Positions 1-64,000 of a stretch of DNA of 64,000 nt are shown here, piece by piece. The stretch lies in contig JAJYLD010000001.1 of NCBI GenBank assembly GCA_021788015.1, positions 273,581-337,580 of the forward strand, in the 5' to 3' direction. The position numbers were made by a program, and so were the translations under genes. The stretch is from a bacterium. GTDB lineage: Bacteria > Patescibacteriota > Patescibacteriia > Patescibacteriales > JAKAJF01. The number at the start of each line of letters is the position of its first letter. The first letter of the stretch is position 1. The notes beneath the pieces are model-generated. The model saw only the letters and a program-made list of their open reading frames with translations. It was not told the origin of the DNA and did no database searches.

Positions 1-2
1 CC

Positions 3-422
3 GCGGCCCATCTTATGTTGGCCGCTTTGCGAAAAGTTTTGGGCGATCATGTCGTTCAAAAGGGAAGTAATATCACCGCAGAAAGATTGCGTTTTGATTT
101 TTCTCATCCGGAGAAGATGACAAAAGAACAAATCGAAAAAGTGGAAAAAATCGTTAACGAAGCGATTTCCGAAGATTTGCTGGTCGCGTGCGACGAGATG
201 AGTCTTGAAGAAGCGAAAAAAATAAACGCCATGGGCGTATTTGAATCAAAATACGGGGAACGGGTAAAAGTCTACACGATAGGCGAAGGGCCTAAAATTG
301 CCAGCCGAGAGATTTGCGGCGGTCCCCATGTCGAGCGTACGGGCGAGCTCGGAAAGTTTAAAATTCTTAAAGAAGAGAGCTCTTCGGCGGGGGTAAGGAG
401 AATAAAAGCCATTCTGGAATAG
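3..422 (+). CDS. alaS: alanyl-tRNA synthetase, C-terminal part (5' end outside window)
   Basis: Frame is open to the window edge ([14 protein letters not shown]...). It has the editing/second-additional-domain motifs H-x3-H and CGGPHV. Confidence 0.8.
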
Positions 423-471
423 TTCTAATGTTAGAGAAAAATTTGTTAAAAATTTTGATTTATTTTTGCAC

Positions 472-500
472 TTGACACAATTTAAAAATAACTATATAAT
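472..500 (+). promoter_or_regulatory. sigma70-type promoter upstream of infA
   Basis: TTGACA (472-477), 17-nt spacer, TATAAT (495-500). Confidence 0.6.
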
Positions 501-551
501 CCAAAATAATAATGATAATTATTACAAGATTTTGGTTACCGAAGCAATCGG

Positions 552-578
552 ATGCCAAAATTTTTGTTGTTTAATTAA
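552..578 (+). promoter_or_regulatory. 8-codon uORF (MPKFLLFN) whose stop overlaps the infA start (TAATG)
   Basis: The reading frame is ATG CCA AAA TTT TTG TTG TTT AAT TAA. The last A of TAA (578) is the A of the infA ATG (578-580). Confidence 0.35.
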
Positions 579-814
579 TGTCAAAAGATCAGAAAGAAAT
601 TAACTCGAAAGACTTTATTGAAATACAAGGCGAAGTTCTCGAGTTAATGCCAGCCGCCACTTTTAAGGTCCGCCTGATAAACGGTCATGAAATTTTGGCG
701 CATTTGTCCGGAAAGATGAGAATGAACAAGATCAGATTATTGCCGGGCGACAGGGTAAGGGTGGAGATGAGCCCTTATGACTTAACAAAGGGCAGGATAA
801 CTTACAGACTGTAA
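578..814 (+). CDS. infA: translation initiation factor IF-1
   Basis: 78 aa with an S1-like fold sequence ([56 protein letters not shown]). Confidence 0.95.
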
Positions 815-825
815 TTTAATTTATG

Positions 826-946
826 AATCCCGTCTAGAAGCCGCGATCGCTTCAATGGGAATGAGATTGAGATCGCAAATTTAAAAAATTATGCAGGTCG
901 ATGCGAATCAAAAAAAATTTGATCGCGATCTGCTTCTAATGGGATG
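826..946. repeat. start-codon-docked palindromic element, copy 1 (121 nt, candidate non-autonomous mobile element)
   Basis: Arms are CCCGTCTAGAAGC-CGCGATC ... GATCGCG-ATCT-GCTTCTAATGGG. It is preceded by TATG (822-825) and ends with the ATG of rpmJ (944-946). Confidence 0.85.
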
Positions 947-1057
947 AAAGTAAGAGCTTCGGTAAAAAAACTTTGTAAAGATTGCAAAACGATTCGACGC
1001 AAAGGTCGAGTTCATGTTATTTGTAAAAATCCAAAACATAAACAAAGACAAGGGTAA
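944..1057 (+). CDS. rpmJ: 50S ribosomal protein L36 (below the ORF-track size cutoff)
   Basis: Translates to [37 protein letters not shown]. It sits in the classic position between infA and rpsM. Confidence 0.9.
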
Positions 1058-1062
1058 AAATA

Positions 1063-1292
1063 AAATTCTAAGCACTAATCTCTAAATCCTAAATTCACCC
1101 CGGCACCTTCAAGATTTTATTCCCGAATAAGTTATTTCCAAACCTTGAGTTTTAAAAAACCAAAATTTTGTTTTTAATACGAAAAGGCGCGGGGCAAGAA
1201 TCCAAAATTATAAATCCGAATGGCGAAACGTTTTGAATTTTAGTTTTTGTCATTGAGATGTTTAGAATTTAGAAGTTAGGATTTAGGATTTT
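1063..1292. repeat. long AT-rich hairpin element with TCTAAAT-type word arms (family 4, copy a)
   Basis: Left arm aaattctaagcactaatctctaaatcctaaattc pairs with right arm tttagaatttagaagttaggatttaggatttt. Related copies are at 2385, 40161 and 62943. Confidence 0.7.
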
Positions 1293-1300
1293 AAAAATAT

Positions 1301-1693
1301 ATGGCAGTAAGAATCGCGGGAGTGACAATTCCAAATGAAAAAAGGGTCGAGATCGCTTTGACTTATATTTTTGGAATTGGCATGGCAAAATCAAGCCAAG
1401 TTTTAAAACAAGCCAAAGTCAATCCAGACACTCGCGTTAAAGATTTAACCGAAGAAGAATCGAACAGGCTTAGAGAACTTATCGAAAAACATAACATGGT
1501 TGAGGGTGATCTGAAAAGAGAAATTTTAAGCAATGTAAAACGTTTGAAAGAAATCGGTTCTTATCGGGGCTCGAGACATGCGAAGGGTTTGCCGGTCAGA
1601 GGCCAAAGGACAAAGACCAATAATAGAACAGTGCGCGGAAACGTCAGAAAGACGGCCACGTCGGGAAAGAAACCGCCGGCGCAAAAAACATAA
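1301..1693 (+). CDS. rpsM: 30S ribosomal protein S13
   Basis: [27 protein letters not shown]... with a basic C-terminus; operon context supports the call. Confidence 0.95.
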
Positions 1694-1696
1694 AAA

Positions 1697-1831
1697 ACAC
1701 GAAAGAAACGGATAGGCACGCGAATAAAAACGAAAGATAGTGCGAACTTCGATTTCTGGACAGTGTTTTTAATAAATTTAAAGCTAGTTTTTAATTCGTT
1801 AAGTTTCGTGATCATATTCGTTTAATTCGTG
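1697..1831. repeat. ACGAA-word hairpin element (family 5, copy a)
   Basis: Ends cacgaaagaaacgg / cgtttaattcgtg are inverted. The 3' block ttttaattcgttaagtttcgtgatcatattcgtttaatt recurs at 9786-9824. Confidence 0.7.
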
Positions 1832-1841
1832 TTTAATTATT

Positions 1842-2378
1842 ATGACTGAAGAAAAAAATATTGAAAGAGAAACCAATGAAGTAATAAAAGCGGAAGAACC
1901 CGCCAAATTTGTTGATTCTGAAGCGGAAAGTACTCCAGAAGAATTGCCGGAAGAAGTAAAGAAGAAACTAGAAAAAGCGAAGACGGAAAAAACTCCGGTC
2001 AAAGGCAAGAGGAAGAAAAGGGGAGAGAAGAAAGTTTCAAGTGGCAAGGCATACATTAAAGCGACTTATAATAATACCATTGTTTCTTTGGCGGATATGA
2101 ACGGAAATACGGTTTCTTGGGCGAGCGCAGGGATGGCCGGCTTCAAGGGCGCGAAGAAATCAACTCCTTACGCCGCTTCGATCGTTACGAGAATCGCCGT
2201 TGAAAAAGCGAAAGAATACGGGCTTAAAGAAGTTATGGTTTTTGTTAAAGGAGTCGGAACCGGCCGAGAATCGGCAGTTCGCGCTTTAAACGCAAACGGC
2301 TTGATAGTCACGCAAATTAAGGATGTTACCTCGATGCCTCATAATGGTTGTCGTCCGAAAAAACCGAGAAGAGTATAA
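1842..2378 (+). CDS. rpsK: 30S ribosomal protein S11 with ~55-aa acidic/lysine-rich N-terminal extension
   Basis: The core is [45 protein letters not shown]. The N-terminal part is E/K-rich low complexity. Confidence 0.9.
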
Positions 2379-2384
2379 TTAAAA

Positions 2385-2482
2385 AAATTAGAAGCATAAA
2401 ATTCTAAATCCCAAACAATTCTAAAATTCAAATGGACAAAATAAAAATATTTTTAATTTAGATATTAGAATTTAGGAATTTT
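2385..2482. repeat. AT-rich word-arm hairpin (family 4, copy b)
   Basis: aaattagaagcataaaattctaaatcc ... ttagatattagaatttaggaatttt fills the rpsK-rpsD spacer. Confidence 0.65.
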
Positions 2483-2490
2483 AAATATTT

Positions 2491-3120
2491 ATGGCAAAAA
2501 ATTTGATACCACAATGCAAACAGTGCCGAAGAGCGGGACAAAAGTTATTTCTCAAAGGCGAGCGCTGTTACTCGCAAAAATGTGAAATAGTAAAAAGAAA
2601 TTATCCGCCCGGAATCCATGGCGTAAAAGGTAAAAAGAGACAAAGCGAATACGGCATGCAATTGCAGGAAAAGCAAAACGCGAAAAAGGAATACGGCCTT
2701 TTGGAAAAACAGTTCCGTTTAACTTTTGAAAAAGCGAAAAGGGAACAGGGTCAGGCCGGTGAAAATCTGCTTAAGTTGCTTGAAACGAGATTGGACAATG
2801 CCATTTACCGTTTGGGGATCGCCGCCAATCGCAATCAGGCCAGACAGATTATCGGCCACGGCCACATCGTGGTCAATGACAAAAAAGTAAACATTCCTTC
2901 ATTTCAACTTAAGTCGGGTGATGTTATAAAAATAAAACCGGCCAGCAAAAAATCGAAATTGTTTTCGGATTTGGAGACAAAACTTAAAAAAACGCAAATC
3001 CCGGGCTGGTTGAATTTTGACGTTAAGGAATCTACGGCTAAAATTTTGCACCGACCGAATATGGACGACATTAAAACCAATATCAATGTTCAGATGATCG
3101 TTGAATATTATTCAAAGTAA
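2491..3120 (+). CDS. rpsD: 30S ribosomal protein S4
   Basis: N-terminal CKQCRR...C..KC zinc-ribbon-like segment and an S4 domain (RLDNAIYRLGIAANRNQARQIIGHGHIVVN). Confidence 0.95.
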   Translation: MAKNLIPQCKQCRRAGQKLFLKGERCYSQKCEIVKRNYPPGIHGVKGKKRQSEYGMQLQEKQNAKKEYGLLEKQFRLTFEKAKREQGQAGENLLKLLETRLDNAIYRLGIAANRNQARQIIGHGHIVVNDKKVNIPSFQLKSGDVIKIKPASKKSKLFSDLETKLKKTQIPGWLNFDVKESTAKILHRPNMDDIKTNINVQMIVEYYSK

Positions 3121-3221
3121 AATAAAAATGAGCCCGCTGTCGTCTGCCTGTCCGGTAGGCGGGGCGTGGACAAGGAGTCCCATCAGATATTTTTTGTTCT
3201 TGCATCATATCTTTTTAAACG

Positions 3222-3278
3222 GAATCCGCATTTAGATAATTCTAGGCATATTTAACACGGAATATCTAATCGGGATTC
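3222..3278. repeat. imperfect hairpin in rpsD-rpoA spacer
   Basis: GAATCCGCATTTAGATA (3222-3238) pairs with TATCTAATCGGGATTC (3263-3278). Confidence 0.55.
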
Positions 3279-3292
3279 ATAATATTTAAAAT

Positions 3293-4111
3293 ATGCAAAC
3301 AATCGCTTTACCTAAGAAAATCGAATTTAAAAAAGGCGAGGAGCCGAATCGCGGTTCAATCATTATAGAGCCTTGCTATCCCGGTTACGGGACCACTTTG
3401 GGTAATTCATTGCGACGCGTTTTGATTTCGTCTTTGCCGGGAGCGGCCGTAGTCGGGGTAAAAATAAAAGGAGCCGACCACGAATTTACAGCCATCCCGC
3501 ATATCAAAGAAGATGTCTTGGAAATTATTTTAAATTTAAAGCAACTGCGCTTAAAGGTTTATAGTGAAGAGATCGTGAAATTAAACTTGGAAGTTCATGG
3601 CGAAAAAGAAGTGAAAGCGAGTGATATCGAAAAAAACAGCGAAGTTGAAATTATCAATAAAAATTTGGTTATCGCTCACATAACCGATATGGCCGGCAGT
3701 TTAAGCATGGAAGTTTACGTCTCGCAGGGCCGAGGCTACGAAACCATAGAGGCAAGAGAGACAAAAAAGCACGAAATCGGCTATATCGAGATGGATTCAA
3801 TTTTTTCTCCGGTATTTTCCGTCGGAGTTAATATTGAAAATGTTCGCGTCGGAAAAATGACCAACTGGGATAAATTAATCTTGGATATAACCACGGACGG
3901 CACTATCGCCCCGAAAGAAGCGTTTAATCAGGCCGTTGAAATTTTAATCAACCAATTCACCTCTTTAAAAACTATTGAGGAGGGCGAAGCGATTGAAGAA
4001 AAAAAAGAAGAAGTTGAAGAACCGGTTGAAGAAACGAAGGCGAAAGAGGAAGAAAAAGAAGAGATCGGAGTCGGGGAAAAGAAAAAAAGAGGCCGACCGA
4101 AAAAGGTTTAA
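3293..4111 (+). CDS. rpoA: RNA polymerase alpha subunit, N-terminal domain plus acidic linker and KRGRPKK tail (no recognisable alpha-CTD)
   Basis: The alpha-NTD sequence is present (GTTLGNSLRRVLISSLPGAAV..). The protein is only 272 aa and the last ~45 aa are E/K-rich, ending GEKKKRGRPKKV. Confidence 0.85.
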   Translation: MQTIALPKKIEFKKGEEPNRGSIIIEPCYPGYGTTLGNSLRRVLISSLPGAAVVGVKIKGADHEFTAIPHIKEDVLEIILNLKQLRLKVYSEEIVKLNLEVHGEKEVKASDIEKNSEVEIINKNLVIAHITDMAGSLSMEVYVSQGRGYETIEARETKKHEIGYIEMDSIFSPVFSVGVNIENVRVGKMTNWDKLILDITTDGTIAPKEAFNQAVEILINQFTSLKTIEEGEAIEEKKEEVEEPVEETKAKEEEKEEIGVGEKKKRGRPKKV

Positions 4112-4116
4112 ATCTG

Positions 4117-4226
4117 GTCATGCTGGAGGGAACCACGAGTCTTCGGGACGACCGATAGCATTTCGCACCACGAGATCCTATCCCCCGGATCAAGCCCGGG
4201 GCTAAAGGCAATCGCTCCAGGATGAC
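4117..4226. repeat. GTCAT-TIR hairpin element (family 2, copy A, MITE-like)
   Basis: Ends are GTCATGCTGGAG ... CTCCAGGATGAC. The nested hairpin GATAGCATTTCG/CGAGATCCTATC is shared with the copies at 4939 and 34948. Confidence 0.85.
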
Positions 4227-4234
4227 ATAACTAT

Positions 4235-4585
4235 ATGCGACACAGAGTAAAAGGAAAAATTTTAGACAGAAAAAAAGAACCGAGAGAAATGATGTTAAAA
4301 AATTTGGCATCAAGCGTTTTGATATACGAAAAAGTAAAGACGACCGAAGCGAAAGCGAAAGCGGTAAGAACTTTGGTTGAACGGGCGATTACGACTTCAA
4401 AGAAAGGCGATCTGAACGCGCGTAGAAAATTAATCGCAACTTTGCCGCAAAAAATGGCCGTAAAAAAAGCCATGGAAGTTTTGGGCAAGCGCTATGAAGA
4501 AAGAAATGGCGGCTACACGCGAATGGTTAAGTTGGGCGTAAGACCGGGAGACGGCGCCGAGATTGTTCAAATTGAATTAGTATAA
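4235..4585 (+). CDS. rplQ: 50S ribosomal protein L17
   Basis: MRHRVKGKILDRKKEPREMMLKNLASSVLIYEKVKTTEAKAKAVR...; operon position supports the call. Confidence 0.9.
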   Translation: MRHRVKGKILDRKKEPREMMLKNLASSVLIYEKVKTTEAKAKAVRTLVERAITTSKKGDLNARRKLIATLPQKMAVKKAMEVLGKRYEERNGGYTRMVKLGVRPGDGAEIVQIELV

Positions 4586-4595
4586 ATTATTTTGT

Positions 4596-4934
4596 ATGAC
4601 AAGAAAATTACATAAAATCGACGCGACAAACAAATCAGTGGGTCGATTGGCGACACAAATCGCCGTTCTTTTGCGCGGAAAAGACAAGCCGGAATTCGAA
4701 CCGCATAAAGACGATGGCGACATTGTCGAAGTTGCAAATATTAAAGATGTAAAATTTACGGGGAAAAAAATTGAGCAGAAAAAATATTTTAGCTATTCCG
4801 GCTATCCGGGCGGGTTGAAAGAAAAAAAGATAAAAAGTTTAAAACCGGAAGAAATTTTATTCCGAGCCGTCCGCGAAATGCTTCCCGATAACAGGTTGCG
4901 AAATGGAATGCTCAAGAGATTAATCATTAAATAG
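4596..4934 (+). CDS. rplM: 50S ribosomal protein L13 (short form, 112 aa)
   Basis: KIDATNKSVGRLATQIAVLLRGKDKPEFEPH..GD.V.V.N; followed by rpsI as in most bacteria. Confidence 0.85.
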   Translation: MTRKLHKIDATNKSVGRLATQIAVLLRGKDKPEFEPHKDDGDIVEVANIKDVKFTGKKIEQKKYFSYSGYPGGLKEKKIKSLKPEEILFRAVREMLPDNRLRNGMLKRLIIK

Positions 4935-4938
4935 AAGT

Positions 4939-5020
4939 GTCATACCGGAGGGAGTTCTGGACTCGGGACGACCTATAGCATCTCGCACCACGAGATCCTA
5001 TCGCTTCGCTCCAGGATGAC
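4939..5020. repeat. GTCAT-TIR hairpin element (family 2, copy B)
   Basis: GTCATACCGGAG ... CTCCAGGATGAC, 82 nt, same orientation as copy A. Confidence 0.85.
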
Positions 5021-5027
5021 TATTTAT

Positions 5028-5483
5028 ATGCCAACAGCAAAAAAGACAACTGAAGAGAAATTAAAAAAACCGGAGATCAAAGAAGAAGTAAAATTCAAAG
5101 GTAAATATACTGAAGCGGTCGGAAAAAGAAAAACCGCATCCGCCACGGTCAGACTGTATAAAAACGGAAACGGCAATATAATCGTGAACGGAATGAAAAT
5201 TAACCAATATTTTACGAATGAATTGGCGGCGGTCGCAACTCAGCCGATTAAATTGATCGGCGCCAAAGAGGCTAATTTTTCGGTTGTGGTTCGAGGCGGC
5301 GGAAAGAGCGGCCAGGCCGACGCGGTAAAGTTGGGCATCTCTCGAGTTTTGATAAAATCGGATAAAGATTTGAAAACGACTTTAAAAGCAAAAGATTTTT
5401 TAACTCGGGACTCAAGAAAGAAGGAAAGAAAGAAACCGGGCTTGAAACGAGCGAGAAGGGCCCCGCAATGGAGCAAACGTTAA
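5028..5483 (+). CDS. rpsI: 30S ribosomal protein S9 with ~25-aa K/E-rich N-terminal extension
   Basis: Core is GKRKTASATVRLY...GGGKSGQADAVKLGISRVL...RRAPQWSKR. The ORF-track start at 5016 lies inside the repeat, so ATG 5028 is preferred. Confidence 0.9.
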   Translation: MPTAKKTTEEKLKKPEIKEEVKFKGKYTEAVGKRKTASATVRLYKNGNGNIIVNGMKINQYFTNELAAVATQPIKLIGAKEANFSVVVRGGGKSGQADAVKLGISRVLIKSDKDLKTTLKAKDFLTRDSRKKERKKPGLKRARRAPQWSKR

Positions 5484-5491
5484 GAAAAATC

Positions 5492-5518
5492 GTCATTCCC
5501 GCGAAGGCGGGAATCCAG
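5492..5518. repeat. ATTCCC-N8-GGGAAT hairpin (family 3)
   Basis: gtcATTCCCgcgaaggcGGGAATccag; a related copy gtcATTCCCctacgaaagcGGGAATtcag lies at 19997-20025. Confidence 0.8.
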
Positions 5519-5564
5519 AAGAACGTCTATTCTGTTCAAATATCAAAAAATGTCAGCCAAAAGG

Positions 5565-5593
5565 TTGACATTTTTTGATACTTATGTTAAATA
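5565..5593 (+). promoter_or_regulatory. promoter embedded in a 14-bp perfect inverted repeat
   Basis: TTGACA (5565-5570), 17 nt, TAAATA (5588-5593). The inverted repeat is ATCAAAAAATGTCA (5542-5555) / TGACATTTTTTGAT (5566-5579). Confidence 0.45.
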
Positions 5594-5636
5594 AAATAAC
5601 TGGACTTTAAAATCAAAATGAGGAATAGCTCTATGG

Positions 5637-5849
5637 ATGCCAAATAAACTGCAATCTCTTCGCCTGGGCATCTAAATACAAAACCAACCAAGAGATGCTG
5701 TACGGGAAGTGGCCGTTTTTTGTATAAACAAAAAGCTCGGAGATGATAGTGTCATCTTTAAGCATGCGATCACGGGGAAATTGGTGACGGAGCAGTGCGG
5801 AGTCCTTGCCCGATTTGACATGGAGCTAATTGAGAAGGTTAGAAATTAG
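5637..5849 (+). pseudogene. degenerate 70-codon ORF with one in-frame TAA (5673-5675)
   Basis: Reads MPNKLQSLRLGI*IQNQPRDAVREVAVFCINKKLGDDSVIFKHAITGKLVTEQCGVLARFDMELIEKVRN*. Composition is protein-like and GC-richer than the flanks. Confidence 0.3.
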
Positions 5850-5887
5850 TCTTCTTTTTTTTGCCTTTTTATGTTAAAATTTCCTAT

Positions 5888-7348
5888 ATGTCGGAAAAAA
5901 TTACCAACATTGCCAAAAACACATCCTACTTCACCCTGGCCCTAATATTACAAAAAATAATCTCATTTGTATATTTTACCTTGCTGGCGCGGGCGCTCGG
6001 ACCGGATGATCTTGGCAAATATTATTTCGCCATATCTTTTACCACGATTTTTTCGATTTTTATCGATATCGGTTTCTCGAATGTTTTAACCCGCGAGGTC
6101 GCAAAAACCAAAGAAAAAACCGAATCTTATCTCGGAAGCATCCTGGCCTTAAAAGTTCCCTTGTCCGTTGTTTCATTGGCTGCGGTTTTTATTTTAATCA
6201 ACGTTTTGCACTACCCGAGCCTGACGCGCGATCTCGTTTATATCTCGTCCATTTCCATGGTTTTGGACTCGTTCACCCTGACTTTTTTTGCCGTCGCTCG
6301 CGGTTTCCATAATCTGCTTTACGAAAGCATTTCCTCGATTATTTTCCAGCTCATTGTTCTTGTTTTCGGTCTTTATGTTTTATATTCGGGATGGGGTTTG
6401 AAATGGCAAATGTTCGCGCTGGCCCTGGCCAGTATTTTTAATTTTACTTATTCTTTCACCTTGCTTGTCAAAAAATGGAAAATAAAAGTGAAATTGATTT
6501 TCAATCGCGAACTTTTAAAATACGTTTTTACTCTTACAATTCCGTTCGCTTTATACGGCATTTTCTCAAGACTGTTCACGTATCTCGACTCGGTTTTATT
6601 AGGAATTTTGGCCGGGGATACGTATGTCGGCCTTTATCAGGTCGCTTTTAAAATCATAAACGCTTTGCAATTTTTGCCCGCGGCCTTCGCGGCTTCTCTT
6701 TATCCGGCCCTAAGCGCGTATTGGGTTCGTAACCGCGAACAGTTGGCGATTACTTTCGAACGCGCCATGAATTATTTGATTATCATTTCATTGCCTATAG
6801 CCATCGGCATATTCGCGCTGGCGGATAAAATCGTTTTGGTATTCAAGGGCGGATACGGAGGCTCCGTTTTGCCCTTGCAAATAACCATCATTTCCGTACC
6901 GTTCGTATTTTTGGGATTCCCCCTGGGCGCGCTTTTAAACGCTTGCGACCGGCAAAAGGCGAACACGGTTATTATGGGCATTGTCATGGTTACGAGCACG
7001 ATCATGAACATAATTTTGATTCCGCATTATAAGGCGGTCGGCGCCAGTCTTACCAATTTAACGACAAATATTTTAATGTTCGTTTTGGCCATGGCCTTGG
7101 TTCCGAAAATCATAACTTATCATGCCGGAAAAAATATTATTTTATTTTCCAAGGCGTTTTTGGCCGTTTTTATTATGGGCGTTTTCGCTTGGTATTTTAA
7201 AACAAAAATGAATATTTTTATAGTCGTCATTCTCGGCGGAGTTTTGTATTTCTTTCTCCTTTATCTTTTTGGCGGATTTAAAAAAGAAGATATCGCAAGC
7301 ATATTTAAATCATTTTCCAGAAAAACAGTCGCGAACATGGACGAATAA
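5888..7348 (+). CDS. polysaccharide/lipid-linked oligosaccharide flippase (MOP/Wzx family)
   Basis: About 12-14 predicted TM segments with a typical Wzx-like N-terminus (NTSYFTLALILQKIISFVYFTLLARALGPDDLGKY). ATG 5888 is preferred over the TTG at 5861. Confidence 0.8.
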   Translation: MSEKITNIAKNTSYFTLALILQKIISFVYFTLLARALGPDDLGKYYFAISFTTIFSIFIDIGFSNVLTREVAKTKEKTESYLGSILALKVPLSVVSLAAVFILINVLHYPSLTRDLVYISSISMVLDSFTLTFFAVARGFHNLLYESISSIIFQLIVLVFGLYVLYSGWGLKWQMFALALASIFNFTYSFTLLVKKWKIKVKLIFNRELLKYVFTLTIPFALYGIFSRLFTYLDSVLLGILAGDTYVGLYQVAFKIINALQFLPAAFAASLYPALSAYWVRNREQLAITFERAMNYLIIISLPIAIGIFALADKIVLVFKGGYGGSVLPLQITIISVPFVFLGFPLGALLNACDRQKANTVIMGIVMVTSTIMNIILIPHYKAVGASLTNLTTNILMFVLAMALVPKIITYHAGKNIILFSKAFLAVFIMGVFAWYFKTKMNIFIVVILGGVLYFFLLYLFGGFKKEDIASIFKSFSRKTVANMDE

Positions 7349-7387
7349 AACACGAATTTCGCAAAGGCGATTAAATTAATTAGGCAA

Positions 7388-8491
7388 ATGACTAACAAAG
7401 AAAAAAATTCACCGAGAGTTCTCCTGGTGACGCTCGAATATCCTCCATTTTTCGGCGGAGTGGCTAATTATTACGACAATCTCATAAAGTACTGGCCGGA
7501 AAATGACCGAATTTTTGTTCTGAATAATAACGGCGGAGAATTGATAAATAAAAAACGGCCTTTCTTAAAATGGCTGCCTTCGATTCGAAAAATTAACAAC
7601 GAAATTAAAAAAAATAAAATTGACCATGTCATGGTCGGGCATCTTCTTCCTCTTGGTACGGCGATGTTTTTGATTTCAAAATTCACAAAAACGCCTTATT
7701 CCGTTTTTATCCATGGCATGGATTTCGATTTTGCTTTAAAAAATTTCCGAAAAAGAATTTTGGCAAAAATGATTTTACAAAATGCGAAACATATTTTTTG
7801 CGCAAATTCTTATGTCGCCGATAAAGTAAAAAAAATTTTGCAAGAAAGTGACAAAGTTTTCGTTGTAAATCCGGGAATCGACATGAACCATGAATTAAGA
7901 ATCATGAATCATGAGTTAAGAAAAAAATATAATCTGGGAGATAATTTTGTTCTTTTGACTGTGGGCAGACTGGTCAAAAGAAAAGGCGTTGATAAAGTTC
8001 TTGAAAGTTTGCCGGCGGTAATTAAAACCGTGCCGAATTTAAAATACATTATTTTGGGCAATGGCCCGGAAATAGAAAATTATAAATTACGAGTTGCAAA
8101 TTTCGGACTTGAAAAGCACGTTAATATAATCACCGACGCGAGCGATCAACGGAAATGGGCATGGTACGACGCTTGCGATATTTTTATCATGCCCTCGCGC
8201 GAAATCAAAGGAGACTATGAAGGTTTCGGCATAGTTTATCTTGAAGCGAATCTCGCCGAAAAGCCGGTCATCGCCGGCGATTCCGGCGGTGTTCGCGACG
8301 CGGTCATGGACGGAGTGAATGGAATTTTGGTAAATCCTGACGAAACGGGAGAAATCGCAAAGGCAATTTTAAGACTTGCCAATGATAAAGAATATAGGCT
8401 AAAACTAGGTAAAAATGGTTATGACCGCGCTATAAATAATTTTAGCTGGGAAGGCCAAGTAAAAAAAATATTTAATATAATTTCCTCATGA
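7388..8491 (+). CDS. glycosyltransferase family 1 (GT4-type)
   Basis: E-x7-E region EGFGIVYLEANLAEKPVIAGDSGGVRDAV; GT-B architecture length. Confidence 0.85.
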   Translation: MTNKEKNSPRVLLVTLEYPPFFGGVANYYDNLIKYWPENDRIFVLNNNGGELINKKRPFLKWLPSIRKINNEIKKNKIDHVMVGHLLPLGTAMFLISKFTKTPYSVFIHGMDFDFALKNFRKRILAKMILQNAKHIFCANSYVADKVKKILQESDKVFVVNPGIDMNHELRIMNHELRKKYNLGDNFVLLTVGRLVKRKGVDKVLESLPAVIKTVPNLKYIILGNGPEIENYKLRVANFGLEKHVNIITDASDQRKWAWYDACDIFIMPSREIKGDYEGFGIVYLEANLAEKPVIAGDSGGVRDAVMDGVNGILVNPDETGEIAKAILRLANDKEYRLKLGKNGYDRAINNFSWEGQVKKIFNIISS

Positions 8492-8916
8492 AAAATAAAA
8501 TTTTATTGCTTTTGTTTCCCGCGTTGTTGCTTTCCGGCTGCACTCAAAAAAATGTCGCGCAAAATGTGGTGCGGATTGATAACAAAGAAATAAAAGTCGT
8601 TTTAGCAAAGAATGAAGCGGAATGGGAGCGGGGCCTTTCGGGCAAGCCCGGCTTGGGCGAGAATGAAGGTATGCTTTTTATTTTCCCCGGCACCGCCGTT
8701 AGAAAGTTTTGGATGAAAGACATGAATTTTAATCTCGATATAATTTGGATAAGGGACAATCGAATTATAAAAATAAGCAAAAATTTGCCGCGCGAAGGCG
8801 ATCAACCGAAAAAAATTTACAGTTCCGACCGACCGGTCAATTACGTTATTGAAGTTAACGCCGGCTGGACAGATCGCAATAACATAAAAGTAGGCGATGA
8901 AGTAAAAATGAGATGA
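8488..8916 (+). CDS. DUF192-family lipoprotein
   Basis: Lipobox LLLSGC and the DUF192 signature GLSGK..L..NEGMLFIF......FWMKDMNFNLDIIW. Confidence 0.75.
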   Translation: MKNKILLLLFPALLLSGCTQKNVAQNVVRIDNKEIKVVLAKNEAEWERGLSGKPGLGENEGMLFIFPGTAVRKFWMKDMNFNLDIIWIRDNRIIKISKNLPREGDQPKKIYSSDRPVNYVIEVNAGWTDRNNIKVGDEVKMR

Positions 8917-9027
8917 CGCTAATTTACTAATAAATGCCAATCCGCGAATCGCTAATAAATAGCGTTGTTCAAAACATAATTCGCAATTCGTAAATTGACA
9001 TTTGTTCGCGGATTAGCATAATATTTT

Positions 9028-9711
9028 ATGATTTCCATAATTATTCCTGTTTACAATCAAGCAGACAAAATTTCCGAATGTCTAGACGGTATTTTAAATC
9101 AAAGTTATAAAAATTTTGAAATTATTGTTGTTAATGACGGGTCGAAAGACAATATTTTTGAGGTGCTAGATAAATACAAAGATAAAATCAAATCGGTCAA
9201 TCAGGAAAACGGGGGATCGAATCCGGCTCGCAACCGCGGAGCGAAAGAAGCGCGAGGGGATTATCTTATTTTTTGCGATGCGGATATTATTCTCGAACCG
9301 ACTGCGCTTGAGATTATGTTAAAAACTCTGGAAGAAAAACCGGAAGCCAGTTTCGCGTATTCTTCATTTTTTTGGGGAAAAAAACTTTTTAAACTTTGGC
9401 CATACGATTCGGAACGGCTTAAAAAAATGCCTTATATCCACACGACAGCCTTGATCAGACGGGAACACTTTCCCGGTTTCGATGAAAAAATCAAACGTTT
9501 CCAGGATTGGGATCTTTGGCTTACCATGCTTGAAAAGGGTCATACCGGAGTCTGGATCGATAGAATTTTGTACAAAGTAAAAACAGGGGGGACAATAAGT
9601 TCTTGGCTGCCCGCTTTCATTTATAAATTGATGCCATTTCTGCCGCGAGTAAAAAAATATAATGTTGCAATGGATATAATCAAAAATAAACACAAAATTT
9701 TAAACGAATAG
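9028..9711 (+). CDS. glycosyltransferase family 2
   Basis: ISIIIPVYNQ...NQSYKNFEIIVVNDGSKDN and a DxD-like FCDAD motif. Confidence 0.85.
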   Translation: MISIIIPVYNQADKISECLDGILNQSYKNFEIIVVNDGSKDNIFEVLDKYKDKIKSVNQENGGSNPARNRGAKEARGDYLIFCDADIILEPTALEIMLKTLEEKPEASFAYSSFFWGKKLFKLWPYDSERLKKMPYIHTTALIRREHFPGFDEKIKRFQDWDLWLTMLEKGHTGVWIDRILYKVKTGGTISSWLPAFIYKLMPFLPRVKKYNVAMDIIKNKHKILNE

Positions 9712-9712
9712 A

Positions 9713-9824
9713 CATACGAATAGAAACGAACTGGAATAACAACTTTTATTTTTTAATTTTGTGTTGATGAAAAATTGAGAACTTGATTTTTAATTTGTTA
9801 AGTTTCGCGTTCATATTCGTTTAG
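9713..9824. repeat. ACGAA-word hairpin element (family 5, copy b)
   Basis: catacgaatagaaacgaac ... ttaatttgttaagtttcgcgttcatattcgtttag. The 3' block is ~90% identical to 1788-1828, and both end a few nt before a start codon. Confidence 0.7.
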
Positions 9825-9830
9825 TTTTTT

Positions 9831-10622
9831 ATGAAAAAATACTGGACAGTTTTTAAAATGAGCTGGGCAAGGGAATTGGAATATCGTTTTAATTTTTTTC
9901 TTTGGAGATTGCGCAGTTTTATCGGCATGACCCTGCTTTACTTTGTCTGGTTTAGTTTGACTTTGAAAGGCAAATTTGCCGGTTTTACCGAGGCGGAATT
10001 ATTCACTTATGTTTTTGGCGCAAATATTTTAAGATCGATAATTTTCGGAAGTCAGACTAGAAATATTGCCGAAGAAATCAACAATGGCTGGTTTTCCAGG
10101 TACCTACTCATGCCTATCAATCATTTTTGGTTCGAATTTTTCCGCGAACTTGCGCAAAGGACCTTAAATTTTATTTCTTCAATTTTTGAAGTTGGGATAT
10201 TTATTTTAATAGCCAAGCCGAATTTCATTTTGGAAAAAAATTTTTCTTCGCTAACATTCTTTTTCTTCTCGATTATTCTGGCCCTGTTCCTGTATTACCT
10301 CTTGAGCTATCTAGTAAGTCTTGTTGCTTTCTGGTCGAGGGAAGCCATGGGACCGCGATTTCTTTTTGAATGGCTTTTAGAATTTTCAAGCGGAGCTTAT
10401 TTCCCGTTGAGCGTTTTTTCCGAATTTTTATTTTTTACCTTAATGTCTTTGCCTTTCGCTTATTTGCTTTATTTCCCGCTTTCAATTTATTTGGAGAAAA
10501 TGCATAATTCCGAATTGATTAATTTTTTTGCCTTGGAATTAATCTGGATTTTTGTCATCGCATTTATCACAAAATATATTTGGTCTAAGGGCTTGAAAAG
10601 ATTTACCGGGGAAGGAATATGA
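9831..10622 (+). CDS. ABC-2 family transporter permease (paralogue 1)
   Basis: Six-TM profile. Starts MKKYWTVFKMSWARELEYRFNF, like the paralogue at 11504 (MKKYFAIMKMAWIRAFEYKATV). Confidence 0.65.
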   Translation: MKKYWTVFKMSWARELEYRFNFFLWRLRSFIGMTLLYFVWFSLTLKGKFAGFTEAELFTYVFGANILRSIIFGSQTRNIAEEINNGWFSRYLLMPINHFWFEFFRELAQRTLNFISSIFEVGIFILIAKPNFILEKNFSSLTFFFFSIILALFLYYLLSYLVSLVAFWSREAMGPRFLFEWLLEFSSGAYFPLSVFSEFLFFTLMSLPFAYLLYFPLSIYLEKMHNSELINFFALELIWIFVIAFITKYIWSKGLKRFTGEGI

Positions 10623-11404
10623 TAAAAAAATATTTAAAACTTTGGAAACTTCTTGCAATTTTATCAGCCGGATCCATACTGTCAAACAGGATCGATTTTG
10701 TGAGTTATTTATTTGGAAAATTTATAAGATTCGGATTTTTCTTTGCGTTTATTCTTGCTATTTTCGCTCACTCGAATAGCCTGGCCGGCTACGGAAAATA
10801 CGAGGTGATTTTTTTCTTTTTGACCTTTAATATTGTCGATACTCTGGGTCAATTATTTTTTCGAGGCATTTACGATTTCCGCAACGAGGTGCGGTTGGGC
10901 AATTTTGATTACACGATTTCCAAACCGGTTAATGCATTGTTTTTTTCGCTATCGAGAGCCGTAGATTTAATTGATTTTATTTTTTTAATTCCGATTGTTC
11001 TTATCGCAATTTACGTCGGTTTTCAGATCGGACATGCGACAATTTATAATATATTCGCATATATCATTCTCTTATTCTTCGGTTTATTTGTAATTTTGGG
11101 AATCCATATTATTTCGGCGGCTTTGATCGTCTGGAAAACCGAAGCGGAAAATGCGATCTGGCTTTACCGCGAATCAATGACGATCGGCAGATTCCCGCCG
11201 GAGATTTTTTCGCCGAAGATTAAATTCTTGTTTACTTATTTTATGCCGATTATTATAATTATCAGCATTCCGGCCAAAGCTTTCTTAAATATGCTGAATC
11301 CGGTCTGGATCTTAATTTCATTCCTGTATGCTTCATTATTTCTCGGTTTTTCCGTTTTAATATGGAGAAGGGGATTGAGACATTACTCAAGCGCATCGAG
11401 TTAA
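10619..11404 (+). CDS. ABC-2 family transporter permease (paralogue 2)
   Basis: Multi-TM protein whose start overlaps the upstream stop (ATGA). Confidence 0.65.
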   Translation: MIKKYLKLWKLLAILSAGSILSNRIDFVSYLFGKFIRFGFFFAFILAIFAHSNSLAGYGKYEVIFFFLTFNIVDTLGQLFFRGIYDFRNEVRLGNFDYTISKPVNALFFSLSRAVDLIDFIFLIPIVLIAIYVGFQIGHATIYNIFAYIILLFFGLFVILGIHIISAALIVWKTEAENAIWLYRESMTIGRFPPEIFSPKIKFLFTYFMPIIIIISIPAKAFLNMLNPVWILISFLYASLFLGFSVLIWRRGLRHYSSASS

Positions 11405-11410
11405 AAATTG

Positions 11411-11494
11411 CCCTCCTTCCAAAGGAGGGTTGGGGAGGTAAAATTAACAGCAAGAATGGTTCAACCCCCTACATCCCCCTTTTGAGGGGGGGGG
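11411..11494. repeat. GC-rich mini-hairpins followed by G-tracts (family 6)
   Basis: CCCTCCTTccaAAGGAGGG + ttggggagg, then tccccctttt + a 9-G run. Relatives are at 41096-41177, 49884-49912 and 50537-50563. Confidence 0.7.
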
Positions 11495-11503
11495 ACAAAA
11501 CGT

Positions 11504-12301
11504 ATGAAAAAATATTTTGCAATCATGAAAATGGCCTGGATCAGGGCTTTTGAATATAAAGCCACCGTTTACGGTTTTAGGTTGGGCAATATTGTTGAAA
11601 TTTTATTTCAGGTTGTAATTTGGACGGCGATTTATAAAAGTACGGCCATGGTGAACGGCTATACCTATAATGATATGATGACTTATGTCATTATCGGCTG
11701 GCTGTTCATCTCGGTAACGCAAAATTACGGAATGGACGACGTGATCGGAAGAGACATTAGACAGGGCACGCTTTCCGCCTATCTTTTAAAACCGTTGAGT
11801 TATTTAAGATATTCGGTGCTTTATTCTTTGGGGCGGGTCAGTCTTGCCACTTTTTCAGGGGTAGTGATACAAGGATTTTTTATCTTGATTTTTTATAAGC
11901 ATGTTCTGCCGCCGTCGTCTGTCTTAAATATTTTTTTGATTTTAGTTATGGTATTTTTGGGCTATTTCATAAGATTATTCCTTTCCATCGCAATAGGCGC
12001 GATTGCGTTTTGGACAACGGAAACGGACGGTTTATTTTCCTTTGCAAGTACATTGATAAAATTCTTATCCGGCGGTTTTTTTCCTTTGAATTTATTGCCG
12101 AATTCATTGGTTAGTTTAAGCTCATTTTTTCCGTTCGCTTATATCATCTTTTTTCCGACGCAACTTTACCTTGGAAAAATATCGACTAACCAGGGACTGA
12201 TAGGAATAGGGGTTGAGGTGTTATGGTTGATCGGACTTTATGGTATAATTAAGTTTGTTTGGAAAAAGGGTATAAAAATTTACGAAGGCGTGGGGATTTA
12301 A
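11504..12301 (+). CDS. ABC-2 family transporter permease (paralogue 3)
   Basis: Multi-TM protein with the N-terminal motif shared with the 9831 ORF. Confidence 0.65.
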   Translation: MKKYFAIMKMAWIRAFEYKATVYGFRLGNIVEILFQVVIWTAIYKSTAMVNGYTYNDMMTYVIIGWLFISVTQNYGMDDVIGRDIRQGTLSAYLLKPLSYLRYSVLYSLGRVSLATFSGVVIQGFFILIFYKHVLPPSSVLNIFLILVMVFLGYFIRLFLSIAIGAIAFWTTETDGLFSFASTLIKFLSGGFFPLNLLPNSLVSLSSFFPFAYIIFFPTQLYLGKISTNQGLIGIGVEVLWLIGLYGIIKFVWKKGIKIYEGVGI

Positions 12302-12307
12302 TTCATT

Positions 12308-13306
12308 ATGTCTATCATTGAAGTAAAAAATTTGTCAAAAACATACGAGTATTACAAAAAGCAACCCGGGCTTTTGGCTTCGATCAAGGGTTTGTTCAAA
12401 CGCGAGAAACTTTTTACCGACGCGGTGAAAAATATCAATTTTACCATAGGAGAAGGGGAATTGGTCGGATTTTTGGGCCCGAACGGCGCCGGAAAAACGA
12501 CTACTTTGAAGATGCTTTCCGGGATTCTTTATTCTTCGGGCGGAGAAGCCCTCGTCTTGGGGCATGTCCCTTACAAACGAGAAAAAGAATATCAAAAACA
12601 ATTTGCATTGGTCATGGGCCAGAAAAACCAGCTTTGGTGGGACTTGCCGGCCATGGAAAGCTTTATTTTAAACAAAGAGATTTATGAGATTCCCGATGCC
12701 GAGTTTAAAGAAAACTTGGATGAGCTGGTCGAACTTTTGGAAATTAAGGATATTTTGGATATCCAGGTCAGAAAACTCTCCCTCGGCCAGAGAATGAAAT
12801 GCGAATTAGTGGCCGCTCTTTTGCACAAGCCGAAAGTTTTATTTTTGGACGAGCCGACAATCGGGCTCGATGTCATCGCCCAAAAAAATATCCGCGATTT
12901 TATCAAACATTACAACAAAGAGAAAAAAACAACGATCATTTTGACTTCACATTACATGGAAGATATAAAAGAATTATGCAAACGTGTGATCATAATCGAC
13001 CGCGGACAGATTCTTTACGACGGCCAGCTAGACGATCTGATTAAGAAATACGCTCCTTACAAAGTTTTGAATATTACCTTCAATGACAACGGAGTCAAGC
13101 GGGAAGAAATTGAGAAATTCGGTAATGTCCAAAAATACAATTCATACGCCGTCGCTCTTGAAGTCGATCGGGAAAAGGTGAAAGAAGCCGCCACGCGAAT
13201 TTTATCTTCCAATCTTCCGGTTGACGATATTTTAATCGATGAAGTCGACATCGACGAGGTTATCAGAAAAATTTTTAGGAACACTCATGCCAATCAACCC
13301 GTTTAG
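12308..13306 (+). CDS. ABC transporter ATP-binding protein with C-terminal extension
   Basis: Walker A GPNGAGKTT, signature LSLGQRM, Walker B VLFLDEPT, H-loop TSHYM. Confidence 0.9.
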   Translation: MSIIEVKNLSKTYEYYKKQPGLLASIKGLFKREKLFTDAVKNINFTIGEGELVGFLGPNGAGKTTTLKMLSGILYSSGGEALVLGHVPYKREKEYQKQFALVMGQKNQLWWDLPAMESFILNKEIYEIPDAEFKENLDELVELLEIKDILDIQVRKLSLGQRMKCELVAALLHKPKVLFLDEPTIGLDVIAQKNIRDFIKHYNKEKKTTIILTSHYMEDIKELCKRVIIIDRGQILYDGQLDDLIKKYAPYKVLNITFNDNGVKREEIEKFGNVQKYNSYAVALEVDREKVKEAATRILSSNLPVDDILIDEVDIDEVIRKIFRNTHANQPV

Positions 13307-14903
13307 TAAAACTTTCAAATACAGTCTTTTGTTTATTGTTATCGCCGAAATATTTTCATTGATCGGTTATTTTTATTCGTCCGTAAATTTAATTGGCTTT
13401 ATAATGATCGCGGTATTGGCCATAATCCTGTCTTTGTATAACTTGGAACACGGGCTTTTAATTTTGCTTGCGGAGTTGTTTATCGGCTCTATGGGCTACC
13501 TCTTTTCTTTCCGTTTCGGAAGCGTATCGATTTCCATTCGTATCGCTTTATGGATTATTGTCATGACAGCCTGGTTGGGAAAAGTGATCCTGGAATGGGC
13601 TCGCTCCGTTAGAAATTTCCACGGGGAAACAAATTCCGCGGAAGACCGATTAAATTCCGATTCAATCACGACAGACTTAAAAGAAAGAAGATTAAAGATA
13701 GATTTTTTCAAATCGAAATTTTTTCCTTATTATTTAATTCTCTTTGTTTTTATCGCCTGGGGTTTTGTTCGCGGCATTCTTGTCGGCAACGCTTTTCATA
13801 ATTTGTTTCCCGATTTCAAGCGTTGGATTTATTACGGACTGGCCTTTCCCGTCTATTATGTCATCTTTCATGACCGCGGAAAGATCCGAGAAAAAGTCTC
13901 CAATTTGGTTCAAGTGTTTGCGGCCGCGATTCTTTGGCTCGGAGTAAAAACCTTTATTTTGCTTTTTATTTTTTCTCACGGTATCAAAAGCTCGGAAATA
14001 TATCACTGGGTCAGAGATACGGGAGTGGGAGAAATTACGCATTTCTCAGGGGGGTTTTATCGAATTTTTTTCCAATCCCATATTTACGACCTTATTGGCG
14101 TTTTTATCTTTCTTCTGCTCTTTGCTTACGAATACAAGCTCCTTGAAAAAACTTTGCAATTTAACAAAAAAATTATTGTTTGCTTACTGATGATTCTTAT
14201 TTCGTTTTCCGCCGTGCTAATCAGTTTTTCGCGAAGTTTTTGGGTCGGATTGGCCGGCGATTTGATTTTATTTTACGCGTACTTGTTCCGGAAAAAATTC
14301 CCGGTTAAAAAAATTCTGACCGCGACTTTTATTTTGGCGGCGATCGGACTTTTAAGCGTCGGTTTGTTAACGGTTATCGTAAAATTCCCTTATCCGAAAC
14401 CTATCGGCGGTTTTGACACAACGGATTTGATTTCCGAAAGAGCGAGCGAAGTTACCGGAGAAGCCGCTGTTTCTTCGCGTTGGTCGCTTCTGCCGAAACT
14501 CATGGCGCAAATCGAAAAATCTCCGATTTTGGGCAGAGGTTACGGAGCTACGGTTACTTATAAATCAAGCGATCCGCGCGTCATAGCCTCGTATCCGAAC
14601 GGCGAATATACAACCTATGCGTTTGAATGGGGCTGGCTCGACATTTGGCTGAAGTTGGGATTTTTGGGATTACTGGCTTATTTTGCTTTATTTTATAAGA
14701 TGATCAAATTCGGATTAAAAAATTCCGACTCGACGAATGAATCAAGCGCCCTTAAAATAGGATTGCTTCTGGGCCTGGTCGCGGTTTTTGTCGTCAGCAC
14801 TTTTAGTCCGTACACCAACCATCCCTTGGGTATAGGCTATATCATATTGACCGGAGCGTTTCTTGAAGGCCTGAAAGAGGAAGAAACGCCCGCTCTTGCT
14901 TAA
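13287..14903 (+). CDS. O-antigen ligase/polymerase-like membrane protein (Wzy_C-like)
   Basis: More than 10 TM segments, an SRSFWVGL loop motif and an external loop with GRGYGAT. ATG 13287 (MPINPF) is preferred over 13239. Confidence 0.65.
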   Translation: MPINPFSKTFKYSLLFIVIAEIFSLIGYFYSSVNLIGFIMIAVLAIILSLYNLEHGLLILLAELFIGSMGYLFSFRFGSVSISIRIALWIIVMTAWLGKVILEWARSVRNFHGETNSAEDRLNSDSITTDLKERRLKIDFFKSKFFPYYLILFVFIAWGFVRGILVGNAFHNLFPDFKRWIYYGLAFPVYYVIFHDRGKIREKVSNLVQVFAAAILWLGVKTFILLFIFSHGIKSSEIYHWVRDTGVGEITHFSGGFYRIFFQSHIYDLIGVFIFLLLFAYEYKLLEKTLQFNKKIIVCLLMILISFSAVLISFSRSFWVGLAGDLILFYAYLFRKKFPVKKILTATFILAAIGLLSVGLLTVIVKFPYPKPIGGFDTTDLISERASEVTGEAAVSSRWSLLPKLMAQIEKSPILGRGYGATVTYKSSDPRVIASYPNGEYTTYAFEWGWLDIWLKLGFLGLLAYFALFYKMIKFGLKNSDSTNESSALKIGLLLGLVAVFVVSTFSPYTNHPLGIGYIILTGAFLEGLKEEETPALA

Positions 14904-15030
14904 ATTTGGGGGATAGTGTATATTTTTAGTTAATCAATTTTATAGGTAAATTAATTTCTAATTTACATTCATACAAGATACAAAAATTAAAAAGGGTATA
15001 GGGGTATAGCGTTTAGACTGTAAATTCTAC

Positions 15031-15051
15031 ATGCCAAATCCCATACGCTAA
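15031..15051 (+). promoter_or_regulatory. 6-codon uORF (MPNPIR) ending 4 nt before greA start
   Basis: ATG CCA AAT CCC ATA CGC TAA, then aatt, then ATG (15056). Confidence 0.3.
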
Positions 15052-15055
15052 AATT

Positions 15056-15517
15056 ATGTCTGACCAAATTATTTCAAAAGAAGGTTATGAAAAATTAAAA
15101 AAGGAGCTTGATTTTTTAATCAATGTCAAACGACGGGAAATCGCGGACAGAATCCAAAAAGCGAAAGACATGGGAGATTTGAGCGAAAACGCGGAATACG
15201 CGGAAGCGAAGGACGCCCAAGCTTTTAATGAAGGCCAGATTGCGGAACTGGCAAACTTGTTGAAAAATGTAACCGTTGTCGAAAACGGCGGCGGCAAAGA
15301 AAAGGTAAGTATGGGCTCGACCGTGGCTGTAAAAACAAAAGACGGAACGGAGAAAAAATTTACGATTGTCAGTTTTAACGAGGTTGATCCGTTGGCGGGT
15401 AAAATTTCAAATGAATCGCCGTTGGGGCTCGCTTTTTTGGGGAAAAAGAAAGGTGACAGGATAAAAGTGACAACGATGAGGGGAGAAATCGAGTATGAAA
15501 TAATGAAAATTCAATAA
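15056..15517 (+). CDS. greA: transcription elongation factor GreA
   Basis: GDLSENAEYAEAKDAQ coiled-coil tip and a C-terminal FKBP-like domain. Confidence 0.9.
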   Translation: MSDQIISKEGYEKLKKELDFLINVKRREIADRIQKAKDMGDLSENAEYAEAKDAQAFNEGQIAELANLLKNVTVVENGGGKEKVSMGSTVAVKTKDGTEKKFTIVSFNEVDPLAGKISNESPLGLAFLGKKKGDRIKVTTMRGEIEYEIMKIQ

Positions 15518-15665
15518 TTCCGATAAAAATCATGTCGTAAAGATCATGATTTTTTCTTGCCTAAAAAAATTAAAGCATGCTAAAAATCTTTACAAAAAGG
15601 AGATTTTTTTCAAATGGGCGAAAGAAGACATACTCCCATAGGAAACCAGAAAGTCGTTAAAAGAT

Positions 15666-15809
15666 ATGAATTTTGGGGTACTTGCTGCGGATAAAGGCGG
15701 AAAGAAAGGAAAAACGGTTGCCTATAATATGACCGCGGAGGAAAAAGGGATCTTTGAAAAATTGGTGCAAGAAGTGCGGGTTTGGCTAAAATCCAAAAGA
15801 GGCGAATAA
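15666..15809 (+). CDS. possible 47-aa protein in a self-contained unit (preceded by overlapping 25-codon ORF from 15614)
   Basis: Reads MNFGVLAADKGGKKGKTVAYNMTAEEKGIFEKLVQEVRVWLKSKRGE. A GGAG lies upstream of 15614 and an intrinsic terminator overlaps the stop. Confidence 0.3.
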   Translation: MNFGVLAADKGGKKGKTVAYNMTAEEKGIFEKLVQEVRVWLKSKRGE

Positions 15810-15823
15810 ACGCCTCTTTTTTC
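15798..15823 (+). terminator. rho-independent terminator
   Basis: AGAGGCG aataaa CGCCTCT followed by a T-run. Confidence 0.7.
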
Positions 15824-15881
15824 TTTGACTTTCTTTTAAAAATAGCGTAAAATAAAAACATATTTTTGTTCACAATTTATT

Positions 15882-17987
15882 ATGGAAAATACTAAAGTTA
15901 GCGAACGCGCAGAGCGTCTTCACAAACTCGAGGAACTGAAAAAAACAGGAGTAAATCCGTATTCGGCAAAAGCGCATAGATCAAAAACAATCGGCCAGAT
16001 TTTGGCTGATTTTGAAAATTTACAAAAAGAGCAAGCCGAATTTTTTATTGTCGGCAGATTAAGAAGCATTCGTTCGCACGGAAATTTAACTTTTGCCCAT
16101 TTTCAAGACGGTACCGGAAAAATTCAATTGGCGATTTCAAAAAAAGAAGTCGGTGATGAAAACTATAAAAAATTCATAAAGCTAATCGATACCGGCGATT
16201 TTATCGAAGTGGAAGGGACATGTTTTTTGACCCACAAGGGTGAAAAAAGCGTCATGGTAAAAAGTTGGAAACTTTTAACCAAATCTTTGCGTCCGCTTCC
16301 GGACAAATGGCATGGTCTTCAAGACGAAGAAGAAAGGCTTCGTAAAAGATATTTGGATATTTTATTTAATGACGAAGTCAGGGACATGATTGAAAAGCGG
16401 GCGAAATTTTGGGCGGCTGTTCGTGAATTTTTAAATAAGCGCGGATTTCTTGAAGTCGAAACTCCGGTTTTTGAAACGACAACCGGCGGAGCGGACGCTC
16501 GGCCGTTCATAACCCATCATAACGCTTTGGATATGGATGTTTATTTAAGAATTTCTTGCGGAGAACTTTGGCAAAAAAAATTGATGGTGGCCGGTTTCGA
16601 TAAAACTTTCGAGATCGGAAGAGTTTTTCGAAACGAAGGCATGAGCCAAGAACATTTGCAGGATTACACGCAAATGGAATTTTATTGGGCTTACGCCGAT
16701 TACGAGGACGGCATGAAGCTGGTTGAAGAAATGTATAAACATATCGCCGAAAAAACTTTCGGCACTCTGAAGTTCAAAATTAAAAATTTCGATATCGATC
16801 TGGGCAAGACATGGGAGAGATATGATTACAGAGAAGTAATTGAAAAATATACCGGCATCGACGTTTTAAACGCCGATATCGCCGAAATCGAAAAAAAATT
16901 AAAAGAATTAAAAGTCGAATACGACAAGAAAGGATTTAATATCACGCGCGCAATCGATAATCTTTGGAAATATTGCCGCAAAAATATCGGCGGTCCGGGT
17001 TTTCTCGTTAACGTTCCCGTTACCATGGAGCCGCTTGCCAAACGAATGGACGATAATCCGGAATTGGTGCAGCGCTTTCAGATAGTTTTAGCCGGATCGG
17101 AAATGGGTAAGGGTTATTCGGAGTTGAATGATCCGATCGACCAGGCGGAAAGATTCGGCAAGCAACAGGCTCTGCGCGAAGCCGGAGACGAAGAAGCGCA
17201 GATGTTTGACCATGAATTCGTCGAAGCTTTGGAATACGGCATGCCGCCGACTTGCGGATTCGGATTATCGGAAAGGTTGTTCAGTTTTTTTATGAACAAG
17301 CCCGTAAGAGAATGCCAAATTTTCCCGTTGATGCGGCCGAAAAATATTGAAAATTCCCGCGAAGAAAGGACATCTTCCAAGGAATCCGATATAAAATTTT
17401 CTGAAAATTTGGGCATAGACAAGAAAAAAGCCGATGGATTAATTAACGAATACATAACCGATCCGGTCACAAAACTTCATTGCTTTGAATCGGAAGCGAT
17501 CATGAAGAAATTAGCGAAACATTTCGGAGAGAATGAAGAAAGATGGGGAATTGTCGGCTTGCTCCACGATGTTGACTGGGATTTGACTAAAAAGGATCAA
17601 AAAAATCATTGCATTAAAAGCCAAGAAATCTTGAAACAGGCAGGTGGATCGGATTTTTTGATCAAAACCATAGTTTCACACGGTTATGGGAATGAGATGA
17701 TTCCCGAACTGCAAGACAAAAAACGGAGCACTAAAATTCAGCATGCCTTGGTCGCGTCCGAGACTTTGACAGGCCTTATAATTGCAACTACTTTAATGAC
17801 TCCCGATAAAAAATTGGCATCAGTTACCCACCAATCCTTAAAAAAGAAATTCAAAAATTTAAAATTCGCCGCCCGTTGCGACAGGGAGCTCATAAGGGAG
17901 TGCGAAGTAATCGGAATAAATATCGATGATTTCTTAAAGATGGGTCTTGAGGCGCTCCAAGAGATATCAGATAAACTTGGTTTTTGA
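15882..17987 (+). CDS. lysS: lysyl-tRNA synthetase (class II) fused to a C-terminal HD-domain hydrolase
   Basis: The LysRS core runs through ...ECQIFPLMRPK (~aa 1-495). A linker is followed by an HD module (GIVGLLHDVDWDL...VSHGYG...). Confidence 0.9.
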   Translation: MENTKVSERAERLHKLEELKKTGVNPYSAKAHRSKTIGQILADFENLQKEQAEFFIVGRLRSIRSHGNLTFAHFQDGTGKIQLAISKKEVGDENYKKFIKLIDTGDFIEVEGTCFLTHKGEKSVMVKSWKLLTKSLRPLPDKWHGLQDEEERLRKRYLDILFNDEVRDMIEKRAKFWAAVREFLNKRGFLEVETPVFETTTGGADARPFITHHNALDMDVYLRISCGELWQKKLMVAGFDKTFEIGRVFRNEGMSQEHLQDYTQMEFYWAYADYEDGMKLVEEMYKHIAEKTFGTLKFKIKNFDIDLGKTWERYDYREVIEKYTGIDVLNADIAEIEKKLKELKVEYDKKGFNITRAIDNLWKYCRKNIGGPGFLVNVPVTMEPLAKRMDDNPELVQRFQIVLAGSEMGKGYSELNDPIDQAERFGKQQALREAGDEEAQMFDHEFVEALEYGMPPTCGFGLSERLFSFFMNKPVRECQIFPLMRPKNIENSREERTSSKESDIKFSENLGIDKKKADGLINEYITDPVTKLHCFESEAIMKKLAKHFGENEERWGIVGLLHDVDWDLTKKDQKNHCIKSQEILKQAGGSDFLIKTIVSHGYGNEMIPELQDKKRSTKIQHALVASETLTGLIIATTLMTPDKKLASVTHQSLKKKFKNLKFAARCDRELIRECEVIGINIDDFLKMGLEALQEISDKLGF

Positions 17988-17993
17988 CATATT

Positions 17994-18362
17994 ATGGGTA
18001 TTAAAATCGAATTCAATCCCGAATTGGCTTTACGAAATATTCTCGAGTTCAAATCGGGAGAGAAAAAAATCGAAGAATGCATTCCGGAAAATTTGGAAGA
18101 AGGAAAAATTTACGATTTTTTAAAACGGGAACAAAGAAATTTTTGGCTTAAAGGCGAGATTCCTTTGATCGAAACGAAAGGAAACGGAAATTATTCCCGG
18201 CCGATCGCGAGCGTAATAATTCTCGAAGCGACGCATTTTGATAACGATAACAGCGAAACTTGCACAAAAGGAAAATATAAAATTGTCGAAATTTTTAAAG
18301 ACAAGGAAATCCATTTTGAAGCGACGGACAGGATTGGGAAAAGATATACAGTGGAATATTAA
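17994..18362 (+). CDS. hypothetical protein (122 aa)
   Basis: Clean ORF tightly packed after lysS; no motif recognised. Confidence 0.55.
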   Translation: MGIKIEFNPELALRNILEFKSGEKKIEECIPENLEEGKIYDFLKREQRNFWLKGEIPLIETKGNGNYSRPIASVIILEATHFDNDNSETCTKGKYKIVEIFKDKEIHFEATDRIGKRYTVEY

Positions 18363-18366
18363 AAAT

Positions 18367-18792
18367 ATGAGGATAACAATTTGCGGCAGTTCAAAATTTA
18401 GATTTGAGATGGTGGATTACAAAAAGAAATTGGAAAACATGGGGCACAAAGCTATTGTGCATGAGCATTATATAAAATCGGTTAACGGAGAAATGCCGGA
18501 ATTGATGGAAAGAGTCGAGAAGGAACACGCGAAATTAAAAAAAGAAAACGGTTATATCAGATGGTATCATAACGAGATAAATTCAAGCGACGCGATCTTG
18601 GTTTTAAATTTTGAAAAAAACGGAATTGAAAATTATATCGGCGGCAATACGCTTATGGAAATGGGGTTCGCTTATGTCGTCGGAAAAAAAATTTTCTTAA
18701 TCAACCCCATTCCGGATACCCTGAAATATAAAGACGAAATAGAAGCGATGGACCCGATAATTTTAAATGGTGATTTGAATTTGGTGGAATAA
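18367..18792 (+). CDS. nucleoside 2-deoxyribosyltransferase-like (Rossmann-like) protein
   Basis: MRITICGSSKF...SSDAILVLN....YIGGNTLMEMGFAYVVGKKIF pattern. Internal ATG 18367 is preferred over the track start 18238, which overlaps the upstream gene. Confidence 0.55.
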   Translation: MRITICGSSKFRFEMVDYKKKLENMGHKAIVHEHYIKSVNGEMPELMERVEKEHAKLKKENGYIRWYHNEINSSDAILVLNFEKNGIENYIGGNTLMEMGFAYVVGKKIFLINPIPDTLKYKDEIEAMDPIILNGDLNLVE

Positions 18793-18798
18793 GTGTGT

Positions 18799-19398
18799 AT
18801 GAAAATTCTACTTGGCACAAACAATAAAAATAAGATCGAACAGTTCAAAAGAATTTTTAAAAGTTTAAATTCGGATGTTGAATTAGTTTCCTTAAACGAA
18901 GCCGGAATAATCGATGACGTTGAAGAAGATGCGGACAATCTCTTGGATAATGCCAAGAAGAAAGCGAAATTTTACGGGGAAAAATCGAGAATGATTGCCT
19001 TGAGCGACGATACGGGATTATTTGTCGACGCGTTGGATGGAGAGCCGGGAATTCATGCGAAAAGATGGCATGAAGGAACCGAAATTGACAGGTGTAATAA
19101 ATTATTGGAAAAATTAAAAGGTATTCCGGAAAAAGAAAGAACATGCAGATACGGAGGTGTTTTAACTATCTACAATCCGCAAACTAAAGAATTTTGGACA
19201 TATACGAATGATCTTGAGGCGGTAATTTCGGATGAGTTCAGGGGAGGGTTTGGATTTGGCTATGATCCGATTTTTAAATTGCCGAACGGAAAGCATTACG
19301 CGGAATTAATTGATTCGGAACGAGATAAGATCAGTCATCGAGGATTGGGTATTAAAAAATTTTTAAACGACGGCACATGGAAAACTTGGAAAAAATAA
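18799..19398 (+). CDS. rdgB: non-canonical purine NTP pyrophosphatase (RdgB/HAM1)
   Basis: ILLGTNNKNKIEQF, ...SDDTGLFVDALDGEPGI..., GFGYDPIF, ...ISHRG. Confidence 0.85.
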   Translation: MKILLGTNNKNKIEQFKRIFKSLNSDVELVSLNEAGIIDDVEEDADNLLDNAKKKAKFYGEKSRMIALSDDTGLFVDALDGEPGIHAKRWHEGTEIDRCNKLLEKLKGIPEKERTCRYGGVLTIYNPQTKEFWTYTNDLEAVISDEFRGGFGFGYDPIFKLPNGKHYAELIDSERDKISHRGLGIKKFLNDGTWKTWKK

Positions 19399-19994
19399 TT
19401 GAATTTTTGCATGAAATCGGAAATTTGAAAAAGACCATGCGGTTTGGCGCGAATGACTTGATTAAGGGCGATTCGAGCGCCGACCATTCCTGGCGGTTGG
19501 CGTTGATGACGTTCGTCATGGCGGAAGAATTGAATCTTGAAATCGATGTTTTGCGCGCCATGAAAATAGCTTTAATACACGATCTGGCGGAAGCGATTAC
19601 GGGAGATATCGACATCAGGATTATCGCCGCGAAAAAAATGACAAAAGAGCAAAAAGAAAAGATGGAAATGGAGGCTTTTGAAAATCTGCGAAAATCGTTG
19701 CCGTACGATCTGGGAAAAGAAGTTTATGAGCTATGGAAAGAATACGAAAACGGATCGTCTTCGGAGGGAAAATATATAAAAGCTTTGGATAAGCTCGAAA
19801 CGCAACTGAAAATAATCGAGGAAGGTTACAAAGTCTACGATTCGCCGGAACTTATTGCGAACTATCCAAACAAAGCCGTCGAGAATTTTCCCGAATTGAC
19901 GCCGGTTCTAAAAATTATAAAGGAAAAATTGAAGGAAGAATTCAAAAAAGGCGATTTTGAATGGAAACCGGAGTACGATATGCAAATTAAGTAA
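19377..19994 (+). CDS. HD-domain 5'-deoxynucleotidase (YfbR/HDDC2-like)
   Basis: SSADHSWRLALM......ALIHDLAEAITGDI. Confidence 0.8.
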   Translation: MENLEKIIEFLHEIGNLKKTMRFGANDLIKGDSSADHSWRLALMTFVMAEELNLEIDVLRAMKIALIHDLAEAITGDIDIRIIAAKKMTKEQKEKMEMEAFENLRKSLPYDLGKEVYELWKEYENGSSSEGKYIKALDKLETQLKIIEEGYKVYDSPELIANYPNKAVENFPELTPVLKIIKEKLKEEFKKGDFEWKPEYDMQIK

Positions 19995-19996
19995 AA

Positions 19997-20025
19997 GTCA
20001 TTCCCCTACGAAAGCGGGAATTCAG
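19997..20025. repeat. ATTCCC-N-GGGAAT hairpin (family 3), start of a repeat-filled spacer (to ~20110)
   Basis: gtcattcccctacgaaagcgggaattcag. A second hairpin CCTGAATcaaATTCAGG lies at 20081-20098. Confidence 0.7.
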
Positions 20026-20115
20026 AATCAAAAATAAATTTTTGTAATTTGATAAAATCACGGTACGGGGGATCCCACATTCCTGAATCAAATTCAGGAC
20101 AGGCTGCGGACCGGG

Positions 20116-21405
20116 ATGGCAATACAATATATGCTGGATATAAAATTCATACGAGAAAATCCGGAGTTGGTAAAGAAAAACGCCAAAAACAGATTGGTCG
20201 ATGTTGATATTGATAAGCTTTTGGATTTGGATCAAAAACGGCGAGAGGTAAGTATAAAGATTGATGAATTGAGGGCGAAACGAAATTCCGTTTCGCAAGT
20301 TAAGCCGACTCCGGAAATAATCGAAGAAATGAAAAAAACCGGGGAAGAAATTAAAAAATTGGAGCGGGAAATTATTCCGATCGAAGCCGCATTCCGCGAA
20401 CTTTGGCTTGCCGTTCCCAATTTAACGCATCCCGACGTTGTGGTCAGTCAAAACGAAGATGATAACCCGGTGCTGGACACATTCGGTAAACCGACGAAAT
20501 TCGATTTCGAACCACTTGATCACGTCCAACTTGCGGAAAAAAACGACTTAATCGATTTTGACCGGGCGACAAAAGTGACCGGCGCGAAATTTTATTATTT
20601 AAAAAATGAACTGGCGTTGATGGAATTCGCGCTTGTCCAATACGCTTTGAGCGTCGTCATGAAGCACGGCTTCATTCCGTTTGTCACTCCCGATCTGGCG
20701 AAAAGAGAAGTTTTGGACGGCCTAGGCTTTAATCCGAGAGGGGAGTCAACCAATATTTACAATGTGGAAAATGCCGATTTAAGCCTGATAGGCACGGCCG
20801 AAATAACCATGGGCGGATACCACATGAACGAAATTTTGGATGAAAGCGAATTGCCAAAAAAATATGTTGCCGTATCGCATTGTTTCAGGACAGAAGCGGG
20901 ATCTTATTCGAAGTTTTCCAAAGGCACATTCCGCGTCCATCAATTTACAAAGGTGGAAATGTTTCAATATACTTTGCCGGAAGAATCGGAAAAAGCGCAC
21001 TTCGGAATGCTTGAAATTGAAAAAGAAATTTTTAAAGGATTAAAAATTCCGTTCCGCGTCATCGATCATTCTACGGCCGATTTGGGTTCGCCGTCTTACC
21101 GAACATACGATCTCGAGGCGTGGATGCCGGGCAAGCCGAATAAAGAGGGCGCGCAAGGCGACTGGGCGGAAATCACGTCGACTTCCAATACGACCGATTT
21201 TCAGGCGCGCGGCTTGAATATCAAATACAAAACCAAAGACGGAAAAAAGAAATATGTCCACATGTTAAACGGAACGGCCATAGCAAATAGCCGCGGCATA
21301 ATAGCGATTCTGGAAAACTATCAACAAAAAGACGGTTCGATTGTTATTCCGAAAGTTTTGCAAAATTACCTGGGAGGAAAAAAATTAATTAAAAATTTTA
21401 AATAA
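20116..21405 (+). CDS. serS: seryl-tRNA synthetase
   Basis: N-terminal coiled-coil arm and class II motifs (FRTEAGS..., GDWAEITSTSN..DFQARG). Confidence 0.95.
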   Translation: MAIQYMLDIKFIRENPELVKKNAKNRLVDVDIDKLLDLDQKRREVSIKIDELRAKRNSVSQVKPTPEIIEEMKKTGEEIKKLEREIIPIEAAFRELWLAVPNLTHPDVVVSQNEDDNPVLDTFGKPTKFDFEPLDHVQLAEKNDLIDFDRATKVTGAKFYYLKNELALMEFALVQYALSVVMKHGFIPFVTPDLAKREVLDGLGFNPRGESTNIYNVENADLSLIGTAEITMGGYHMNEILDESELPKKYVAVSHCFRTEAGSYSKFSKGTFRVHQFTKVEMFQYTLPEESEKAHFGMLEIEKEIFKGLKIPFRVIDHSTADLGSPSYRTYDLEAWMPGKPNKEGAQGDWAEITSTSNTTDFQARGLNIKYKTKDGKKKYVHMLNGTAIANSRGIIAILENYQQKDGSIVIPKVLQNYLGGKKLIKNFK

Positions 21406-21420
21406 AGCAAAAACTAAATT

Positions 21421-21639
21421 ATGCAACACTTTTTCCAAAACTATCCCTGGCTGATCGCCGTCATCGCCCTTTGGACGCTGCCATGGAAGGGTTACGCCCT
21501 CTGGCTTTCCGCGAGAAAAAGCCATAAAGTTTGGTTCATCGTTCTCTTGATTGTGAACACATTGGCGATTCTCGAAATCCTGTATATTTTTATTTTCAGC
21601 AAAATGGGCAAAGAAAAGACAGGGATGCCGAAAGAATAA
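21421..21639 (+). CDS. small two-TM membrane protein
   Basis: 72 aa, PWLIAVIALWTLPWKGYALWLSARK...WFIVLLIVNTLAILEILYIF. Confidence 0.6.
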   Translation: MQHFFQNYPWLIAVIALWTLPWKGYALWLSARKSHKVWFIVLLIVNTLAILEILYIFIFSKMGKEKTGMPKE

Positions 21640-21680
21640 TAAAAAAAGAAAACAAATTCATTATTTTTTTTCGAACCTCG

Positions 21681-22439
21681 ATGCGCGAAAGAAATTTTAT
21701 TATTGATAATTTAAAAATCAATTTTTACGAGAGCGATACCTTAAATAAAGAAAATGCTCTTGTTTTTTTGCATGGCTGGGGGAGCGAGTCTCTGCATTTG
21801 AAAAGTATTTTTGAGAAATGCAATGATTATATAGCGATTGATCTGCCCGGTTTTGGCAAAAGCGAATTGCCGAAGGAAATTTACGGAGTGAACGAATATG
21901 CCGTTTTTCTTGATTCATTTTTAAAGAAACTGGGGATTAAAAACCCAATTTTAATCGGTCATTCATTCGGCGGAAGCGTAATCATAAAGTATATCGCTGA
22001 TGGGGGCGAGGCTAAGAAAATGATTTTGATAGCAAGCGCGGGGATAAGAATAAAAACTTTCAAGAAAACGATTTACAAATATTTCGCCAAATTGGCAAGG
22101 GCATTTTTCCTGTTTCCGGGGCTTAAAGGTAAAAAAGAAAAATTTAAAAAAGATTTTTACGAAAAAATAGGTTCCGATTATTACAACGCCGGGCCTTTGG
22201 TCGAAAGTTTTAAAAAAATAGTTGCCACGGATCTAAGAAGCGAATTGAACAAAATAGAAACTGAAACGGTTTTGATTTGGGGCGAAGATGACAGATTGAC
22301 AACATTGGATCAGGCGCGCCTCATACATAATTTAATCAAAAATTCGAAATTATTTATAATAAAAAACGCCGGCCATTTTTCCTTCTTGGACAAGCCGGAT
22401 GAATTTAATAAAATATTTTTTAAAGAAGTGCGATGTTAG
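21681..22439 (+). CDS. alpha/beta-fold hydrolase
   Basis: HGWG oxyanion region, nucleophile elbow GHSFGG and a C-terminal GHF. ATG 21681 is preferred because the track start 21531 overlaps the previous gene. Confidence 0.8.
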   Translation: MRERNFIIDNLKINFYESDTLNKENALVFLHGWGSESLHLKSIFEKCNDYIAIDLPGFGKSELPKEIYGVNEYAVFLDSFLKKLGIKNPILIGHSFGGSVIIKYIADGGEAKKMILIASAGIRIKTFKKTIYKYFAKLARAFFLFPGLKGKKEKFKKDFYEKIGSDYYNAGPLVESFKKIVATDLRSELNKIETETVLIWGEDDRLTTLDQARLIHNLIKNSKLFIIKNAGHFSFLDKPDEFNKIFFKEVRC

Positions 22440-23806
22440 AAAAAAATCTTTTATATATTTTACAAATCGAAAATTATAGTCCCAAGTTCTTTTTGAGATA
22501 TGCCTACACACATTTCAACTGGTGGAATCTGGAAAAAAGAGGGAAGCTTGTTTGGACAACCAAGGCCAAGGCAATACATACCGTTTCGCTCGTTCTGATT
22601 TTTTTATTTTTTATAGGAAGTTTATTTTCATTCGGTTACAAAGGATTTTTTTCTTTAATTTTTATAATTTTATTTTTACCATTTTTTATTCTTCTTGCGT
22701 TATGTGTTCTTTCACCGCTGGATTATGCGCTCAAGAAAAAAAATACAAAATTGGCAAAAAAAATAATTGAAGAAAACAAAAGAAATTTAACCGTGATTGG
22801 CATAACCGGAAGTTACGGAAAAACGAGCACGCGGGAAATTTTAGCGAGCGTTTTGGGGGAAAAATTCAGAGTTTTAAAATTGCCGGATAATATAAACACC
22901 GATTTGGGCATTTCCGATTTTATAATAAAAAACAAAAACAATCTTAAAGATGCCGATATTTTTATCGTCGAGATGGGAGCGTTTAAAAAGGGCGAGATTA
23001 AAAAAATCTGCGATATCGTTCGTCCCGATTACGCGATTTTGACCGGCATAAACGAATCGCACCTGACCAAATTCGGCAATATGGAGAATATCATCAAAAC
23101 AAAGTTTGAACTTCCGGAAGCGGCAAAAGAAACGACCGTTCTTAATTTCAACGATAAAAATATCAGGGGAAATTATTCAAGGTTTAAAATAAAAGAGTCG
23201 ATCGGGGTTTCTTCCGGCGACGCGCAAAGATTGGAATTTAAAAATGATTTTTCCGGGATTTCGTTCGAAGTCGAAAATGTGCGATTTGAAACGAAACTTC
23301 TGGCTTTGCATAATGTCGTCTTGATTCTGCTTTGTCTTGAAATCGCCAAAAAATTAAACATGAATTTGGAAGAAATCAAAAGGGGAGTCGAAAAAATAAA
23401 AATAATTCCGCACAGGCTTGAGCCGATCTACAATGCCAGGACAAACATCCGGGTTATCGATGACAGTTACAATGGAAATTTAAACGGTTTTATAAGCGGC
23501 CTTGAAGTTTTAAGCAATGCTCGCGGGAGAAAAATAGTTCTTACCCCGGGATTGGTCGAATTGGGAGAAAAGACCGAGGAGATTCACAAGAAGATAGGCG
23601 AACTGTACGCTAAGAAAAAATTGGATCTCGTACTTTTGATCAAAAATAAAGTTAGCGATTATATTGTTTACGGCATGGAAAAAAACAATTTTAAAAGATA
23701 TAAAATTTATAATTCAACAAAAGAGGCGCATGCGGATCTTGGCAATATTTTAATGAATGGCGATACGATTATTTTTCAAAACGATTGGCCGGATAATTAT
23801 TTTTAA
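22433..23806 (+). CDS. murF: MurF-like Mur ligase with N-terminal membrane segment replacing the usual N-domain
   Basis: P-loop GITGSYGKTSTRE and a C-terminal Mur ligase domain (PHRLEP...DDSYN.N). Residues ~45-100 are strongly hydrophobic. Confidence 0.7.
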   Translation: MLEKNLLYILQIENYSPKFFLRYAYTHFNWWNLEKRGKLVWTTKAKAIHTVSLVLIFLFFIGSLFSFGYKGFFSLIFIILFLPFFILLALCVLSPLDYALKKKNTKLAKKIIEENKRNLTVIGITGSYGKTSTREILASVLGEKFRVLKLPDNINTDLGISDFIIKNKNNLKDADIFIVEMGAFKKGEIKKICDIVRPDYAILTGINESHLTKFGNMENIIKTKFELPEAAKETTVLNFNDKNIRGNYSRFKIKESIGVSSGDAQRLEFKNDFSGISFEVENVRFETKLLALHNVVLILLCLEIAKKLNMNLEEIKRGVEKIKIIPHRLEPIYNARTNIRVIDDSYNGNLNGFISGLEVLSNARGRKIVLTPGLVELGEKTEEIHKKIGELYAKKKLDLVLLIKNKVSDYIVYGMEKNNFKRYKIYNSTKEAHADLGNILMNGDTIIFQNDWPDNYF

Positions 23807-24115
23807 ATATATGGAAAAACTTAATGAACAATTTAAAATGCCGATGTAATCGGAAAAAAGAGGCGATGATTTGTATGTTTTTGGCGGTGAAACAAAACAA
23901 TTACTAGAACTGGCTCAAACTTTTTATAACCGAGCACAGCCAGATTGTTTGGATATTAAACAATATTTGTTAAACGGGGGAAGAAATAAGACCCATGGGA
24001 GTTTTCGCCATGTTTTTGCAAAGGGGACGGTTATGGACTCAAAACAGAAACGCACGTGGGCATAAAAAAACGCAAGAAAAATTGAAAGAATTATTAAACG
24101 ATTATATTTAAATAT

Positions 24116-25306
24116 ATGCATAAAAATATCGGTGTTTTTTTTGGAGGCAAAAGCCCGGAACATGACGTTTCCATAATTACGGCCCAGCTTATCATTTCCG
24201 AGCTCAAGAAAATGGGATATGTCGTTACGCCCGTTTATTTAAGCAAAGGAGGGGAGTGGCATATCGATGAAAAATTGGGCCGGTTAAAATTTTTTCATGA
24301 GGACGACAGGGAAGTTATGCTTAAAAATTTTCGGAAATACTACTTGGATTTGGAAAATTCAAACGGAAAAATCATTTTTAAAAAGAAAGGGTTGGGTTCA
24401 AAAAAAATCGAAATCGATTTGGCATTTCCCGCTTTCCACGGCATGAACGGAGAGGACGGAACCGTCCAGGGCCTTTTTGAAATTTTGAATATTCCCTACG
24501 TCGGTTGCGATGTCGCGTCATCCGCGATAACAATCGATAAAATTCTGACCAAGCTGTATTACCAAAGCCAAAATATCGCTACGACCAAGTTTGTTTATTT
24601 TACAAAAAAAGATTGGAACGGAAACAGAGACGAAACGCTCAAAAAAATAAAAACATTGCGATGGCCGTTGTTCGTTAAACCGCCTAAACTGGGTTCCTCA
24701 ATCGGAATTACGAAAGCGAAGAATGAAGAAGGATTGATTTTTGGCATCGAAGTCGCTTTGCATTACGGAGAAAGAGTTTTAGTTGAGGAAGGCGTCGAAA
24801 GTTTAATGGACGTGACATGTTCCGTCATGGGAAACGACGAGTTGACCGCTTCCTTGCTCCAAGAATCTGTTTTTCAAAGCGATTTGCTGGATTTCGAAGA
24901 AAAATATTTGAAAGAAGGTGGAACGCAATTCGGGGAATCGAAAAGAGGGGTCGTTATTCCGGCGCGACTTGACGAAAGAATCACTCGCGCAATTCGCGAA
25001 AAAGCGAAAGAAATTTATAAACTTTTCGGATGCAGCGGCATCGCGCGGGTGGATTTTCTTTTTGACGAGTCAATGAATATTTTCTATGCCAACGAGGTCA
25101 ACACTTTGCCGGGAACTCTCTATCATCATCTCTGGAAAGCGAGCGGGGTTGAACTTGACGAACTCATTGCAAAATTAATCGGTTACGCGGAAGAAAAATA
25201 CAAAATGAAAAATGAAATCCAATATACATTCGAATCCGGAATGTTAAAATATTCTAAATCAATAAAATTATCCCTTAAAGAAGAAAAGGATGGCCAATCG
25301 AACTAA
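24116..25306 (+). CDS. ddl: D-alanine--D-alanine ligase
   Basis: GVFFGGKSPEHDVS, HGMNGEDGTVQGLFEILNIPYVGC, ATP-grasp ...ARVDFL....ANEVNTLPG. Confidence 0.9.
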   Translation: MHKNIGVFFGGKSPEHDVSIITAQLIISELKKMGYVVTPVYLSKGGEWHIDEKLGRLKFFHEDDREVMLKNFRKYYLDLENSNGKIIFKKKGLGSKKIEIDLAFPAFHGMNGEDGTVQGLFEILNIPYVGCDVASSAITIDKILTKLYYQSQNIATTKFVYFTKKDWNGNRDETLKKIKTLRWPLFVKPPKLGSSIGITKAKNEEGLIFGIEVALHYGERVLVEEGVESLMDVTCSVMGNDELTASLLQESVFQSDLLDFEEKYLKEGGTQFGESKRGVVIPARLDERITRAIREKAKEIYKLFGCSGIARVDFLFDESMNIFYANEVNTLPGTLYHHLWKASGVELDELIAKLIGYAEEKYKMKNEIQYTFESGMLKYSKSIKLSLKEEKDGQSN

Positions 25307-26444
25307 AGATTTACAATTGTCCGTTATCAAACAAATCGAACTTAGGGCTTCGAGATATCCGGATGTCGTTTCTTTGGCGCAAGGAATCCCGAGTTTTGAC
25401 ACCCCGGAGAGCATAAAAAGACGGGTGGAAAACGCCTTAAAAAGGGGAGTGGTGGCAAAATACTCTTTAAGCCCGGGATTGCCGGAACTTAGAGAATTGA
25501 TTGAAATTTCTCTGGCTCGGGAAAACATGTTTTATGATTGGCAAAAAGAAATTATAGTTACCGCCGGTTCGATTGAGGCCATAACTGCCGCGATTTTGGC
25601 CGTTACCGATCCGGGCGACGAGGTCATAATTCCGGAACCCACTTATACGAGCTATCGCGAAGTTATTATTTTGGCAGGATGCAAACCGGTTTTTGTTCCC
25701 CTTGATGAAAATAACGGCTGGTCATTCGATTTGGACAAGTTTAAAAAAGCGATTACTCCGAAAACAAAAGCGATTTTTTATTGCAACCCTAATAATCCGA
25801 CTGGAACGATTTATTCGAAAGAGAACCTTTTGGGTTTGGCTAAAATCGCGGAAGAAAGCGATTTATATCTGATTTCCGACGAAGTTTATAAAGATTTTAT
25901 TTTTAACGGCGAAAAATTCTTCAGTTTGGCCGAAATTCCGAAATCGCGCAAACGAGTGATAAGAATTTTTTCTTTTTCAAAAGCTTTCGCCATGACGGGC
26001 TGGCGCATTGGTTATTTGCACGGCGACGAATCCGTTGTAAAAGAAATTTTAAAAGTTCACGATTGTCTCGTCACTTGCGCTCCGGTCGTATCTCAATACG
26101 GAGCCATGGGCGCTTTGGAAATGGGTGAAAAAGACGTAAAATTTTTTGTGGGTGAATTTAAAAAAAGAAGAAATTTGATCTGTGAACGGCTTGACAGTTT
26201 AAAAAATATTTTCAGCTATGTAAAACCGAACAGCGCCTACTACGTTTTTCCGAAAATTTTAAGGGAAAACGTTAAGTCTTGGGATTTTTCTTTGGCGCTC
26301 TTGGAAAAAGCGCGAGTGGCCGTTGTCCCCGGTATCGCTTTCGGACCGAACGGAGAAGGCCATATTCGCATGAGTTTCGGCAGAAGCGAGGACGACATAA
26401 ACAAAGCCTTCGATCGCATGGAAAAAATGTATGAACCCCGTTAG
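25290..26444 (+). CDS. class I/II PLP-dependent aminotransferase
   Basis: NPNNPTG and the PLP-lysine region SFSKAFAMTGWRIGY. The last two codons and the stop lie inside the repeat element. Confidence 0.85.
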   Translation: MANRTKDLQLSVIKQIELRASRYPDVVSLAQGIPSFDTPESIKRRVENALKRGVVAKYSLSPGLPELRELIEISLARENMFYDWQKEIIVTAGSIEAITAAILAVTDPGDEVIIPEPTYTSYREVIILAGCKPVFVPLDENNGWSFDLDKFKKAITPKTKAIFYCNPNNPTGTIYSKENLLGLAKIAEESDLYLISDEVYKDFIFNGEKFFSLAEIPKSRKRVIRIFSFSKAFAMTGWRIGYLHGDESVVKEILKVHDCLVTCAPVVSQYGAMGALEMGEKDVKFFVGEFKKRRNLICERLDSLKNIFSYVKPNSAYYVFPKILRENVKSWDFSLALLEKARVAVVPGIAFGPNGEGHIRMSFGRSEDDINKAFDRMEKMYEPR

Positions 26445-26554
26445 AAGCCGCGATCGCTTTAGCAAATAAAAAATACAAATAGGATTAAGATTTTAGTAAT
26501 TTTTAATATTTAATATGCGGATCGAAATGATCGCGACCTGCTTCTAACGGGATG
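26434..26554. repeat. start-codon-docked palindromic element, copy 2 (121 nt)
   Basis: CCCGTTAGAAGCCGCGATCGC ... GATCGCGACCTGCTTCTAACGGG. It is preceded by TATG (26430-26433) and ends with ATG 26552-26554. Confidence 0.85.
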
Positions 26555-27286
26555 AAATCTTTTTTAAAATTTTTTTTGAAACATTATCTTAAATTTTTAG
26601 CGAAGTTGAACTTACTTATCCATAGACCGAAAATAATAGCTATCGCCGGAAGCACGAATAAAACATTTGTCAAAGAAGAAATCGGAAAAGTTCTGGAAAA
26701 ACATAATTTGAGTTTTCGTTTAAACCCGAGAAATTTTAACACGGAAATAGGTTTGCCTTTGGCCGTCTTAAATTTAAAAAGCGGATATAATTTTTATTTG
26801 GACTGGATTCCGGCCGTCTTCAAAGCGCCGTTTTCGATTTTTTCGGCAAATTATCCGAAAATTTTAGTCTTGGAGCTTGGTATCGCCGAACCCGGAGATA
26901 TGAAATTTTTGCTTTCGATTATAAGACCGAACGTGCGCGTCATTACGGATATAACGCAAAGATACCGCGAATCCTTCGATGATATGGATGAATTGACCGG
27001 GGAATACGCTTTATTTTTAAAAACGGCGGAAAAAGGGGATTTGGTCATTTTAAATTCCGATAACGATAAAATCGCGGAAATTTCCAAAGAATCCAAAGCT
27101 CGAGTCATAATGTTCAGTCTGCACAACGTTTCTCCGTGGCAAGGAAAAATAACCGAAAAAACCGATATTTACCAAAAAATTTTTGTCCACGGCGAGGAAT
27201 ATAAAATTTTAAGACATGGCGATCACCACGCTTACGCCTTATTGATCGGACTTATAATTGAAAAATATGTCTGTGAAAAGAAATAA
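26552..27286 (+). CDS. Mur-ligase central-domain-only paralogue with degenerate P-loop
   Basis: IIAIAGSTNKTFVKE (GSTNKT instead of G-x-x-GKT/S). 244 aa with no C-terminal ligase domain. Confidence 0.6.
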   Translation: MKSFLKFFLKHYLKFLAKLNLLIHRPKIIAIAGSTNKTFVKEEIGKVLEKHNLSFRLNPRNFNTEIGLPLAVLNLKSGYNFYLDWIPAVFKAPFSIFSANYPKILVLELGIAEPGDMKFLLSIIRPNVRVITDITQRYRESFDDMDELTGEYALFLKTAEKGDLVILNSDNDKIAEISKESKARVIMFSLHNVSPWQGKITEKTDIYQKIFVHGEEYKILRHGDHHAYALLIGLIIEKYVCEKK

Positions 27287-28106
27287 ATTTACCTACTACA
27301 AACCAAAAAATTATTCCAATCCTTTTTTTTACGGAAAAAAACACAATTCCGGAAAGATTATAAATTGGAAATTTAGAATTGTTTTCCCGTCTTCGATTAT
27401 TTTTGTTGCCGCGTTGGTATGGTTTATCTTTTTCTCCGGCGTTTTTCGCATTAAAAATGTCATAGTCGAAGGAGCGAACCGCACACCGGTTGGCGAAATC
27501 GAAAATCTCGTCTGGCGGATGACGCAAAATAAAAGATTTATAATCGGAAGGCAAAGTAATATTTTTTTATTCAGCGATGCGCAATTAAAGAATTTAATGA
27601 ATGAAAATTATTCTTTTGACGGTATCGCGATAAAGAAAAAACTTTTTAACACGATAATAGTATCAATCAAGGAAAAACAGCCTGTGGCCGCATGGAAAGA
27701 GGGGAATAGTTATTATCTGATTGACGCCGAAGGTAATATAGTCGCGAACGCAGGCTCCTTGGATATAAATCAAAAAGAAACGCCCCTTATTGAAAATCAG
27801 GGCGCTCCCATGGTAAATTATAAAAAAGTCGATATCAATGGTAACGAAATCAATTACATTCTCAAGCTATTCGACATTTTTAAAAATAATTCCGATTTCC
27901 CTCTAAGTAAATTTGTCGTTGATTCCGATATCAATACTGTAAAAGTTTTTCTCGTCCGGGGTCCGGCCATTTATTTTAACGTCCAAGGCGATATAAACAA
28001 CCAGATGAACAAACTTTTGACTCTATACAAAGGAGAATTAAGGGATAATTTCAATAAGCAATCTTACTTGGATTTAAGATTTGGAGACAGAGTTTATTAT
28101 AAATAA
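27258..28106 (+). CDS. FtsQ/DivIB-like cell-division protein (TM + POTRA)
   Basis: Single TM (FPSSIIFVAALVWFIFF), then FRIKNVIVEGANRTPVGEI. Its position after the mur/ddl genes supports the call. Confidence 0.6.
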   Translation: MKNMSVKRNKFTYYKPKNYSNPFFYGKKHNSGKIINWKFRIVFPSSIIFVAALVWFIFFSGVFRIKNVIVEGANRTPVGEIENLVWRMTQNKRFIIGRQSNIFLFSDAQLKNLMNENYSFDGIAIKKKLFNTIIVSIKEKQPVAAWKEGNSYYLIDAEGNIVANAGSLDINQKETPLIENQGAPMVNYKKVDINGNEINYILKLFDIFKNNSDFPLSKFVVDSDINTVKVFLVRGPAIYFNVQGDINNQMNKLLTLYKGELRDNFNKQSYLDLRFGDRVYYK

Positions 28107-28126
28107 AAATTTTATAAATAAAAAAT

Positions 28127-28273
28127 ATGGAAAATGGATTCAAATTTGTATTTTTTTTGGCGGTTTTAACTTTTTGCTTCGCGGTGGTGGGAATTTTTTT
28201 GGTGATCATAAAAATTCTTCTTATTTTTTATCCGCAAATAAACTTTATGGGGGTAGTCTTTAGCGGAGGCTAA
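28127..28273 (+). CDS. possible 48-aa membrane peptide
   Basis: MENGFKFVFFLAVLTFCFAVVGIFLVIIKILLIFYPQINFMGVVFSGG*. Confidence 0.3.
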   Translation: MENGFKFVFFLAVLTFCFAVVGIFLVIIKILLIFYPQINFMGVVFSGG

Positions 28274-28342
28274 AATCACCGCATCTCCGGGATTCAGAGA
28301 TATGGCGTCGTATAAGTTACATTGTGCGACGCTATTATAATT

Positions 28343-28373
28343 AAAAAAGAAAGGGGTCTTTATTTCCCCTTTT
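28343..28373 (-). terminator. terminator of the 28360-28845 gene
   Basis: On the minus strand: AAAGGGG aaataaaga CCCCTTT cttttttaa. The stop codon lies in the loop. Confidence 0.6.
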
Positions 28374-28845
28374 TGCGCATTTTGCGTGCCTGAAGCTTTT
28401 CCGTAGCTTCTCTTCGAAGTCTTTTAAGCTCTTCTTGCTCATGAAAATATTTTTCCTCGATAACGAAAACCGTGCAGTTATGCACGACGGTCTTCATCAT
28501 CTCCATTGTAATACTCTGTGGCTTGAGCAGTTCTCTTTCTAATCTAGCGATTATTGCGAGTGTCGTTAGCGGTCCCCCGCCGACATAGCCGCATGTAGCC
28601 CCGTGAATCCACATCTCATTGCCTTTATAATCTCTTATGCGAAACGGGTATATGTCTTCTTCCCCTTCCTTATTGCGATCTCGGACATCGCATCTGCATT
28701 CGATTCTTACGATCTTGCCCAATTTCCTGCGGTGCTTTTTAAAAAATTTTGGAATTTGATCCTGGGGGCTGTAAAACAAATCCGTTTTATAAATCTTCTG
28801 TCCCGGATATTTACCCTGTTCGCGCACGACTTTTCCCTCTGCCAT
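28360..28845 (-). CDS. orphan hypothetical protein (161 aa) with strong SD
   Basis: AGGAGGAGG lies 5 nt upstream of the ATG and the gene has its own terminator. It is GC-richer than its neighbours and no motif was recognised. Confidence 0.6.
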   Translation of the reverse strand: MAEGKVVREQGKYPGQKIYKTDLFYSPQDQIPKFFKKHRRKLGKIVRIECRCDVRDRNKEGEEDIYPFRIRDYKGNEMWIHGATCGYVGGGPLTTLAIIARLERELLKPQSITMEMMKTVVHNCTVFVIEEKYFHEQEELKRLRREATEKLQARKMRKKGK

Positions 28846-28947
28846 GAATTCCTCCTCCTATAGAAATTTCATAGTTTTCCACTGGCTTCTTTACCGAGTT
28901 TCTTACCTTGATTAGTGTCAATGATCAATACTATTTTACTTAAATAC

Positions 28948-30186
28948 TTAGTACTGCAAATAGCCGTCCAACGGATTGACCGGTATGCCGTCCAAACGCA
29001 CTTCGAAATGCAAATGCGGTCCGGTCGTGTACGGCCCCGCTCCCGGCGAACCCGGCAATCCCCCGCTTAAGCCGATGATTTGACCTTGTACTACATATTC
29101 GTCTTCGGTAACCAAAATTTTCGAAACATGTCCGTACACGGTTGAAATTCCGTTCGCGTGTATCAACATTATATAACTGTAATTCATGCCGCCGTCATGC
29201 GCTCTGGCCACATATCCGGAAGCCGCCGCCCTAATCGGAGTCCCCTGCGCAGCCCTGATGTCGATTGCGGGATGTTCAAACAAATATCGAAAGGGATAAT
29301 TTGGATCGTGAAAATAAGTCGTAATCGTGTTTTTCGGCACCGGCCAAATCAAACCGCCAGGGTTCATCTCCAATTTTTCTCTTTGGGTGGTTGATAATTT
29401 GTCCCTAACCGTTTTTTCAAGGCCGGAAACGTCGTTTTCCGCTTGCAATTCTTGCTGAGCCGCTTCGTTTAAAAGACTTTGGAATCTTGCTTCGGAATAA
29501 TTCGTTTGCTCGAGCAGGTATGTTTTATTCGACTGATCGTTTTGCATGTTTTGCTGCTCTTGTTCCAAATTAGCCTGCAATTGCGTCAATTCGCCGTGTT
29601 TATTATTCAAATCGGTTTTTTCCGATTCCAAATCAGCCTCGGATTGTTTCAAGGAACCCAAGTTTTTCGCAAGTTGGCTATTGATATCTTCCAAATATTT
29701 TTCCTGATTTAAAAATTCGGACAAAGAATTATTCATGAGCATTATTTCCAAATCGCCGGTTTGATCTTGCTTATAAACCAACTCCAGGGCCACGGCTATC
29801 TGGCCTTTTTCTTTCGCGATTTCATCGTTTTTTTCGCCGATTTCAATGTTGGTTTTTTTAATTTCAAGATTTGTTTGATCGATTTCCGTTTGCGTACCGC
29901 TTATATCCAATTGCGATTGTGCCAAACGGTTGCCCAAAACGGCCAATTCGTTGCTTAAAGTCAGTTTTTGGTTTTGAGCTTCCTGAATGGCCTGGGAATA
30001 TCTCTGCTGTTTTTCTTTGTAAGTGTTAATCTGATCCTTTTTTGATTGGATTTGCTGATTTAGCTGGTCGATCTCCGGACCGTTCTGATTGTATTGACCG
30101 AAAACCGGACCGCGGAAAATAAAAAAACAGGATGCGCTTACGCCCACCAATATTAAAAAATAAATCGGGATTTTTTTTATTTTCAT
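28948..30186 (-). CDS. secreted coiled-coil + M23 (LytM) metallopeptidase, EnvC-like architecture
   Basis: Signal/TM, a Q/E/L-rich coiled coil of ~250 aa, then HPAIDI...GHVSKI...GPHLHFEV. Confidence 0.85.
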   Translation of the reverse strand: MKIKKIPIYFLILVGVSASCFFIFRGPVFGQYNQNGPEIDQLNQQIQSKKDQINTYKEKQQRYSQAIQEAQNQKLTLSNELAVLGNRLAQSQLDISGTQTEIDQTNLEIKKTNIEIGEKNDEIAKEKGQIAVALELVYKQDQTGDLEIMLMNNSLSEFLNQEKYLEDINSQLAKNLGSLKQSEADLESEKTDLNNKHGELTQLQANLEQEQQNMQNDQSNKTYLLEQTNYSEARFQSLLNEAAQQELQAENDVSGLEKTVRDKLSTTQREKLEMNPGGLIWPVPKNTITTYFHDPNYPFRYLFEHPAIDIRAAQGTPIRAAASGYVARAHDGGMNYSYIMLIHANGISTVYGHVSKILVTEDEYVVQGQIIGLSGGLPGSPGAGPYTTGPHLHFEVRLDGIPVNPLDGYLQY

Positions 30187-30250
30187 GTTCTTTTATTATT
30201 TTTATCCTTATTTTTATTATAATACATCTTTATTCTTTCCTGAAGCGGCT

Positions 30251-30841
30251 TTAGTATTCCGTTTTTTCGTAAATTTTTAACAACTCGGTCCATTTTTTGA
30301 CGAGTTTGTCCAATTTTTTATGCAACTCGGGGAAAGCTTTAATGTCTCTGGCGTCTCGTTTTATTTTCGCGTAAGCTCGAAAGTTCGTTTTTTCTTTTAA
30401 ATCTTGTTTTGCCATCTTGAAATACATAGAATCGGTTATGTGACTTGCCGAATCGGCGGCCGCTATTATCCTCGCCTCCAAGCTTTTCGGTTTAACGTCT
30501 TTTACTCTATGCGATCTTACGCAATGCAAAACTCCATTGATTAATTCTTCGCTGATTTTTAAATCATTGAGAAATCTCTTCGCGATTCTTCGGCTCTTGA
30601 TCGCGTGGTCTCCTCTTGTAACGGGATAATGGCCTATGTCATGGAGCCAGACGGATAACATTAAGATGTTCTTGTCGGCTTTGGTATATTTCTCCGCCAA
30701 AAACTTTACCCATTTCTCCATTTCGGGAACATGGGTTAATAAGCCGTAAGGATCGGAACCGAAATTGTGAACGGTTTTGTAAAAAAATTTTTTCGTTTTT
30801 TCTATTTCTTTTTTCATAATTTCAATCGGTCGCTTTTTCAA
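30251..30841 (-). CDS. HD-domain phosphohydrolase
   Basis: VWLHDIGHYP ... HCVRSHR. Confidence 0.75.
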   Translation of the reverse strand: MKKRPIEIMKKEIEKTKKFFYKTVHNFGSDPYGLLTHVPEMEKWVKFLAEKYTKADKNILMLSVWLHDIGHYPVTRGDHAIKSRRIAKRFLNDLKISEELINGVLHCVRSHRVKDVKPKSLEARIIAAADSASHITDSMYFKMAKQDLKEKTNFRAYAKIKRDARDIKAFPELHKKLDKLVKKWTELLKIYEKTEY

Positions 30842-32270
30842 TCCTCTTTAAACTTTCTTCTTTCCCTAAGACTTCCGCCACCTCGAACGGGCCAGGACTC
30901 GCCTTTTGCCCGGTTAACGCCACGCGCATCGGCCAGAGATAGTCCCCCACTTTCAATCCGCTCACATTCAAAAATTCCATTATGGTTTTCTCCAAAATTT
31001 CTTTTTTCCAGTCTTTTTCGGAAATGTTTTCCAATATTGATAAAAGTTTTTTTAAATTTTCTTTTACGTCATCAACTGTCAATTTTTTCCAAACAAGCAG
31101 ATTTTGATCGTATTGCAGATCATCTTCAAAGAAAAATTTTGTCAACTCCCCTATTTCGGACAATTTTTTAAGCCTTTCTTGCTCAAGCGCCACGACCTCT
31201 CTCAAAAATTCTGTTTTCTTCTTTCTGTTTTCCGTCATCTTCAGATTTTCCTTCAAATACGGCCAACACAATTCGACCAGTTCATCCAACGATTTCTGTC
31301 TGATGTAATAGCCGTTAAAATAATCAAGTTTTTCTGAATCGAATACGGCCGGACTTATTCTGATGTCTTCGATTTTAAATTTGGCTTTCATATCCTCGAA
31401 GGACAAGATTTCATTTTCTTCTTTCGGGTGCCAACCCAAAAGGATGCAAAAATTTAACAACGCTTCCGGCAAATAACCTTTTTCTTTATAATCTTCGACC
31501 GCGACGTCCCCTTGCCGCTTGCTTAATTTTCCGCCTTCTTTGTTTAAAATCAAGGGAATGTGAGCGAACACCGGCGGAGTCCAGCCGAATGACCGGTAAA
31601 GTAAGATGTTTTTTGGAAAAGAGGAAATCCATTCTTCGCCTCGAAAGACATGCGTAATTTCCATCGTATGGTCGTCGATTACGTTCGCGAATTGGTAAGT
31701 GGGCATGCCGTCCGATTTGATCAAAACATGATCTTCAAGCTCTTCGTTTTTAAAAACAATATCGCCGCGCAAAAGATCGCGCACGGTCGTTTCGCCTTCA
31801 AGCGGCATTTTTTGCCTGATTACGTATCTCTCCCCTCTTTTTATTTTTTCCTCGACTTCCGTTTTACTCAAACTCCGGCAAGTTCGGTCATAACGCGGCG
31901 GCAATTTCTTCGCAGTACGTTCGGCGCGCATTTTTTCCAGCCTTTCCGGCGCGCAAAAACAATGATAAACCTCGCCTCTCCCCAAGAGTTCATCCGCGTA
32001 TTTTTTGTAAATTTTCTTTCTTTGGCTCTGAATGTACGGTCCGTAATTTCCGCCCGCGTGCGGACCCTCGTCAAATTCAATGCCGATCCATTTTAGGATT
32101 TCGACAAGATTCTCGATCGCTCCCGGCACTTCACGTTTTTGATCAGTATCTTCGATGCGCAAAACAAAAGTGCCGTTTAAACTTTTAGCGGCCAAATACT
32201 CAAATAAGGCGGTTCTTAGACTGCCGATGTGCAAATATCCGGTTGGAGATGGCGCGAATCTTGTTCTCAT
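30822..32270 (-). CDS. gltX: glutamyl-tRNA synthetase
   Basis: RFAPSPTGYLHIGS (HIGH) and KLSKR (KMSKS). Met-16 of the track ORF is taken as the start. Confidence 0.9.
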   Translation of the reverse strand: MRTRFAPSPTGYLHIGSLRTALFEYLAAKSLNGTFVLRIEDTDQKREVPGAIENLVEILKWIGIEFDEGPHAGGNYGPYIQSQRKKIYKKYADELLGRGEVYHCFCAPERLEKMRAERTAKKLPPRYDRTCRSLSKTEVEEKIKRGERYVIRQKMPLEGETTVRDLLRGDIVFKNEELEDHVLIKSDGMPTYQFANVIDDHTMEITHVFRGEEWISSFPKNILLYRSFGWTPPVFAHIPLILNKEGGKLSKRQGDVAVEDYKEKGYLPEALLNFCILLGWHPKEENEILSFEDMKAKFKIEDIRISPAVFDSEKLDYFNGYYIRQKSLDELVELCWPYLKENLKMTENRKKKTEFLREVVALEQERLKKLSEIGELTKFFFEDDLQYDQNLLVWKKLTVDDVKENLKKLLSILENISEKDWKKEILEKTIMEFLNVSGLKVGDYLWPMRVALTGQKASPGPFEVAEVLGKEESLKRIEKATD

Positions 32271-32431
32271 ATGAATTTTTAAAAACAAGAAGAAAAATAA
32301 TAACAAGAAATACAAGAAAAGATTATTTTATTCTTATTTTTCTTCTTACCCTTCCTGTTTTTGGTAGCTTTATAAAAAGTAAATTTTGGCTTTTATTTTT
32401 AAATTCAAATTCCATATTAATGATACCATTT

Positions 32432-33697
32432 TTAACCATTTTTTTCTACCGATTCCCTGAATTTTTCCAAAAATATTTTGGCCGAGTGCCGCCTGACCGG
32501 ATGTACTTCCTCGACTAATTTTTCGCTGTCAATCCATTTCCATCCGGAATGATCCCAATAATTTATTTTTATATCCGAATCTGTTCCGGCGAATTCGGCG
32601 ATAAAGAGACCCTGCTTCTGCCCTTTGTAACCCAAAATTCTCATCGCCCGGCTTTCATACTTCCCCATTTCTTTTTTATCTCTGAATTTGTATTTATAAA
32701 CATTTTTTATGGCGCGAACGGGTTTGAATTTTGTCGTGCATAATTCTTCGCGCAATTCTCTTAAGCCGGCCTTTTCTATATTTTCATGATCCGTTCCGCC
32801 TTGAGGAACCTGCCAATGTTCCTCATACCCCGCGCGTTTCACCAATAAAATCTTAAATTTGCCATTTTCTTTTTTGTACAAGACACAGGCCACGTTCGGG
32901 CGGTAGAACAACGGATAAACAAAACGCCACATGATAAAACGATACGGAAAAATTACGGTTGCGTCCAAAATTCTTTTCCATCGCCATGGCTCTAAAATCA
33001 GTCTCCATGCCCATTCCATGCCGAAAAAACGAAAAATTTTCGGAGCGCGTTTCACTTTCCCGGCGATAAAATCGAAAGTTCCTCCGACTCCCATCCCTAT
33101 TTTTACCGACGGCGTTTTTCTTAAATCGTGGAAAATCCATTTATCCTGACGCGGATGCCCGAAAGCGGAAAAAATAATATCGGGGCGCGCGGAATCGATT
33201 CGTTTTATCAATTCTTCATCCTTGTCTTCTCCTTTTATCCATTCCCCCGCTTTAATTTTCCATTCGCCGTGTTTCAAACCTTCTTCCGCTCCGACAATTT
33301 TCAAATCGGGAAATTTCTTTTTTAAATTTTCCGCCGCTTTTTGCGCGATTCCTTTCTCTCCGCCGATAAGGTAAATCGATTTTCCCTTCCTTTCGGCTAT
33401 AGCGCAAATATCATAAACCAAATCGGCCCCGGCAATCCGATCCAATCTTTTGCCCATAAGCCGAGCCGCGAATTTCAAACCGATGCCGTCGGGGACGGCT
33501 AAGTCGGCGGCGTTCAGGATGTAAAAAAATTCTTCATCCTTTTCGGCCTCGATCAAGAATTCCGGATTGGGAGTCACGATTTGATGTTGTCTCCCGTCTT
33601 TTAAAAATAATTCTATTTTTTTCAAAATATCGACCTTGTTCAAGGCGGAGATATTGATTCCAAGTATATTAATTACGCTCATCGCTTTATATTTCAT
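32432..33697 (-). CDS. WecG/TagA/CpsF-family glycosyltransferase fused to a NUDIX hydrolase
   Basis: The N-terminal ~250 aa are TagA-like (VTPNPEF...ADLAVPDGIG...FGHPRQDKW). The C-terminus carries a Nudix box GGTDHENIEKAGLRELREEL. Confidence 0.8.
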   Translation of the reverse strand: MKYKAMSVINILGINISALNKVDILKKIELFLKDGRQHQIVTPNPEFLIEAEKDEEFFYILNAADLAVPDGIGLKFAARLMGKRLDRIAGADLVYDICAIAERKGKSIYLIGGEKGIAQKAAENLKKKFPDLKIVGAEEGLKHGEWKIKAGEWIKGEDKDEELIKRIDSARPDIIFSAFGHPRQDKWIFHDLRKTPSVKIGMGVGGTFDFIAGKVKRAPKIFRFFGMEWAWRLILEPWRWKRILDATVIFPYRFIMWRFVYPLFYRPNVACVLYKKENGKFKILLVKRAGYEEHWQVPQGGTDHENIEKAGLRELREELCTTKFKPVRAIKNVYKYKFRDKKEMGKYESRAMRILGYKGQKQGLFIAEFAGTDSDIKINYWDHSGWKWIDSEKLVEEVHPVRRHSAKIFLEKFRESVEKNG

Positions 33698-33701
33698 TAT
33701 T

Positions 33702-33731
33702 CCCGTCGAAGCGATCGCGACTTCTAACGAG
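33702..33731. repeat. collapsed 30-nt version of the start-codon-docked element
   Basis: The minus strand reads CTCGTTAGAAGTCGCGATCGCTTCGACGGG-aata-ATG (tagA-NUDIX start 33697). It begins 2 nt after the ligT stop. Confidence 0.7.
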
Positions 33732-33733
33732 AT

Positions 33734-34285
33734 TTATAAATTTTTTGTTTCAACAATGGTGTATTCCGGTCCGTTAGCGTTCAATTTCGATTCGATTAAA
33801 CTGAAAGTTTTAATTTCAAAAGTTTCATCCGCAAGTTCATATTCATCGCTTTTCAATTTATAAAAATTTTTCACCCGGCCCAAAGTGATATGCGGAGTCC
33901 ATGCGCGGTCATCAATTTTTATTCCCACTTCTTTCAAATCTTTTTCTATTTTTGCATACAGATCATGAATGGAAGTTCCGTTAATCTGCTCACATTTCAA
34001 AAATATTATCTTCGGCCTTTCCGGACCCGGAAAAGCGTTTAATCCGCCGAATTTCATCCGTGCCGTGCCTTTTGACTTCCAATCGGCCATGCTCTTTTTT
34101 AAAACCCCCAAAATCAAAGAATCTAAATCGGAAATAAAGTGTAAAGTTACATGTAAATTGGCCGAATCCACCCATTTTACACTATTATCATTTTTATTCA
34201 AGTCCAGAATTATATCTGAAATCCGGTCTTGAATATTTTTAGGCAAATCTAAGGCAAAAAATACTCGTTTTAGACTGTCTGACAT
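33734..34285 (-). CDS. 2'-5' RNA ligase / 2H phosphoesterase (LigT-like)
   Basis: Two H-x-T-x motifs: HVTLHF and HITLGR. Confidence 0.8.
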   Translation of the reverse strand: MSDSLKRVFFALDLPKNIQDRISDIILDLNKNDNSVKWVDSANLHVTLHFISDLDSLILGVLKKSMADWKSKGTARMKFGGLNAFPGPERPKIIFLKCEQINGTSIHDLYAKIEKDLKEVGIKIDDRAWTPHITLGRVKNFYKLKSDEYELADETFEIKTFSLIESKLNANGPEYTIVETKNL

Positions 34286-34306
34286 GTTCTAATTTTAACA
34301 CATTTG

Positions 34307-34352
34307 TTTGACTTTGACAAAATTTGACTTTGCCAAAATTGTTTGGTAAAGT
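34307..34352 (+). promoter_or_regulatory. promoter with tandem 16-bp direct repeat over the -35
   Basis: TTTGACTTTGACAAAA (34307-34322) and TTTGACTTTGCCAAAA (34323-34338). TTGACT (34324-34329), 17 nt, TAAAGT (34347-34352). Confidence 0.5.
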
Positions 34353-34383
34353 CGGGGTAAAATCCTTTTAAAGGAGGTGCACA

Positions 34384-43567: not shown

Positions 43568-44614
43568 ATGATGTATCGAGGACTTTTTCATGTCCATCAC
43601 CATATAATTCCTATTTTTGACAAAAATAACAAAAAGTTGAAAAAAAATATTAAAAAGTATTTTAATTTTTTAAAAGAAAAAAATATTCGCATTGTTGATT
43701 TCACCTGGCATAGCCATCTTTTTTGTTTAAATCCAAAATTAAAAGAAAGCGAAATATCTTATTTCAAATTAAACTTATCGCCGCTGGAAATTTTTAAAAT
43801 AATAAAGAAAGAGGCAAAAAACTTTGACATAATAGTAATACCGACACTGGAAGTTACCTGTCTTATTAAAACGGAAAAGGGGGGGAAAGAAGCACACATT
43901 TTGGTTATGCATGAAGATGAAAATTTGCTTTACGGAAGCGAATTGATGTATAAGCGCTATTTCCCTTTTGAAAATTTTTTTCATGAGGCGCCTCAAGGTT
44001 CATTGATTGTCTTAGCCCATCCCTGGAGATTTGGTTGTGGCATGACTTACTTTTTAGGAACAACAAAAACGAATGAAATAATCAAAAATTATCATCCGTT
44101 AATTGAAAATAATGGCTGGATTTATCCCTGGTATTATGCGCTCGAATCCATATTTGCACGACTGCCATTTCTCAAAAAGATCAAGAGTTTTAAAAATTTT
44201 TACGACCTAACCAAGAAAAATTTTGAACTTTCCGGTCTCGAAAATTATGTTCGTTTTTATGGAATGGATACTCACGCCCCGCACCTTCTACCGGGAAACA
44301 CTGGATTTATTGAAATGGAAATGGAAGAAAATTCTTCTATTGAAAAAATTTTAAATACTCTTAGGGAAGGAAAATTGACTCCGAGTATTCCTCAAAAAAT
44401 CGGCTTTTGGGAAAGTATGCTCTGGATGATTTATGATTTGCTAATATCGGTTAAGGACGAAATTATTCTCGAATACATGATAAAACATAAGTTCGGATTA
44501 AAACACGAATTTACTCGCCCAAACAGTAAAGATTCCGAGGAAAAAGAAAAGTTTACTGCAGTTTTAATAAATAAAGATATTGTCAAGGAAGATTTAAAAA
44601 CAAAAATAAAATAA
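43568..44614 (+). CDS. PHP-domain-like metal-dependent phosphoesterase (very AT-rich gene)
   Basis: GLFHVHHH, VLAHPWRFG and GMDTHAP resemble PHP motifs; the assignment is tentative. Confidence 0.5.
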   Translation: MMYRGLFHVHHHIIPIFDKNNKKLKKNIKKYFNFLKEKNIRIVDFTWHSHLFCLNPKLKESEISYFKLNLSPLEIFKIIKKEAKNFDIIVIPTLEVTCLIKTEKGGKEAHILVMHEDENLLYGSELMYKRYFPFENFFHEAPQGSLIVLAHPWRFGCGMTYFLGTTKTNEIIKNYHPLIENNGWIYPWYYALESIFARLPFLKKIKSFKNFYDLTKKNFELSGLENYVRFYGMDTHAPHLLPGNTGFIEMEMEENSSIEKILNTLREGKLTPSIPQKIGFWESMLWMIYDLLISVKDEIILEYMIKHKFGLKHEFTRPNSKDSEEKEKFTAVLINKDIVKEDLKTKIK

Positions 44615-44677
44615 AAACAAAAGACACGGTTTTTGTCTTTAGACTTAGAGAGAAGGTAAACTAAGTGAACAAAATAT

Positions 44678-45205
44678 ATGACTAATATTTATGATCTCTG
44701 GTCGCATAGGTGGCTGTCACCTAAAACGGAGATAAAACGATCTCCGATTTGTGCGGTTGGAGTTTTTGCAAAGGACCATATTAAGAAAGGTGAGATTATT
44801 AGAGTAACGGGAGGTCTCATAATTCCAAAAACCGATGCCGAAAAATATAACAAGATTATAAATTACGAGGTGGATAATATTTATCTTGATATCGGCGATG
44901 ATTTCTTGATGGCTCCGACACAAGACGATTTAAAACTGACCGCGACCATAAATCATTCCTGCGATCCGAACGCCGGTTTTCTTGACACGATAACTATTAT
45001 CGCAATCAAAGACATCGCTCCGGGAGAGGAGATAGCTTGGGATTACGCTTTTAGTCAAACTACATTTACACCCTTTCAATGCCGGTGCGGCAAAGATAAT
45101 TGTCGGAAGATAATTAAACCGGATGATTGGAAAAATAAGGATATTCAAGAAAGGTATGGACAATATTTTTCTCCTTATTTAAAGAGGCATTTTAAAATAA
45201 CCTAG
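44678..45205 (+). CDS. SET-domain protein lysine methyltransferase-like
   Basis: NHSCDPNA, GEEIAWDY and a post-SET cysteine cluster CRCGKDNCRK. Confidence 0.85.
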   Translation: MTNIYDLWSHRWLSPKTEIKRSPICAVGVFAKDHIKKGEIIRVTGGLIIPKTDAEKYNKIINYEVDNIYLDIGDDFLMAPTQDDLKLTATINHSCDPNAGFLDTITIIAIKDIAPGEEIAWDYAFSQTTFTPFQCRCGKDNCRKIIKPDDWKNKDIQERYGQYFSPYLKRHFKIT

Positions 45206-45273
45206 AAAATTTTCGGAAGTGATACGGATTGCCTATTTGACCCTCTTCATTTCGAGGCCTAAATATCAAGATT

Positions 45274-45300
45274 AAAAAAACCGGAAGGCCCGGTTTTTTT
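45274..45300. terminator. bidirectional terminator
   Basis: AAAAAAACCGG aaggc CCGGTTTTTTT between convergent genes. Confidence 0.8.
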
Positions 45301-45307
45301 ATTGTTT

Positions 45308-46627
45308 TTAACTTTGCATCGATCTTCTGAATCTTTCCCTGTCAGTCATTGTTTTATTTGCTTTTGAATTTTGGTGCTTAAAATTTCTTCTATTTTTCTG
45401 CTTAAATGAATTTCGTTTGCCATACCCGCCAGATTCTTTTTTAGATAAATGGTGACTGGAAAATATTTTGTCTTTTAGTGCTTTTGTTTTATTAAGATTC
45501 GTCACGGGATCTACCTTGCTAATTTGGATTTTTCTATTTATCAATCTCTCGATATTTCTTATTTCCCTGAATTGATTTGGCAGAGCAAAAGAAATGGCAT
45601 GACCCGACTTGCCGGCACGTCCCGTTCGTCCGATGCGATGAACGTAATCTTCCGAATTATCAGGCAAATCATAGTTTACAACAAGTTCGATACCGTTAAC
45701 GTCGATTCCGCGCGCGGCGATATCGGTCGCGACAAGAATTCGATAGCGGCCGCCCTTAAAGCCGCTTAAGGCTTCACGCCTTTGGGCGAGAGATCTGTTC
45801 GAATGGATTTCTTCCGCTTTGTATCCCAATTCTCTAATTTTTTGAGACAACCTTTTCGCATTATGCTTCGTCCGGGAAAAAATTAAAACGGAACCGGAAT
45901 ATTCTTTTAATATCTTTTCGAGTTGAAAAAATTTTTCCTCATTTTTTACGATAACCATTTCCTGATTAACTTTTTCGGCCGTCGTACCCTGGGGAGCGAC
46001 TTCTATTTGAACCGGCAAGGCCATATGTTTAGAAATTATTTTCATAATCGCCGGAGGCATTGTCGCCGAAAAAAGCATAGTCTGCCTTTCTTTCGGAACC
46101 GATTTTAAAATAATTTCTATTTGAGGCGCAAAACCCATATCAAACATCATATCAGCTTCATCAAGCACTAAAATTTTTATATCATCCAGTTTAACGAACT
46201 TTTGCTTAAGATGGTCATTCAATCTGCCCGGCGTGGCGATTATAATATGGGGGTTTCTTCGCAAAGCGTAAAGCTGCTTGCCGATCGGCTCTCCCCCGAT
46301 TAAAACCGCTGTTCGCAGCCCCAGCTTATGGCCGATGCTTTTTAAATTTTCATCAACTTGAATAGCTAATTCACGAGTAGGCAAGATTACCAAACCTCTG
46401 CCTTTATGTTTGGCTAAACGCTGAAGCATGGGGATGCCGAATGCCAATGTTTTGCCGGTTCCTGTTTGCGCAATTCCGACAATGTCCTTTCCCTCGATAG
46501 TAACCGGGATTGATTTGCTTTGGATCGGGGTTGGATTAGTAAATTTTAATTGGTCAAGAATTGCAAGTAGTTTTGGCGCAATACCAAGACCATAGAAATC
46601 CAATGATTCCTGTTTTGTATTAATCAT
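45308..46627 (-). CDS. DEAD-box ATP-dependent RNA helicase
   Basis: AQTGTGKT, DEAD, SAT, HRIGRTGR and a basic C-terminal tail. Confidence 0.95.
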   Translation of the reverse strand: MINTKQESLDFYGLGIAPKLLAILDQLKFTNPTPIQSKSIPVTIEGKDIVGIAQTGTGKTLAFGIPMLQRLAKHKGRGLVILPTRELAIQVDENLKSIGHKLGLRTAVLIGGEPIGKQLYALRRNPHIIIATPGRLNDHLKQKFVKLDDIKILVLDEADMMFDMGFAPQIEIILKSVPKERQTMLFSATMPPAIMKIISKHMALPVQIEVAPQGTTAEKVNQEMVIVKNEEKFFQLEKILKEYSGSVLIFSRTKHNAKRLSQKIRELGYKAEEIHSNRSLAQRREALSGFKGGRYRILVATDIAARGIDVNGIELVVNYDLPDNSEDYVHRIGRTGRAGKSGHAISFALPNQFREIRNIERLINRKIQISKVDPVTNLNKTKALKDKIFSSHHLSKKESGGYGKRNSFKQKNRRNFKHQNSKANKTMTDRERFRRSMQS

Positions 46628-46760
46628 AAATTGGTGACCCGAGTAATATGAGCCACCGGAAATGACAAAAATATTTTCGAGTCCATTTAAAACCTGGTCT
46701 AAATGCCCAAGTTTGTTTAGAAATTAAAATATAGCAGGAAAAAATTTAAATGTCAATGCT

Positions 46761-46792
46761 TTTATTTTTACTCGCCTTCCTTGCTCCGACCC
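46761..46792 (+). repeat. direct repeat, left copy (duplicate of the 3' end of the 49502-49876 gene)
   Basis: TTTTATTT-TT-ACTCGCCTTCCTTGCTCCGACC. The 22-mer is identical to 49513-49534. Confidence 0.85.
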
Positions 46793-47017
46793 TTTTGATT
46801 CTGGTGGTGATACGAAATAATTTGACTTATCAAATTATCAGTTGTATATTGTAGTTATAATAAAATATGTTGATTAAATTTAATTTTAAAACTTGGTCCG
46901 GATTTGTTAAGAACTTAATCTCTCCTACCTAAGAAGGCCGGTTTTTTAAATTCGTTTTAAATTAGCCCGTCTTCTTAGGCGGGTTTTTTGTATTTTAAAA
47001 TAATTAAATTTAAAAAT

Positions 47018-47701
47018 ATGAATTCTAAAAAACAATTAATATTTATAGGCATCTTTACTTTTTTGGGTTTTGCGGCTCTGCAATTTCCCTTAACACATTT
47101 GGCGGGTTCCAAAGCGCAATTTACTCTGTTTGACAGTTTCGCACCTATCGCCGGCGGTTTTTTAGGAAGCTTCCCCGGAGTTGTATCCGTTTTTTTAATG
47201 CAATTTTTTAATTTTTTGATTCACGGATCGAAAATTTTGGATGTGGGAATTATAATAAGATTTTTTCCCATGATGGCCGCCGCCGTTTATTTCGGAAAAC
47301 GAAATAAATTAAATTTAATTTTACCCATCCTGGCCATTGCCGCTTTTAATCTTAATCCAATCGGGCGCTCAGTATGGTATTTTTCTTTATATTGGCTAAT
47401 TCCCGTCGTTTGTTATTTTTTTCAGGAGCGCTTTCTATTCGCAAGAAGTTTGGGGTCAACTTTTGCGGCTCATTCTGTCGGCGGAGCGCTATGGATATAT
47501 TTTTTCCATCTATCGAGATCGGCTTGGATAGCTTTGATCCCCATTGTCGCAATTGAAAGATTTACTTTTGCATTGGGTATCGCTGTTTCTTATTTTATTT
47601 TTAATAATATCTTAAATTACATAAACAATAAAAAATTGGTTACTTGGAAATTTCCCGTGGATCATCGCTACGTTTGGAAATTTTCAGAACAACACTCCTA
47701 G
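47018..47701 (+). CDS. multi-pass membrane protein (possible substrate-capture/transport component)
   Basis: Six or so hydrophobic segments. It is the first gene of the module before the CofE-like gene; no motif was recognised. Confidence 0.55.
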   Translation: MNSKKQLIFIGIFTFLGFAALQFPLTHLAGSKAQFTLFDSFAPIAGGFLGSFPGVVSVFLMQFFNFLIHGSKILDVGIIIRFFPMMAAAVYFGKRNKLNLILPILAIAAFNLNPIGRSVWYFSLYWLIPVVCYFFQERFLFARSLGSTFAAHSVGGALWIYFFHLSRSAWIALIPIVAIERFTFALGIAVSYFIFNNILNYINNKKLVTWKFPVDHRYVWKFSEQHS

Positions 47702-47703
47702 TT

Positions 47704-48459
47704 ATGAAATTCATAAAAATAAAAATACGTCCGATTTTGCCGCCAAAGACGAATATCTATCCCCTGTTTGATGAATATTTATCAAAACTCAAAGACGGCG
47801 ATGTAATATTTATCACTTCAAAAATATTAGCCATACACCAAGGCAGATGCCTTAAAATAGAGCCGAGAATAAATAAACGAAAATTGATAAAACAAGAAGC
47901 CGAGAAATATATTATTGGCAGAAAACCGGCCGGAAAATTTATACTTTCCATAAAAGAACACACGTTGATTCCCACTTCCGGAATAGATGAGAGCAATGGC
48001 AATGGCTATTATATTCTTTGGCCCCAAAAACCTTCTCTTTTGGCAAGAGAAGTATGCGAATATTTACAAAAGAAATCTGGCGTAAAAAAACTGGCCGTAA
48101 TTATAACCGATAGCCATACCACGCCTCTCAGATATGGAGTGACCGGCATTTCCATAGGATTTTTTGGATTGGATCCCGTATATAATTATATAGGAAAAGA
48201 AGACATATTCGGCAGAAAATTAAAATCCACTAAAACCAATATTGTCGACGCTCTGGCGGCCATGGCGGTTTTATTAATGGGCGAAGGCAAAGAACAAACG
48301 CCCATAGTGATTTTAAGGAATGCAAAATTTATTAATTTTAGAAGAAAAAGTACTTACAAAAGATTGGTAATTCCGGCGAATCAAGATATTTATAGTCCCT
48401 TGCTTAAAATATTTAATAAGAAAAATGAAAATCATAGCAATCGTCGCAATCAGCATTGA
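47704..48459 (+). CDS. CofE-family (F420-0:gamma-glutamyl ligase-like) protein
   Basis: FITSKILAIHQGR, TSGIDESN, ITDSHTTPLRYGVTGISIG, VDALAAMAVLLMGEGKEQTPIVILR. Confidence 0.8.
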   Translation: MKFIKIKIRPILPPKTNIYPLFDEYLSKLKDGDVIFITSKILAIHQGRCLKIEPRINKRKLIKQEAEKYIIGRKPAGKFILSIKEHTLIPTSGIDESNGNGYYILWPQKPSLLAREVCEYLQKKSGVKKLAVIITDSHTTPLRYGVTGISIGFFGLDPVYNYIGKEDIFGRKLKSTKTNIVDALAAMAVLLMGEGKEQTPIVILRNAKFINFRRKSTYKRLVIPANQDIYSPLLKIFNKKNENHSNRRNQH

Positions 48460-48958
48460 TGGCAAAATAGCGATAAATTCCCATCATTCTTCGGACTGGA
48501 CCAGCCCGGAAGATAAAATTTTTTTGCATAACTTGCTAGACAATAGCAATGTTGTTATCGTGGGCAACAATACTTATAAAAATGCGATTAAGCCGCTATC
48601 AAAAAGAAAATGTATAGTTTTTACTAATTCGGTTGATACTATTTTAAAAAAATCCGATAATCTGGTTTACTGCAACCCGCAAAATATAAAATTATCGGAT
48701 TTAATAAGAGATTATGAAATAGTGGCGCTTTTGGGAGGAACACAAACCTATACCTATTTTTTAAAAAATAATCTCATTGACGAATTATTTATAACTATTG
48801 AGCCTTTAATCTTCGGGAAAGGACTGAGTATTTTTGATTGCGCGGATGAAAAACCAAACCGCTTTCAATTACTTTCCGTGAAAAAGTTAAATAATTCGGG
48901 AAGTCTCTTGTTACATTACAAAAATGAAAATCACTCGGCAAATTTTAAAAAATTATAA
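48425..48958 (+). CDS. RibD C-terminal / DHFR-like reductase domain protein
   Basis: MKIIAIVAISIDGKIA......VVIVGNNTY.....LLGGTQTYTYFLKNNLIDELFITIEP. Confidence 0.75.
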   Translation: MKIIAIVAISIDGKIAINSHHSSDWTSPEDKIFLHNLLDNSNVVIVGNNTYKNAIKPLSKRKCIVFTNSVDTILKKSDNLVYCNPQNIKLSDLIRDYEIVALLGGTQTYTYFLKNNLIDELFITIEPLIFGKGLSIFDCADEKPNRFQLLSVKKLNNSGSLLLHYKNENHSANFKKL

Positions 48959-49491
48959 AAAATTTCATCCCCGCAAGTTTTATCCACAAACATTTCGGGA
49001 TGAAATTGTACGGCATAAATAGGCCTTGTCTTATGTTTTATGGCTTCGATTCCATCTTTAGAACGAGCAAGCGCCAAAAGGTTCTCCGCGGCCTCTTTAA
49101 CCACCCAACGATGACTTTCAAAAACTTGAAAATTAGGTAAATTGGAAAATATTTTTTCTTGCTTGAGCACTTTAATTTCAAGAATACCTTTCTCTTTGCT
49201 GCGCATACGTTCGAGTTTAGCTCCGAATGCATTGGCTATGATCTCAAAGCCGAAACAGATCCCGAAAATTTTCGTTTTTGCATTTCTGATAAAATTTATT
49301 TCATTTTGAAGACGATTTTCATTTCCTTGTACCGAAAATTTGTGACCGCCTGAAAGAATTATGGCATCAAATTTGTTAGGATCTACCGAGTTAATCTTAG
49401 AGTATTTTATCGTCTCAAAAGGAATGTTGACCAACAGTTTTTTAAGTTGTGAAAAATATTTAGTGCCGTTGTTTATTATTAAAATTTTCAT
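48931..49491 (-). CDS. class I glutamine amidotransferase (GuaA/PabA-type stand-alone domain)
   Basis: IILSGG, the nucleophile region GICFGFEII, and YAVQFHPE. Confidence 0.8.
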   Translation of the reverse strand: MKILIINNGTKYFSQLKKLLVNIPFETIKYSKINSVDPNKFDAIILSGGHKFSVQGNENRLQNEINFIRNAKTKIFGICFGFEIIANAFGAKLERMRSKEKGILEIKVLKQEKIFSNLPNFQVFESHRWVVKEAAENLLALARSKDGIEAIKHKTRPIYAVQFHPEMFVDKTCGDEIFYNFLKFAE

Positions 49492-49498
49492 AATTTAT

Positions 49499-49534
49499 TT
49501 TTTATTTCTTCCCACTCGCCTTCCTTGCTCCGAC
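49499..49534 (+). repeat. direct repeat, right copy (overlaps stop and last codons of the 49502-49876 gene)
   Basis: TTTTATTT-CTTCCC-ACTCGCCTTCCTTGCTCCGACC. Confidence 0.85.
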
Positions 49535-49876
49535 CTCATCCGATCCGAAATGATGCGCGATTTCATGTTTTAGAGTGCTCGTTATTTGATTCTTTACTTC
49601 TTCTTCCGTTTGGCAGCGGCTTAAAATCGCTTTTCGAAATAGCGTAATCCGATCGGGAAGAATGGGACCGTAATTAATGCGCCTTGATTGTCCAACGCCT
49701 TCAAAAAGCCCGAAAAGCAAAACGCCCGGTTTGAGCTTCACTTTTTTTATTTGTTCAGGAGTGGGTTCGTCATCGACAAGAATGGCGACATTGTTCATCT
49801 TGCTCTTAATTTCTTCCGGAAGTACTGCAAAAGATTCTTCCACAAATTTATCGAATTGTCCATTGGAAATAATCAT
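49502..49876 (-). CDS. zincin-like metallopeptidase family protein (DUF1025-type)
   Basis: HEIAHHFG motif near the C-terminus and a typical ~120-aa length. Confidence 0.7.
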   Translation of the reverse strand: MIISNGQFDKFVEESFAVLPEEIKSKMNNVAILVDDEPTPEQIKKVKLKPGVLLFGLFEGVGQSRRINYGPILPDRITLFRKAILSRCQTEEEVKNQITSTLKHEIAHHFGSDEVGARKASGKK

Positions 49877-49915
49877 AAGTTTGTCCCCCTTCGAAAGGGG
49901 GATGAAGGGGGGTAA

Positions 49916-50527
49916 TTACGCAAATCTTCTTATTACACCTTTAACCACACCTTGAATCAATGGATCGGTCGCGTAAATCGGAGACATGGCCGAGTTTGCG
50001 GGCTGAAGGCGGATTCTTTTACTTTCGCGATAAAACTTTTTTAATGTCGCGTAGGCATTGTCGAGTAAAGCCACGACGATATCGCCGTTTTGCGGAGAGG
50101 GATTGCGCTCGACAATGACATAATCCCCGCTTAAAATTCCTTCCTCGATCATGGATTCGCCTTTCACTTTTAAAACATAGCTGTTTGCCGGATCGGTTAC
50201 GAAATCGGCGGGAACGGCTATCGTTTCATTGTCTTCGACCGCCTCGATAGGCTTCCCGGCGGTGATCAGACCGGCCATGGGCAGTTCGATCGCTCGCGCC
50301 CAATTTACAGCGGCGGTAACGATTTCAATCGAGCGCGCTTCGTTATGCGCCAATTTTAAAAATCCTTTCCGCTGCAGATTTCGCACATGGTCATGAATCG
50401 TGGCCGGACTGGAAAGCCTAAAATGCTCTCCGATTTCGCGATAGCTCGGGGCGTAACCGTGCCTTTTCGAGAACTCAGTTACGAAGTCCAAAATCTGTCT
50501 TTGGCGTTTTGTTAAATTGTCCCCCAT
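49916..50527 (-). CDS. lexA: LexA repressor
   Basis: wHTH LTKRQRQILDFV...YAPSYREIGE, Ala-Gly cleavage region LITAGKP, Ser in KGESM and Lys in TLKKF. Met-27 of the track ORF is taken as the start. Confidence 0.85.
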   Translation of the reverse strand: MGDNLTKRQRQILDFVTEFSKRHGYAPSYREIGEHFRLSSPATIHDHVRNLQRKGFLKLAHNEARSIEIVTAAVNWARAIELPMAGLITAGKPIEAVEDNETIAVPADFVTDPANSYVLKVKGESMIEEGILSGDYVIVERNPSPQNGDIVVALLDNAYATLKKFYRESKRIRLQPANSAMSPIYATDPLIQGVVKGVIRRFA

Positions 50528-50593
50528 ACATTTTGTACCCTCTTTATTAAAGAGGGTAGGGTGATTTTCCTTCCGCTCTTTAAGATGAGTTTT

Positions 50594-50604
50594 AGTTATC
50601 CACA
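50594..50604. promoter_or_regulatory. AGTTATCCACA 11-mer (contains perfect DnaA-box 9-mer), copy 1
   Basis: Identical to the 11-mer at 52196-52206; both lie upstream of minus-strand operons. Confidence 0.4.
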
Positions 50605-50620
50605 CTTATATAATTAGTAT

Positions 50621-50640
50621 AACCGAACAAAAAACGAAAG
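50621..50640. promoter_or_regulatory. candidate LexA operator, copy 1
   Basis: The plus strand reads AACCGAACAAAAAACGAAAG (GAAC-N7-GAAA). It is 17/20 identical to 52103-52122. Confidence 0.5.
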
Positions 50641-50649
50641 TCAAATTAA

Positions 50650-50678
50650 TTGACTTTCCTTTTTTAATTTCCTAAAAT
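50650..50678 (+). promoter_or_regulatory. promoter divergent from lexA
   Basis: TTGACT (50650-50655), 17 nt, TAAAAT (50673-50678). Confidence 0.6.
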
Positions 50679-50703
50679 TAAGAAAAAAGGAGGTGGTGTT
50701 TTT

Positions 50704-51047
50704 TTGAAAAAAATCGATTTTCTCGGTAAGATTTTTCCATTCTTTTAAGGACAAAAGGAAATTGCACGCTGGGGGATCTTAGGGGCGGTATCCAGTCTGC
50801 GGGGCACAATAAGAGCTTTATCCTTCTTAAGGACAAGGGCAAAGGAACTTTTTTAATTTATGTATTTTGGCTCGACAAGAGCAAGAACAGAATACAACGA
50901 AAGAAACTTAAGGAATTTAAATCCGAAAGAGTGATGATTTCTTCGCCATGGAAAACAAAAGGTTACTTGGGATTAAAGGCAACTCTGGTTTATCCTGAAG
51001 GGCCGTATGATATTTTTCTTAAGTGGCCGAAATCGATTTTGAAATAA
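50704..51047 (+). pseudogene. frameshifted ~114-codon gene of unknown function divergent from lexA
   Basis: TTG start behind AAGGAGGTGG. Frame A stops at 50746-48 after MKKIDFLGKIFPFF. The -1 frame continues LRTKGNCTLGDLRGG...FLKWPKSILK* to 51047. The shift lies in a T4 run (50743-50746). Confidence 0.4.
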
Positions 51048-51118
51048 GCTCTTCGCGAGCCTTTTTATTTTTTAAAAAAGAGAGCGATTTTATTCGCTCT
51101 TTAAGTTTTGCTTTGCGT

Positions 51119-51478
51119 TTATTTTTTTTCGGGAATGGCGGAGCCGGTCTTTATTACCACCCCCATATCCTGGTCGACGGATATGTAGGCGTTAGGATCG
51201 TTCACTTTAATCCCGATTTCTTTGAAAGTGATCTCCACCCCAGCCTTGTTGCCGCCGTCGCAGCAGGTTTTTGTCTCTTTAACTGCCTGCTGGGCAATCC
51301 GGCGGATTTTCACATCGCCGGCGTGGCCGCCGAGGATATTGATTTTGTCCAGGTCGGCGTTATAGATAACCCACCCTTTCGGGACCTTTCCTTCGTAAGC
51401 CCTACAAATTATTGTCTCTCCCGCCAGTAACTTCTCTGCGTCCGAACTCTTGATAATAATCTTCAGCTTGTCCGACAT
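51119..51478 (-). CDS. hypothetical protein C of three-gene operon (119 aa)
   Basis: GAAGGAGG lies 5 nt upstream of ATG 51478 (MSDKLKIIIKSS...). It follows gene B after an 11-nt gap. Confidence 0.55.
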   Translation of the reverse strand: MSDKLKIIIKSSDAEKLLAGETIICRAYEGKVPKGWVIYNADLDKINILGGHAGDVKIRRIAQQAVKETKTCCDGGNKAGVEITFKEIGIKVNDPNAYISVDQDMGVVIKTGSAIPEKK

Positions 51479-51489
51479 TTGTTCCTCCT

Positions 51490-51819
51490 TCAAAATAGAT
51501 TTTGCTGATTAGTATGATTTTTTTCTCTTTCCCTTTTCCTTCTGGCAATCGCCTTTTTTGTTTTTCCCGGATGCATGAGTTGATTACAATGGACAGAACC
51601 GGGCAGGATTCTAATCTCGCATCTTTCGCCGTAGCCCTTTCCGAAATGCTGGTCAAGTCTCGCTCTCATAAGTTCTTTAGCCTTGGCTATCTTCGCCGCC
51701 TCGATCACAGGCGTTGCTCCACTTACTGAGATCTGTATGAATCTAAATTTATCTCCCGTGAGGATTTGGCCAACCGGATTTTTTACTTCATATTTTGCGT
51801 TTAATTTATATTCTTCCAA
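51490..51819 (-). CDS. hypothetical protein B (109 aa, TTG start, basic C-terminal tail)
   Basis: AGGGGGA lies upstream of the TTG. The stop of gene A overlaps this SD. The tail is KTKKAIARRKREREK. Confidence 0.5.
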   Translation of the reverse strand: MEEYKLNAKYEVKNPVGQILTGDKFRFIQISVSGATPVIEAAKIAKAKELMRARLDQHFGKGYGERCEIRILPGSVHCNQLMHPGKTKKAIARRKREREKNHTNQQNLF

Positions 51820-51828
51820 AACATCCCC

Positions 51829-52080
51829 CTATTTTATCAATTTTAATCCGTGCCGCCGCTTTTCCAGTTCTTCAAGAACCCAATCCCTAAAAGGGGGATC
51901 GACGCATTTGCTTTCCTCTACCAGTTCGCGATAAGTGTATTTACTCTTGGCGCCATCCCAAAGTTCCCGCATTATTTTTATAAGAGCCCCACCTATTTGT
52001 TGCATGCGTTTTTCCTTTCTTGTGAAATGATCAATTTGATATTTAAAACTACCATAATTTTTTTTCTTAGTCAATGCCAT
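51829..52080 (-). CDS. hypothetical protein A (83 aa, possible HTH)
   Basis: The MALTKKKNYGSFKYQ... start is preferred because the 20-nt operator-like motif lies 23 nt upstream. YTYRELVEES resembles an HTH turn. Confidence 0.5.
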   Translation of the reverse strand: MALTKKKNYGSFKYQIDHFTRKEKRMQQIGGALIKIMRELWDGAKSKYTYRELVEESKCVDPPFRDWVLEELEKRRHGLKLIK

Positions 52081-52102
52081 AAAATAATTTTCCAAAATTG
52101 TA

Positions 52103-52122
52103 AACCGAACAAATTTCGAAAG
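52103..52122. promoter_or_regulatory. candidate LexA operator, copy 2
   Basis: The plus strand reads AACCGAACAAATTTCGAAAG. Confidence 0.5.
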
Positions 52123-52174
52123 ACTAAAATTAGAAAGAAATTCGCGCATTTTTCTTTACCGCCTTGCAAAAATT

Positions 52175-52183
52175 TGGTATAAT
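52175..52183 (+). promoter_or_regulatory. extended -10 promoter (TGGTATAAT)
   Basis: TGnTATAAT match. It drives the micro-ORF unit that ends at the 52315-52350 terminator. Confidence 0.5.
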
Positions 52184-52195
52184 TAAATTAGATAA

Positions 52196-52206
52196 AGTTA
52201 TCCACA
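52196..52206. promoter_or_regulatory. AGTTATCCACA 11-mer, copy 2
   Basis: Identical to 50594-50604. Confidence 0.4.
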
Positions 52207-52249
52207 GGTAAAAATTCCTCACCTTTAAGTAGGAATATAATGCAAAAAG

Positions 52250-52294
52250 ATGGCTGCAAAAAAAGCAAAAAAAGCAAAGAAAAAGAAGAAATAG
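52250..52294 (+). CDS. possible 14-aa polylysine micro-ORF (MAAKKAKKAKKKKK); alternative 21-codon frame from 52240
   Basis: It lies between the extended -10 promoter and a strong terminator. Coding status is unproven. Confidence 0.2.
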   Translation: MAAKKAKKAKKKKK

Positions 52295-52314
52295 TCTTTT
52301 TCTGATAAACTCAC

Positions 52315-52350
52315 AAAAAGAATAGTTGTTAATGCTATTCTTTTTGTTTT
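52315..52350 (+). terminator. rho-independent terminator
   Basis: AAAAAGAATAG ttgttaatg CTATTCTTTTT gtttt. Confidence 0.8.
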
Positions 52351-52529
52351 GACATAAAAATTATTTTTTAGTAAGATTACATTGTTGAAGTGCTGCCGCG
52401 AGGTAGTTTTTTATTTCAGACAAGATTATTTATTAGGAAAAATTTTCTAGTAAAATCGAAGCGCGTAATAGTGAACTATTTTTGAAATCGGGCATCGGCA
52501 GAGAAGAAAAACAAAATATTTTGATTCAT

Positions 52530-52600
52530 TCGGGGATCGTCTAATGGTAGGACAGCGGGTTTTGGTCCCGTCAATTGGGGTTCGAATCCCTATCCCCGAG
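52530..52600 (+). tRNA. tRNA-Gln (anticodon TTG)
   Basis: Acceptor TCGGGGA/TCCCCGA, anticodon arm GCGGG-TTTTGGT-CCCGT, T arm TGGGG-TTCGAAT-CCCTA. Confidence 0.9.
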
Positions 52601-52814
52601 CAAACAACGGAATCGTTCGAGAGACCGAACTGCGTCAAAAACGCCGCAAAAAAACACTTTTTTATAAAGTGTTTTTTTGTCTTAAAAACAAAGTTTTTAA
52701 TCATTAATATACCCTGCCCCAGGGAACGCAGGGTGTATTGATGATTAAAATTCCTATATTTTAAAACGGAAAATTATGTTATACTTAAATATATAACTTA
52801 AAACTTAAAAAATT

Positions 52815-53039
52815 ATGAAAAACAAAACACAAGTTATTTTAGGAGTAATTTTGGGAGTAGCCTTTTTTGTCATCGGCTATATTTACCTCTCGCATACGGC
52901 CGGCAATCTGCCGCATTTTTTCCCGGGTTATAAAGAAGGTTATGAGCATGTCCATGCCAAGCACGCCATCGCGTCTTTTATTGTGGGGATCGCATGTTTT
53001 ATTTACGCATGGTTTCAAAGCGGACCCAAACAGAAATAG
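52815..53039 (+). CDS. small two-TM membrane protein (74 aa)
   Basis: Hydrophobic segments VILGVILGVAFFVIGYIYL and AIASFIVGIACFIYAWF. Confidence 0.55.
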   Translation: MKNKTQVILGVILGVAFFVIGYIYLSHTAGNLPHFFPGYKEGYEHVHAKHAIASFIVGIACFIYAWFQSGPKQK

Positions 53040-53043
53040 ATAA

Positions 53044-53904
53044 TTATCTAAAATACAAAATTAAAAGAGAGATGACCCCTGCCGCCGCGCAATAAATGGC
53101 GAAGGGGGTCAATTTGTTTGTGTGAAAATATTTGACCAAAAATTTGATTGCCAGATAAGCGGTAAGACCGGCGCAAACAGCGCCTAAAATGGCGGGACCC
53201 ATTAAATTATGATTTCCGGCCATGAAAAATGCCGGCAATTCCAAAGCCGCCGCCGCTCCAATAATCGGGGTGGCCAAAAGGAAACTGAATCGAAGGGAAT
53301 CCTCGTGGGATAACCCGGTAAGCAAGCCGCCGGCCATGGTTGCGCCCGAACGCGAGAAGCCGGGAATAAGAGCGATAATTTGCGCCACACCGACTTTTAG
53401 AGCCTGGCTCCAAGTGAGCCGGGCGACTCTTTGGTCGGAAGTATTCTCATCATTATTTTCCGGCGCTTTTCCCCTTAATATTTCGGCGCCATATAACAGC
53501 AATCCGTTACCAATAAGAAAAATCGCGGCGATTGATGGCGAAGAAAATAAAATTTGCAATTTTTCTTTAAATATCAAGCCGAGCATGCCCGCCGGAATGG
53601 TCCCTACCACGAGAAGCCATCCTAGTTTTGCATAATAATCATCGGCGGCAATAGTGCGTGCGTACAACGATCGTCCCATACCTTTTGCAATGTTTACCCA
53701 ATCTTTCCAAAAGAAAAAAAATAAAACCAAGGCGGTGGCGAAGTGCGTAGCCACCAAAAAATTTAGAAAAAGCGGATCATTTCGCTGAATGTTCCAACCG
53801 ACCAATGTTGGAAAAATGACAGTATGCCCAAGGCTGGAAATCGGAAACAATTCCGAAATACCCTGGAGCAAGCCGATAATTATTGCTTGAAAATATGTAA
53901 TCAT
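53044..53904 (-). CDS. uppP: undecaprenyl-diphosphate phosphatase
   Basis: GLLQGISELFPISSLGH and PGFSRSGATMAGG. Met-15 of the track ORF is taken as the start. Confidence 0.85.
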   Translation of the reverse strand: MITYFQAIIIGLLQGISELFPISSLGHTVIFPTLVGWNIQRNDPLFLNFLVATHFATALVLFFFFWKDWVNIAKGMGRSLYARTIAADDYYAKLGWLLVVGTIPAGMLGLIFKEKLQILFSSPSIAAIFLIGNGLLLYGAEILRGKAPENNDENTSDQRVARLTWSQALKVGVAQIIALIPGFSRSGATMAGGLLTGLSHEDSLRFSFLLATPIIGAAAALELPAFFMAGNHNLMGPAILGAVCAGLTAYLAIKFLVKYFHTNKLTPFAIYCAAAGVISLLILYFR

Positions 53905-53973
53905 ATAACTTATCATATCTCCCTGAAAAAAATAAAGCAAACGCAAATAAAAAGGGTTCGTTTAAACGTTCCC

Positions 53974-55056
53974 TTATTTTCTCGAAGAGATTACCTTAAG
54001 GGCGGCAATGGTGGCCGGAGTTTTTAGAACTCTCGCGATCCCTTCATATTTGTTTTTTGCCGATGTCGGAGCAATCCTTAAGATTTTTCCAATTTCATCC
54101 CATCTTTTACCTTCGGATTTCAATCGCATAATCTTAAAGAGCAATTCCGCCCTTTTTTTACTTCGGGTCGGAAGCGCTTCCTCTATCGCCCTTTTGACCG
54201 TTTCCCAAAAAGGACCTGAAAGATTTTTGTCCTCCAACGCTTTAAAAGCTTCACCAGCATTCCCGCAGGCAATCTTTTCGTGAAGACAAGCCTCATCATC
54301 CTCTCCCATGAAACCATCGAGGCGCAAAAATTTTTTCCTTGCTTCGAGAGCGTCCCTGACCTCTTTTTCTTTAACTTCAATCAAGTCGGCAGTTTCTTTG
54401 TCAGTCGGCTCCCGGTTGTTCTGCGAGAATAGTTTCTCTCGTGCTCCATCGATTTTTCCAAGAAGTTCTTGGATATGCACAGGCAACCTGATGGTACGGG
54501 AATCATCCATAATTGATCTTGTTATTGCCTGCCGTATCCACCAGGTTGCGTAAGTGGAAAATTTGAAACCTTTTTCGTATTTGAATTTGTCCGCCGCCCT
54601 CATGAGTCCGATATTGCCTTCCTGAATAAGATCAAGCAAGGGTAAACCTCGACCGAGGTAAAACTTTGCGATATTTATTACCAGCCGAAGGTTTCTGTGA
54701 ACAAGCTCATGTCTGAGCGCGTTTATTTCTTCTTCGACCATTTGTATCGCTTTTAACAAACCGCTAGATCCGCCGTTTTTACAGGCGGATAAACAAAACG
54801 CCCCTAGCAGTTCGTTTAGAATTGATTCGGCTCCTTCAATCGCCTGGGCCAATTCAACTTCTTCTTTCCTGCTCATTAATTCGCCCGTTACCACGCCCAT
54901 GTCTAACATGTACCGCTTGATCATGTCTAATTCGCTTGGGTCAAATTCGCCGGGTTCATATATAATTGAATCGGCTTCGTCTCTTGAAGCCAATTCAATC
55001 TCTTCCGGGCATTCCTCTTTATTTGAAGCGCCTTCTTTAAGAAAACATTCGTCCAT
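53974..55056 (-). CDS. sigma-70 family RNA polymerase sigma factor (RpoD-like regions 1.2-4)
   Basis: NLRLVINIAKFY, DLIQEGNIGLMRAADKFKYEKGFKFSTYATWWIRQAI, IRLPVH, and a divergent region 4. Strong SD AGGAGG. Confidence 0.85.
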   Translation of the reverse strand: MDECFLKEGASNKEECPEEIELASRDEADSIIYEPGEFDPSELDMIKRYMLDMGVVTGELMSRKEEVELAQAIEGAESILNELLGAFCLSACKNGGSSGLLKAIQMVEEEINALRHELVHRNLRLVINIAKFYLGRGLPLLDLIQEGNIGLMRAADKFKYEKGFKFSTYATWWIRQAITRSIMDDSRTIRLPVHIQELLGKIDGAREKLFSQNNREPTDKETADLIEVKEKEVRDALEARKKFLRLDGFMGEDDEACLHEKIACGNAGEAFKALEDKNLSGPFWETVKRAIEEALPTRSKKRAELLFKIMRLKSEGKRWDEIGKILRIAPTSAKNKYEGIARVLKTPATIAALKVISSRK

Positions 55057-55159
55057 TTTGTCCTCCTATTACGTAATCTTTGTTTGAATTTGCTTATTTG
55101 CCAAAGAGCAAACTATGCCCTTGTTTTATGTAATATTTGGGTTTTGTCAATTATATGAT

Positions 55160-55909
55160 TTATTGCGCTACGATAAAGCGACCATACATCCCCTTACTCG
55201 CGTGATCATAATACTGGCAGAGATAATAATAAGTGCCGGAAGCGGGAACCCGGAAAGTAATCGAACCTTCATAATAAGACGACTCCTGCGCGTCCTCCAG
55301 CTGCCGAGGCGGAAGAACGGGTATGCCGACAAGCGAACCGGGCATCCCCATCATTGAGAGGACGGGATAAGGCGGAGCATCCGGCGTTATCACCACCCCG
55401 TGATTCATGCCGCCGCCGTAGTCCATATTAAAAAAATCGAGAGTGACGGCGGATCCGGCCGGAACAACGATAGTCGGATTGACAAGACCGGCCACTTCGA
55501 AAGTGGTATCGGGAAAATTCGGTTGCACGGCGGCCATGGCGATTTCTATTCGATCGCCCGTGAAAGTTACCTGATTCTTAGCTTTGTTTATACGAGCGGA
55601 ATCGGTCGTTTGTTTAAGGAGCCGCATTGCGTCGGAAAAGCTTGATTGGCGAACGTCTTGTCGGCCGTAATTTTCCATCATTCCGTTTGCCGTGCCACCC
55701 GTAATTCCGCCGGGTGTCGGCCCGTGTTGCCCTCGATTTGCCGTCGCTTGGTCGTTGCCGGACGAAGAGCCGCCGTTGTTTATTCTTAATGCTTGCGGAT
55801 TGTTGTTCAGGTAATACTGTCGTCCGTATCCATGGAACATTCCGGCCGCGACCAAAGCGCCAATCGCAACAATTCCCGCGATTCCCGCGATTATATATTC
55901 TTTCTTCAT
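55160..55909 (-). CDS. membrane-anchored cupredoxin (type-1 copper, sulfocyanin/plastocyanin-like)
   Basis: N-terminal TM, a G/N/T-rich linker, and ligand pattern H (MNHGVV) ... C-x4-H-x4-M (YYLCQYYDHASKGMYG). Confidence 0.7.
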   Translation of the reverse strand: MKKEYIIAGIAGIVAIGALVAAGMFHGYGRQYYLNNNPQALRINNGGSSSGNDQATANRGQHGPTPGGITGGTANGMMENYGRQDVRQSSFSDAMRLLKQTTDSARINKAKNQVTFTGDRIEIAMAAVQPNFPDTTFEVAGLVNPTIVVPAGSAVTLDFFNMDYGGGMNHGVVITPDAPPYPVLSMMGMPGSLVGIPVLPPRQLEDAQESSYYEGSITFRVPASGTYYYLCQYYDHASKGMYGRFIVAQ

Positions 55910-55997
55910 AAATTTATGATTGATAACAAATATTACACATCCTATTTCGTTTATAACTAATTGTCAAAACCCATGTTTCTTTGAAGATAGATAAGTT

Positions 55998-57269
55998 TTA
56001 ATAATTGATAACCACTTTTTCCATCGCCGCTATTTCCCCGATGTTGTAATGGGAGGCGAAGCTTATGTCTTTCCCGTTGGCGAGATACGGGTCGCGCATC
56101 GTGTAATGGCCATTATCGCCGCTCACCAAAACGACAAAATGCGTACCTCCATAAACCCTTAATTCGACGATTACCGGCGTACCATGCGCCAGAGTTTGGT
56201 CGAGGAGGGAAGAAATACGCGTAGCCGAAACGCCATCGACCGATATGGTTTTTAACAAATAGGCGGGAGCGTAGGGAGCGAAGTTATCCGGGTTGGCGTT
56301 AATTGTCAACGGAGTAACATTGCGATACCCGTAGTGGGTCATCACCATTGCCATCGATGTTACAAGACAGCCGTCGCTGGCGAGAGTGTAGCCGGTGCCG
56401 TCCAGCGCCTTTCCGCCCCAGGCTTCATCCCGCTGATTATAATAGCACCCCCAGGTATCGCAAACCGTCTCATTGCCGAGAATTTTCGCGCCCCCGGCAT
56501 TTTTAATAAAGGTGGCGTAACTGTTCAGTTCGGCTTCCGCTTTGGCGAGCAACTTTTGATAGTTCGATTCTTTGTTTTGTGTGACTGCCAAAAGCCGACC
56601 TTTCAACTTCGCCGTCGAATCAAGCGTCTGTTGTTGCGAAGCCAATTGCGCATTCTGATCCGCCAGCGCCTGCTGCTGTTGTTTTTCGGCGGCTTGGCGA
56701 TCGGACAGCGTCGCCTTTTCCGTTTTTAAGTTATCGACCTTCTTTCGGAAAGCGTTCGTAATATCAAGAATATCGTTGAGGTCTAGCCAGGCATCGGAAA
56801 AATTGTTCGCCGACAAGAATTTCATCAGCATCGTTTCATTGTCCAATTTATATAAAGCATTCAGCGAAACGGCTATTTGATTTTTGTAGTTATCGATATT
56901 TTTCTGCGCCTCCTCAATCTGGCTTCCCAACGCCTCGAGCCGCAGTTCGGATACGGACTGTTGGATATGAGTCTCCTCGATCTGTGTCGTTACCCGACCT
57001 TGTCGCAAATCTAAAATTCTTATCGCCGATTGCAGCGTTTTTTTATCCTTGCCCGCCTGTTTTAATTGTGTTTGATAATCGTCTATTTTTTTATTCAGTA
57101 TTATCATCTGCTGCGTGGCCGCATCGATTTGGCTTTGCCAATCATTCGCGTCGTTGGAAGCGCTAAAAACGGAAACAGAAGTAAAAAGAGTCGATAATAT
57201 CAATCCGGCGAAGGCGATTCCCGTTGTAATTCTTATTATTAAACGTTTGCCTTTTGGTAAAATTCCCAT
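55998..57269 (-). CDS. secreted coiled-coil protein with C-terminal papain-like (C39-like) cysteine peptidase domain
   Basis: TM/signal, a Q-rich coiled coil of ~230 aa, then YYNQRD..WGG....GCLVTSMAMVMTHYGY...GTHFVVLVSG. Confidence 0.7.
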   Translation of the reverse strand: MGILPKGKRLIIRITTGIAFAGLILSTLFTSVSVFSASNDANDWQSQIDAATQQMIILNKKIDDYQTQLKQAGKDKKTLQSAIRILDLRQGRVTTQIEETHIQQSVSELRLEALGSQIEEAQKNIDNYKNQIAVSLNALYKLDNETMLMKFLSANNFSDAWLDLNDILDITNAFRKKVDNLKTEKATLSDRQAAEKQQQQALADQNAQLASQQQTLDSTAKLKGRLLAVTQNKESNYQKLLAKAEAELNSYATFIKNAGGAKILGNETVCDTWGCYYNQRDEAWGGKALDGTGYTLASDGCLVTSMAMVMTHYGYRNVTPLTINANPDNFAPYAPAYLLKTISVDGVSATRISSLLDQTLAHGTPVIVELRVYGGTHFVVLVSGDNGHYTMRDPYLANGKDISFASHYNIGEIAAMEKVVINY

Positions 57270-57514
57270 ATACTAAATACTGTACCAAAAAACAGGCGGG
57301 ATAACAATTCAAAACCCAAATTCATTTTAATTGGAACCAAAATCGATAATTATCAAAGGAAGGTGTTTGCGCAAACGTTAAAAAACGCGATCCGATCCGA
57401 GTGTTTTAATTGTTACGATTTGGCGAGACGCATTATCCATAAATTTAATTTATTGTGAATTCATCTGATATTCATAATTTGTATGATATGCTTAAAATAT
57501 TATAAAATAAATTA

Positions 57515-57672
57515 GAACCTGTCTCAAAAATAGCTTTTAGTCTTTTCCAAGGATTTTTCGAGCGAAAAATCCAAAAATTGAGGAGGAATAGCAAGATATT
57601 TCGACGAGATTTTTGAATTTTGTAGCCGAAAAAAACTGAAAAAGAGCCAAAGAATATTTTTGAGATAAGTTC
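57515..57672. repeat. 158-nt inverted-repeat-bounded element with inner hairpin and orphan GAGGAGG
   Basis: GAACCTGTCTCAAAAATA (57515-57532) pairs with TATTTTTGAGATAAGTTC (57655-57672) at 16/18. The inner hairpin is GGATTTTTCG agc GAAAAATCC. Confidence 0.6.
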
Positions 57673-57701
57673 TAGTTACCCAATCAGAGACCCAAACAAT
57701 T

Positions 57702-58511
57702 ATGAATACCAATATAAATACCAACAAAACGGAATTAACCCCAAAAAACAAATCGGGAGTCTATTCGCCTTACGATTCATATGATTATTCCCAATTTTGG
57801 ACAGGCAGGGACTACGAACACAAGGCTGATGTTATGGCTTTGCTTGGATTGTTGCGACGCGCTCAAAATGCTCGACGACATATAATTGATGTGGGAGGAG
57901 GGATGGGGAGGCTGACAAGATATTATGCCGATCTTTACAGTAAGGCGACTATTGTCGATCCATCGTCCGATCAACTTAAAAAAGCTAAGGAGAACGTAGG
58001 AAGCGCATATAACGGTATTTCTTTCGTGAAAGGCATCGGTCAACAACTTCCATTCGCCGACGCTTATGCTGATTGTATTGTATGCATGCGTGTTTCTCAC
58101 CATATAAAAAATATTGAAGCCGTCATCGACGAAAGCAGACGAGTACTTGTTCCTGGAGGATATTTTATTCTAGAAATCGCGAATAAACTTCATTTCAAGG
58201 CGTATTGTAAATCAATATGCAGGCCGGGGACGCAAAAAGATATTTTTTCAGAAAAACCTCTTTGCGTAAACATCAACAATAAACATATAACGTTTGTGAA
58301 TCACAGTCCGCGCAGTGTTAAGCGAGCATTTACAAACGCCGGTTTTAAAATAGTCGCGATCCGGTCAGTATCAAATTTTCGATCTTCTCTTTTTAAAAAA
58401 TTGTTACCGCTATCGTTGTTGTTATTTTTAGAGCGCGCCACCCAACCGATACTCGCTCGTTGGTTCTTTGGGCCGAGTATATATTTTCTCGTTGAAAAAA
58501 TACAGAATTAA
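57702..58511 (+). CDS. class I SAM-dependent methyltransferase
   Basis: Motif I IIDVGGGMGRLT; acidic residue after beta-2 (VDPS). Confidence 0.8.
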   Translation: MNTNINTNKTELTPKNKSGVYSPYDSYDYSQFWTGRDYEHKADVMALLGLLRRAQNARRHIIDVGGGMGRLTRYYADLYSKATIVDPSSDQLKKAKENVGSAYNGISFVKGIGQQLPFADAYADCIVCMRVSHHIKNIEAVIDESRRVLVPGGYFILEIANKLHFKAYCKSICRPGTQKDIFSEKPLCVNINNKHITFVNHSPRSVKRAFTNAGFKIVAIRSVSNFRSSLFKKLLPLSLLLFLERATQPILARWFFGPSIYFLVEKIQN

Positions 58512-58657
58512 TTTATAATGAAAATTGTTTCTAAAAAATAAATCATTTCGCGGATTGTCCGTCTGTAATCATGCTGTAATAAAGTTAAAAAACTCTTTTT
58601 AATTTAAAAAGGTCAGCTTGATAATCTTTCACTCCATGTGCTATACTTCCATTATGT

Positions 58658-60121
58658 ATGCCAATACCAGTATTAAACGAAAAGCAAAAACCGGCATTTA
58701 ACCGGCATCCGATCCAAGAGGAACAAGAGTCAATAGTCCGGCGAAAACCATTACGAACAAAAACATTAAGAAAAATTTTCTTAATTTTTTTTGTACTTTT
58801 GTTAATTTTTACGGGTGGAGCGATTTGGAAGCTTAATGCCATTGGCGGCAAAATTTTTAATTCCCGATTTTCTTTTTTTCAACAAGCCGCTGATTTTATC
58901 ACGGGCAATCGAGCCGGGGCCATGGATGGCGAAAACCAAGACCAAATTAATATTTTGCTTTTAGGCTACGGCGGCGAAGGTCATGACGGTCCCTATCTGA
59001 CTGACAGCATGCTTTTGGCAAGCGTCAGGCCGGCTGATAAAAAAATTATACTGACTTCGATTCCCAGGGATTATTATTATCCGTCCGGACTCGGCGAAAA
59101 AATCAATGCCGCCTTCCCTTCCGGATTCGGCAACCAGTATAAAATAACCGGCCGAGATTTAGAGAACGGAGGCGCGGCGGCCGAGGCGGCGGTGGAAAAA
59201 TTAAGCGGCATGAATATACCCTATTTTGTTTCCATGGACTTTCAGGGTTTTGAGGATGCCGTTAACCGAGTCGGCGGCATTCGGGTTGATGTGCAAAATT
59301 CTTTTACCGATTATGCGTTTCCCAACGGGGATAATAATGCTTCGGGTCCTTGGTGCATGGCTCCTCCGGGCGATACGACCAGCGCTTGCCGATATATCGA
59401 AGTGCATTTTGACGCCGGTCCGCAAACCATGAACGGCCTGACCGCCTTGCAATTTGTCCGTTCCCGCCACGCCCAAGGCGTCGAAGGCACGGATTTCGCG
59501 CGGGGGAAGCGTCAACAACTGGTTTTAGAAGCTTTTAAAAATAAGATGGAACAACTCAATTTATTTAGCAACGCTTCGGATATTAATGACTTGATCAACA
59601 TTCTTGCCAATCACTTGCATACCAATCTGACCTTGGCGCAGGCCAATCATTTATTTCAAATTTTCAGGCAACCGGGCATGCAAGTAATCAGCCAGAGTTT
59701 GGACCCGGATACCGGTTTGGTTTGCAACGGGAAACTGCCGACCGACGGCGCGGACATAGTACAGCCCTGCGGCGGAATCAGCGACAGCCAAATAGCGCAG
59801 TTTTTCCAGAACGGCTTCGAGACCGCCCCTGTCAGAAACGAGCGAGCCGGAATTATTTTAGAAAACTACAACGCGTCCTATACGGAATACCAACAAATAA
59901 AAAAGGAAATAAAAGACGCCGGCATCGTCGTTTACGAAACGCCTTACCATTACCAACCCTTGAACCAAAGCGTTATCTATACCGTCGACAGCAAACCGAA
60001 TACGCAAGCGTTTTTGGAAAAACTTTTAAACGTAACCGCGGAGCCGTTGCCTTCCAATATGAGGGCGGAAGCGGACTTGGTAGTCGTTATTGCCGATAAT
60101 GGCAGTCAAGGAAGCAACTAA
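58658..60121 (+). CDS. LytR-CpsA-Psr (LCP) family cell-envelope phosphotransferase
   Basis: TM, then INILLLGYGGEGHDGPYLTDSMLLASV...TSIPRD...FVRSRH. Confidence 0.85.
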   Translation: MPIPVLNEKQKPAFNRHPIQEEQESIVRRKPLRTKTLRKIFLIFFVLLLIFTGGAIWKLNAIGGKIFNSRFSFFQQAADFITGNRAGAMDGENQDQINILLLGYGGEGHDGPYLTDSMLLASVRPADKKIILTSIPRDYYYPSGLGEKINAAFPSGFGNQYKITGRDLENGGAAAEAAVEKLSGMNIPYFVSMDFQGFEDAVNRVGGIRVDVQNSFTDYAFPNGDNNASGPWCMAPPGDTTSACRYIEVHFDAGPQTMNGLTALQFVRSRHAQGVEGTDFARGKRQQLVLEAFKNKMEQLNLFSNASDINDLINILANHLHTNLTLAQANHLFQIFRQPGMQVISQSLDPDTGLVCNGKLPTDGADIVQPCGGISDSQIAQFFQNGFETAPVRNERAGIILENYNASYTEYQQIKKEIKDAGIVVYETPYHYQPLNQSVIYTVDSKPNTQAFLEKLLNVTAEPLPSNMRAEADLVVVIADNGSQGSN

Positions 60122-60254
60122 AAACAAAATACGCATTGGCCAAAACAGGAAAGGCCATAATTTAAAACGTTAAAAATATTTCGCTTCGTCCCCGCAATGA
60201 GGGCAAAAATAAAACCGACTTTTTTGTCGGTTTTATTTTCAGAATTTTTTAAAA

Positions 60255-61052
60255 TTAGACATGAATACTGTTGTACACCTCTGTGGTTATCACTCGTATG
60301 CCATGACTGGCCGCGTAAGATGTTACTTTCGCCCTTACCGTCGGACGAACGAATGACGGCACTCTGTAAAGTTCGCTTAACGCTCCCGATGTCCAAACAA
60401 CCGAACCCGATCCTTGATAATATGATGCCGTTTTCGGTCTGTACGTCGACGATTCCGTTCTTGCGGAAACGTTTCCTTGCGCCAAAGCCGAATGAATTTG
60501 TCCGGTCGCTCCCGGGATGATAAGCGTTTGGCCGATTTTAAGATAACCGTCGGATGAAATATCGTTGGCTTCGCTTATTTTATCCGCCGAGACATTGAAT
60601 TCCGAAGCGATTCCGGAAAGAGTGTCACCGCTTCGCACTTCGTAAGCGACTCCGCTTATCGGCAAGATGGACAAATGTTCGCCGGGCCTTATCAAGCTCT
60701 GCGCTTTCAAATTATTTTGAACAAGAATCGTGTCGACGGATATCCCGAATTTTTGGGCGATCGAACCTACGGTATCGCCCTGCTGTACTGTATATTCGAT
60801 AATTTTTGTCCTCGCCGCGTTTGTTCCATTTGTTGCCGCCGTTGTCGCCGCGGCGCCTGACGTTTTATCCGTCGTCGTCGCTTCGGCGGCGACTTGCTGC
60901 GCGATGCCCGCCTTAGTTTCCGTTATTTGCGCGTCTTGATTCGACGCTATCGCCTGAGAAGAAACATTTTTATGAGTCAACAGTTTCACGCCTCCGAAAA
61001 TTAAACCGCCGGCAACCAACAGAGGAGCCAAAAAATGTATAATTGTTTTCAT
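60255..61052 (-). CDS. secreted protein with two LysM domains and unknown C-terminal domain
   Basis: YTVQQGDTVGSIAQKFGISVDTILVQNNL and YEVRSGDTLSGIASEFNVSADKISEAN. Confidence 0.8.
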   Translation of the reverse strand: MKTIIHFLAPLLVAGGLIFGGVKLLTHKNVSSQAIASNQDAQITETKAGIAQQVAAEATTTDKTSGAAATTAATNGTNAARTKIIEYTVQQGDTVGSIAQKFGISVDTILVQNNLKAQSLIRPGEHLSILPISGVAYEVRSGDTLSGIASEFNVSADKISEANDISSDGYLKIGQTLIIPGATGQIHSALAQGNVSARTESSTYRPKTASYYQGSGSVVWTSGALSELYRVPSFVRPTVRAKVTSYAASHGIRVITTEVYNSIHV

Positions 61053-61201
61053 AATATAATATTTATATACAATTTATACCTTACACCGAAAAAGAAAAAA
61101 ATGCAACCAATTTTATGGCAGAGTCGTCCGCGCTTGTTTTGACTTTTCAAAGTTTTTATTGTAAACTTAAACTACTTTTGGAGGTTAAATGGTTAAATTG
61201 C

Positions 61202-61220
61202 TTAATGTTAATAACATTAA
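61202..61220. promoter_or_regulatory. 19-bp perfect palindrome, Fur/Zur-box-like, upstream of ZIP transporter
   Basis: TTAATGTTA-A-TAACATTAA. Confidence 0.45.
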
Positions 61221-61260
61221 AACAACAATCTAGCAATATGGCAATTTAGCAATTTTTATT

Positions 61261-62031
61261 TTGCGGCATTCGCATGTATTTGCGATTTGCATTATGATGT
61301 TTTCGATTATGGCAATCCTTTTTTCATTGGCGACTTTTTTTTCCACCCTCTTCGGCGGACTGTTCGCCGAGAGATTTAAAAATAAGCTTTATTCGATCAT
61401 GGCGTTCGCGGCCGGAGTTTTGCTCGGTGTCGTCAGTTTCGATATTTTTCCGGAAATAATCGAACAAATAAAAATAAACGATTTCAATCCGACTGAAATC
61501 ATGATCGCTTTGGTCCTCGGCTTCATGCTTTTTCATTTTTTGGAAAAAGCGGTTCTTATTCATCATGCCCATGAATGCGATTATGTCGAACACAAACATC
61601 CGGAAGTCGGCGTTCTTTCCGCCTTGGCGTTGGCCGGCCACAGTTTTATGGACGGTGTCGGCATCGGGCTCGGTTTTCAGGTGAACGCGGCCATTGGCAT
61701 ATTGGTCGCCATCGCCGTCATCGCCCATGATTTTACCGACGGCATGAACACGTTCACTTTGATGTTCGTAAATAAAAACAGCGAGAAAAAATCGCTCGCG
61801 TTTTTGCTTCTTGATTCAATCACTCCCCTTCTTGGCGCGACCTCGACTTTATTTTTTAAAGTTTCACCGCATTTTCTCGTTTTATATCTCGGTTTCTTCG
61901 CCGGCTTTTTGCTTTATATCGGAGCGAGTGACATCTTGCCCGAAGCGCACAGCCAGCACAGTTCGTTCAAACTTATCGGTTTAACCGCTTTGGGACTTCT
62001 CTTTATTTTTGTTGTGACAAGGTTTGTTTAA
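61261..62031 (+). CDS. ZIP-family divalent metal (zinc) transporter
   Basis: Eight-TM profile with GHSFMDGVGIG and IAHDFTDGM motifs. The start is uncertain (TTG 61261 or ATG 61294). Confidence 0.75.
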   Translation: MRHSHVFAICIMMFSIMAILFSLATFFSTLFGGLFAERFKNKLYSIMAFAAGVLLGVVSFDIFPEIIEQIKINDFNPTEIMIALVLGFMLFHFLEKAVLIHHAHECDYVEHKHPEVGVLSALALAGHSFMDGVGIGLGFQVNAAIGILVAIAVIAHDFTDGMNTFTLMFVNKNSEKKSLAFLLLDSITPLLGATSTLFFKVSPHFLVLYLGFFAGFLLYIGASDILPEAHSQHSSFKLIGLTALGLLFIFVVTRFV

Positions 62032-62037
62032 AAAAAT

Positions 62038-62454
62038 ATGGAAGATCCAAAACTTCAAAAAAAGCTTTTACAATTCATTCAAGATTTTAATGACAGAAAA
62101 CTCGAGGTCACCGATATTGATGGCAAAACAGAAGGAATTGAACCATACAAAGAAGGAATTGGTCACAGAAATTATATTGGAATATGGATAGAATTGTGGA
62201 GCAAGAAAAAGAGAATTAATAAAGATGATCTTGAAGAAAATTTAAGATTACTGGACGAGGATGGAAAAATTAAAGCAAAACCAAAAGGATCATCATATTT
62301 AGACACTGACGCGCCAATTTTTCTTACTAGCAAAGGCTTTTCCGAATTATCTATATTTAAAAAATATCCTTTAGTAACAAGTCTTGGTGTCGCTGCAGCT
62401 ATAGCAACAATTATCCAGACAATTATTACGATATGGGATCATTTATTTTGTTGA
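62038..62454 (+). CDS. hypothetical protein with C-terminal TM anchor
   Basis: 138 aa with a tail-anchor LVTSLGVAAAIATIIQTIITIW. Confidence 0.5.
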   Translation: MEDPKLQKKLLQFIQDFNDRKLEVTDIDGKTEGIEPYKEGIGHRNYIGIWIELWSKKKRINKDDLEENLRLLDEDGKIKAKPKGSSYLDTDAPIFLTSKGFSELSIFKKYPLVTSLGVAAAIATIIQTIITIWDHLFC

Positions 62455-62556
62455 GTTAAAAGGTAAATTTGACATCAAAATAATCCCGTGTTAAGATTTT
62501 GCATTCGCACTTTTGTAATTTATCTAAAAACAAACCCCTAAAGGAGGAGCTGAACA

Positions 62557-62865
62557 ATGAAGGAAAAAATTGATTGCACTGTTAGGGATATGGAGGTCGA
62601 GATAAAAAGGCTCTTAAAACAGCCCATATCGGAAGCGGACAGCGAAGGAGAGCCCATAGAAATAATAGAGCTCAAAAATTTACTAAAGAAAAGGTTTGAA
62701 TTTTCAAATGAAGAGCTCTGCGAGGCTCTGAATAATTTAGGCTGGCATGATAATATTATTAGAATTTTCTTTAAAATTGAGGATGTTGGCGAAGAATTAA
62801 ATAGTGACCCAACAATCCTTCTGACTATTGATAAAATCGCTCTCGTTCATAAGCCAAAAGCGTAA
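62557..62865 (+). CDS. orphan hypothetical protein (102 aa) with strong SD
   Basis: TTGACA, 17 nt, TAAGAT promoter; AAAGGAGGAG 7 nt upstream of the ATG; own terminator. Confidence 0.55.
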   Translation: MKEKIDCTVRDMEVEIKRLLKQPISEADSEGEPIEIIELKNLLKKRFEFSNEELCEALNNLGWHDNIIRIFFKIEDVGEELNSDPTILLTIDKIALVHKPKA

Positions 62866-62897
62866 ATCGTCAAATGTAAAAATGACGATTTTTTTAT
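62865..62897 (+). terminator. rho-independent terminator
   Basis: AATCGTCA aatgtaaaaa TGACGATT TTTTT. Confidence 0.8.
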
Positions 62898-62942
62898 TTT
62901 TCGGCCTTAACAGAGTTTTCTGCTCAGGGACTCTAATGGAAC

Positions 62943-63084
62943 ATAAATAAATCTAAAAACTCAAATTTCAAATGTAAAAACTGAAACGCAAAACTTAAAA
63001 CTGAAGTTTGATATCGGACTCCGGGTTTTTAGTTTTAGGTTGTGGTTTTGAGTTTTGCGTTTTGAGATAACCGGATTTATTTAT
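62943..63084. repeat. AT-rich word-arm hairpin (family 4-like variant)
   Basis: ataaataaatctaaaaactcaaa...aaaactgaaacgcaaaac / gttttgagttttgcgttttgag...ggatttatttat. Confidence 0.6.
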
Positions 63085-63178
63085 CTGATTTTTTCCGAAT
63101 GAGCTTGTTAATTATGGGTTGTTTTACAAACCACCCCAAATATGCTATACTCTATGCACAAATTTTTAGAGTAAGTAT

Positions 63179-63628
63179 ATGCATTTTAATTCTAAAACCA
63201 AAAACCACAATAAACAAAAAGCGGTCTTTCGGGGCCGCTTTTTAAATTTAAAAAAGAAAATCTTATCCGCAACCGTTTTGATTCTCGTGTCATTTTTAGT
63301 TTATCAAAATGCTTTCGCTCTCACCAGTCAGGAACTATGGGGATACAGGCAGGGCGAATTCCAGGCCATCACCGGATTGGGCAACGCCGACCCGATTACG
63401 ATCGCCGCCGCCTTGATTCGAGTATTCTTGGGGTTTTTGGGAATAATCGCCGTTCTTATGTTTATTTTGGCCGGATTCAAATGGATGCTTTCCGGAGGCG
63501 ACGAGGATAAAGCCTCCGAGGCGAAAAAAATGCTCATAAGCGCGATCGTCGGCCTGATTATAATTTTAGCCTCATACGCCATAGTGCAGTTCATCATAAA
63601 CACTTTTTTGACCGCCACGGGAGGATAA
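63179..63628 (+). CDS. small membrane protein resembling TrbC/VirB2-type (type IV secretion) pilins
   Basis: Signal-like TM, then two TM helices around FKWMLSGGDEDKASEAKKMLISAIVGLIIILASY. The assignment is by pattern only. Confidence 0.5.
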   Translation: MHFNSKTKNHNKQKAVFRGRFLNLKKKILSATVLILVSFLVYQNAFALTSQELWGYRQGEFQAITGLGNADPITIAAALIRVFLGFLGIIAVLMFILAGFKWMLSGGDEDKASEAKKMLISAIVGLIIILASYAIVQFIINTFLTATGG

Positions 63629-63788
63629 GGTTCGTCGTAACGCCGCAAAGCACAGTTTTAAAAAAAACAAACACGCGAAGTCATAAAATTTTGTAACTTT
63701 TAATTTATAATTTTTAAATAATAACCAAATTTTTAATTTTAAAATATCATTTCTCCAAAGTTTAAAAATTGGAAATTAAATTATTTTA

Positions 63789-64000
63789 ATGTTAAACCAA
63801 ACATCAAACGAAGCGAATGAAATGCCGGCTATTATCCTGCAAAAAGCGATAATTTTTCCGACGGAAAAAGTGCCTTTGGTTTTGGAAGGAAAAGAAAATG
63901 TCGAAACACTCAATTCCGCCCTCGGTTTAAACCGGCAAATCCTGATCGCTTTCCAAAAAAATTCCGAAAGAAGCGATATCGGGGTCGTCGCGCGAATTCT
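63789..64000 (+). CDS. lon: Lon protease, N-terminal fragment (3' end outside window)
   Basis: MPAIILQKAIIFPTEKVPLVLEGKENVETL resembles the start of the LON substrate-binding domain. The ORF is open to the window end. Confidence 0.6.
   Translation, partial: MLNQTSNEANEMPAIILQKAIIFPTEKVPLVLEGKENVETLNSALGLNRQILIAFQKNSERSDIGVVARI

Follow-up and report, generated by a model that had tools for sequence, protein, structure and literature searches.

A putative MITE-like element family located at start codons in CPR/Patescibacteria

Small repeats with hairpin-forming terminal inverted repeats (TIRs) are known from several bacteria. The Correia/NEMIS elements of Neisseria, the RUP elements of Streptococcus pneumoniae and the ERIC elements of enterobacteria are, like the family described here, about 100–150 bp long, with hairpin TIRs and a short target duplication. 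Their shared traits also include many copies, variable interiors, co-transcription with neighbouring genes and, often, no transposase nearby. These elements are known from simple sites (e.g. TA), in either orientation and anywhere in intergenic DNA. The present family, on the other hand, is found inside the start codon, rebuilds that codon, has one orientation and occurs in many class-level lineages of the CPR.

Other small repeats survive within operons or genes since they leave reading frames intact, as is the case for the MIRUs of Mycobacterium tuberculosis and the RPEs of Rickettsia. The ends of the short MIRU ORF overlap the stop and start codons of its neighbours and preserve translational coupling, which is the closest analogue of the mini-ORF relay that is proposed below. 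However, MIRUs are minisatellite units in tandem that lack both TIRs and a hairpin, RPEs enter coding sequences in frame, and neither splits and regenerates a start codon. The PATEs of IS200/IS605 and the REP/RAYT system are also palindrome-based, orientation-specific, non-autonomous and mobilised in trans, but they make no duplication (PATEs insert 3' of a fixed tetra- or pentanucleotide), have subterminal or single short hairpins and guide tetranucleotides, and are mostly located downstream of genes. REP/BIME palindromes in particular are extragenic, measure 20–40 nt and have a conserved GTAG foot, whereas the present family consists of elements of about 117 nt at gene starts, each flanked by a duplication.

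Integron attC sites are imperfect palindromes of 57–141 bp with ends like GTTAGA/TCTAAC, a variable centre and strand-marking bulges, directly upstream of an ORF. The core sites of integrons have the consensus GTTRRRY and RYYYAAC. In attC the order of the cores is RYYYAAC...GTTRRRY, whereas the family reads GTTAGAA...TTCTAAC with its junctions outside the cores; its copies in CPR loci do not appear to form cassette arrays with ORFs, and no IntI was found in the window or in locus L143. At the translational level, the split ribosome binding sites of T4 genes 38 and 25, the CaMV-type shunt and the T4 gene 60 bypass have in common with our copies that a stable hairpin separates initiation signals or a short ORF from a start or landing site, and translation nevertheless goes on. 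Those viral sites are single and evolved, whereas here a mobile element delivers the hairpin to many genes, and the statistical signal of the family is for a mini-ORF terminating at the start codon.

Mobile elements that use safe sites are found downstream of glmS, upstream of tRNA genes and in rDNA. To our knowledge, none has the start codon itself as its site of insertion and restores that codon.

Copies in the window

The window (the whole stretch of 64,000 nt that was analysed) contains three full copies of the element, with lengths of 117, 117 and 118 nt, and one 30-nt remnant (33702–33731, minus strand). As the initial annotation had reported, each full copy is located directly 5' of the ATG of a real gene (rpmJ, a Mur_ligase_M gene and the gene for a 517-aa protein) and is preceded by T-ATG-NAY. 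The parts of the copies and their neighbouring genes are:

812–814, plus strand: stop codon of infA, with the outer ATG of copy 1 located 8 nt downstream
823–825, plus strand: outer ATG of copy 1 (the original start codon), with the left TGAA duplication at 824–827
828–944, plus strand: copy 1, 117 nt, T-CCCGTCTAGAAGC...GCTTCTAATGGG-A
829–841 and 932–943, plus strand: 5' arm (with a 1-nt insertion) and 3' arm of copy 1
842–848, plus strand: inner stem of copy 1, pairing with 921–927; the 4-nt 3' bulge ATCT is at 928–931
891–947, plus strand: predicted mini-ORF of copy 1, 18 codons, opening at the conserved ATGCAGG block of the loop and extending through the 3' arm; the stop TGA (945–947) overlaps the rpmJ ATG as ATGA
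944–1057, plus strand: rpmJ (L36; Ribosomal_L36 domain), rebuilt start at 944–946 and right TGAA at 945–948; A944 is the last base of copy 1 as well as the first base of this ATG
25290–26444, plus strand: aminotransferase ORF upstream of copy 2, whose stop TAG (26442–26444) lies in the 5' arm of that copy
26431–26433, plus strand: outer ATG of copy 2, with the left TGAA duplication at 26432–26435
26436–26552, plus strand: copy 2, 117 nt, with perfect arms (26437–26448 and 26540–26551), bulge ACCT (26536–26539) and a mismatched outermost pair (C/A)
26515–26547, plus strand: predicted mini-ORF of copy 2 (MRIEMIATCF), whose stop is the TAA in the 3' arm (26545–26547), 4 nt before the ATG of the gene
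26552–27286, plus strand: Mur-ligase-domain gene (Mur_ligase_M), rebuilt ATG at 26552–26554 and right TGAA at 26553–26556
32432–33697, minus strand: WecG/TagA-NUDIX gene
33701–33732, minus strand: remnant with its flanking T...A, arms only, internally deleted, reading T-CTCGTTAGAAGTCGCGATCGCTTCGACGGG-A, between the stop of a LigT-family gene (33734) and the start of the WecG/TagA-NUDIX gene (33697), with a 4-nt gap to the ATG
38485–38487, plus strand: outer ATG of copy 3, with the left duplication TGCA at 38486–38489
38490–38607, plus strand: copy 3, 118 nt, with perfect arms (38491–38502 and 38595–38606)
38591–38594, plus strand: bulge ATCT of copy 3
38560–38619, plus strand: predicted mini-ORF of copy 3, 19 codons, beginning at the ATGCAGA in the loop and passing the 3' arm and the ATG of the gene in the +1 frame to a TAA stop (38617–38619)
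38607–40160, plus strand: gene whose 517-aa product has a signal-like segment at the N-terminus; the rebuilt ATG is at 38607–38609

The final base of every full copy is thus the A of the ATG of the gene, and the two halves of the duplication are identical except in copy 3, where they differ by one base (left TGCA, right TGTA). Several details of the initial annotation needed correction. The palindrome had been drawn one base pair short on each full copy, as the outer T...A pair (C...G in relatives) belongs to it. Only copies 2 and 3 have perfect 12-bp arms, as copy 1 differs by a 1-nt insertion in its 5' arm (CCCGTCTAGAAGC) and one mismatch in its 3' arm (GCTTCTAATGGG). The octamer GCGATCGC is shared by copy 1, copy 2 and the remnant; copy 3 reads GCAATCGC instead. 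The position of the collapsed copy and its 4-nt gap were correct, with both the remnant and its gene on the minus strand. The conserved interior block AWTTATGCRGRT turned out to be the start of the predicted mini-ORF.

All three full copies fold as long hairpins that are more stable than their shuffles (z = -3.1, -3.3 and -5.6). Taken by itself, the exact 12-mer arm does not significantly exceed chance in the window (9 matches with up to 2 mismatches versus 3.7 expected). The paired architecture is above chance; it recurs at more than 114 loci in GTDB and more than 120 in metagenomes.

A perfect TATAAT (38472–38477) is present 7 nt upstream of the outer ATG of copy 3, from which the original mRNA may have been leaderless. 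A promoter scan called no full promoter upstream of copy 3, as the -35 hexamer matches at only 3 of 6 positions.

Family, insertion site and mobility

Among the matches listed (1.65 Mb of loci), public genomes and metagenomes yielded about 250 further distinct elements with the same ends, most of them in metagenome-assembled genomes labelled CPR. The pattern CCCGTTAGAAGCN{0,4}CGCGATC was found at no fewer than 114 GTDB loci, and CPR lineage labels were attached to 61 of the 80 GTDB loci among the matches listed; the generic ends pattern gave at least 120 metagenome loci. The family has the ends Y-CCCGTTAGA...TCTAACGGG-R and a median length of 117 bp, and the subfamily of the window has the ends T-CCCGTTAGAAGC-CGCGATCGC...GATCGCG-AYCT-GCTTCTAACGGG-A. 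These ends are near-identical across many class-level CPR lineages. Comparison of the window and six loci to Rfam at gathering score gave no match, and in E-value mode copy 1 gave only matches at chance level (E above 1). No viral or phage carrier was matched in INPHARED (blastn) or IMG/VR (pattern scan), and full-text literature searches by sequence and topic returned no description of such an element. The family is apparently undescribed, and apparently common in these ultra-small CPR/Patescibacteria bacteria.

In agreement with a MITE, the elements have TIRs, consisting of a perfect outer repeat of 13–14 bp and an inner repeat, and they are small, multicopy and without a transposase ORF, containing only mini-ORFs of 10–27 codons. 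In the folded structure, a 4-nt bulge on the 3' side (WYCU) separates the 14-bp outer stem from the inner stem, and the stem exceeds 20 bp in total. In the folding and covariation check that had been proposed for the copies, compensatory changes were found in 9 of the 20 predicted pairs. In addition, 99% of 114 copies have Watson-Crick pairing at the outermost position, and the asymmetric bulge is kept across subfamilies.

Location on start codons, the central claim of the initial annotation, was borne out among the public copies, in which ATG follows one end in 105 of 127 cases (about 2–4% expected). An ORF of 80 codons or more is flush with 127 of 152 elements ending in T...A, versus 15 of 76 ending in C...G, and all 85 scorable copies with a flanking ATG have the same orientation as the gene. 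Elements of the T...A class almost always split a start codon, having entered between its A and its TG. The original ATG is left upstream, and the new start, flush with the 3' arm, consists of the last base of the element (A, or G giving GTG) and the duplicated TG. The struck gene thus retains a start codon, as had been proposed, and the downstream genes are functionally unrelated. Targeting of stop codons by the C...G class was considered and rejected, as an upstream ORF ends at the left junction in only 13 of 76 elements.

The initial annotation favoured insertion 3' of (T)ATG without a duplication, by an element carrying its own ready-made ATG. Neither part was supported. The bases x2–x5 are the same on both sides in 75 of 114 elements and co-vary with the second codon of the gene (e.g. 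ATGGA-T...ATGGA, ATGAG-T...ATGAG and ATGCG-T...ATGCG), while the base adjoining the 5' arm is T regardless of the sixth base of the gene. Because the flanks track the second codon, they represent a target-site duplication and not a fixed end of the element. The duplication is 4 bp (3–5 bp) with the consensus TNNA, mostly TGAA, TGGA or TGAG. It has a characteristic length, as in MITEs: 4 bp are duplicated exactly in 91 of 153 T...A elements and 49 of 79 C...G elements. In the first set of elements analysed, the repeat was 1 nt shorter in 8 of 114 and 1 nt longer in another 8. Relatives ending in C...G and inserted at ATGAA read ATGAA-C...G-TGAA, with GTG as inner start. In these cases the terminal purine belongs to the element, which supplies only the first base of the new codon, the TG coming from the duplication. 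The same cases, together with the 99% complementarity of the outermost pair, speak against a 5-bp duplication with an asymmetric extra T, which was rejected in favour of 4 bp and a paired terminal base. A TIR MITE with a 3-bp ATG duplication, named as the alternative in the initial annotation, was closer, but the duplicated sequence is TGNR and not ATG. At targets of the GTAAA type, however, the element ends in the same base that precedes the duplication, so that the division into 4 bp and a terminal base is not established for all classes.

Several observations show that the element moves. Alignment of orthologous loci, proposed earlier as a check, did reveal filled and empty sites: the rpmJ site is filled in the window and in loci L062 and L059 and empty in L068, the rpsM site has the reverse pattern, and six further ortholog pairs differ likewise. 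A nested copy of 78 nt lies inside another copy, flanked by TAAA, and copies in tandem have exactly 6 nt between them. Some sites have deletion scars.

At the ftsW-murG junction, compared in three genomes, the third codon positions of murG are 24–29% identical, the arms 94–100% and the interior 62–66%. The element at this site changes far more slowly than synonymous sites, which are saturated, and from this sequence comparison the arms and part of the interior appear to be under purifying selection at this one orthologous site. Such shared-site conservation could also arise if a circulating master copy had inserted several times, independently, at the same favoured target.

Taken as a whole, the copies are probably best explained as a family of non-autonomous, MITE-like transposable elements with TIRs. 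The initial annotation had also proposed a non-autonomous mobile element, and this part is supported.

Predicted mini-ORF and translation of the downstream gene

On the sense strand, 55–75% of the elements contain a predicted mini-ORF whose ATG lies in the A-rich loop and whose stop codon falls within the 3' arm or shortly beyond it. In the GTDB set it was found in 72 of 96 elements in sense, against 33 of 96 in the reverse complement and 34.7 ± 3.8 (maximum 46) in shuffles. Cluster representatives gave 34 of 46 versus 20.0 ± 2.7, and the metagenome replicate 32 of 58 in sense, 9 in the reverse complement and 19.8 ± 3.3 in shuffles; as the elements are mutually related, these shuffle statistics overstate the significance. 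The mini-ORF is absent from 24 of 96 GTDB copies and 26 of 58 metagenome copies. At the orthologous murG site it is intact and its changes are synonymous. The sense strand of the interior is rich in A (0.39–0.45, versus 0.28–0.31 for T).

Three other ways of starting the gene were tried and rejected. For an in-frame N-terminal extension, the gene frame tends to be closed (open for 15 codons or more in 11 of 96 versus 16.4 ± 3.0 in shuffles, less than 2 sd). For rescue by a Shine-Dalgarno sequence, SD-like motifs precede the outer ATG in 7 of 90 and 9 of 58 copies, versus 14 and 5 in control windows, and almost no such motif was found before the inner ATG. For an internal outward promoter, the loop has no consistent -35/-10 pair and a promoter scan of copy 2 gave none. 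A TATAAT/TANNWT box is present 4–16 nt before the outer ATG in 29–43% of copies; its enrichment over the AT-rich background is weak, so that a leaderless mRNA is only a possibility.

The predicted mini-ORF would read through the 3' arm and stop at the TAA in the arm (4 nt before the new ATG), in an ATGA overlap or some codons downstream. Its translation would melt the hairpin, and termination-reinitiation would then bring ribosomes to the rebuilt start. From the sequence data we infer that the mini-ORF relays ribosomes in this way, which would also explain the fixed orientation. A transfer of ribosomes across the hairpin had been raised in the initial annotation as a speculation; such a transfer is compatible with the data, but the evidence favours a relay by the mini-ORF and not a hop between the two AUGs. 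In only 27 of 79 copies (15.6 ± 3.2 in shuffles) does the first ATG after the outer uORF begin the relay ORF. Programmed bypassing of the T4 gene 60 type involves matched take-off and landing codons, a stop after take-off and a signal from the nascent peptide; in the elements no stop directly follows the outer AUG codon, and the matched AUGNR on both sides is explained by the duplication.

The hairpin might also be removed or bypassed in the RNA, by an RNase III cut at the bulge that leaves a short new leader (as in T7 early mRNA), by a stem that brings initiation signals to the inner AUG (as in T4 genes 38 and 25) or by a shunt or hop between the AUGs. The long stem (>20 bp) with its conserved 3'-side bulge 12 bp from the base would suit these routes, as would the juxtaposition of outer and inner AUG at the base of the stem, the upstream genes that often end at or in the 5' arm (e.g. 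as ATGA overlaps at the outer ATG) and the 25–45% of copies in which the relay mini-ORF is missing. However, they do not explain why ORFs that begin with ATG and end at -7 or +1 are enriched on the sense strand, nor why base composition differs between the strands, and the outer ATG has no enrichment of Shine-Dalgarno-like motifs that a stem could bring closer. We consider removal or bypass at the RNA level unlikely.

Transposition and alternative origins

For the MITE-like family, a DDE-type transposase would move the element in trans. The bias to start codons would follow from a preference for (A)TGNR targets combined with survival: copies in genes would be lethal and neutral intergenic copies would be deleted, while a copy between a gene and its initiation signals could be lost only by precise excision. 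If only precise excision is tolerated, the gene would depend on the element and its arms would be conserved. A symmetric DDE mechanism alone gives neither a fixed orientation nor an ATG-anchored junction, which counts against this proposal.

The absence of a transposase from the window, stated in the initial annotation, was confirmed by comparison of 56 ORFs to Pfam, in which no transposase, integrase or HUH domain was detected. The suggested search elsewhere for a Y1 or other transposase with the same ends was also negative in the 1.65 Mb of loci and in the viral and phage collections. In the same loci, which are partial genomes, no autonomous copy was detected as unpaired ends or as ends 0.3–6 kb apart with matching duplications; end pairs at that distance were separate small elements, and no pair was without internal ends.

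On a wider reading, which we offer tentatively and from sequence comparison, the start codon may be the safe harbour of a Patescibacteria-wide transposon lineage that cuts A/TG and rebuilds the codon from its own purine and the duplicated TG. A mini-ORF relay, mostly with a stop 4 nt before the rebuilt start, would make this transposon 'translation-transparent', and dependence of the gene would preserve the parasite, possibly giving a shared handle on translation initiation.

Alternatively, the element could be a site for a tyrosine recombinase (attC or Xer/Crypton type) with folded or abutted ends, in which the flanking repeats form the crossover region. The arrangement ...GCTTCTAACGGG-R-TGAA-Y-CCCGTTAGAAGC... 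would then represent a pair of binding sites in inverted orientation, separated by a short spacer whose asymmetry would explain the orientation specificity. GTTAGAA and TTCTAAC each match 6 of 7 positions of GTTRRRY and RYYYAAC, and attC is also resembled in the range of sizes, in the variable centre and in the conserved bulge outside the helix. Hairpin arrays with exactly 6 nt between arms also exist, as does a HigBA module (locus L143) flanked by 246-nt repeats containing these hairpins. On the other hand, the order of the boxes is inverted compared to attC, with GTT outermost on the 5' arm, the crossover would fall outside the core G|TT, and the length of the repeat varies from 3 to 5 bp. 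Moreover, gene starts have no binding arms, and no integrase was seen beside the arrays, in L143 or in the window. A recombinase site is thus quite improbable.

The initial annotation compared the copies with PATEs of the IS200/IS605 type. In that case a folded single strand with its own ATG would be placed 3' of (T)ATG by a Y1 (HUH) transposase, without a duplication. The strict orientation to the target (85 of 85) would fit, the asymmetric bulge could mark one strand, and stable single-strand hairpins do form. However, the flanking repeats follow the second codon, as a duplication does and an element end does not, and the inner start becomes GTG where the element ends in G. The supposed subterminal hairpins are one long terminal hairpin whose ends pair with each other, and no TnpA was detected in the ORFs of the window or in the 1.65 Mb of loci. 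We regard a PATE as very unlikely. An ancestral, non-mobile cis-regulatory leader of the host (riboswitch, thermosensor or protein-binding hairpin), consistent with the selection on arms and part of the interior at the orthologous site and with the fixed position and orientation at the start codon, is highly improbable and as the origin of the copies is already contradicted by the filled and empty orthologous sites, nested and tandem copies, target duplications, deletion scars, functionally unrelated downstream genes and lack of an Rfam match, although inserted copies may have been secondarily recruited for regulation.

In the census, three full copies and a remnant were present among about 65 genes of the window, and up to 4 in one 8-kb locus. 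If this holds, a few per cent of the genes in many CPR genomes have a stable hairpin exceeding 20 bp in front of their start. As these CPR genes show little Shine-Dalgarno signal, the elements bear on translation initiation there, and the family is a natural system for the study of termination-reinitiation or hairpin bypass in bacteria. The persistence of parasitic DNA in extremely streamlined genomes wants an explanation, and entrenchment is one. The conserved 21-nt ends are a possible probe for CPR DNA. Gene callers can choose the outer ATG or miss short genes, and rpmJ is absent from the genes called on the source contig.

Copies in the window and their junctions

The palindromic repeat observed at start codons is real and extends far beyond the window. 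The three full copies and the 30-nt remnant reported in the initial annotation were confirmed, each full copy being followed by the ATG of a gene.

Copies of the element in the window
828-944, plus strand: copy 1, then rpmJ
26436-26552, plus strand: copy 2, then the gene for a Mur-ligase-domain protein
38490-38607, plus strand: copy 3, then the gene for a 517-aa protein
33702-33731, minus strand: arms-only remnant of 30 nt, 4 nt before the start of the WecG/TagA-NUDIX gene

The ends of the full copies can be aligned as TATG-NA-Y-CCCGT(C)TAGAAGCCGCRATCGCTT ... TGATCGCGAYCTGCTTCTAAYGGG-ATG; the interiors are AT-rich and diverged, and a long hairpin is predicted for each copy (z = -3.1 to -5.6 vs shuffles). 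The perfect arms described earlier are found in copies 2 and 3, but in copy 1 a 1-nt insertion interrupts the 5' arm and the 3' arm has one mismatch, and the octamer GCGATCGC assigned to the arm is missing from copy 3. The window is part of a 153-kb metagenome contig in ENA, and the infA-element-rpmJ sequence of copy 1 is identical in a second assembly. The rpmJ gene directly behind copy 1 (37 codons; window 944-1057, L001 in our numbering of element-bearing loci fetched from public genomes and metagenomes) is missing from the stored gene calls of the source contig.

The 5 bases preceding the first T of the element match the 5 bases following ...ACGGG, and they change with the gene (ATGAA, ATGGA, ATGAG, ATGCG, ATGTC). 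The base adjoining the 5' arm is a T in 108 of 114 copies, regardless of the sixth base of the gene, and pairs with the A after the 3' arm; 99% of the copies show complementarity at this outermost position. Elements with C...G instead of T...A as the outermost pair read ATGAA-C[...]G-TGAA at start codons, keeping the outer (original) ATG and having GTG as the inner start, which opens ORFs of 86-551 codons. Because the inner start is GTG behind G-ended elements, the terminal purine belongs to the element. The TGNN duplication measured 4 bp in 75/114 copies, 3 bp in 8/114 and 5 bp in 8/114, and was exact in 59-62% of all copies; with the two classes taken together, T-N-N-A predominates among the duplicated 4-mers (TGAA, TGGA, TAAA, TTGA). 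The element does not, as first proposed, carry a replacement ATG: the rebuilt ATG consists of one element base and two duplicated bases.

Distribution, placement and mobility of the family

A scan of GTDB (one genome per species) with a pattern lacking any ATG, CCCGTTAGAAGCN{0,4}CGCGATC, which selects one subfamily, matched at least 114 loci. The JGI metagenomes, scanned with the 9-nt ends only (CCCGTTAGAN{85,115}TCTAACGGG, perfect ends required), yielded at least 120 loci. Pooled, the scans gave at least ~250 distinct elements in many subfamilies with the ends as the sole common part; the T...A class has a median length of 117 bp (IQR 114-120). Following the taxon labels of the database records, 61 of the 80 GTDB-scan loci among the matches listed were labelled CPR/Patescibacteria (Paceibacteria, Saccharibacteria, Nomurabacteria, Levybacteria, Kerfeldbacteria, Sungiibacteriota, Terrybacteria, Wildermuthbacteria, Liptonbacteria, Parcubacteria), 11 were unclassified and 8 had other labels. 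No Rfam family matched the element, and no copy was found in phage and viral collections. Seven loci (L009, L010, L034, L039, L050, L062, L082) come from MAGs labelled 'uncultured Gammaproteobacteria', labels that may be wrong; L062 rpmJ is 92% identical to that of the window and L082 consists of one 785-kb contig.

Of the 127 elements in the first (GTDB) set, 105 have an ATG immediately beyond one end, and the ORFs opened by these ATGs are mostly 100-800 codons long. When orientation was set by the internal asymmetry (gap-free arm versus arm with a 4-nt bulge), all 85 orientable copies with a flanking ATG pointed in the direction of the gene. With both sets pooled and gene starts taken from ORFs alone, 127 of 152 T...A elements and 15 of 76 C...G elements directly abutted an ORF of 80 codons or more; the remaining C...G elements lie at sites such as GTAAA and GTTGA, frequently as tandem arrays. 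By a rough count, the window has ~17 gene starts that read ATG[AG]A, whereas its intergenic DNA has 50 ATG[AG]A and 156 TG[AG]A sites. From these counts, a target motif combined with lethal intragenic hits predicts 10-25% of insertions at starts, versus ~84% observed.

The rpmJ site carries a copy in the window, L062 and L059 but none in L068, where the gene starts with GTG; rpsM shows the opposite pattern, with a copy in L068 and none in the others. Six further filled/empty orthologous pairs were found (protein identity 58-71%). In L069 an AGAAGC-type element is interrupted by a 78-nt element from a different subfamily, which is flanked by TAAA. Tandem elements have a constant spacing of exactly 6 nt, which would follow if each newcomer inserted at the duplication left by its predecessor. 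The window remnant and arms-only copies of 45-48 nt found elsewhere are internal deletions. Two 18-nt in-frame remnants on the minus strand of L105 (~300-330 and ~3930-3960), ATGAAAACTTCTAACGGG-ATG and ATGGGAACCCCTAACGGG-ATG, look like deletion or excision scars and would add six N-terminal codons if the outer ATG is used.

A domain search bore out that the window holds no transposase; in the window and the fetched loci we found no transposase, integrase or HUH domain, and no long element with the same ends. The terminal inverted repeats and the short T-N-N-A duplication suggest a trans-acting DDE enzyme as the putative mover. A single-strand or tyrosine-recombinase mechanism is considered improbable, although it would fit three features: the orientation is fixed, the bulge is conserved and the arms resemble integron core sites (GTTAGA/TCTAAC). 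The family is MITE-like, a known kind.

Hairpin, constraint and a possible translation relay

The consensus fold of 28 diverse copies has a 14-bp outer stem, a 4-nt 3' bulge (ATCT, ACCT or TCCT) and an inner stem, with compensatory changes in 9 of 20 predicted pairs; the bulge is also present in subfamilies with different stems. At the ftsW-murG junction the element is present in three genomes, in which murG third codon positions are 24-29% identical (closer pair 61%), the arms 94-100% and the interior 62-66% (closer pair 87%). Because the divergence of the element follows that of the hosts, these sequences favour inheritance under selection, by which the copies would have been retained, over the alternative of repeated insertion at one favoured target.

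Two of the three frames of the 3' arm stop at the start of the gene, in TTC-TAA-CGGG-ATG (-7) and ATGA (+1), and by symmetry the 5' arm carries a TAG. This TAG (26442-26444 in copy 2) is the present stop of the upstream aminotransferase (25290-26444) and, in L008, of ftsW; insertion thus rewrote the C-terminus of these neighbours. A mini-ORF running from a loop ATG through the 3' arm to a stop at -7 to +15 was present on the sense strand of 72/96 elements, versus 33/96 on the reverse complement and 34.7 +/- 3.8 (maximum 46) in interior shuffles; when each sequence cluster was reduced to a single representative, the count was 34/46 (shuffles 20.0 +/- 2.7), and in the independent metagenome set 32/58 sense, 9 reverse complement and 19.8 +/- 3.3 in shuffles, tests that overstate significance since the elements are phylogenetically related. 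All three full window copies have the mini-ORF, starting at the conserved interior block already noted in the initial annotation; 25-45% of copies lack it. The 23-codon mini-ORF at the murG site is intact in all three genomes, with synonymous changes, and among 15 mini-ORFs of the same length variability increases from codon position 1 to 3. An ORF from the outer ATG spans the whole element in 16/79 copies. The sense strand of the interior is rich in A, and upstream of the element there was no enrichment of Shine-Dalgarno-like motifs.

From these patterns, the mini-ORF may act as a relay that keeps the host gene expressed: translation would begin within the unstructured loop or at the original start, the advancing ribosomes would open the 3' arm, and after terminating at the rebuilt start codon they would initiate a second time from that codon. 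Such a relay would explain both the single orientation and the flush junction. Alternatively, the hairpin may be cleaved at the bulge by RNase III, or the stem may simply juxtapose the two sides. As far as our searches show, the literature searched has no description of an element that combines these traits: insertion into start codons that are then regenerated, a strict orientation, signs of retention under selection at one shared site, and a likely relay.

Other repeats and related motifs

Repeats of a second family (AAAATTCTAAATCCTAAA; complement TTTAGGATTTAGAATTT) are present at 1057-1093, 1256-1292, 2379-2415, 2452-2488, 40154-40190 and 40256-40292 of the window, in the spacers around rpmJ, rpsM, rpsK and rpsD and after the gene for the 517-aa protein; L018 has a similar TAGGATTTAGAAATTAGAATTTAGAG upstream of one of its genes. 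Other repeats, 32-40 nt long and 85-95% identical, occur in the rpoA/rplQ (4117-4182) and rplM/rpsI (4963-5020) spacers and, inverted, upstream of clpB (34948-34979, 35013-35052). A related block, CCTCGGGACGAAC, is found inside 146-nt element variants of L024.

In L143, a HigB/HigA toxin-antitoxin module lies between two 246-nt direct repeats (2759-3004 and 4009-4254), each with three CCCGTTAGA...TCTAACGGG hairpins. As this contig is unlike CPR (PEP-CTERM, MutY, RNase R), the end motif appears to be used by other, composite elements outside CPR. A conserved composite of ~120 nt, without a match in Rfam, was found in L138 (~999-1120), L172 (~1779-1900), L127 and L148. It consists of a 31-nt hairpin followed by AAGGCTCACACGGGGCATTAAACCCCGTGTTCGCT... 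and ends in ...GGGGCTTTCTAACGGG; GTAAA repeats usually flank the composite, and its gene contexts differ.

Follow-up and report, generated by a model that had tools for sequence, protein, structure and literature searches.

The hairpins that occupy almost every spacer of the infA-rpmJ-rpsM-rpsK-rpsD-rpoA-rplQ-rplM-rpsI operon (578–5483, + strand) are insertions and not conserved leaders, and one type among them, family 1, sits on start codons in many Patescibacteria, in one orientation and bringing its own stop-start junction. Patescibacteria (CPR) have small, gene-dense genomes and little-understood translation signals. Both results, the tolerance of seven hairpin insertions in the most highly expressed operon and the placement of family 1, provide a testable handle on translation initiation and coupling in this group, and on how the design of a mobile element can spare its host harm. 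We consider it probable that the operon is one transcription unit whose short spacers were independently invaded by palindromic elements, with family 1 coupling translation.

Hairpins in the spacers of the operon

RpoA homologues, ORF calls and Pfam context mark the contig as Patescibacteria, of Falkowbacteria-like affinity, and place nine genes on the + strand near the beginning of the window (the whole 64,000-nt stretch of DNA analysed here): infA (578–814), rpmJ (944–1057), rpsM (1301–1693), rpsK (1842–2378), rpsD (2491–3120), rpoA (3293–4111), rplQ (4235–4585), rplM (4596–4934) and rpsI (5028–5483). The promoter TTGACA-17-TATAAT (472–500, + strand; 12/12 matches) is the sole strong match within 400–5900. 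Two hairpins follow rpsI (5495–5580, + strand): a widely shared mini-palindrome at 5495–5514 (ATTCCCGC-GAAG-GCGGGAAT) and a terminator-like hairpin with an 18-bp stem at 5541–5580, which likely marks the end of the operon. These are the only terminator-like sites near the operon end, the former on the minus strand, and no spacer element qualifies as an intrinsic terminator with a GC-rich stem and U tract. The operon is thereby predicted to form a single transcription unit from 472–500 to 5541–5580. The genome makes little use of SD sites, with an SD core in only 12 of 62 genes, and many genes look leaderless.

The spacers from infA to rpsI measure 129, 243, 148, 112, 172, 123, 10 and 93 nt. 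A preliminary description of this DNA had claimed that nearly every spacer holds a hairpin and that only rplQ|rplM (10 nt) is free, and both claims hold: MFE folding yields a hairpin across almost the entire length of each of the other seven, with energies, in order, of −35.6, −51.4, −35.2, −13.6, −47.2, −47.7 and −31.5 kcal/mol and z scores against dinucleotide shuffles of −2.5, −3.1, −3.2, −1.9, −2.9, −2.9 and −2.5. Six of these seven long spacers reach z ≤ −2, compared with 8 of 25 among the remaining co-directional spacers of the window that measure at least 40 nt. The distance from the right arm to the next ATG is 0, 7, 7, 10, 14, 8 and 7 nt, in the same order.

The occupants were also said to come from unrelated families, in agreement with the at least four sequence types that we count. 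Family 1 lies in infA|rpmJ and is treated below. Family 2, with terminal inverted repeats of the form TGTCAT-N-CTGGAGG...CCTCCAG-N-ATGACA, fills rpoA|rplQ (4117–4227, + strand; GTCAT...ATGACA, with an extra inner hairpin, CCCCGGATCAAGCCCGGGG) and rplM|rpsI (4938–5020, + strand); both orientations occur, a reverse copy (34947–35053, − strand) lying in the clpB 5′ UTR between the CIRCE operator and the ATG at 35064, and the family is also present in the relatives L042 and L049. Family 5 fills rpsM|rpsK (1695–1834, + strand) with 40-nt arms at 1695–1734 and 1795–1834 (AAACACGAA...TTCGTGTTT); a second copy (~9745–9826, + strand) ends 4 nt 5′ of the ATG at 9831, and outside the window L003 carries the family in its rpoA|rplQ spacer, as does L051 in its own sequence.

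The rpmJ|rpsM hairpin (1061–1293, + strand) has AT-rich arms (1061–1093 and 1261–1293) made of TCTAAAT/ATTTAGA units and an inner GC-clamped hairpin at ~1098–1198. The hairpins of rpsK|rpsD (2388–2480, + strand; 2388–2407, and arms 2417–2448/2449–2480) and one that fills the spacer 5′ of a LigB-family gene (40161–40295, + strand) resemble it in their AT-rich arms, as the previously proposed family 4 implied; however, they share only TCTAAAT-like arm units, with 73–86% identity over 37 nt, so that 'family 4' amounts to a loose grouping of AT-rich hairpins, not a tight family. In rpsD|rpoA, the GC-rich segment and the hairpin noted earlier were both recovered, but the hairpin, long and imperfect, spans 3175–3278 (+ strand) and not only 3222–3278. 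The GC-rich hairpin (3133–3168, + strand) is single-copy in the window, and its sole match outside it is 17 nt long, in L013. Since no second copy of 3175–3278 was found in the window either, the occupant of this spacer may not be mobile. No target duplication is recognisable for families 2, 4 and 5.

Occupied and empty sites among relatives

Comparison with 80 relatives of the same gene order reveals that each spacer position varies from ~1 to more than 400 nt. Start positions in the relatives were set automatically, and a variable N-terminal extension of rpsK may inflate some of the rpsM|rpsK lengths. In 15 of 61 complete operons every spacer is shorter than 80 nt, and the extremes of occupancy are the window and L035, each with seven of eight spacers long. 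In 33 relatives the infA|rpmJ site is empty and reads TAA-N(1–40)-ATGAARGT; deletion of 828–948 in silico leaves TAA-TTTAATTT-ATGAAAGT, an 8-nt spacer resembling these sites.

The families are not tied to the operon. Families 1, 2 and 5 are found again elsewhere in the window, at unrelated loci, and occupy different positions in other species, repeat neighbours within the window including aminotransferase/Mur ligase, WecG, clpB and LigB genes, and clusters of similar spacers from the relatives cover several operon positions. The suggestion that mobile hairpin repeats colonised this operon is supported by presence and absence in the 80 relatives, by families shared across species and by the target-site duplication of family 1. 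Both findings that had been named as counter-evidence, the same sequences at the same positions in relatives and families confined to these sites, failed to appear, apart from L003, which carries the same family at the same position.

These observations suggest how such an operon could arise. Originally short spacers would have been invaded independently by several families of small, non-coding, palindromic elements, MITE-like and carrying no transposase. Their transposition is inferred, no transposase having been identified. The elements may persist because each folds back on itself, so that the base of the folded hairpin would keep the upstream stop codon near the next start, with most start codons predicted to be preceded by 7–14 unpaired A/U-rich nucleotides.

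Family 1 at start codons

The infA|rpmJ element (828–943, + strand) consists of a left arm (828–850; TCCCGT(C)TAGAAGCCGCGATCGC), a variable interior and a right arm (921–943; GATCGCGATCTGCTTCTAATGGG), and is flanked by a duplicated target, ATGAA, the upstream copy of which lies at 823–827 (+ strand) and the downstream copy at 944–948, the start of rpmJ. Another copy (26436–26551, + strand) lies between an aminotransferase gene, which has its stop TAG inside the left arm of the element, and a Mur-ligase-like gene (ATG at 26552). A third (38490–38606, + strand) adjoins the ATG at 38607 of a 517-aa gene without assigned function, and its upstream duplicated ATG (38485) is 8 nt 3′ of a TATAAT box. 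A half copy, left arm only (33699–33742, − strand), is found just 5′ of the start of a WecG-family gene (33697).

Metagenome contigs searched with the right arm contain at least 120 exact matches to it. In 116 of the 123 matches listed an ATG follows the right arm directly, and the ORFs encode diverse proteins; among these matches there are ~90 different host genes, the orientation relative to the host gene is 116:3 (~3 reverse), and where a host is named, it is Candidatus Azambacteria or a 'Patescibacteria group' bacterium. The left arm, for which the search did not select, shows at least 90% conservation across 99 unique copies. The element measures ~115–117 bp overall, with ~22-nt arms and a 12-bp perfect outer repeat; each arm contains a small palindrome of its own (GCGATCGC/GATCGCGATC), and the two are inverted around a poorly conserved spacer of ~70 nt. 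Its length is uniform, with arm cores 101–107 nt apart, and the arms of 121 pairs at the retrieved loci lie no more than 141 nt apart, with no autonomous element of the same ends among them.

Copies are flanked by duplicated ATGRA, so that an intact start codon is regenerated at the right end. The two bases after the ATG are identical in left and right flanks of 55 of 63 copies, against 26.9 ± 3.0 for permuted flanks (maximum 38 in 5000), and rare second codons are duplicated too (ATGTCT, ATGAGT, ATGCGA). The duplication varies from 4 to 6 nt, whereas one transposase would usually produce a fixed length. Family 1 is a widespread, apparently undescribed mobile element of Patescibacteria; a mechanistic rather than a selective cause of its orientation bias is conceivable.

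The element in infA|rpmJ contains a mini-ORF (901–939, + strand) whose TAA (937–939) ends 4 nt before the rpmJ ATG, and a second one (891–947, + strand) whose TGA overlaps that ATG; no coupled mini-ORF was found in the remaining operon spacers of the window. The copy at 26436–26551 encodes MRIEMIATCF*. Mini-ORFs of at least 10 codons with a stop 4 nt before the host ATG or overlapping it are present in 66 of the 99 copies, against 21.5 ± 3.9 expected from shuffled interiors and 32 from reverse-complemented ones, and 36 of 53 interiors without detectable mutual similarity still carry one. Furthermore, MFE folding pairs the host AUG into the stem in 97 of the 99 copies. Together with the scarcity of SD sites, these data partly favour the earlier idea that hairpins present start sites where SD sequences are absent for family 1 only, and not for the other families. 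Against coupling, the start codon of the mini-ORF is mostly unpaired in just 12 of 43 MFE structures, and about one third of the copies, including 38490–38606, lack a coupled mini-ORF.

Models of coupling by termination-reinitiation and by RNA unfolding, with their dependence on a short stop-start distance, have been reviewed (PMC12548453). In our reading, the AUG regenerated by family 1 would be paired into the base of the 12-bp stem, and the mini-ORF would usually read through the right arm and terminate either at a UAA that lies 4 nt short of the host AUG or at an overlapping UGA; ribosomes on the mini-ORF could melt the stem and reinitiate at the host gene. Translational coupling of this kind is what the mini-ORF enrichment and the pairing of the AUG point to. 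That family 1 is a Patescibacteria-wide start-codon specialist, whose relay ORF unwinds the hairpin and passes ribosomes to the host AUG, is a possibility that we put forward tentatively. If true, family 1 would act as a naturally occurring, portable cassette for translational coupling and might regulate ribosome flow in these reduced genomes; its own relay ORF would let it survive before essential, often leaderless or SD-less genes. For annotation, such elements yield false upstream ATGs, small ORFs and longer 'intergenic' regions, a concern for thousands of metagenome-assembled genomes.

Alternative origins and known elements

That the hairpins are conserved cis-regulatory leaders of ribosomal-protein genes, autoregulatory protein-binding mimics at fixed positions, is very improbable and largely refuted. 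Although family 1 also fills infA|rpmJ in L003, a cluster of similar short hairpins from nine relatives lies mostly in rpmJ|rpsM, and rpsD|rpoA is long in about a third of the relatives, each of the spacers is short in many relatives and the same families precede unrelated genes, including the numerous listed hosts of family 1. An Rfam search gave no match down to E = 10, and arm mismatches in 151 spacers comprise 234 G·U and 242 A·C, with no excess of G·U. On the latter two results, the earlier proposal that the hairpins in general were co-opted as RNA structures is not supported either. In enterobacteria, REP and ERIC elements are described as RNA-level processing or stabilising signals, and a similar co-option here, as RNase III/RNase E processing sites or 3′-protective stabilisers giving differential cistron expression, would suit elements that all lie within one predicted transcription unit, have long stable stems and are denser in the operon than in the other co-directional spacers of the window (6/7 against 8/25); long spacers of the relatives are strongly structured as well (median z −3.6). 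We nevertheless judge it improbable: the equality of G·U and A·C leaves no strand-specific signature, family 2 occurs in both orientations, and occupancy is sporadic among relatives, indicating that no such RNA signal is required.

For the AT-rich hairpins ('family 4' and many of the relatives' spacers), an origin as local palindromes, with slippage-expanded repeats made symmetrical by template switching, agrees with arms that are arrays of 7–9-nt units such as (TTTTCGA)n, (AAAGTTTAT)n or TCTAAAT, with a likeness between 'copies' restricted to these low-complexity arms, with the lack of a detectable terminal duplication and, as a DNA-level process, with the G·U and A·C counts. We regard this origin as unlikely, however, as the same type of unit appears in different species and different spacers, and it is inapplicable to the complex, specific sequences of families 1, 2 and 5.

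The hairpins share with Rfam ribosomal-protein leader RNAs a structured RNA 5′ of ribosomal-protein genes, but differ from them in having no Rfam match, positional conservation or covariation. Among MITEs, Correia elements of Neisseria and ERIC/IRU of enterobacteria are non-coding elements of 100–250 bp in transcribed intergenic regions. Likeness to these extends to terminal inverted repeats (families 1, 2 and 5), many dispersed copies with filled and empty orthologous sites, co-transcription with neighbours, hairpin folding and, in family 1 only, a flanking target duplication. Family 1 differs in targeting ATGRA at start codons and not TA, in its nearly fixed orientation to the host gene, in invariant arms with fast-evolving interiors across a phylum-level group, and in a mini-ORF ending at the host start codon; we know of no parent IS.

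REP/REPIN elements, which are mobilised by RAYT (a Y1 transposase), produce no target duplication and typically lie 3′ of genes. Family 1 likewise has two inverted, short palindromic arms around a less conserved spacer, but is flanked by a 4–6-bp duplication and lies on start codons. MIRUs of Mycobacterium tuberculosis are intercistronic repeats, arranged as direct tandem repeats (VNTRs), whose small ORFs overlap the stop and start codons on either side. Family 1 resembles them as an in-operon repeat with a small ORF that ends at or overlaps the next start, which suggests translational coupling, but is a single inverted-repeat hairpin of fixed length with a duplicated start-codon target. Finally, in E. 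coli rpmI-rplT, a long-range stem sequesters the downstream start until translation of the upstream ORF opens it (PMC12548453); family 1 shares the sequestered start and the adjacent stop and start codons, whereas here both the stem and the upstream ORF are supplied by the mobile element.

Hairpins in the spacers of the rpoA operon

On this DNA of an uncultured Patescibacteria (CPR) bacterium, the infA-rpmJ-rpsM-rpsK-rpsD-rpoA-rplQ-rplM-rpsI operon occupies 578–5483 on the plus strand, behind a perfect promoter (TTGACA-17-TATAAT, 472–500) and ahead of a terminator-like 18-bp hairpin (5541–5580). Since nothing comparable to this promoter or terminator was found in any operon spacer, we read the operon as a single transcription unit. 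Its spacers measure, in order, 129, 243, 148, 112, 172, 123, 10 and 93 nt, and folding confirmed the preliminary description of spacers occupied by hairpins, as each of the seven long ones folds into a hairpin nearly filling it (z −1.9 to −3.2 against dinucleotide shuffles). An SD core was found in 12 of 62 genes, against a background frequency of 9%, showing that SD sites are little used in this genome.

For comparison, we measured every spacer in relatives, using 80 rpoA loci that share this gene order and belong to species-representative genomes. Median lengths were 43.5 nt (infA|rpmJ), 71.5 nt (rpmJ|rpsM), 82 nt (rpsM|rpsK), 36 nt (rpsK|rpsD), 48 nt (rpsD|rpoA), 22 nt (rpoA|rplQ), 30.5 nt (rplQ|rplM) and 15 nt (rplM|rpsI), and lengths at each position ran from about 1 nt up to several hundred. 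Fifteen of the 61 complete operons lack any spacer of at least 80 nt, and in the window and one relative (L035) seven of eight spacers are long. Long spacers of the relatives are strongly structured too (median z −3.6, n = 194 spacers) and form families, one and the same family lying in different spacers in different species.

The preliminary description had allowed that the hairpins might be conserved leaders, with relatives carrying the same sequences at the same positions with compensatory changes. The relatives do not bear this out: a family of the window recurs at the same position only in L003 (family 1, infA|rpmJ), and arm mismatches in 151 hairpin spacers comprise 234 that are G·U on the mRNA against 242 that are A·C. 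These numbers are nearly equal, so that nothing here points to RNA pairing on the sense strand being under selection, and we rejected that idea. No operon spacer matched Rfam, either at gathering thresholds or at E ≤ 10. Together, the spacer ranges, sporadic occupancy, family dispersal, mismatch balance and absence of Rfam matches point to palindromes that arose as DNA, through lineage-specific insertion or local generation, rather than to conserved leaders.

Several side observations concern the operon itself. The 3′ end of rpsD holds, at 3017–3044, the sequence TTGACG-16-TAAAAT (10/12 promoter matches), a possible internal promoter of rpoA. S11 (rpsK, 1842–2378) has a ~50-aa acidic/Lys-rich N-terminal extension and S9 (rpsI, 5028–5483) a Lys-rich one; L13 (rplM, 4596–4934) is just 112 aa long. 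An in-frame ATG at 5016, within the right repeat of a family 2 element, is a possible false rpsI start. RpoA (3293–4111), whose best named relatives are from Candidatus Falkowbacteria and 'Patescibacteria group' bacteria (73–81% identity), has only 272 aa and no alpha C-terminal domain, with Pfam matches to PF01193 and PF01000 only. At its C-terminus (~3960–4108) an acidic/Lys-rich tail runs into KKKRGRPKKV. The RGRP..KK part, almost invariant across 20 relatives, looks like an AT-hook and might substitute for the alpha-CTD contact with AT-rich DNA. Directly after rpsI lies a mini-palindrome, (GTC)ATTCCCGC-GAAG-GCGGGAAT(CC) at 5495–5514, with near-identical copies, some as inverted pairs, in L007, L008, L023, L046, L074 and L101, and with a weak, sub-threshold likeness to Rfam FtrB.

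Dispersed palindromes and tandem-arm hairpins

Families 2 (TGTCAT...ATGACA hairpins) and 5 (hairpins with 40-nt arms) are dispersed, species-crossing palindromic elements. Family 2 lies in operon spacers at 4117–4227 and 4938–5020 and, inverted, in the clpB 5′ UTR at 34947–35053; it thus occurs both ways round, and relatives L042 and L049 also carry it. Family 5 is found at 1695–1834, in a second copy at ~9745–9826, and in two relatives: L003, where it lies in rpoA|rplQ, and L051. The additional copies of the window's families have functionally unrelated neighbours (aminotransferase, a Mur-ligase-like gene, WecG, ClpB and LigB). The family 2 element at clpB sits between the clpB ATG and a perfect CIRCE operator, TTAGCACTC-N9-GAGTGCTAA at 34913–34939, the whole arrangement spanning 34913–35063.

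For neither family could a duplication or a coupled ORF be detected. Their left arms begin 1–5 nt past the stop codon and their right arms end 7–8 nt before the ATG, a geometry that insertion into an ancestral spacer of ~10–15 nt would give. Pairing of the arms would keep the stop codon next to the start codon, at the base of the hairpin, and we infer that this adjacency is why these elements are tolerated. The few copies of family 2 lend no clear support to a structured RNA: they differ by whole hairpin modules, and changes in the outer stem are A·C or C·A mismatches, not compensations.

Members of 'family 4' have in common only AT-rich arms of heptamer units; in these, as in many hairpins of the relatives, the arms are tandem 7–9-mers, and such hairpins may have been made locally, not transposed. 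Examples from relatives are L081:3053–3133, L021:5760–5847 and L003:3129–3209, with units such as (TTTTCGA)n, (AAAGTTTAT)n and (AGATTTT)n, and 7–9-nt unit types are common to different species and spacer positions. No second copy of the rpsD|rpoA spacer was found.

An inverted-repeat element at start codons

Family 1, a ~117-bp element at 828–943 in infA|rpmJ, has further full copies at 26436–26551 and 38490–38606 and a half copy at 33699–33742. In metagenomes its right arm, GATCGCGANCTGCTTCTAANGGG, has matches on at least 120 contigs. Among the matches listed, the right arm is directly followed by an ATG opening an ORF in 116 of 123; named hosts are Candidatus Azambacteria and 'Patescibacteria group' bacteria, and the diverse host proteins include L2, L9, L10, L22, L27, L35, L36, S8, NusA, SSB, MurG, ArgRS and ThrRS. 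In the 99 unique copies among these matches, the left arm, which lay outside the search pattern, is at least 90% conserved. The interiors listed, ~70 nt long, are almost unalignable (61 similarity clusters); length is uniform among the matches, and no long form was seen there. Small GC-rich palindromes (GCCTGCCTGCCGGCAGGCAGGC-like) are nested in the left arms of the copies on metagenome contigs L089, L113, L130 and L198, and a GC-rich hairpin at 3133–3168 in rpsD|rpoA is partly like them (CTGCCTGTCCGGTAGGCGGGGC).

Both flanks of family 1 read ATG-R-A. The two bases after ATG are equal on left and right in 55 of 63 copies among the matches listed, against 26.9 ± 3.0 when permuted, and rare second codons (e.g. 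ATGTCT, ATGAGT, ATGCGA) are duplicated as well. The flanks are a target-site duplication that starts at the start codon. In 33 relatives the infA|rpmJ site is empty and reads TAA-N(1-40)-ATGAARGT; the window regains TAA-TTTAATTT-ATGAAAGT once the element and one copy of ATGAA are taken out. Roughly one copy in three follows a TATAAT-like box at a distance of 6–10 nt; the box ends 4–10 nt before the duplicated upstream ATG in 28 of 83 copies among the matches listed (in the window, at 38471–38487). Host genes downstream of such boxes were probably leaderless, which implies a leaderless state for many Patescibacteria genes.

Pairing between the arms is perfect over their outer 12 bp, and in 97 of 99 copies among the matches listed the host AUG has its A and U paired in the MFE structure. 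Orientation is 116:3 among these matches despite symmetric outer repeats, placing the asymmetry in the interior or inner arms. An outward promoter found no support, as promoter-like scores do not differ between sense and antisense strands, and a uORF running from the duplicated upstream ATG through the whole element is present in only 14 of 104 copies, so that we turned from this model to mini-ORFs inside the element. Of the three frames, the one ending at the right-arm TAA (UAA-CGGG-AUG) is by far the most often open. Among the matches listed, 66 of 99 copies hold an ATG-initiated ORF of at least 10 codons ending at this TAA or at an ATG-overlapping TGA, compared with 21.5 ± 3.9 (maximum 39) for shuffled and 32 for reverse-complemented interiors; 36 of the 53 listed interiors without similarity to any other have one. 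In the infA|rpmJ copy, mini-ORFs span 901–939 and 891–947.

The peptides show no conservation outside the tail that the arm encodes, and we infer from these sequence patterns that translation of the mini-ORF, not its peptide, would be what matters. Ribosomes reading it would unfold the stem and so arrive at the host AUG, a proposed coupling that may keep the element harmless and that resembles models in which translational coupling works by RNA unfolding or by reinitiation (PMC12548453). About one third of the copies have no mini-ORF, and in MFE structures the start codons of the mini-ORFs show no preference for being unpaired (12/43).

Relation to known mobile repeats

No copy of family 1 or 2 was found in viral contigs, nor any match to family 1 in plasmid and phage collections; Rfam and literature searches on the arm sequences and on CPR intergenic repeats likewise yielded no description of it. 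TIGR-Tas arrays came up in the literature and are unrelated. We set aside attC sites, IS200/IS605-type ends and T4 gene-60-like bypassing, where core motifs, duplication or stop placement do not fit.

MITEs such as Correia and ERIC are known in transcribed spacers of bacteria and are, as such, among the nearest known kin of these elements. REPINs, which leave no target duplication, share the architecture of family 1 but not its duplication; MIRUs likewise have coupled small ORFs but are direct, not inverted, repeats. Mobile hairpin repeats are an ordinary category, here at unusual density in a ribosomal-protein operon. Family 1 agrees with MITEs in the features that can be tested, a known parent element excepted, and goes beyond them in its start-codon targeting, fixed orientation and built-in stop-start junction, which makes it a new and interesting variant among mobile hairpin repeats.

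Follow-up and report, generated by a model that had tools for sequence, protein, structure and literature searches.

The rpoA gene and its operon

The DNA stretch analysed here, a window of 64,000 nucleotides, contains a ribosomal-protein operon at 578-5483 in which the genes are ordered infA-rpmJ-rpsM-rpsK-rpsD-rpoA-rplQ-rplM-rpsI. The rpoA gene and the features associated with it are listed in Table 1. The rpoA stop codon is followed by a spacer of 123 nt and then by rplQ. This spacer is occupied by a GC-rich repeat whose 40-nt core is 95% identical to 4963-5002 and which is predicted to adopt a multi-branch fold of -47.7 kcal/mol (z = -3.7). At the Rfam gathering threshold, a search of the whole window returned two tRNAs only and no match for the element after rpoA. 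Because the repeat-filled spacer and then rplQ adjoin the rpoA stop codon, there is no room for a C-terminal domain (CTD) downstream of the reading frame, in agreement with the original prediction, which had pointed out this lack of space.

Table 1. Features at the rpoA locus, with positions given in the numbering of the window
Feature	Residues	Position	Strand	Basis or remark
Candidate operon promoter and A/T tracts		430..500	+	Promoter scan, 12/12
rpoA coding sequence	272 aa + stop	3293..4111	+	ATG start, TAA stop
Alpha N-terminal domain	1-226	3293..3970	+	PF01193, PF01000, PDB RpoA chains, AlphaFold pLDDT
Acidic, probably disordered linker, TIEEGEAIEEKKEEVEEPVEETKAKEEEKEEIGVGE	227-262	3971..4078	+	pLDDT, homologue alignment
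Putative C-terminal basic AT-hook, KKKRGRPKKV	263-272	4079..4108	+	Conservation in homologues
GC-rich structured repeat ('family-2 element') in the rpoA-rplQ spacer		4117..4226 (about)	+	Context, not part of the protein
rplQ (L17)		4235..4585	+	PF01196; directly downstream of rpoA

The spacers of this operon are unusually long (80-170 nt), and several of them contain repeats. A second copy of the family-2 repeat lies at 4940-5010 in the rplM-rpsI spacer. An element of ~125 nt is present in three copies (815-946, 26420-26554 and 38474-38609), in which a variable, AT-rich middle is flanked by GC-rich arms, CCCGTTAGAAGCCGCGATCG ... GATCGCGATCTGCTTCTAACGGG, that are complementary to each other. 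Every copy terminates precisely at a gene's ATG, that of rpmJ (944) or of the ORFs that begin at 26552 and 38607, and the stretch immediately before the start codon would be buried by the long stem that is predicted for the element. No Rfam match was obtained for this element. AT-rich repeats of the TTTAGAAATTAGAA type are paired at 1057-1093/1256-1292, 2379-2415/2452-2488 and 40154-40190/40256-40292, in the spacers that follow rpmJ, rpsK and the gene ending at 40160. Judged by eye, these pairs (families D1 and D2) resemble inverted copies. The rpsK gene (S11, 1842-2378) encodes a protein of 178 aa whose N-terminus is extended by an acidic and Lys-rich segment of about 50-60 aa; here, too, a core information-processing protein bears a charged, low-complexity appendage.

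RpoA has an alpha N-terminal domain and no alpha-CTD

The N-terminal domain (NTD) of the alpha subunit mediates dimerisation and is the platform on which beta and beta' are assembled. Pfam matched RpoA with PF01000 at aa 56-172 (7e-30) and with PF01193 at aa 26-222 (1e-20), which we take to be the insert domain and the Rpb3/Rpb11-type dimerisation domain, respectively. RpoA also passed the NCBIfam models NF003519 (279.4 bits, cut-off 277) and TIGR02027 (260.2 bits, cut-off 227.8), with the alignment restricted to model positions ~1-252 of 298-320. Alignments with the RpoA chains in the PDB were confined to aa ~1-250, the best of them (E = 5e-56) covering aa 12-252. In an AlphaFold2 model built from a 55-sequence alignment, pLDDT was above 90 at aa ~10-225.

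The alpha-CTD profile of Pfam, PF03118 (RNA_pol_A_CTD), gave no match in RpoA, even at E <= 10. A custom alpha-CTD HMM was built from 79 divergent CTDs, candidate-phyla-type CTDs included. RpoA scored -0.7 bits with this profile, and the positive control, the nearest CTD-bearing relative (L080), was detected at 4e-23. No alpha-CTD was found with the same 79-sequence profile when the 64-kb window was searched in six frames, and a two-sequence CTD profile tried earlier had given an identical outcome. Only 46 residues remain after the NTD, and the PF03118 domain has a length of ~70-80 aa. By its NTD and its position in the operon, the protein is a bona fide RpoA that lacks the CTD feature. The absence of an alpha-CTD claimed by the original prediction was thus borne out by Pfam and by the custom HMM, no CTD being detected in the tail, and AlphaFold2 returned a confident NTD followed by a tail of low confidence.

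The tail consists of an acidic linker and a putative AT-hook

The C-terminus of RpoA reads LKTIEEGEAIEEKKEEVEEPVEETKAKEEEKEEIGVGEKKKRGRPKKV up to the stop codon or, quoted more fully, TIEEGEAIEEKKEEVEEPVEETKAKEEEKEEIGVGEKKKRGRPKKV. The ORF translation is an exact match to the tail sequence given in the original prediction, and the tail is organised as described there, with an acidic linker and a canonical AT-hook core at the end. The linker comprises 36 aa with a net charge of -12, and the last ten residues (KKKRGRPKKV) carry a net charge of +7. The RGRP core corresponds to aa 266-269 (nt 4088-4099). In the AlphaFold2 model, the mean pLDDT per 10-residue block was 53, 41 and 36 over aa 231-260; block means were 36-55 from aa ~231 to the end, and pLDDT was below 50 at aa 241-263. 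This suggests that RpoA is probably composed of a folded NTD and a disordered tail.

An AT-hook is expected to have an R-G-R-P core with Lys or Arg on both sides and to lie in a disordered region. The first feature is present in RpoA (KKK-RGRP-KK, aa 263-271), and the low pLDDT, together with a linker that could not be aligned among homologues, is consistent with the second. The Pfam AT_hook profile (PF02178) aligned with aa 263-271 at 10.1 bits (E = 0.85), under its cut-off of 17.4 bits, the single short copy in RpoA falling below the curated threshold. RpoA therefore appears to carry an AT-hook by motif and disordered context, not by Pfam score. A sequence search of the PDB with the 22-aa tail as query produced zero matches because this query is too short and of low complexity.

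The hook motif is conserved and under purifying selection

The best 120 RpoA homologues (64-100% identity, 243-318 aa) are all short, and PF03118 was detected in 0/120. The few named ones among them are Falkowbacteria or 'Patescibacteria group'. Exactly one RGRP is present in 104 of the best 120, always 3-7 residues from the C-terminus, and the consensus of these 104 proteins is K-K-R-G-R-P-K-K. The linker that precedes the motif varies from 22 to 64 aa (mean 40) and is ~35% Asp/Glu. In an alignment extending down to 45-48% NTD identity, R266, G267, R268 and P269 were invariant and K271 was conserved, and it is in this alignment that the linker was unalignable.

The codons of the hook vary in 28 species genomes (AGA, AGG or CGN for Arg, GGN for Gly and CCN for Pro), and the encoded peptide is constant. 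Synonymous codon variation with a constant peptide shows that selection acts on the protein rather than on a DNA or RNA element, the hook motif being under purifying selection at the protein level. The chance occurrence of RGRP was assessed in 301,538 aa of six-frame fragments of 60 aa or longer from the window and 80 related loci. The motif was found 33 times; 29 of these hits were RpoA tails and the remaining four were short spurious fragments. RGRP is thus essentially exclusive to RpoA in the window and these 80 loci. Since KKRGRPKK is strongly conserved beside an unalignable linker and its codons vary synonymously, the hook very likely has a function.

Relatives without an alpha-CTD have tails of several types

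A scan of one genome per species yielded >599 related rpoA genes, and the tails were surveyed in the best 80, which include records named Falkowbacteria, Kerfeldbacteria, Komeilibacteria, Uhrbacteria, Parcubacteria and 'Patescibacteria group'. Falkowbacteria are placed within the Parcubacteria group in the NCBI taxonomy. A CTD was present in only one of the best 80 (L080) and absent in the other 79. A hook was found in 28, a Lys-rich tail of the type KKEKKxKKKTKK in ~32 and an acidic or other tail in ~11, and in eight the protein ended just after the NTD (232-239 aa). The survey of rpoA length and tails thus agrees with the original prediction of a short RpoA. Representatives of 50%-identity clusters showed identical tail classes, and among these representatives many more distant relatives, with an RpoA of 300-345 aa, have kept a divergent CTD.

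In a neighbour-joining tree of the NTD alone, which is poorly resolved, hook-type and Lys-type clades were interleaved within one CTD-less clade. This rough, single-domain tree was used for the interleaving alone and not for the ancestral state. Seven of the eight tail-less proteins (232-235 aa) form one clade, and both records named Uhrbacteria lie inside it. The G+C content was 52% for the tail-less loci vs 39% (p = 9e-5), a difference that is not independent evidence because the tail-less forms are one clade. The seven Uhrbacteria-like loci (L063, L065, L070, L072, L076, L078 and L079), in which RpoA has neither linker nor basic tail, each match at 2501-~3200 and have a mean G+C of 52%. Four other loci (L001, L004, L006 and L010) and ~30 more are titled 'uncultured Gammaproteobacteria bacterium isolate binchicken_...'. 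These records are clearly Patescibacteria by rpoA and operon content, and their title looks like a placeholder or a wrong taxonomic label.

These data bear on the reading in which an artefact or gene decay accounts for the short RpoA, through a truncated assembly, a frameshift or a separate CTD encoded nearby, so that its tail would be meaningless. The tail is indeed low in complexity and rich in E and K, and one unrelated 760-bp contig has an rpoA CTD behind an in-frame TAA, showing that metagenome data do contain rpoA calls that are split or interrupted. However, the identical protein is present on four independently assembled contigs (ENA, Logan and NCBI), the longest of 361,715 bp; the CTD is missing from the whole set of best homologues as well as from 79 of the 80 species genomes; and the CTD profile returned no hit in the window or in the +/-2.5 kb that flank the 79 CTD-less loci, whichever frame was read. 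Purifying selection on the hook motif also argues against decay. Assembly artefact, frameshift and readthrough into a CTD were rejected on account of the four identical contigs and the lack of a CTD in any frame, and the artefact reading, to which we assign a negligible probability, is effectively refuted. The original prediction had named an assembly artefact as its own possible undoing, and the short form proved to be a property of the whole clade.

The CTD of L080 was also used as the query in a word-indexed database search for stand-alone CTD proteins, which gave one candidate, P0274. This is a 67-aa CTD ORF on the 760-bp contig mentioned above (L083, ENA ERZ28563803), in which the rpoA NTD and CTD, together at 1-630, are in frame and separated by a single TAA. 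The in-frame TAA could be a sequencing error, a pseudogene or a case of stop-codon readthrough. P0274 belongs to a different lineage and is uninformative about the genome of the window.

The predicted operon promoter has upstream A/T tracts

The sequence TTGACA-17-TATAAT is located at 472-500, 78 nt before infA, and is the sole 12/12 promoter match in the window. Phased A/T tracts of the A5T3-4 type (AAAAATTT, AAAAATTTT and TTTATTTTT) lie upstream of it at about -70 to -40, spaced ~11 bp apart, and might be bound by the hook. Elsewhere in the window, some 20 intergenic promoter candidates had no striking or consistent pattern of upstream A/T tracts. Among the sequence-predicted promoters of the window, the operon promoter is the one clear case of an UP-like A/T-tract element. 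Similar A/T blocks (repeat family D3) are found at 21373-21405, 36381-36413 and 38521-38553. The original prediction had placed the hook in an AT-rich genome; the window is AT-rich, but only moderately, with a G+C content of about 40%.

Discussion

The alpha-CTD reads UP elements, recognising the minor groove of A/T tracts, and serves as the docking site for many activators. The best explanation of our results, which we favour with modest confidence as a whole, is that the short protein is a genuine, functional alpha subunit of a bacterium of the Parcubacteria group (Falkowbacteria-like). Its tail, tethered to RNAP, would replace the alpha-CTD as a minor-groove anchor on AT-rich DNA upstream of promoters, and we hold this to be somewhat more probable than its negation. 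The folded alpha-CTD has been lost in this lineage, and a disordered module, a tether of ~40 acidic residues and a single AT-hook (KKRGRPKK), would stand in its place. RNAP has two alpha subunits, therefore it would carry two hooks. The R-G-R core of each would enter the narrow minor groove of A/T tracts, adding binding energy and making promoter complexes more stable; the hook would thereby target the groove and the kind of sequence that the alpha-CTD reads in UP elements. The acidic linker would hold the tail extended and off the DNA, and it is probably an intramolecular competitor of the hook that only favourable AT-rich sites would overcome. This role for the tether is proposed by extension from what is known of HMGA, HMGB and the Bacillus delta subunit. 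DNA binding, its specificity for AT-rich and upstream DNA, and the role of the linker are what we infer from the tail. Without an alpha-CTD surface, activation of the classical alpha-CTD-dependent kind is not possible.

Several observations are consistent with a minor-groove anchor. The motif matches the AT-hook consensus, predicted confidence is split between NTD and tail, and the motif is kept down to 45-48% NTD identity. AT-hooks tethered to RNAP at promoters have precedents in WhiB7 and CarD, by analogy. The predicted promoter of the operon combines a perfect -35/-10 with phased A/T tracts, and the tail-less relatives come from GC-richer loci, although these represent one clade. On the other side, a lone AT-hook peptide has only weak affinity for DNA (PMC11354804), an acidic linker adjoining the hook would oppose DNA binding, the AT_hook score is below the Pfam threshold, and the other promoter candidates of the window are without striking A/T tracts. 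The relatives also qualify the proposal. Because they include Lys-rich, acidic-only and NTD-only forms of RpoA, the hook is not indispensable and AT-specific reading is perhaps not the selected property. Since the tails of close relatives are variously Lys-rich, acidic-only or missing, the trait common to them may be a flexible, largely electrostatic anchoring to DNA and not strict UP reading. The suggestion in the original prediction that a minimal AT-hook takes over UP-element recognition is therefore qualified by the tails of relatives, by the ~40% G+C and by the single clear UP-like promoter in the window.

The main rival is anchoring to DNA or the nucleoid without sequence specificity, in which the basic end of the tail would raise the general DNA affinity of RNAP with no UP-like reading. 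It might help RNAP to search for promoters or, in a tiny cell, to stay on the nucleoid; the AT-hook would be one of several interchangeable basic peptides. The alternation of hook, Lys-rich and mixed tails among close relatives in one CTD-less clade would fit this reading, as would the lack of a clear A/T-tract array at most promoter candidates of the window. [quoted passage not shown] However, the invariance, which extends to 45% NTD identity and is accompanied by synonymous turnover of codons, is that of RGRP and not of mere charge, and pure electrostatics would need neither the G nor the P. The AT-hook core is, moreover, structurally specific for the narrow AT minor groove (PMC11354804). 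We consider non-specific anchoring as a whole to be rather unlikely.

Binding of a partner other than DNA is less likely still, and we regard it as improbable. The tail might bind nascent or ribosomal RNA, for example in RNAP-ribosome coupling, or an acidic protein, or the hook might fold back on the linker and so act as a regulatory switch. Both RNA binding and protein contacts are known for AT-hooks and for extended AT-hooks (PMC11354804); the linker, moreover, has a strongly acidic character, and rpoA is situated within a ribosomal-protein operon. Against these points, the motif is the canonical short DNA-type hook and not the extended, RNA-preferring type, and the known RNAP-associated bacterial AT-hooks, those of WhiB7 and CarD, all bind promoter-upstream DNA. 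In the established RNAP structure, the alpha C-terminus faces upstream DNA. A minor-groove anchor on upstream DNA therefore remains the reading that we prefer. A broader scenario can be put forward tentatively, as something that we doubt more than we believe. A large Parcubacteria/Patescibacteria branch may have rebuilt upstream-promoter recognition on the core enzyme from a disordered, HMGA-like module consisting of a self-inhibiting acidic tether and one AT-hook per alpha. This module might provide UP-like stimulation without alpha-CTD-dependent activator control, and the hook, Lys-rich and tail-less variants might represent global promoter strength retuned, lineage by lineage, with genome A+T.

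To our knowledge, the alpha-CTD is regarded as near-universal in bacterial RNA polymerase. Its loss was said in passing, in one sentence, to be 'also present in Parcubacteria' (PMC8321222). The paper cited there for this loss, PMC4508563, makes no such statement in the available portions of its main text and supplements. Apart from that single sentence, no discussion of alpha-CTD loss in Patescibacteria was found in the full-text literature searched. Nor was an AT-hook on RpoA described in this literature, whose coverage leaves out most subscription journals. Loss of the alpha-CTD in Parcubacteria has thus been mentioned once before, and its replacement by an AT-hook, as proposed here, is new as far as we found.

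Together, these results show that a large, environmentally widespread radiation lives without an alpha-CTD and has a conserved 8-residue motif of the minor-groove type on a probably disordered tether instead. The hook tail is a candidate for a natural minimal UP reader and would be easy to assay. Activation in these organisms cannot use class-I contacts of the alpha-CTD type, which fits their small regulatory repertoires. Hook-type RpoA would add a core-enzyme case to the few known bacterial AT-hooks (WhiB7 and CarD). For annotation, PF03118 is not to be expected as a marker in these lineages.

Comparison with known systems

In E. coli, the alpha-CTD comprises RpoA residues ~249-329, and its canonical interaction with UP elements is reportedly the subject of work by Ross et al. 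in 1993 and Gourse et al. in 2000. Like this domain, the hook is a module at the alpha C-terminus on a flexible linker, in two copies per RNAP, and its expected target is likewise the minor groove of A/T tracts upstream of -35, such as those at the operon promoter. In contrast, hook-type RpoA has no folded helix-hairpin-helix and hence no surface for activators or sigma region 4. Its linker is 2-3 times longer and strongly acidic, and recognition would be achieved by about 8 residues.

WhiB7 of Mycobacterium tuberculosis (PDB 7KIF), an activator, also has a single C-terminal AT-hook tethered to the RNAP holoenzyme. Bound to sigma-A, WhiB7 inserts this hook into the minor groove at an AT-rich motif that immediately precedes -35 (PMC10243135, PMC8786299). 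WhiB7 is, however, a separate, inducible Fe-S protein on sigma region 4, whereas the putative RpoA hook is in a core subunit, is constitutive and has a long acidic tether. The motif is the sole likeness in sequence, and Pfam found no WhiB Fe-S cluster domain in RpoA.

CarD of Myxococcus xanthus is an RNAP-associated protein whose unfolded C-terminal part consists of an acidic segment followed by RGRP AT-hooks, and it binds an AT-rich site upstream of a promoter (PMC4374960). In other species and in experiments, the hook region of CarD is interchangeable with basic disordered domains like histone H1 (PMC4374960). The RpoA tail has the same order, acidic linker and then hook, on a module that binds RNAP, and the alternation of hook and Lys-rich tails in relatives mirrors the replaceability of the CarD domain. 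CarD differs in having four hooks and a Tudor-like domain that binds RNAP beta, in needing CarG and in acting at ECF-sigma promoters; RpoA has one putative hook on alpha itself and, by Pfam, no CarD_CdnL_TRCF domain. The presence in RpoA of the HMGA-like order of CarD is best regarded as analogy, not membership.

The founding AT-hook consensus, that of HMGA, is TPKRPRGRPKK, and a single AT-hook peptide alone binds DNA weakly (PMC11354804). The core and flanks of the RpoA motif are alike (TPKRPRGRPKK vs KKKRGRPKK), and intrinsic disorder and an acidic stretch are shared (PMC11354804). HMGA, by contrast, is a free architectural factor with three hooks and an acidic tail at its C-terminus. Because the motif is only 8 residues long, common ancestry of the RpoA hook and HMGA is unlikely.

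Alpha subunits from which the alpha-CTD has been lost are known from the extreme endosymbionts Hodgkinia and Tremblaya and from Euglena plastids (PMC8321222). As in the RpoA described here, the alpha-CTD is gone and the alpha-NTD is kept. Those cases were described as erosion without replacement, whereas in this RpoA a motif of the DNA-binding type, conserved throughout a large and diverse radiation, occupies the place of the CTD. Collectively, these comparisons suggest that hook-type RpoA would resemble the alpha-CTD/UP system, WhiB7 and CarD in its proposed action and belongs to none of those families.

Follow-up and report, generated by a model that had tools for sequence, protein, structure and literature searches.

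The window, i.e. the whole 64-kb stretch of Patescibacteria DNA that was analysed, carries a 22-nt direct repeat around a block of four genes, with a metallopeptidase-like (zincin) gene on one side and a helicase gene on the other. The features of this region are as follows (strand in parentheses):

43457..43529 (+): tRNA-Glu(CTC), outer limit of the variable region; its 3' end lies opposite the zincin stop in relatives, 37-101 bp away
43568..45205 (+): a 348-aa gene (function unassigned) and a SET-domain gene, both missing between zincin and tRNA-Glu in relatives
45308..46627 (-): DEAD-box RNA helicase, CshA/RhlE-like, 439 aa (Pfam, NCBIfam)
46728..46756 (-): helicase promoter-like site, TTGACA-17-TATATT with TG, 11/12 matches; 14 nt separate its -35 box from repeat copy 1, which is upstream
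46770..46791 (+): repeat copy 1, non-coding, between the divergent helicase and folate-operon promoters
46792..49513: putative insert, 2,722 bp, bounded by the 22-mer copies, four genes
47018..47701 (+): membrane protein, operon gene 1, 227 aa; no match in Pfam or NCBIfam
47704..48459 (+): CofE-like putative folate gamma-glutamate ligase, 251 aa (Pfam F420_ligase, E=2.9e-38)
48425..48958 (+): DHFR-like / RibD_C-like reductase, 177 aa (Pfam, NCBIfam)
48931..49491 (-): stand-alone class I glutamine amidotransferase (GATase), 186 aa (Pfam GATase, E=4.9e-28)
49502..49876 (-): Zincin_1 metallopeptidase-like gene, putative target gene, 124 aa (Pfam PF06262, E=1.3e-24)
49514..49535 (+): repeat copy 2, codons for (E)VGARKAS, 3' end of the intact zincin gene

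The 22-mer ACTCGCCTTCCTTGCTCCGACC has two exact copies in the window, one at 46770-46791 and the other at 49514-49535, each on the + strand. The initial annotation had reported two same-orientation, 22/22 identical copies, and the exact matches located here agree with it; the sites that it gave were right, but its positions were about one base off. No further match with up to 3 mismatches was found on either strand of the window, none of 100 dinucleotide shuffles contained any match to the 22-mer, and none is expected by chance. Among the exact direct repeats of the 64 kb it ranks second by length, and it is the sole long one outside the dispersed repeat families of the window. A repeat length of about 33 nt had also been proposed, but had to be abandoned: alignment of the flanks beyond the 22-mer was equalled by 62-64 of 300 shuffles, similarity stops sharply on both sides, and the extra TTTTATTT beside the 22-mer belongs to the AT-rich background; significance is limited to the 22 nt. 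An exact match with such abrupt edges fits a crossover core rather than a decayed larger duplication. A tRNA fragment was rejected as the source of the core, the only tRNAs of the window being Glu (43457) and Gln (52530).

At copy 2 the 22-mer encodes the tail of an intact 124-aa Zincin_1 protein, which was recognized already in the initial annotation. The protein ends in ...HEIAHHFGSDEVGARKASGKK, and its last three codons (GKK) and the stop codon lie just inside the inserted block. Among the 264 Zincin_1 homologues found, the nearest shows 68% identity, and the GARKA[SG] tail is conserved in 120 homologues. The location of copy 1, upstream of the helicase promoter and outside any gene, likewise corresponds to the earlier description. 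Read on the - strand, this copy gives VGARKAS-KNKSIDI followed by a stop codon, and it carries the codons of the window's own zincin at each of the five synonymous positions where the nearest relative differs (GGA GCA AGG AAG GCG in copy 1 and in the window's zincin, GGC GCG CGG AAA GCA in the relative). These common codon choices suggest that the duplication is autologous and recent. The continuation of copy 1, AGTAAAAATAAA, resembles the relative's AGTAAAAAATAA, which is weak evidence. Copy 1 appears to be the original 3' end of the zincin gene, now displaced. A 32-aa hydrophobic ORF placed over copy 1 by the gene caller (L001 13023-13121, i.e. window 46756-46854, + strand) was judged spurious, as it crosses the operon promoter and has no counterpart in the related locus L088.

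The block consists of the GATase gene and of an operon encoding the membrane protein, the folate gamma-glutamate ligase and the DHFR-like protein; these four intact metabolic/transport genes and one leader cover all of the 2,722 bp. The best NCBIfam match of the GATase is GMP synthase subunit A, below the cut-off, and that of the ligase is TIGR04132 (218.7 bits, under the 350-bit cut-off). The membrane protein has an orthologue (77% identical) at the same operon position in L088, its position is occupied by a Vut_1 transporter in other lineages, and it is probably a transporter itself. The DHFR-like gene is paired with the ligase in loci L088-L092. The idea that the four genes form a recurring module was not borne out, since the ligase-DHFR operon is found elsewhere in unrelated contexts, without GATase and without zincin, and no GATase was found near zincin or ligase in the other loci examined. 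In this block, the GATase and DHFR-like genes overlap at their 3' ends by 28 bp, so the two halves were probably joined before insertion. The edges of the block fall just outside functional elements: the GATase starts 10 nt past the zincin stop, 22 nt separate the edge from its ATG, and at the other end 30 nt precede the -35 box of the folate operon, which is conserved with L088. The bracketed genes have GC3 z-scores of -1.28, -1.56, -1.50 and -1.76, and no other run of adjacent genes in the window is as low in GC3.

In two related species, whose zincin is 65-67% identical, the zincin gene is followed after 37-101 bp by tRNA-Glu(CTC), Fmt, Def, LigB and ClpB; in the window, the same flanks are separated by 5,972 bp with seven genes. 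Zincin also converges on Fmt in a Saccharibacteria locus. Of the 6 ORFs of the window with a GC3 z-score of -1.28 or lower, 5 lie within this 6-kb region, among them the 348-aa gene (-1.90). The initial annotation had envisaged an empty site in which zincin adjoins the helicase, but in the relatives zincin is instead next to tRNA-Glu/Fmt. Neither a zincin-helicase nor a zincin-GATase adjacency was found in 80 species-representative loci and in the loci of five closer relatives. Helicase relatives (77-79% identity) occur in unrelated contexts and none of them adjoins zincin: the loci of three have no zincin neighbour and the fourth lies at a contig end. This empty-site comparison rests on relatives that are 65-68% identical at closest, two of which lack the whole 6 kb. 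The helicase, SET-domain and 348-aa genes are lineage-specific as well, so that only the zincin-proximal portion of a 6-kb accretion is delimited by the repeats; the helicase belongs to the distal, probably older part of this accretion. Neither a third copy of the core nor any other repeat was detected at the tRNA-Glu end, where the best local score was matched by 16% of windows. Duplicated gene ends comparable to those described here were not found around the ligase-DHFR operon in other genomes. L092 does have flanking repeats; they belong to an intergenic repeat present in multiple copies in its genome and are unrelated to the 22-mer.

Genes and sequences that could have moved the block were sought in several ways. 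The reported absence of an integrase from the block extends to the whole window, as no integrase, transposase, recombinase or relaxase domains were detected among the scanned ORFs of the 64 kb, and the block contains no decayed integration or transfer genes, which constitute the strict CIME criterion. Terminal inverted repeats were not found (the best end-to-end match was 14 against a shuffle mean of 14.4, and 315 of 500 shuffles equalled it), the reconstructed empty site has no inverted repeat of at least 5 nt, and within the core only a 3-nt one is present, so that the dyad symmetry usual in sites of core-type recombinases is missing from both. Flanking sites resembling dif, as in Xer elements (about 28 bp, dyad-symmetric arms, 6-8 bp spacer), were not seen. 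A metagenome search, proposed along with the initial annotation, gave no match for the 22-mer in JGI metagenome or IMG/VR contigs; none was found at up to 5 mismatches among 92 other loci, and the DNA of the block had no match in phage and plasmid collections. Excised or empty variants were not encountered, every retrievable contig of the organism being 100% identical to the window. Comparison of copy 1 and the leader with known RNA families gave no hits at gathering scores, and at E<=10 only terminator-driven noise.

Based on these observations, we consider the repeat to be a real insertion scar of the att/CIME kind and of an ordinary type. We favour, with somewhat more than even confidence, the view that the 22-mers are the junction duplication left by one 2,722-bp foreign insert that entered the last codons of the zincin gene. 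The observations behind it are the repeat with its abrupt ends and its coding identity, the region missing in relatives and the atypical composition of the block. Counting against it are the lack of a recombinase domain in the scanned ORFs, the missing dyad symmetry, the failure to find the core at other loci or at the tRNA-Glu end, the identity of all retrievable contigs, and the absence of a zincin-helicase adjacency in the relatives and of comparable duplicated ends around the ligase-DHFR operon elsewhere. The original suggestion that a duplicated gene 3' end brackets inserted DNA is thus upheld by the codon choices, by the region missing in two relatives and by the outlying composition. 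Its more specific form, an attL/attR pair, is plausible but unproven, as neither a recombinase, nor a core dyad, nor another core, nor junction variants were found.

The course of events might have been as follows. Before the insertion, the zincin gene would have run through the core into the tail that now follows copy 1 (...ARKAS-K..., then stop), with the helicase promoter directly next to it. The insert would have brought the GATase gene together with a folate operon that converges on it and is self-contained, having a promoter and an attenuator of its own. After the insertion, copy 2 and three codons of the insert (GKK, with the stop codon) would complete the zincin gene, whereas the old 3' end (copy 1) would persist as a non-coding relic 2.7 kb away. 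Most likely, a 22-bp sequence on an incoming circle recombined reciprocally with the identical zincin 3' end, giving an attL/attR-type structure, and the recombinase may have acted in trans or may since have been lost, as in a CIME-like element; RecA acting on short homology (Campbell-type integration) seems less likely. The empty site predicted for the - strand is ...CATCATTTCGGATCGGATGAG-GTCGGAGCAAGGAAGGCGAGT-AAAAATAAAAGCATTGACATTT... and the predicted junction of the circle is ...ATCACCACCAGAATCAAAAG-GGTCGGAGCAAGGAAGGCGAGT-GGGAAGAAATAAAAAATAAATTATG.... The block would be the youngest, target-proximal part of the 6-kb accretion in the gap between zincin and tRNA-Glu. Where integrated elements accrete, the newest one adjoins the target gene's terminus (PMC5704250), and since this order matches the one deduced at zincin, we count it in favour of the insertion model.

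Other origins of the repeat were weighed against this model. It is unlikely, yet worth considering, that two variants with different islets at one hotspot (zincin-GATase-folate operon-tRNA-Glu and zincin-helicase-SET-348aa-tRNA-Glu) were joined in tandem by unequal or illegitimate recombination, which trapped the last 22 bp of the second variant's zincin gene at the junction. This would account for a single internal relic without a third copy or a recombinase, and it agrees with a zincin/tRNA-Glu gap that is variable, empty in relatives and here filled with two compositionally different blocks. On the other hand, both islets would have to start at the identical nucleotide after ...GCGAGT, a requirement that in itself implies site-specific entry, and the search for variant genomes returned only identical contigs, with the 22-mer absent from JGI metagenome contigs. 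Also unlikely, in our opinion, is a target-site duplication made by a staggered cut with nicks 22 nt apart and gap repair, by a transposase or Cas1-like integrase supplied in trans. The empty site expected from it equals that of the att model, the exact repeat does abut the insert at either end and stops sharply, and long target-site duplications are known for a few elements, e.g. the IS1202 group and casposons. Against it, 22 bp exceeds nearly all known duplication lengths, no terminal inverted repeats were found (see the shuffles above), neither a transposase nor a casposase is encoded in the 64 kb, and the cargo consists of two ordinary metabolic units.

It is very improbable that copy 1 is kept for a function of its own, e.g. 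as a protein-binding, recombination or regulatory signal common to the stretches upstream of the helicase and of the GATase, and that its match to the zincin tail is selected rather than a relic. On the - strand both copies do lie upstream of gene starts (22 nt to the GATase ATG and 14 nt to the helicase -35), but the distances to the two downstream genes are very unequal and copy 1 is outside both predicted transcripts. The lack of substitutions in copy 1 carries little weight when only 22 sites are compared. At copy 2 the sequence is fixed by the conserved GARKAS codons; besides, the 22-mer is devoid of dyad symmetry, has no more than two copies in the 64 kb and was not found in relatives. 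An assembly artefact, in which a separate molecule or a strain variant was joined into the chromosome through a shared short k-mer, is barely conceivable. The smallest k of common assemblers is close to 22 nt, the length of the repeat. Nevertheless, a k141 ENA contig and a separate Logan contig (L001, L002), the latter assembled at a k that presumably exceeds 22, contain both copies and cross all four junctions with 100% identity to the window, which argues that the arrangement is not an assembly quirk; moreover, a chimeric junction would be expected from a misjoin, rather than a flanked block that has intact genes on either side.

The insertion into the zincin gene may be compared with several known systems. 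CIMEs have been described in streptococci and are defined in PMC5704250. As in a CIME, direct repeats surround a gene block, one of them forms the 3' end of a conserved gene that is intact, no internal integrase is present, and, as in accretions, the block lies beside the target end and older foreign DNA follows further out. Unlike a CIME, the block is devoid of remnants of integration, mobilisation or conjugation genes and shows no sign of ICE/IME descent, no cognate element or integrase is known for it, and two core copies are present instead of three; furthermore, it resides in a Patescibacteria genome and carries two metabolic units in 2.7 kb. Islands inserted by tyrosine recombinases into the 3' ends of tRNA, tmRNA and protein genes share with our block the duplicated target 3' end, an identity segment of about 20 bp, the atypical composition, a tRNA-flanked variable site and a gene end replaced by the element, whereas the block lacks an integrase, an excisionase and inverted core-type sites around a crossover region and is far smaller than typical islands. 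A Campbell-type single crossover would likewise flank the insert with direct, sharply bounded copies of the homologous segment, with no dedicated recombinase, but it leaves unexplained the source of a circle with exactly this zincin fragment. In addition, 22 bp is at or under the length usually required for efficient RecA recombination.

A bolder and, in our view, improbable extension is that, in Patescibacteria, small metabolic cassettes devoid of an integrase are moved into housekeeping genes at their 3' ends, by means of a short core such as this 22-mer and a recombinase encoded elsewhere (in the genome, a phage or a partner element); the block would in that case remain excisable, as one representative of a group-specific cassette system.

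The interval between the repeats also contains the leader of the folate operon, with the following features:

46822..46989 (+): folate-operon promoter and leader; -35 TTGACT at 46822-46827, -10 candidates at 46845-46850 and 46856-46861
46867-46932 (+): near-leaderless uORF, MLIKFNFKTWSGFVKNLISPT, then stop
46928-46939 (+): antiterminator 5' arm, pairing with 46969-46979
46964-46985 (+): terminator, followed by a T-run

Nineteen distinct leaders were compared, in which the uORF, in most cases 20-22 codons long, encodes a peptide with the consensus MLIxKxxKTWSGF. The search pattern fixed codons 1-3 and 8-13; K5 and I7 are favoured though they were free in it, and the third codon positions vary freely in the 19 leaders. 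A terminator with a T-run is located downstream in most members. The antiterminator duplex averages -14.2 kcal/mol with its own partner versus -8.8 kcal/mol with the partners of other members, the former mean being reached by none of 10,000 permutations. Antiterminator and terminator are mutually exclusive and the pairing is kept by covariation. In most members the uORF stop codon abuts or overlaps the antiterminator 5' arm, and thus the position of the ribosome can decide termination. The leader precedes genes for folate transporters, folate gamma-glutamate ligase, DHFR-like proteins, FolB, SHMT and FolD. Taken together, these sequence features suggest that it is a conserved peptide plus transcription attenuator controlling folate genes across Patescibacteria. 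It looks undescribed, and literature searches found no papers on such a leader peptide or on a CPR folate riboswitch. Similarly to the TnaC, ErmCL, SpeFL and pyrBI leaders, it combines a short conserved uORF with mutually exclusive antiterminator and terminator hairpins. In contrast to them, its mRNA is (nearly) leaderless, its regulon comprises folate and one-carbon genes, it has no codon run for a regulated amino acid, and it was found only in Patescibacteria-type contigs. The leader may substitute for the THF riboswitches of other phyla.

If the insertion model is correct, the repeat dates and delimits one horizontal gene gain in the reduced genome of an uncultured member of the Patescibacteria. 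A whole folate-salvage operon, with its own promoter and attenuator, and an amidotransferase would have arrived as one 2.7-kb piece at a tRNA-flanked hotspot, and the block might therefore inform how these metabolically minimal bacteria patch their metabolism. The scar itself is of a well-known type, and the leader inside the interval is the more promising lead: if it does replace the THF riboswitches, it would constitute a new small-molecule- or translation-responsive leader peptide that is directly testable.

Exactly two copies of ACTCGCCTTCCTTGCTCCGACC are present in the window, at 46770-46791 (copy 1) and 49514-49535 (copy 2), both on the + strand. No further match was found in the window at ≤3 mismatches, and dinucleotide-preserving shuffles gave none (0/100). 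The duplication in the same orientation described by the initial annotation is thus an exact 22/22 pair. The proposed length of ~33 nt did not hold, as the flanks beyond the 22-mer score like shuffled sequence (62 of 300 shuffles as good on the left, 64 on the right) and the shared TTTTATTT is therefore AT-rich background. By length, the 22-mer ranks second among the exact direct repeats of the window, the remaining long ones being members of dispersed intergenic repeat families. The copies lie among the following features:

43457-43529: tRNA-Glu(CTC)
between this tRNA and the helicase: a SET-domain gene and a 348-aa gene of unknown function
45308-46627, - strand: DEAD-box helicase
46822-46989, + strand: promoter and conserved leader of the operon
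47018-47701, + strand: membrane protein of 227 aa, operon gene
47704-48459, + strand: CofE-like ligase, operon gene; top NCBIfam match TIGR04132 ("putative folate metabolism gamma-glutamate ligase"), below the model cut-off
48425-48958, + strand: DHFR/RibD_C-like reductase, operon gene
48931-49491, - strand: stand-alone class I glutamine amidotransferase (GATase), 10 nt after the zincin gene
49502-49876, - strand: Zincin_1 gene, 124 aa
49916-50605, - strand: LexA

The 22-mer was absent from JGI metagenome contigs and IMG/VR contigs, and the fetched loci held no near-match. Copy 1 is covered by no Rfam family, the tRNA-Glu end showed neither a third copy nor a different repeat, and neither the 22-mer core nor the reconstructed empty site shows dyad symmetry.

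Other repeats were also observed in the window. A ~125-nt dispersed intergenic element lies at 823-946, 26430-26554 and 38484-38609 (+), with a partial inverted copy at 33699-33726. Its ends are inverted repeats (CCCGTTAGAAGCCGCGATCGC ... GATCGCGATCTGCTTCTAACGGG), and its 3' arm stops precisely at the ATG of the gene that follows: an apparent unannotated rpmJ at 944 (MKVRASVKK), a Mur-ligase-like gene at 26552, or, at 38607, a 517-aa gene. The long hairpin predicted for it would sequester the start codon along with the ribosome-binding region, and the element may be a translational operator or MITE-like. A second small family (...CACGAGATCCTATCGCTTCGCTCCAGGATGAC) occurs at 4130-4226 and 4983-5020 (+), just upstream of the L17 and S9 ribosomal protein genes, and in opposite orientation near ClpB at 34948-34979 (-); one copy carries a 26-nt insertion. 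An identical AT-rich 16-mer, TAAAAAATAAATTATG, at 49489-49504 (-), the zincin-stop/GATase-start junction, and at 38547-38562 (+), just 5' of the 517-aa gene, is probably a chance match.

No close relative was found in a collection of 5.8 billion proteins; the best identities there were 68% (zincin), 74% (ligase) and 79% (helicase). Two species keep synteny with the window. In the first, L083-L086 (zincin 67%), 101 bp lie between the zincin stop and the 3' end of tRNA-Glu(CTC), beyond which come Fmt, Def, a small ORF, LigB, a 459-aa gene and ClpB; the second (L097/L098, zincin 65%) has the same order with a gap of 37 bp, and tRNA-Gln(TTG) just upstream of the zincin gene. In the window, one flank holds ClpB, the 517-aa gene, LigB, Def, Fmt and tRNA-Glu and the opposite flank tRNA-Gln(TTG), at 52530, but the stretch from the zincin stop to tRNA-Glu measures 5,972 bp and contains seven genes. 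In a Saccharibacteria locus the zincin gene also converges on Fmt, and the LexA-zincin adjacency is common to other relatives. The simplest reading of these gene orders is that the ancestral arrangement was tRNA-Gln ... (LexA) zincin -> <- tRNA-Glu-Fmt, which would make all seven intervening genes lineage-specific. The empty site seen in relatives is zincin beside tRNA-Glu; the zincin-helicase junction that the initial annotation proposed as a check was not observed. Neither GATase nor an orthologous helicase adjoins the zincin gene in any of ~90 zincin loci, and where the DNA upstream of a helicase relative could be read, it held no zincin gene.

The block between the copies is of atypical composition. 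The GC3 z-scores of its four genes are -1.28, -1.56, -1.50 and -1.76, and five of the six window ORFs with z ≤ -1.28 fall within the 6-kb region between zincin and tRNA-Glu, while zincin, LexA and Fmt have average or higher GC3. Comparison of the block DNA with phage and plasmid records gave no match. Across Patescibacteria, the ligase and DHFR genes form a conserved operon that sits in unrelated contexts: between LepA and rpsB with a window-type membrane protein (L088), next to RuvA/Ddl (L089), and in other places (L091, L092). As it was never accompanied by GATase or zincin in the other loci examined, the "four-gene module" of the initial annotation is not a recurrent cassette. The three-gene operon converges on GATase. 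The DHFR and GATase genes overlap by 28 bp at their 3' ends, an indication that both halves were already contiguous on arrival. The block edges lie just outside functional elements, 22 nt 5' of the GATase ATG and 30 nt 5' of the operon -35 box (TTGACTTATC, conserved with L088).

Copy 2 encodes VGARKAS (GTC GGA GCA AGG AAG GCG AGT) within the zincin tail ...HEIAHHFGSDEVGARKASGKK*, and 120 zincin homologues conserve GARKA[SG] with a few basic residues after it. Copy 1 is non-coding and lies upstream of two promoters, 14 nt from the -35 box of the helicase promoter (11/12 match) and 30 nt from that of the operon. In the zincin frame, copy 1 runs on as AGT AAA AAT AAA AGC ATT GAC ATT TAA, whose translation, ...ARKASKNKSIDI*, is a plausible alternative zincin tail. 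It agrees, save one missing A, with the zincin end of the nearest syntenic relative (...GCA AGT AAA AAA TAA), which is weak support for an old tail because the stretch is A-rich. The codon choices are the stronger point: at all five synonymous positions differing from this relative, copy 1 has the window's own codons. The duplication is therefore autologous and recent, and did not come in from a distant donor together with the helicase.

The repeat pair is very probably an insertion scar of some kind. The repeat is exact and sharp-edged, one copy ends a conserved gene that is intact, and the DNA in between is of foreign composition. Together these properties fit recombination across a short identical core, or target duplication. 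They do not fit a decayed larger duplication or a functional motif, and selection on the 22-mer as such a motif seems most improbable. Still less credible is an assembly artefact, since an ENA k141 contig and a Logan contig cross both copies and are 100% identical to the window; these contigs accordingly show no strain variation. As the initial annotation stated, no integrase is present; the ORFs scanned across 64 kb contained no integrase, transposase, relaxase or other recombinase domain, and the insert lacks terminal inverted repeats.

We somewhat favor a reciprocal exchange in which a circular incoming molecule recombined with the 3' end of the zincin gene. This may have been site-specific, with an integrase since lost or acting in trans, or, less likely, a RecA-mediated Campbell-type event, for which the homology is borderline-short. 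Unequal recombination between population variants carrying alternative islets is unlikely, and a 22-bp target-site duplication by an enzyme acting in trans slightly more so. In accretions of integrated elements, the newest adjoins the target gene's end (PMC5704250). The order seen here would agree with this, the presumably newest, lowest-GC3 block lying by the target gene and older foreign DNA farther away. Like att-flanked, integrase-less islets (CIMEs, in a loose sense), the structure has direct repeats on both sides, the 3' end of a gene for its target, and an atypical composition. A recombinase, recurrence of the core, transfer-gene remnants and an exact empty site were not found in the sequences examined. 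We therefore class it with scars of a known kind rather than as a demonstrated mobile element.

The operon leader, which is unrelated to the 22-mer repeat, is conserved with L088 (2325-2555) and L091/L092 (L091 9861-10000), and is also present in L102-L117. The back-translated pattern MLI-x4-KTWSGF retrieved 18 loci from JGI metagenome contigs, of which 17 are apparently genuine (~1 chance match expected by our own estimate). The leader occurs in many Patescibacteria-type contigs. Its parts in the window are:

46867-46932, + strand: uORF (MLIKFNFKTWSGFVKNLISPT*)
46928-46939 and 46969-46979, + strand: antiterminator arms
46964-46985, + strand: terminator

The peptide reads MLIxKxxKTWSGF followed by 7-9 variable residues, mostly in 20-22 codons. 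Third positions are free to vary, and K5 and I7 are favoured though unconstrained by the search pattern. In most leaders the -10 box is only ~5-10 nt from the ATG, so the mRNA would be leaderless or nearly so, and the uORF stop adjoins or overlaps an antiterminator 5' arm whose pairing partner is the 5' half of an intrinsic terminator. This pairing covaries (mean duplex energy -14.2 kcal/mol with the own partner versus -8.8 with partners of other members; 0/10,000 permutations reached the observed mean). A ribosome at the uORF stop would mask the arm and let the terminator form, whereas one stalled earlier, on the invariant KTWSGF, would leave the arm free and permit read-through.

Two further observations concern these loci. 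In the Patescibacteria genome of L091/L092, a multi-copy intergenic repeat, CCGCCATAAATACTTAGTATCGGATGACCCTTAGAC (L091 8661-9862, L092 337-3606), surrounds the ligase-DHFR operon and lies directly upstream of the KTWSGF leader; the ligase protein is identical in both contigs and the downstream gene content differs, which suggests a local recombination hotspot. In L117, a divergent match (...WIRKKTWTGF..., ~10690, +) lies inside FolD in another reading frame, 1.9 kb downstream of the genuine leader (~0.06 chance matches estimated).

Genes 3' of the leaders encode Vut_1 transporters, the window-type membrane protein, CofE-like ligase, DHFR-like proteins, a FolB fusion, SHMT (GlyA) and FolD, and would together make up a regulon for folate and one-carbon genes. 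Rfam 15 does not contain the element, nor was it found in the searched literature; it is a candidate new leader-peptide attenuator of this regulon. Its presence shows that the operon carried in by the inserted block was complete and self-regulated.
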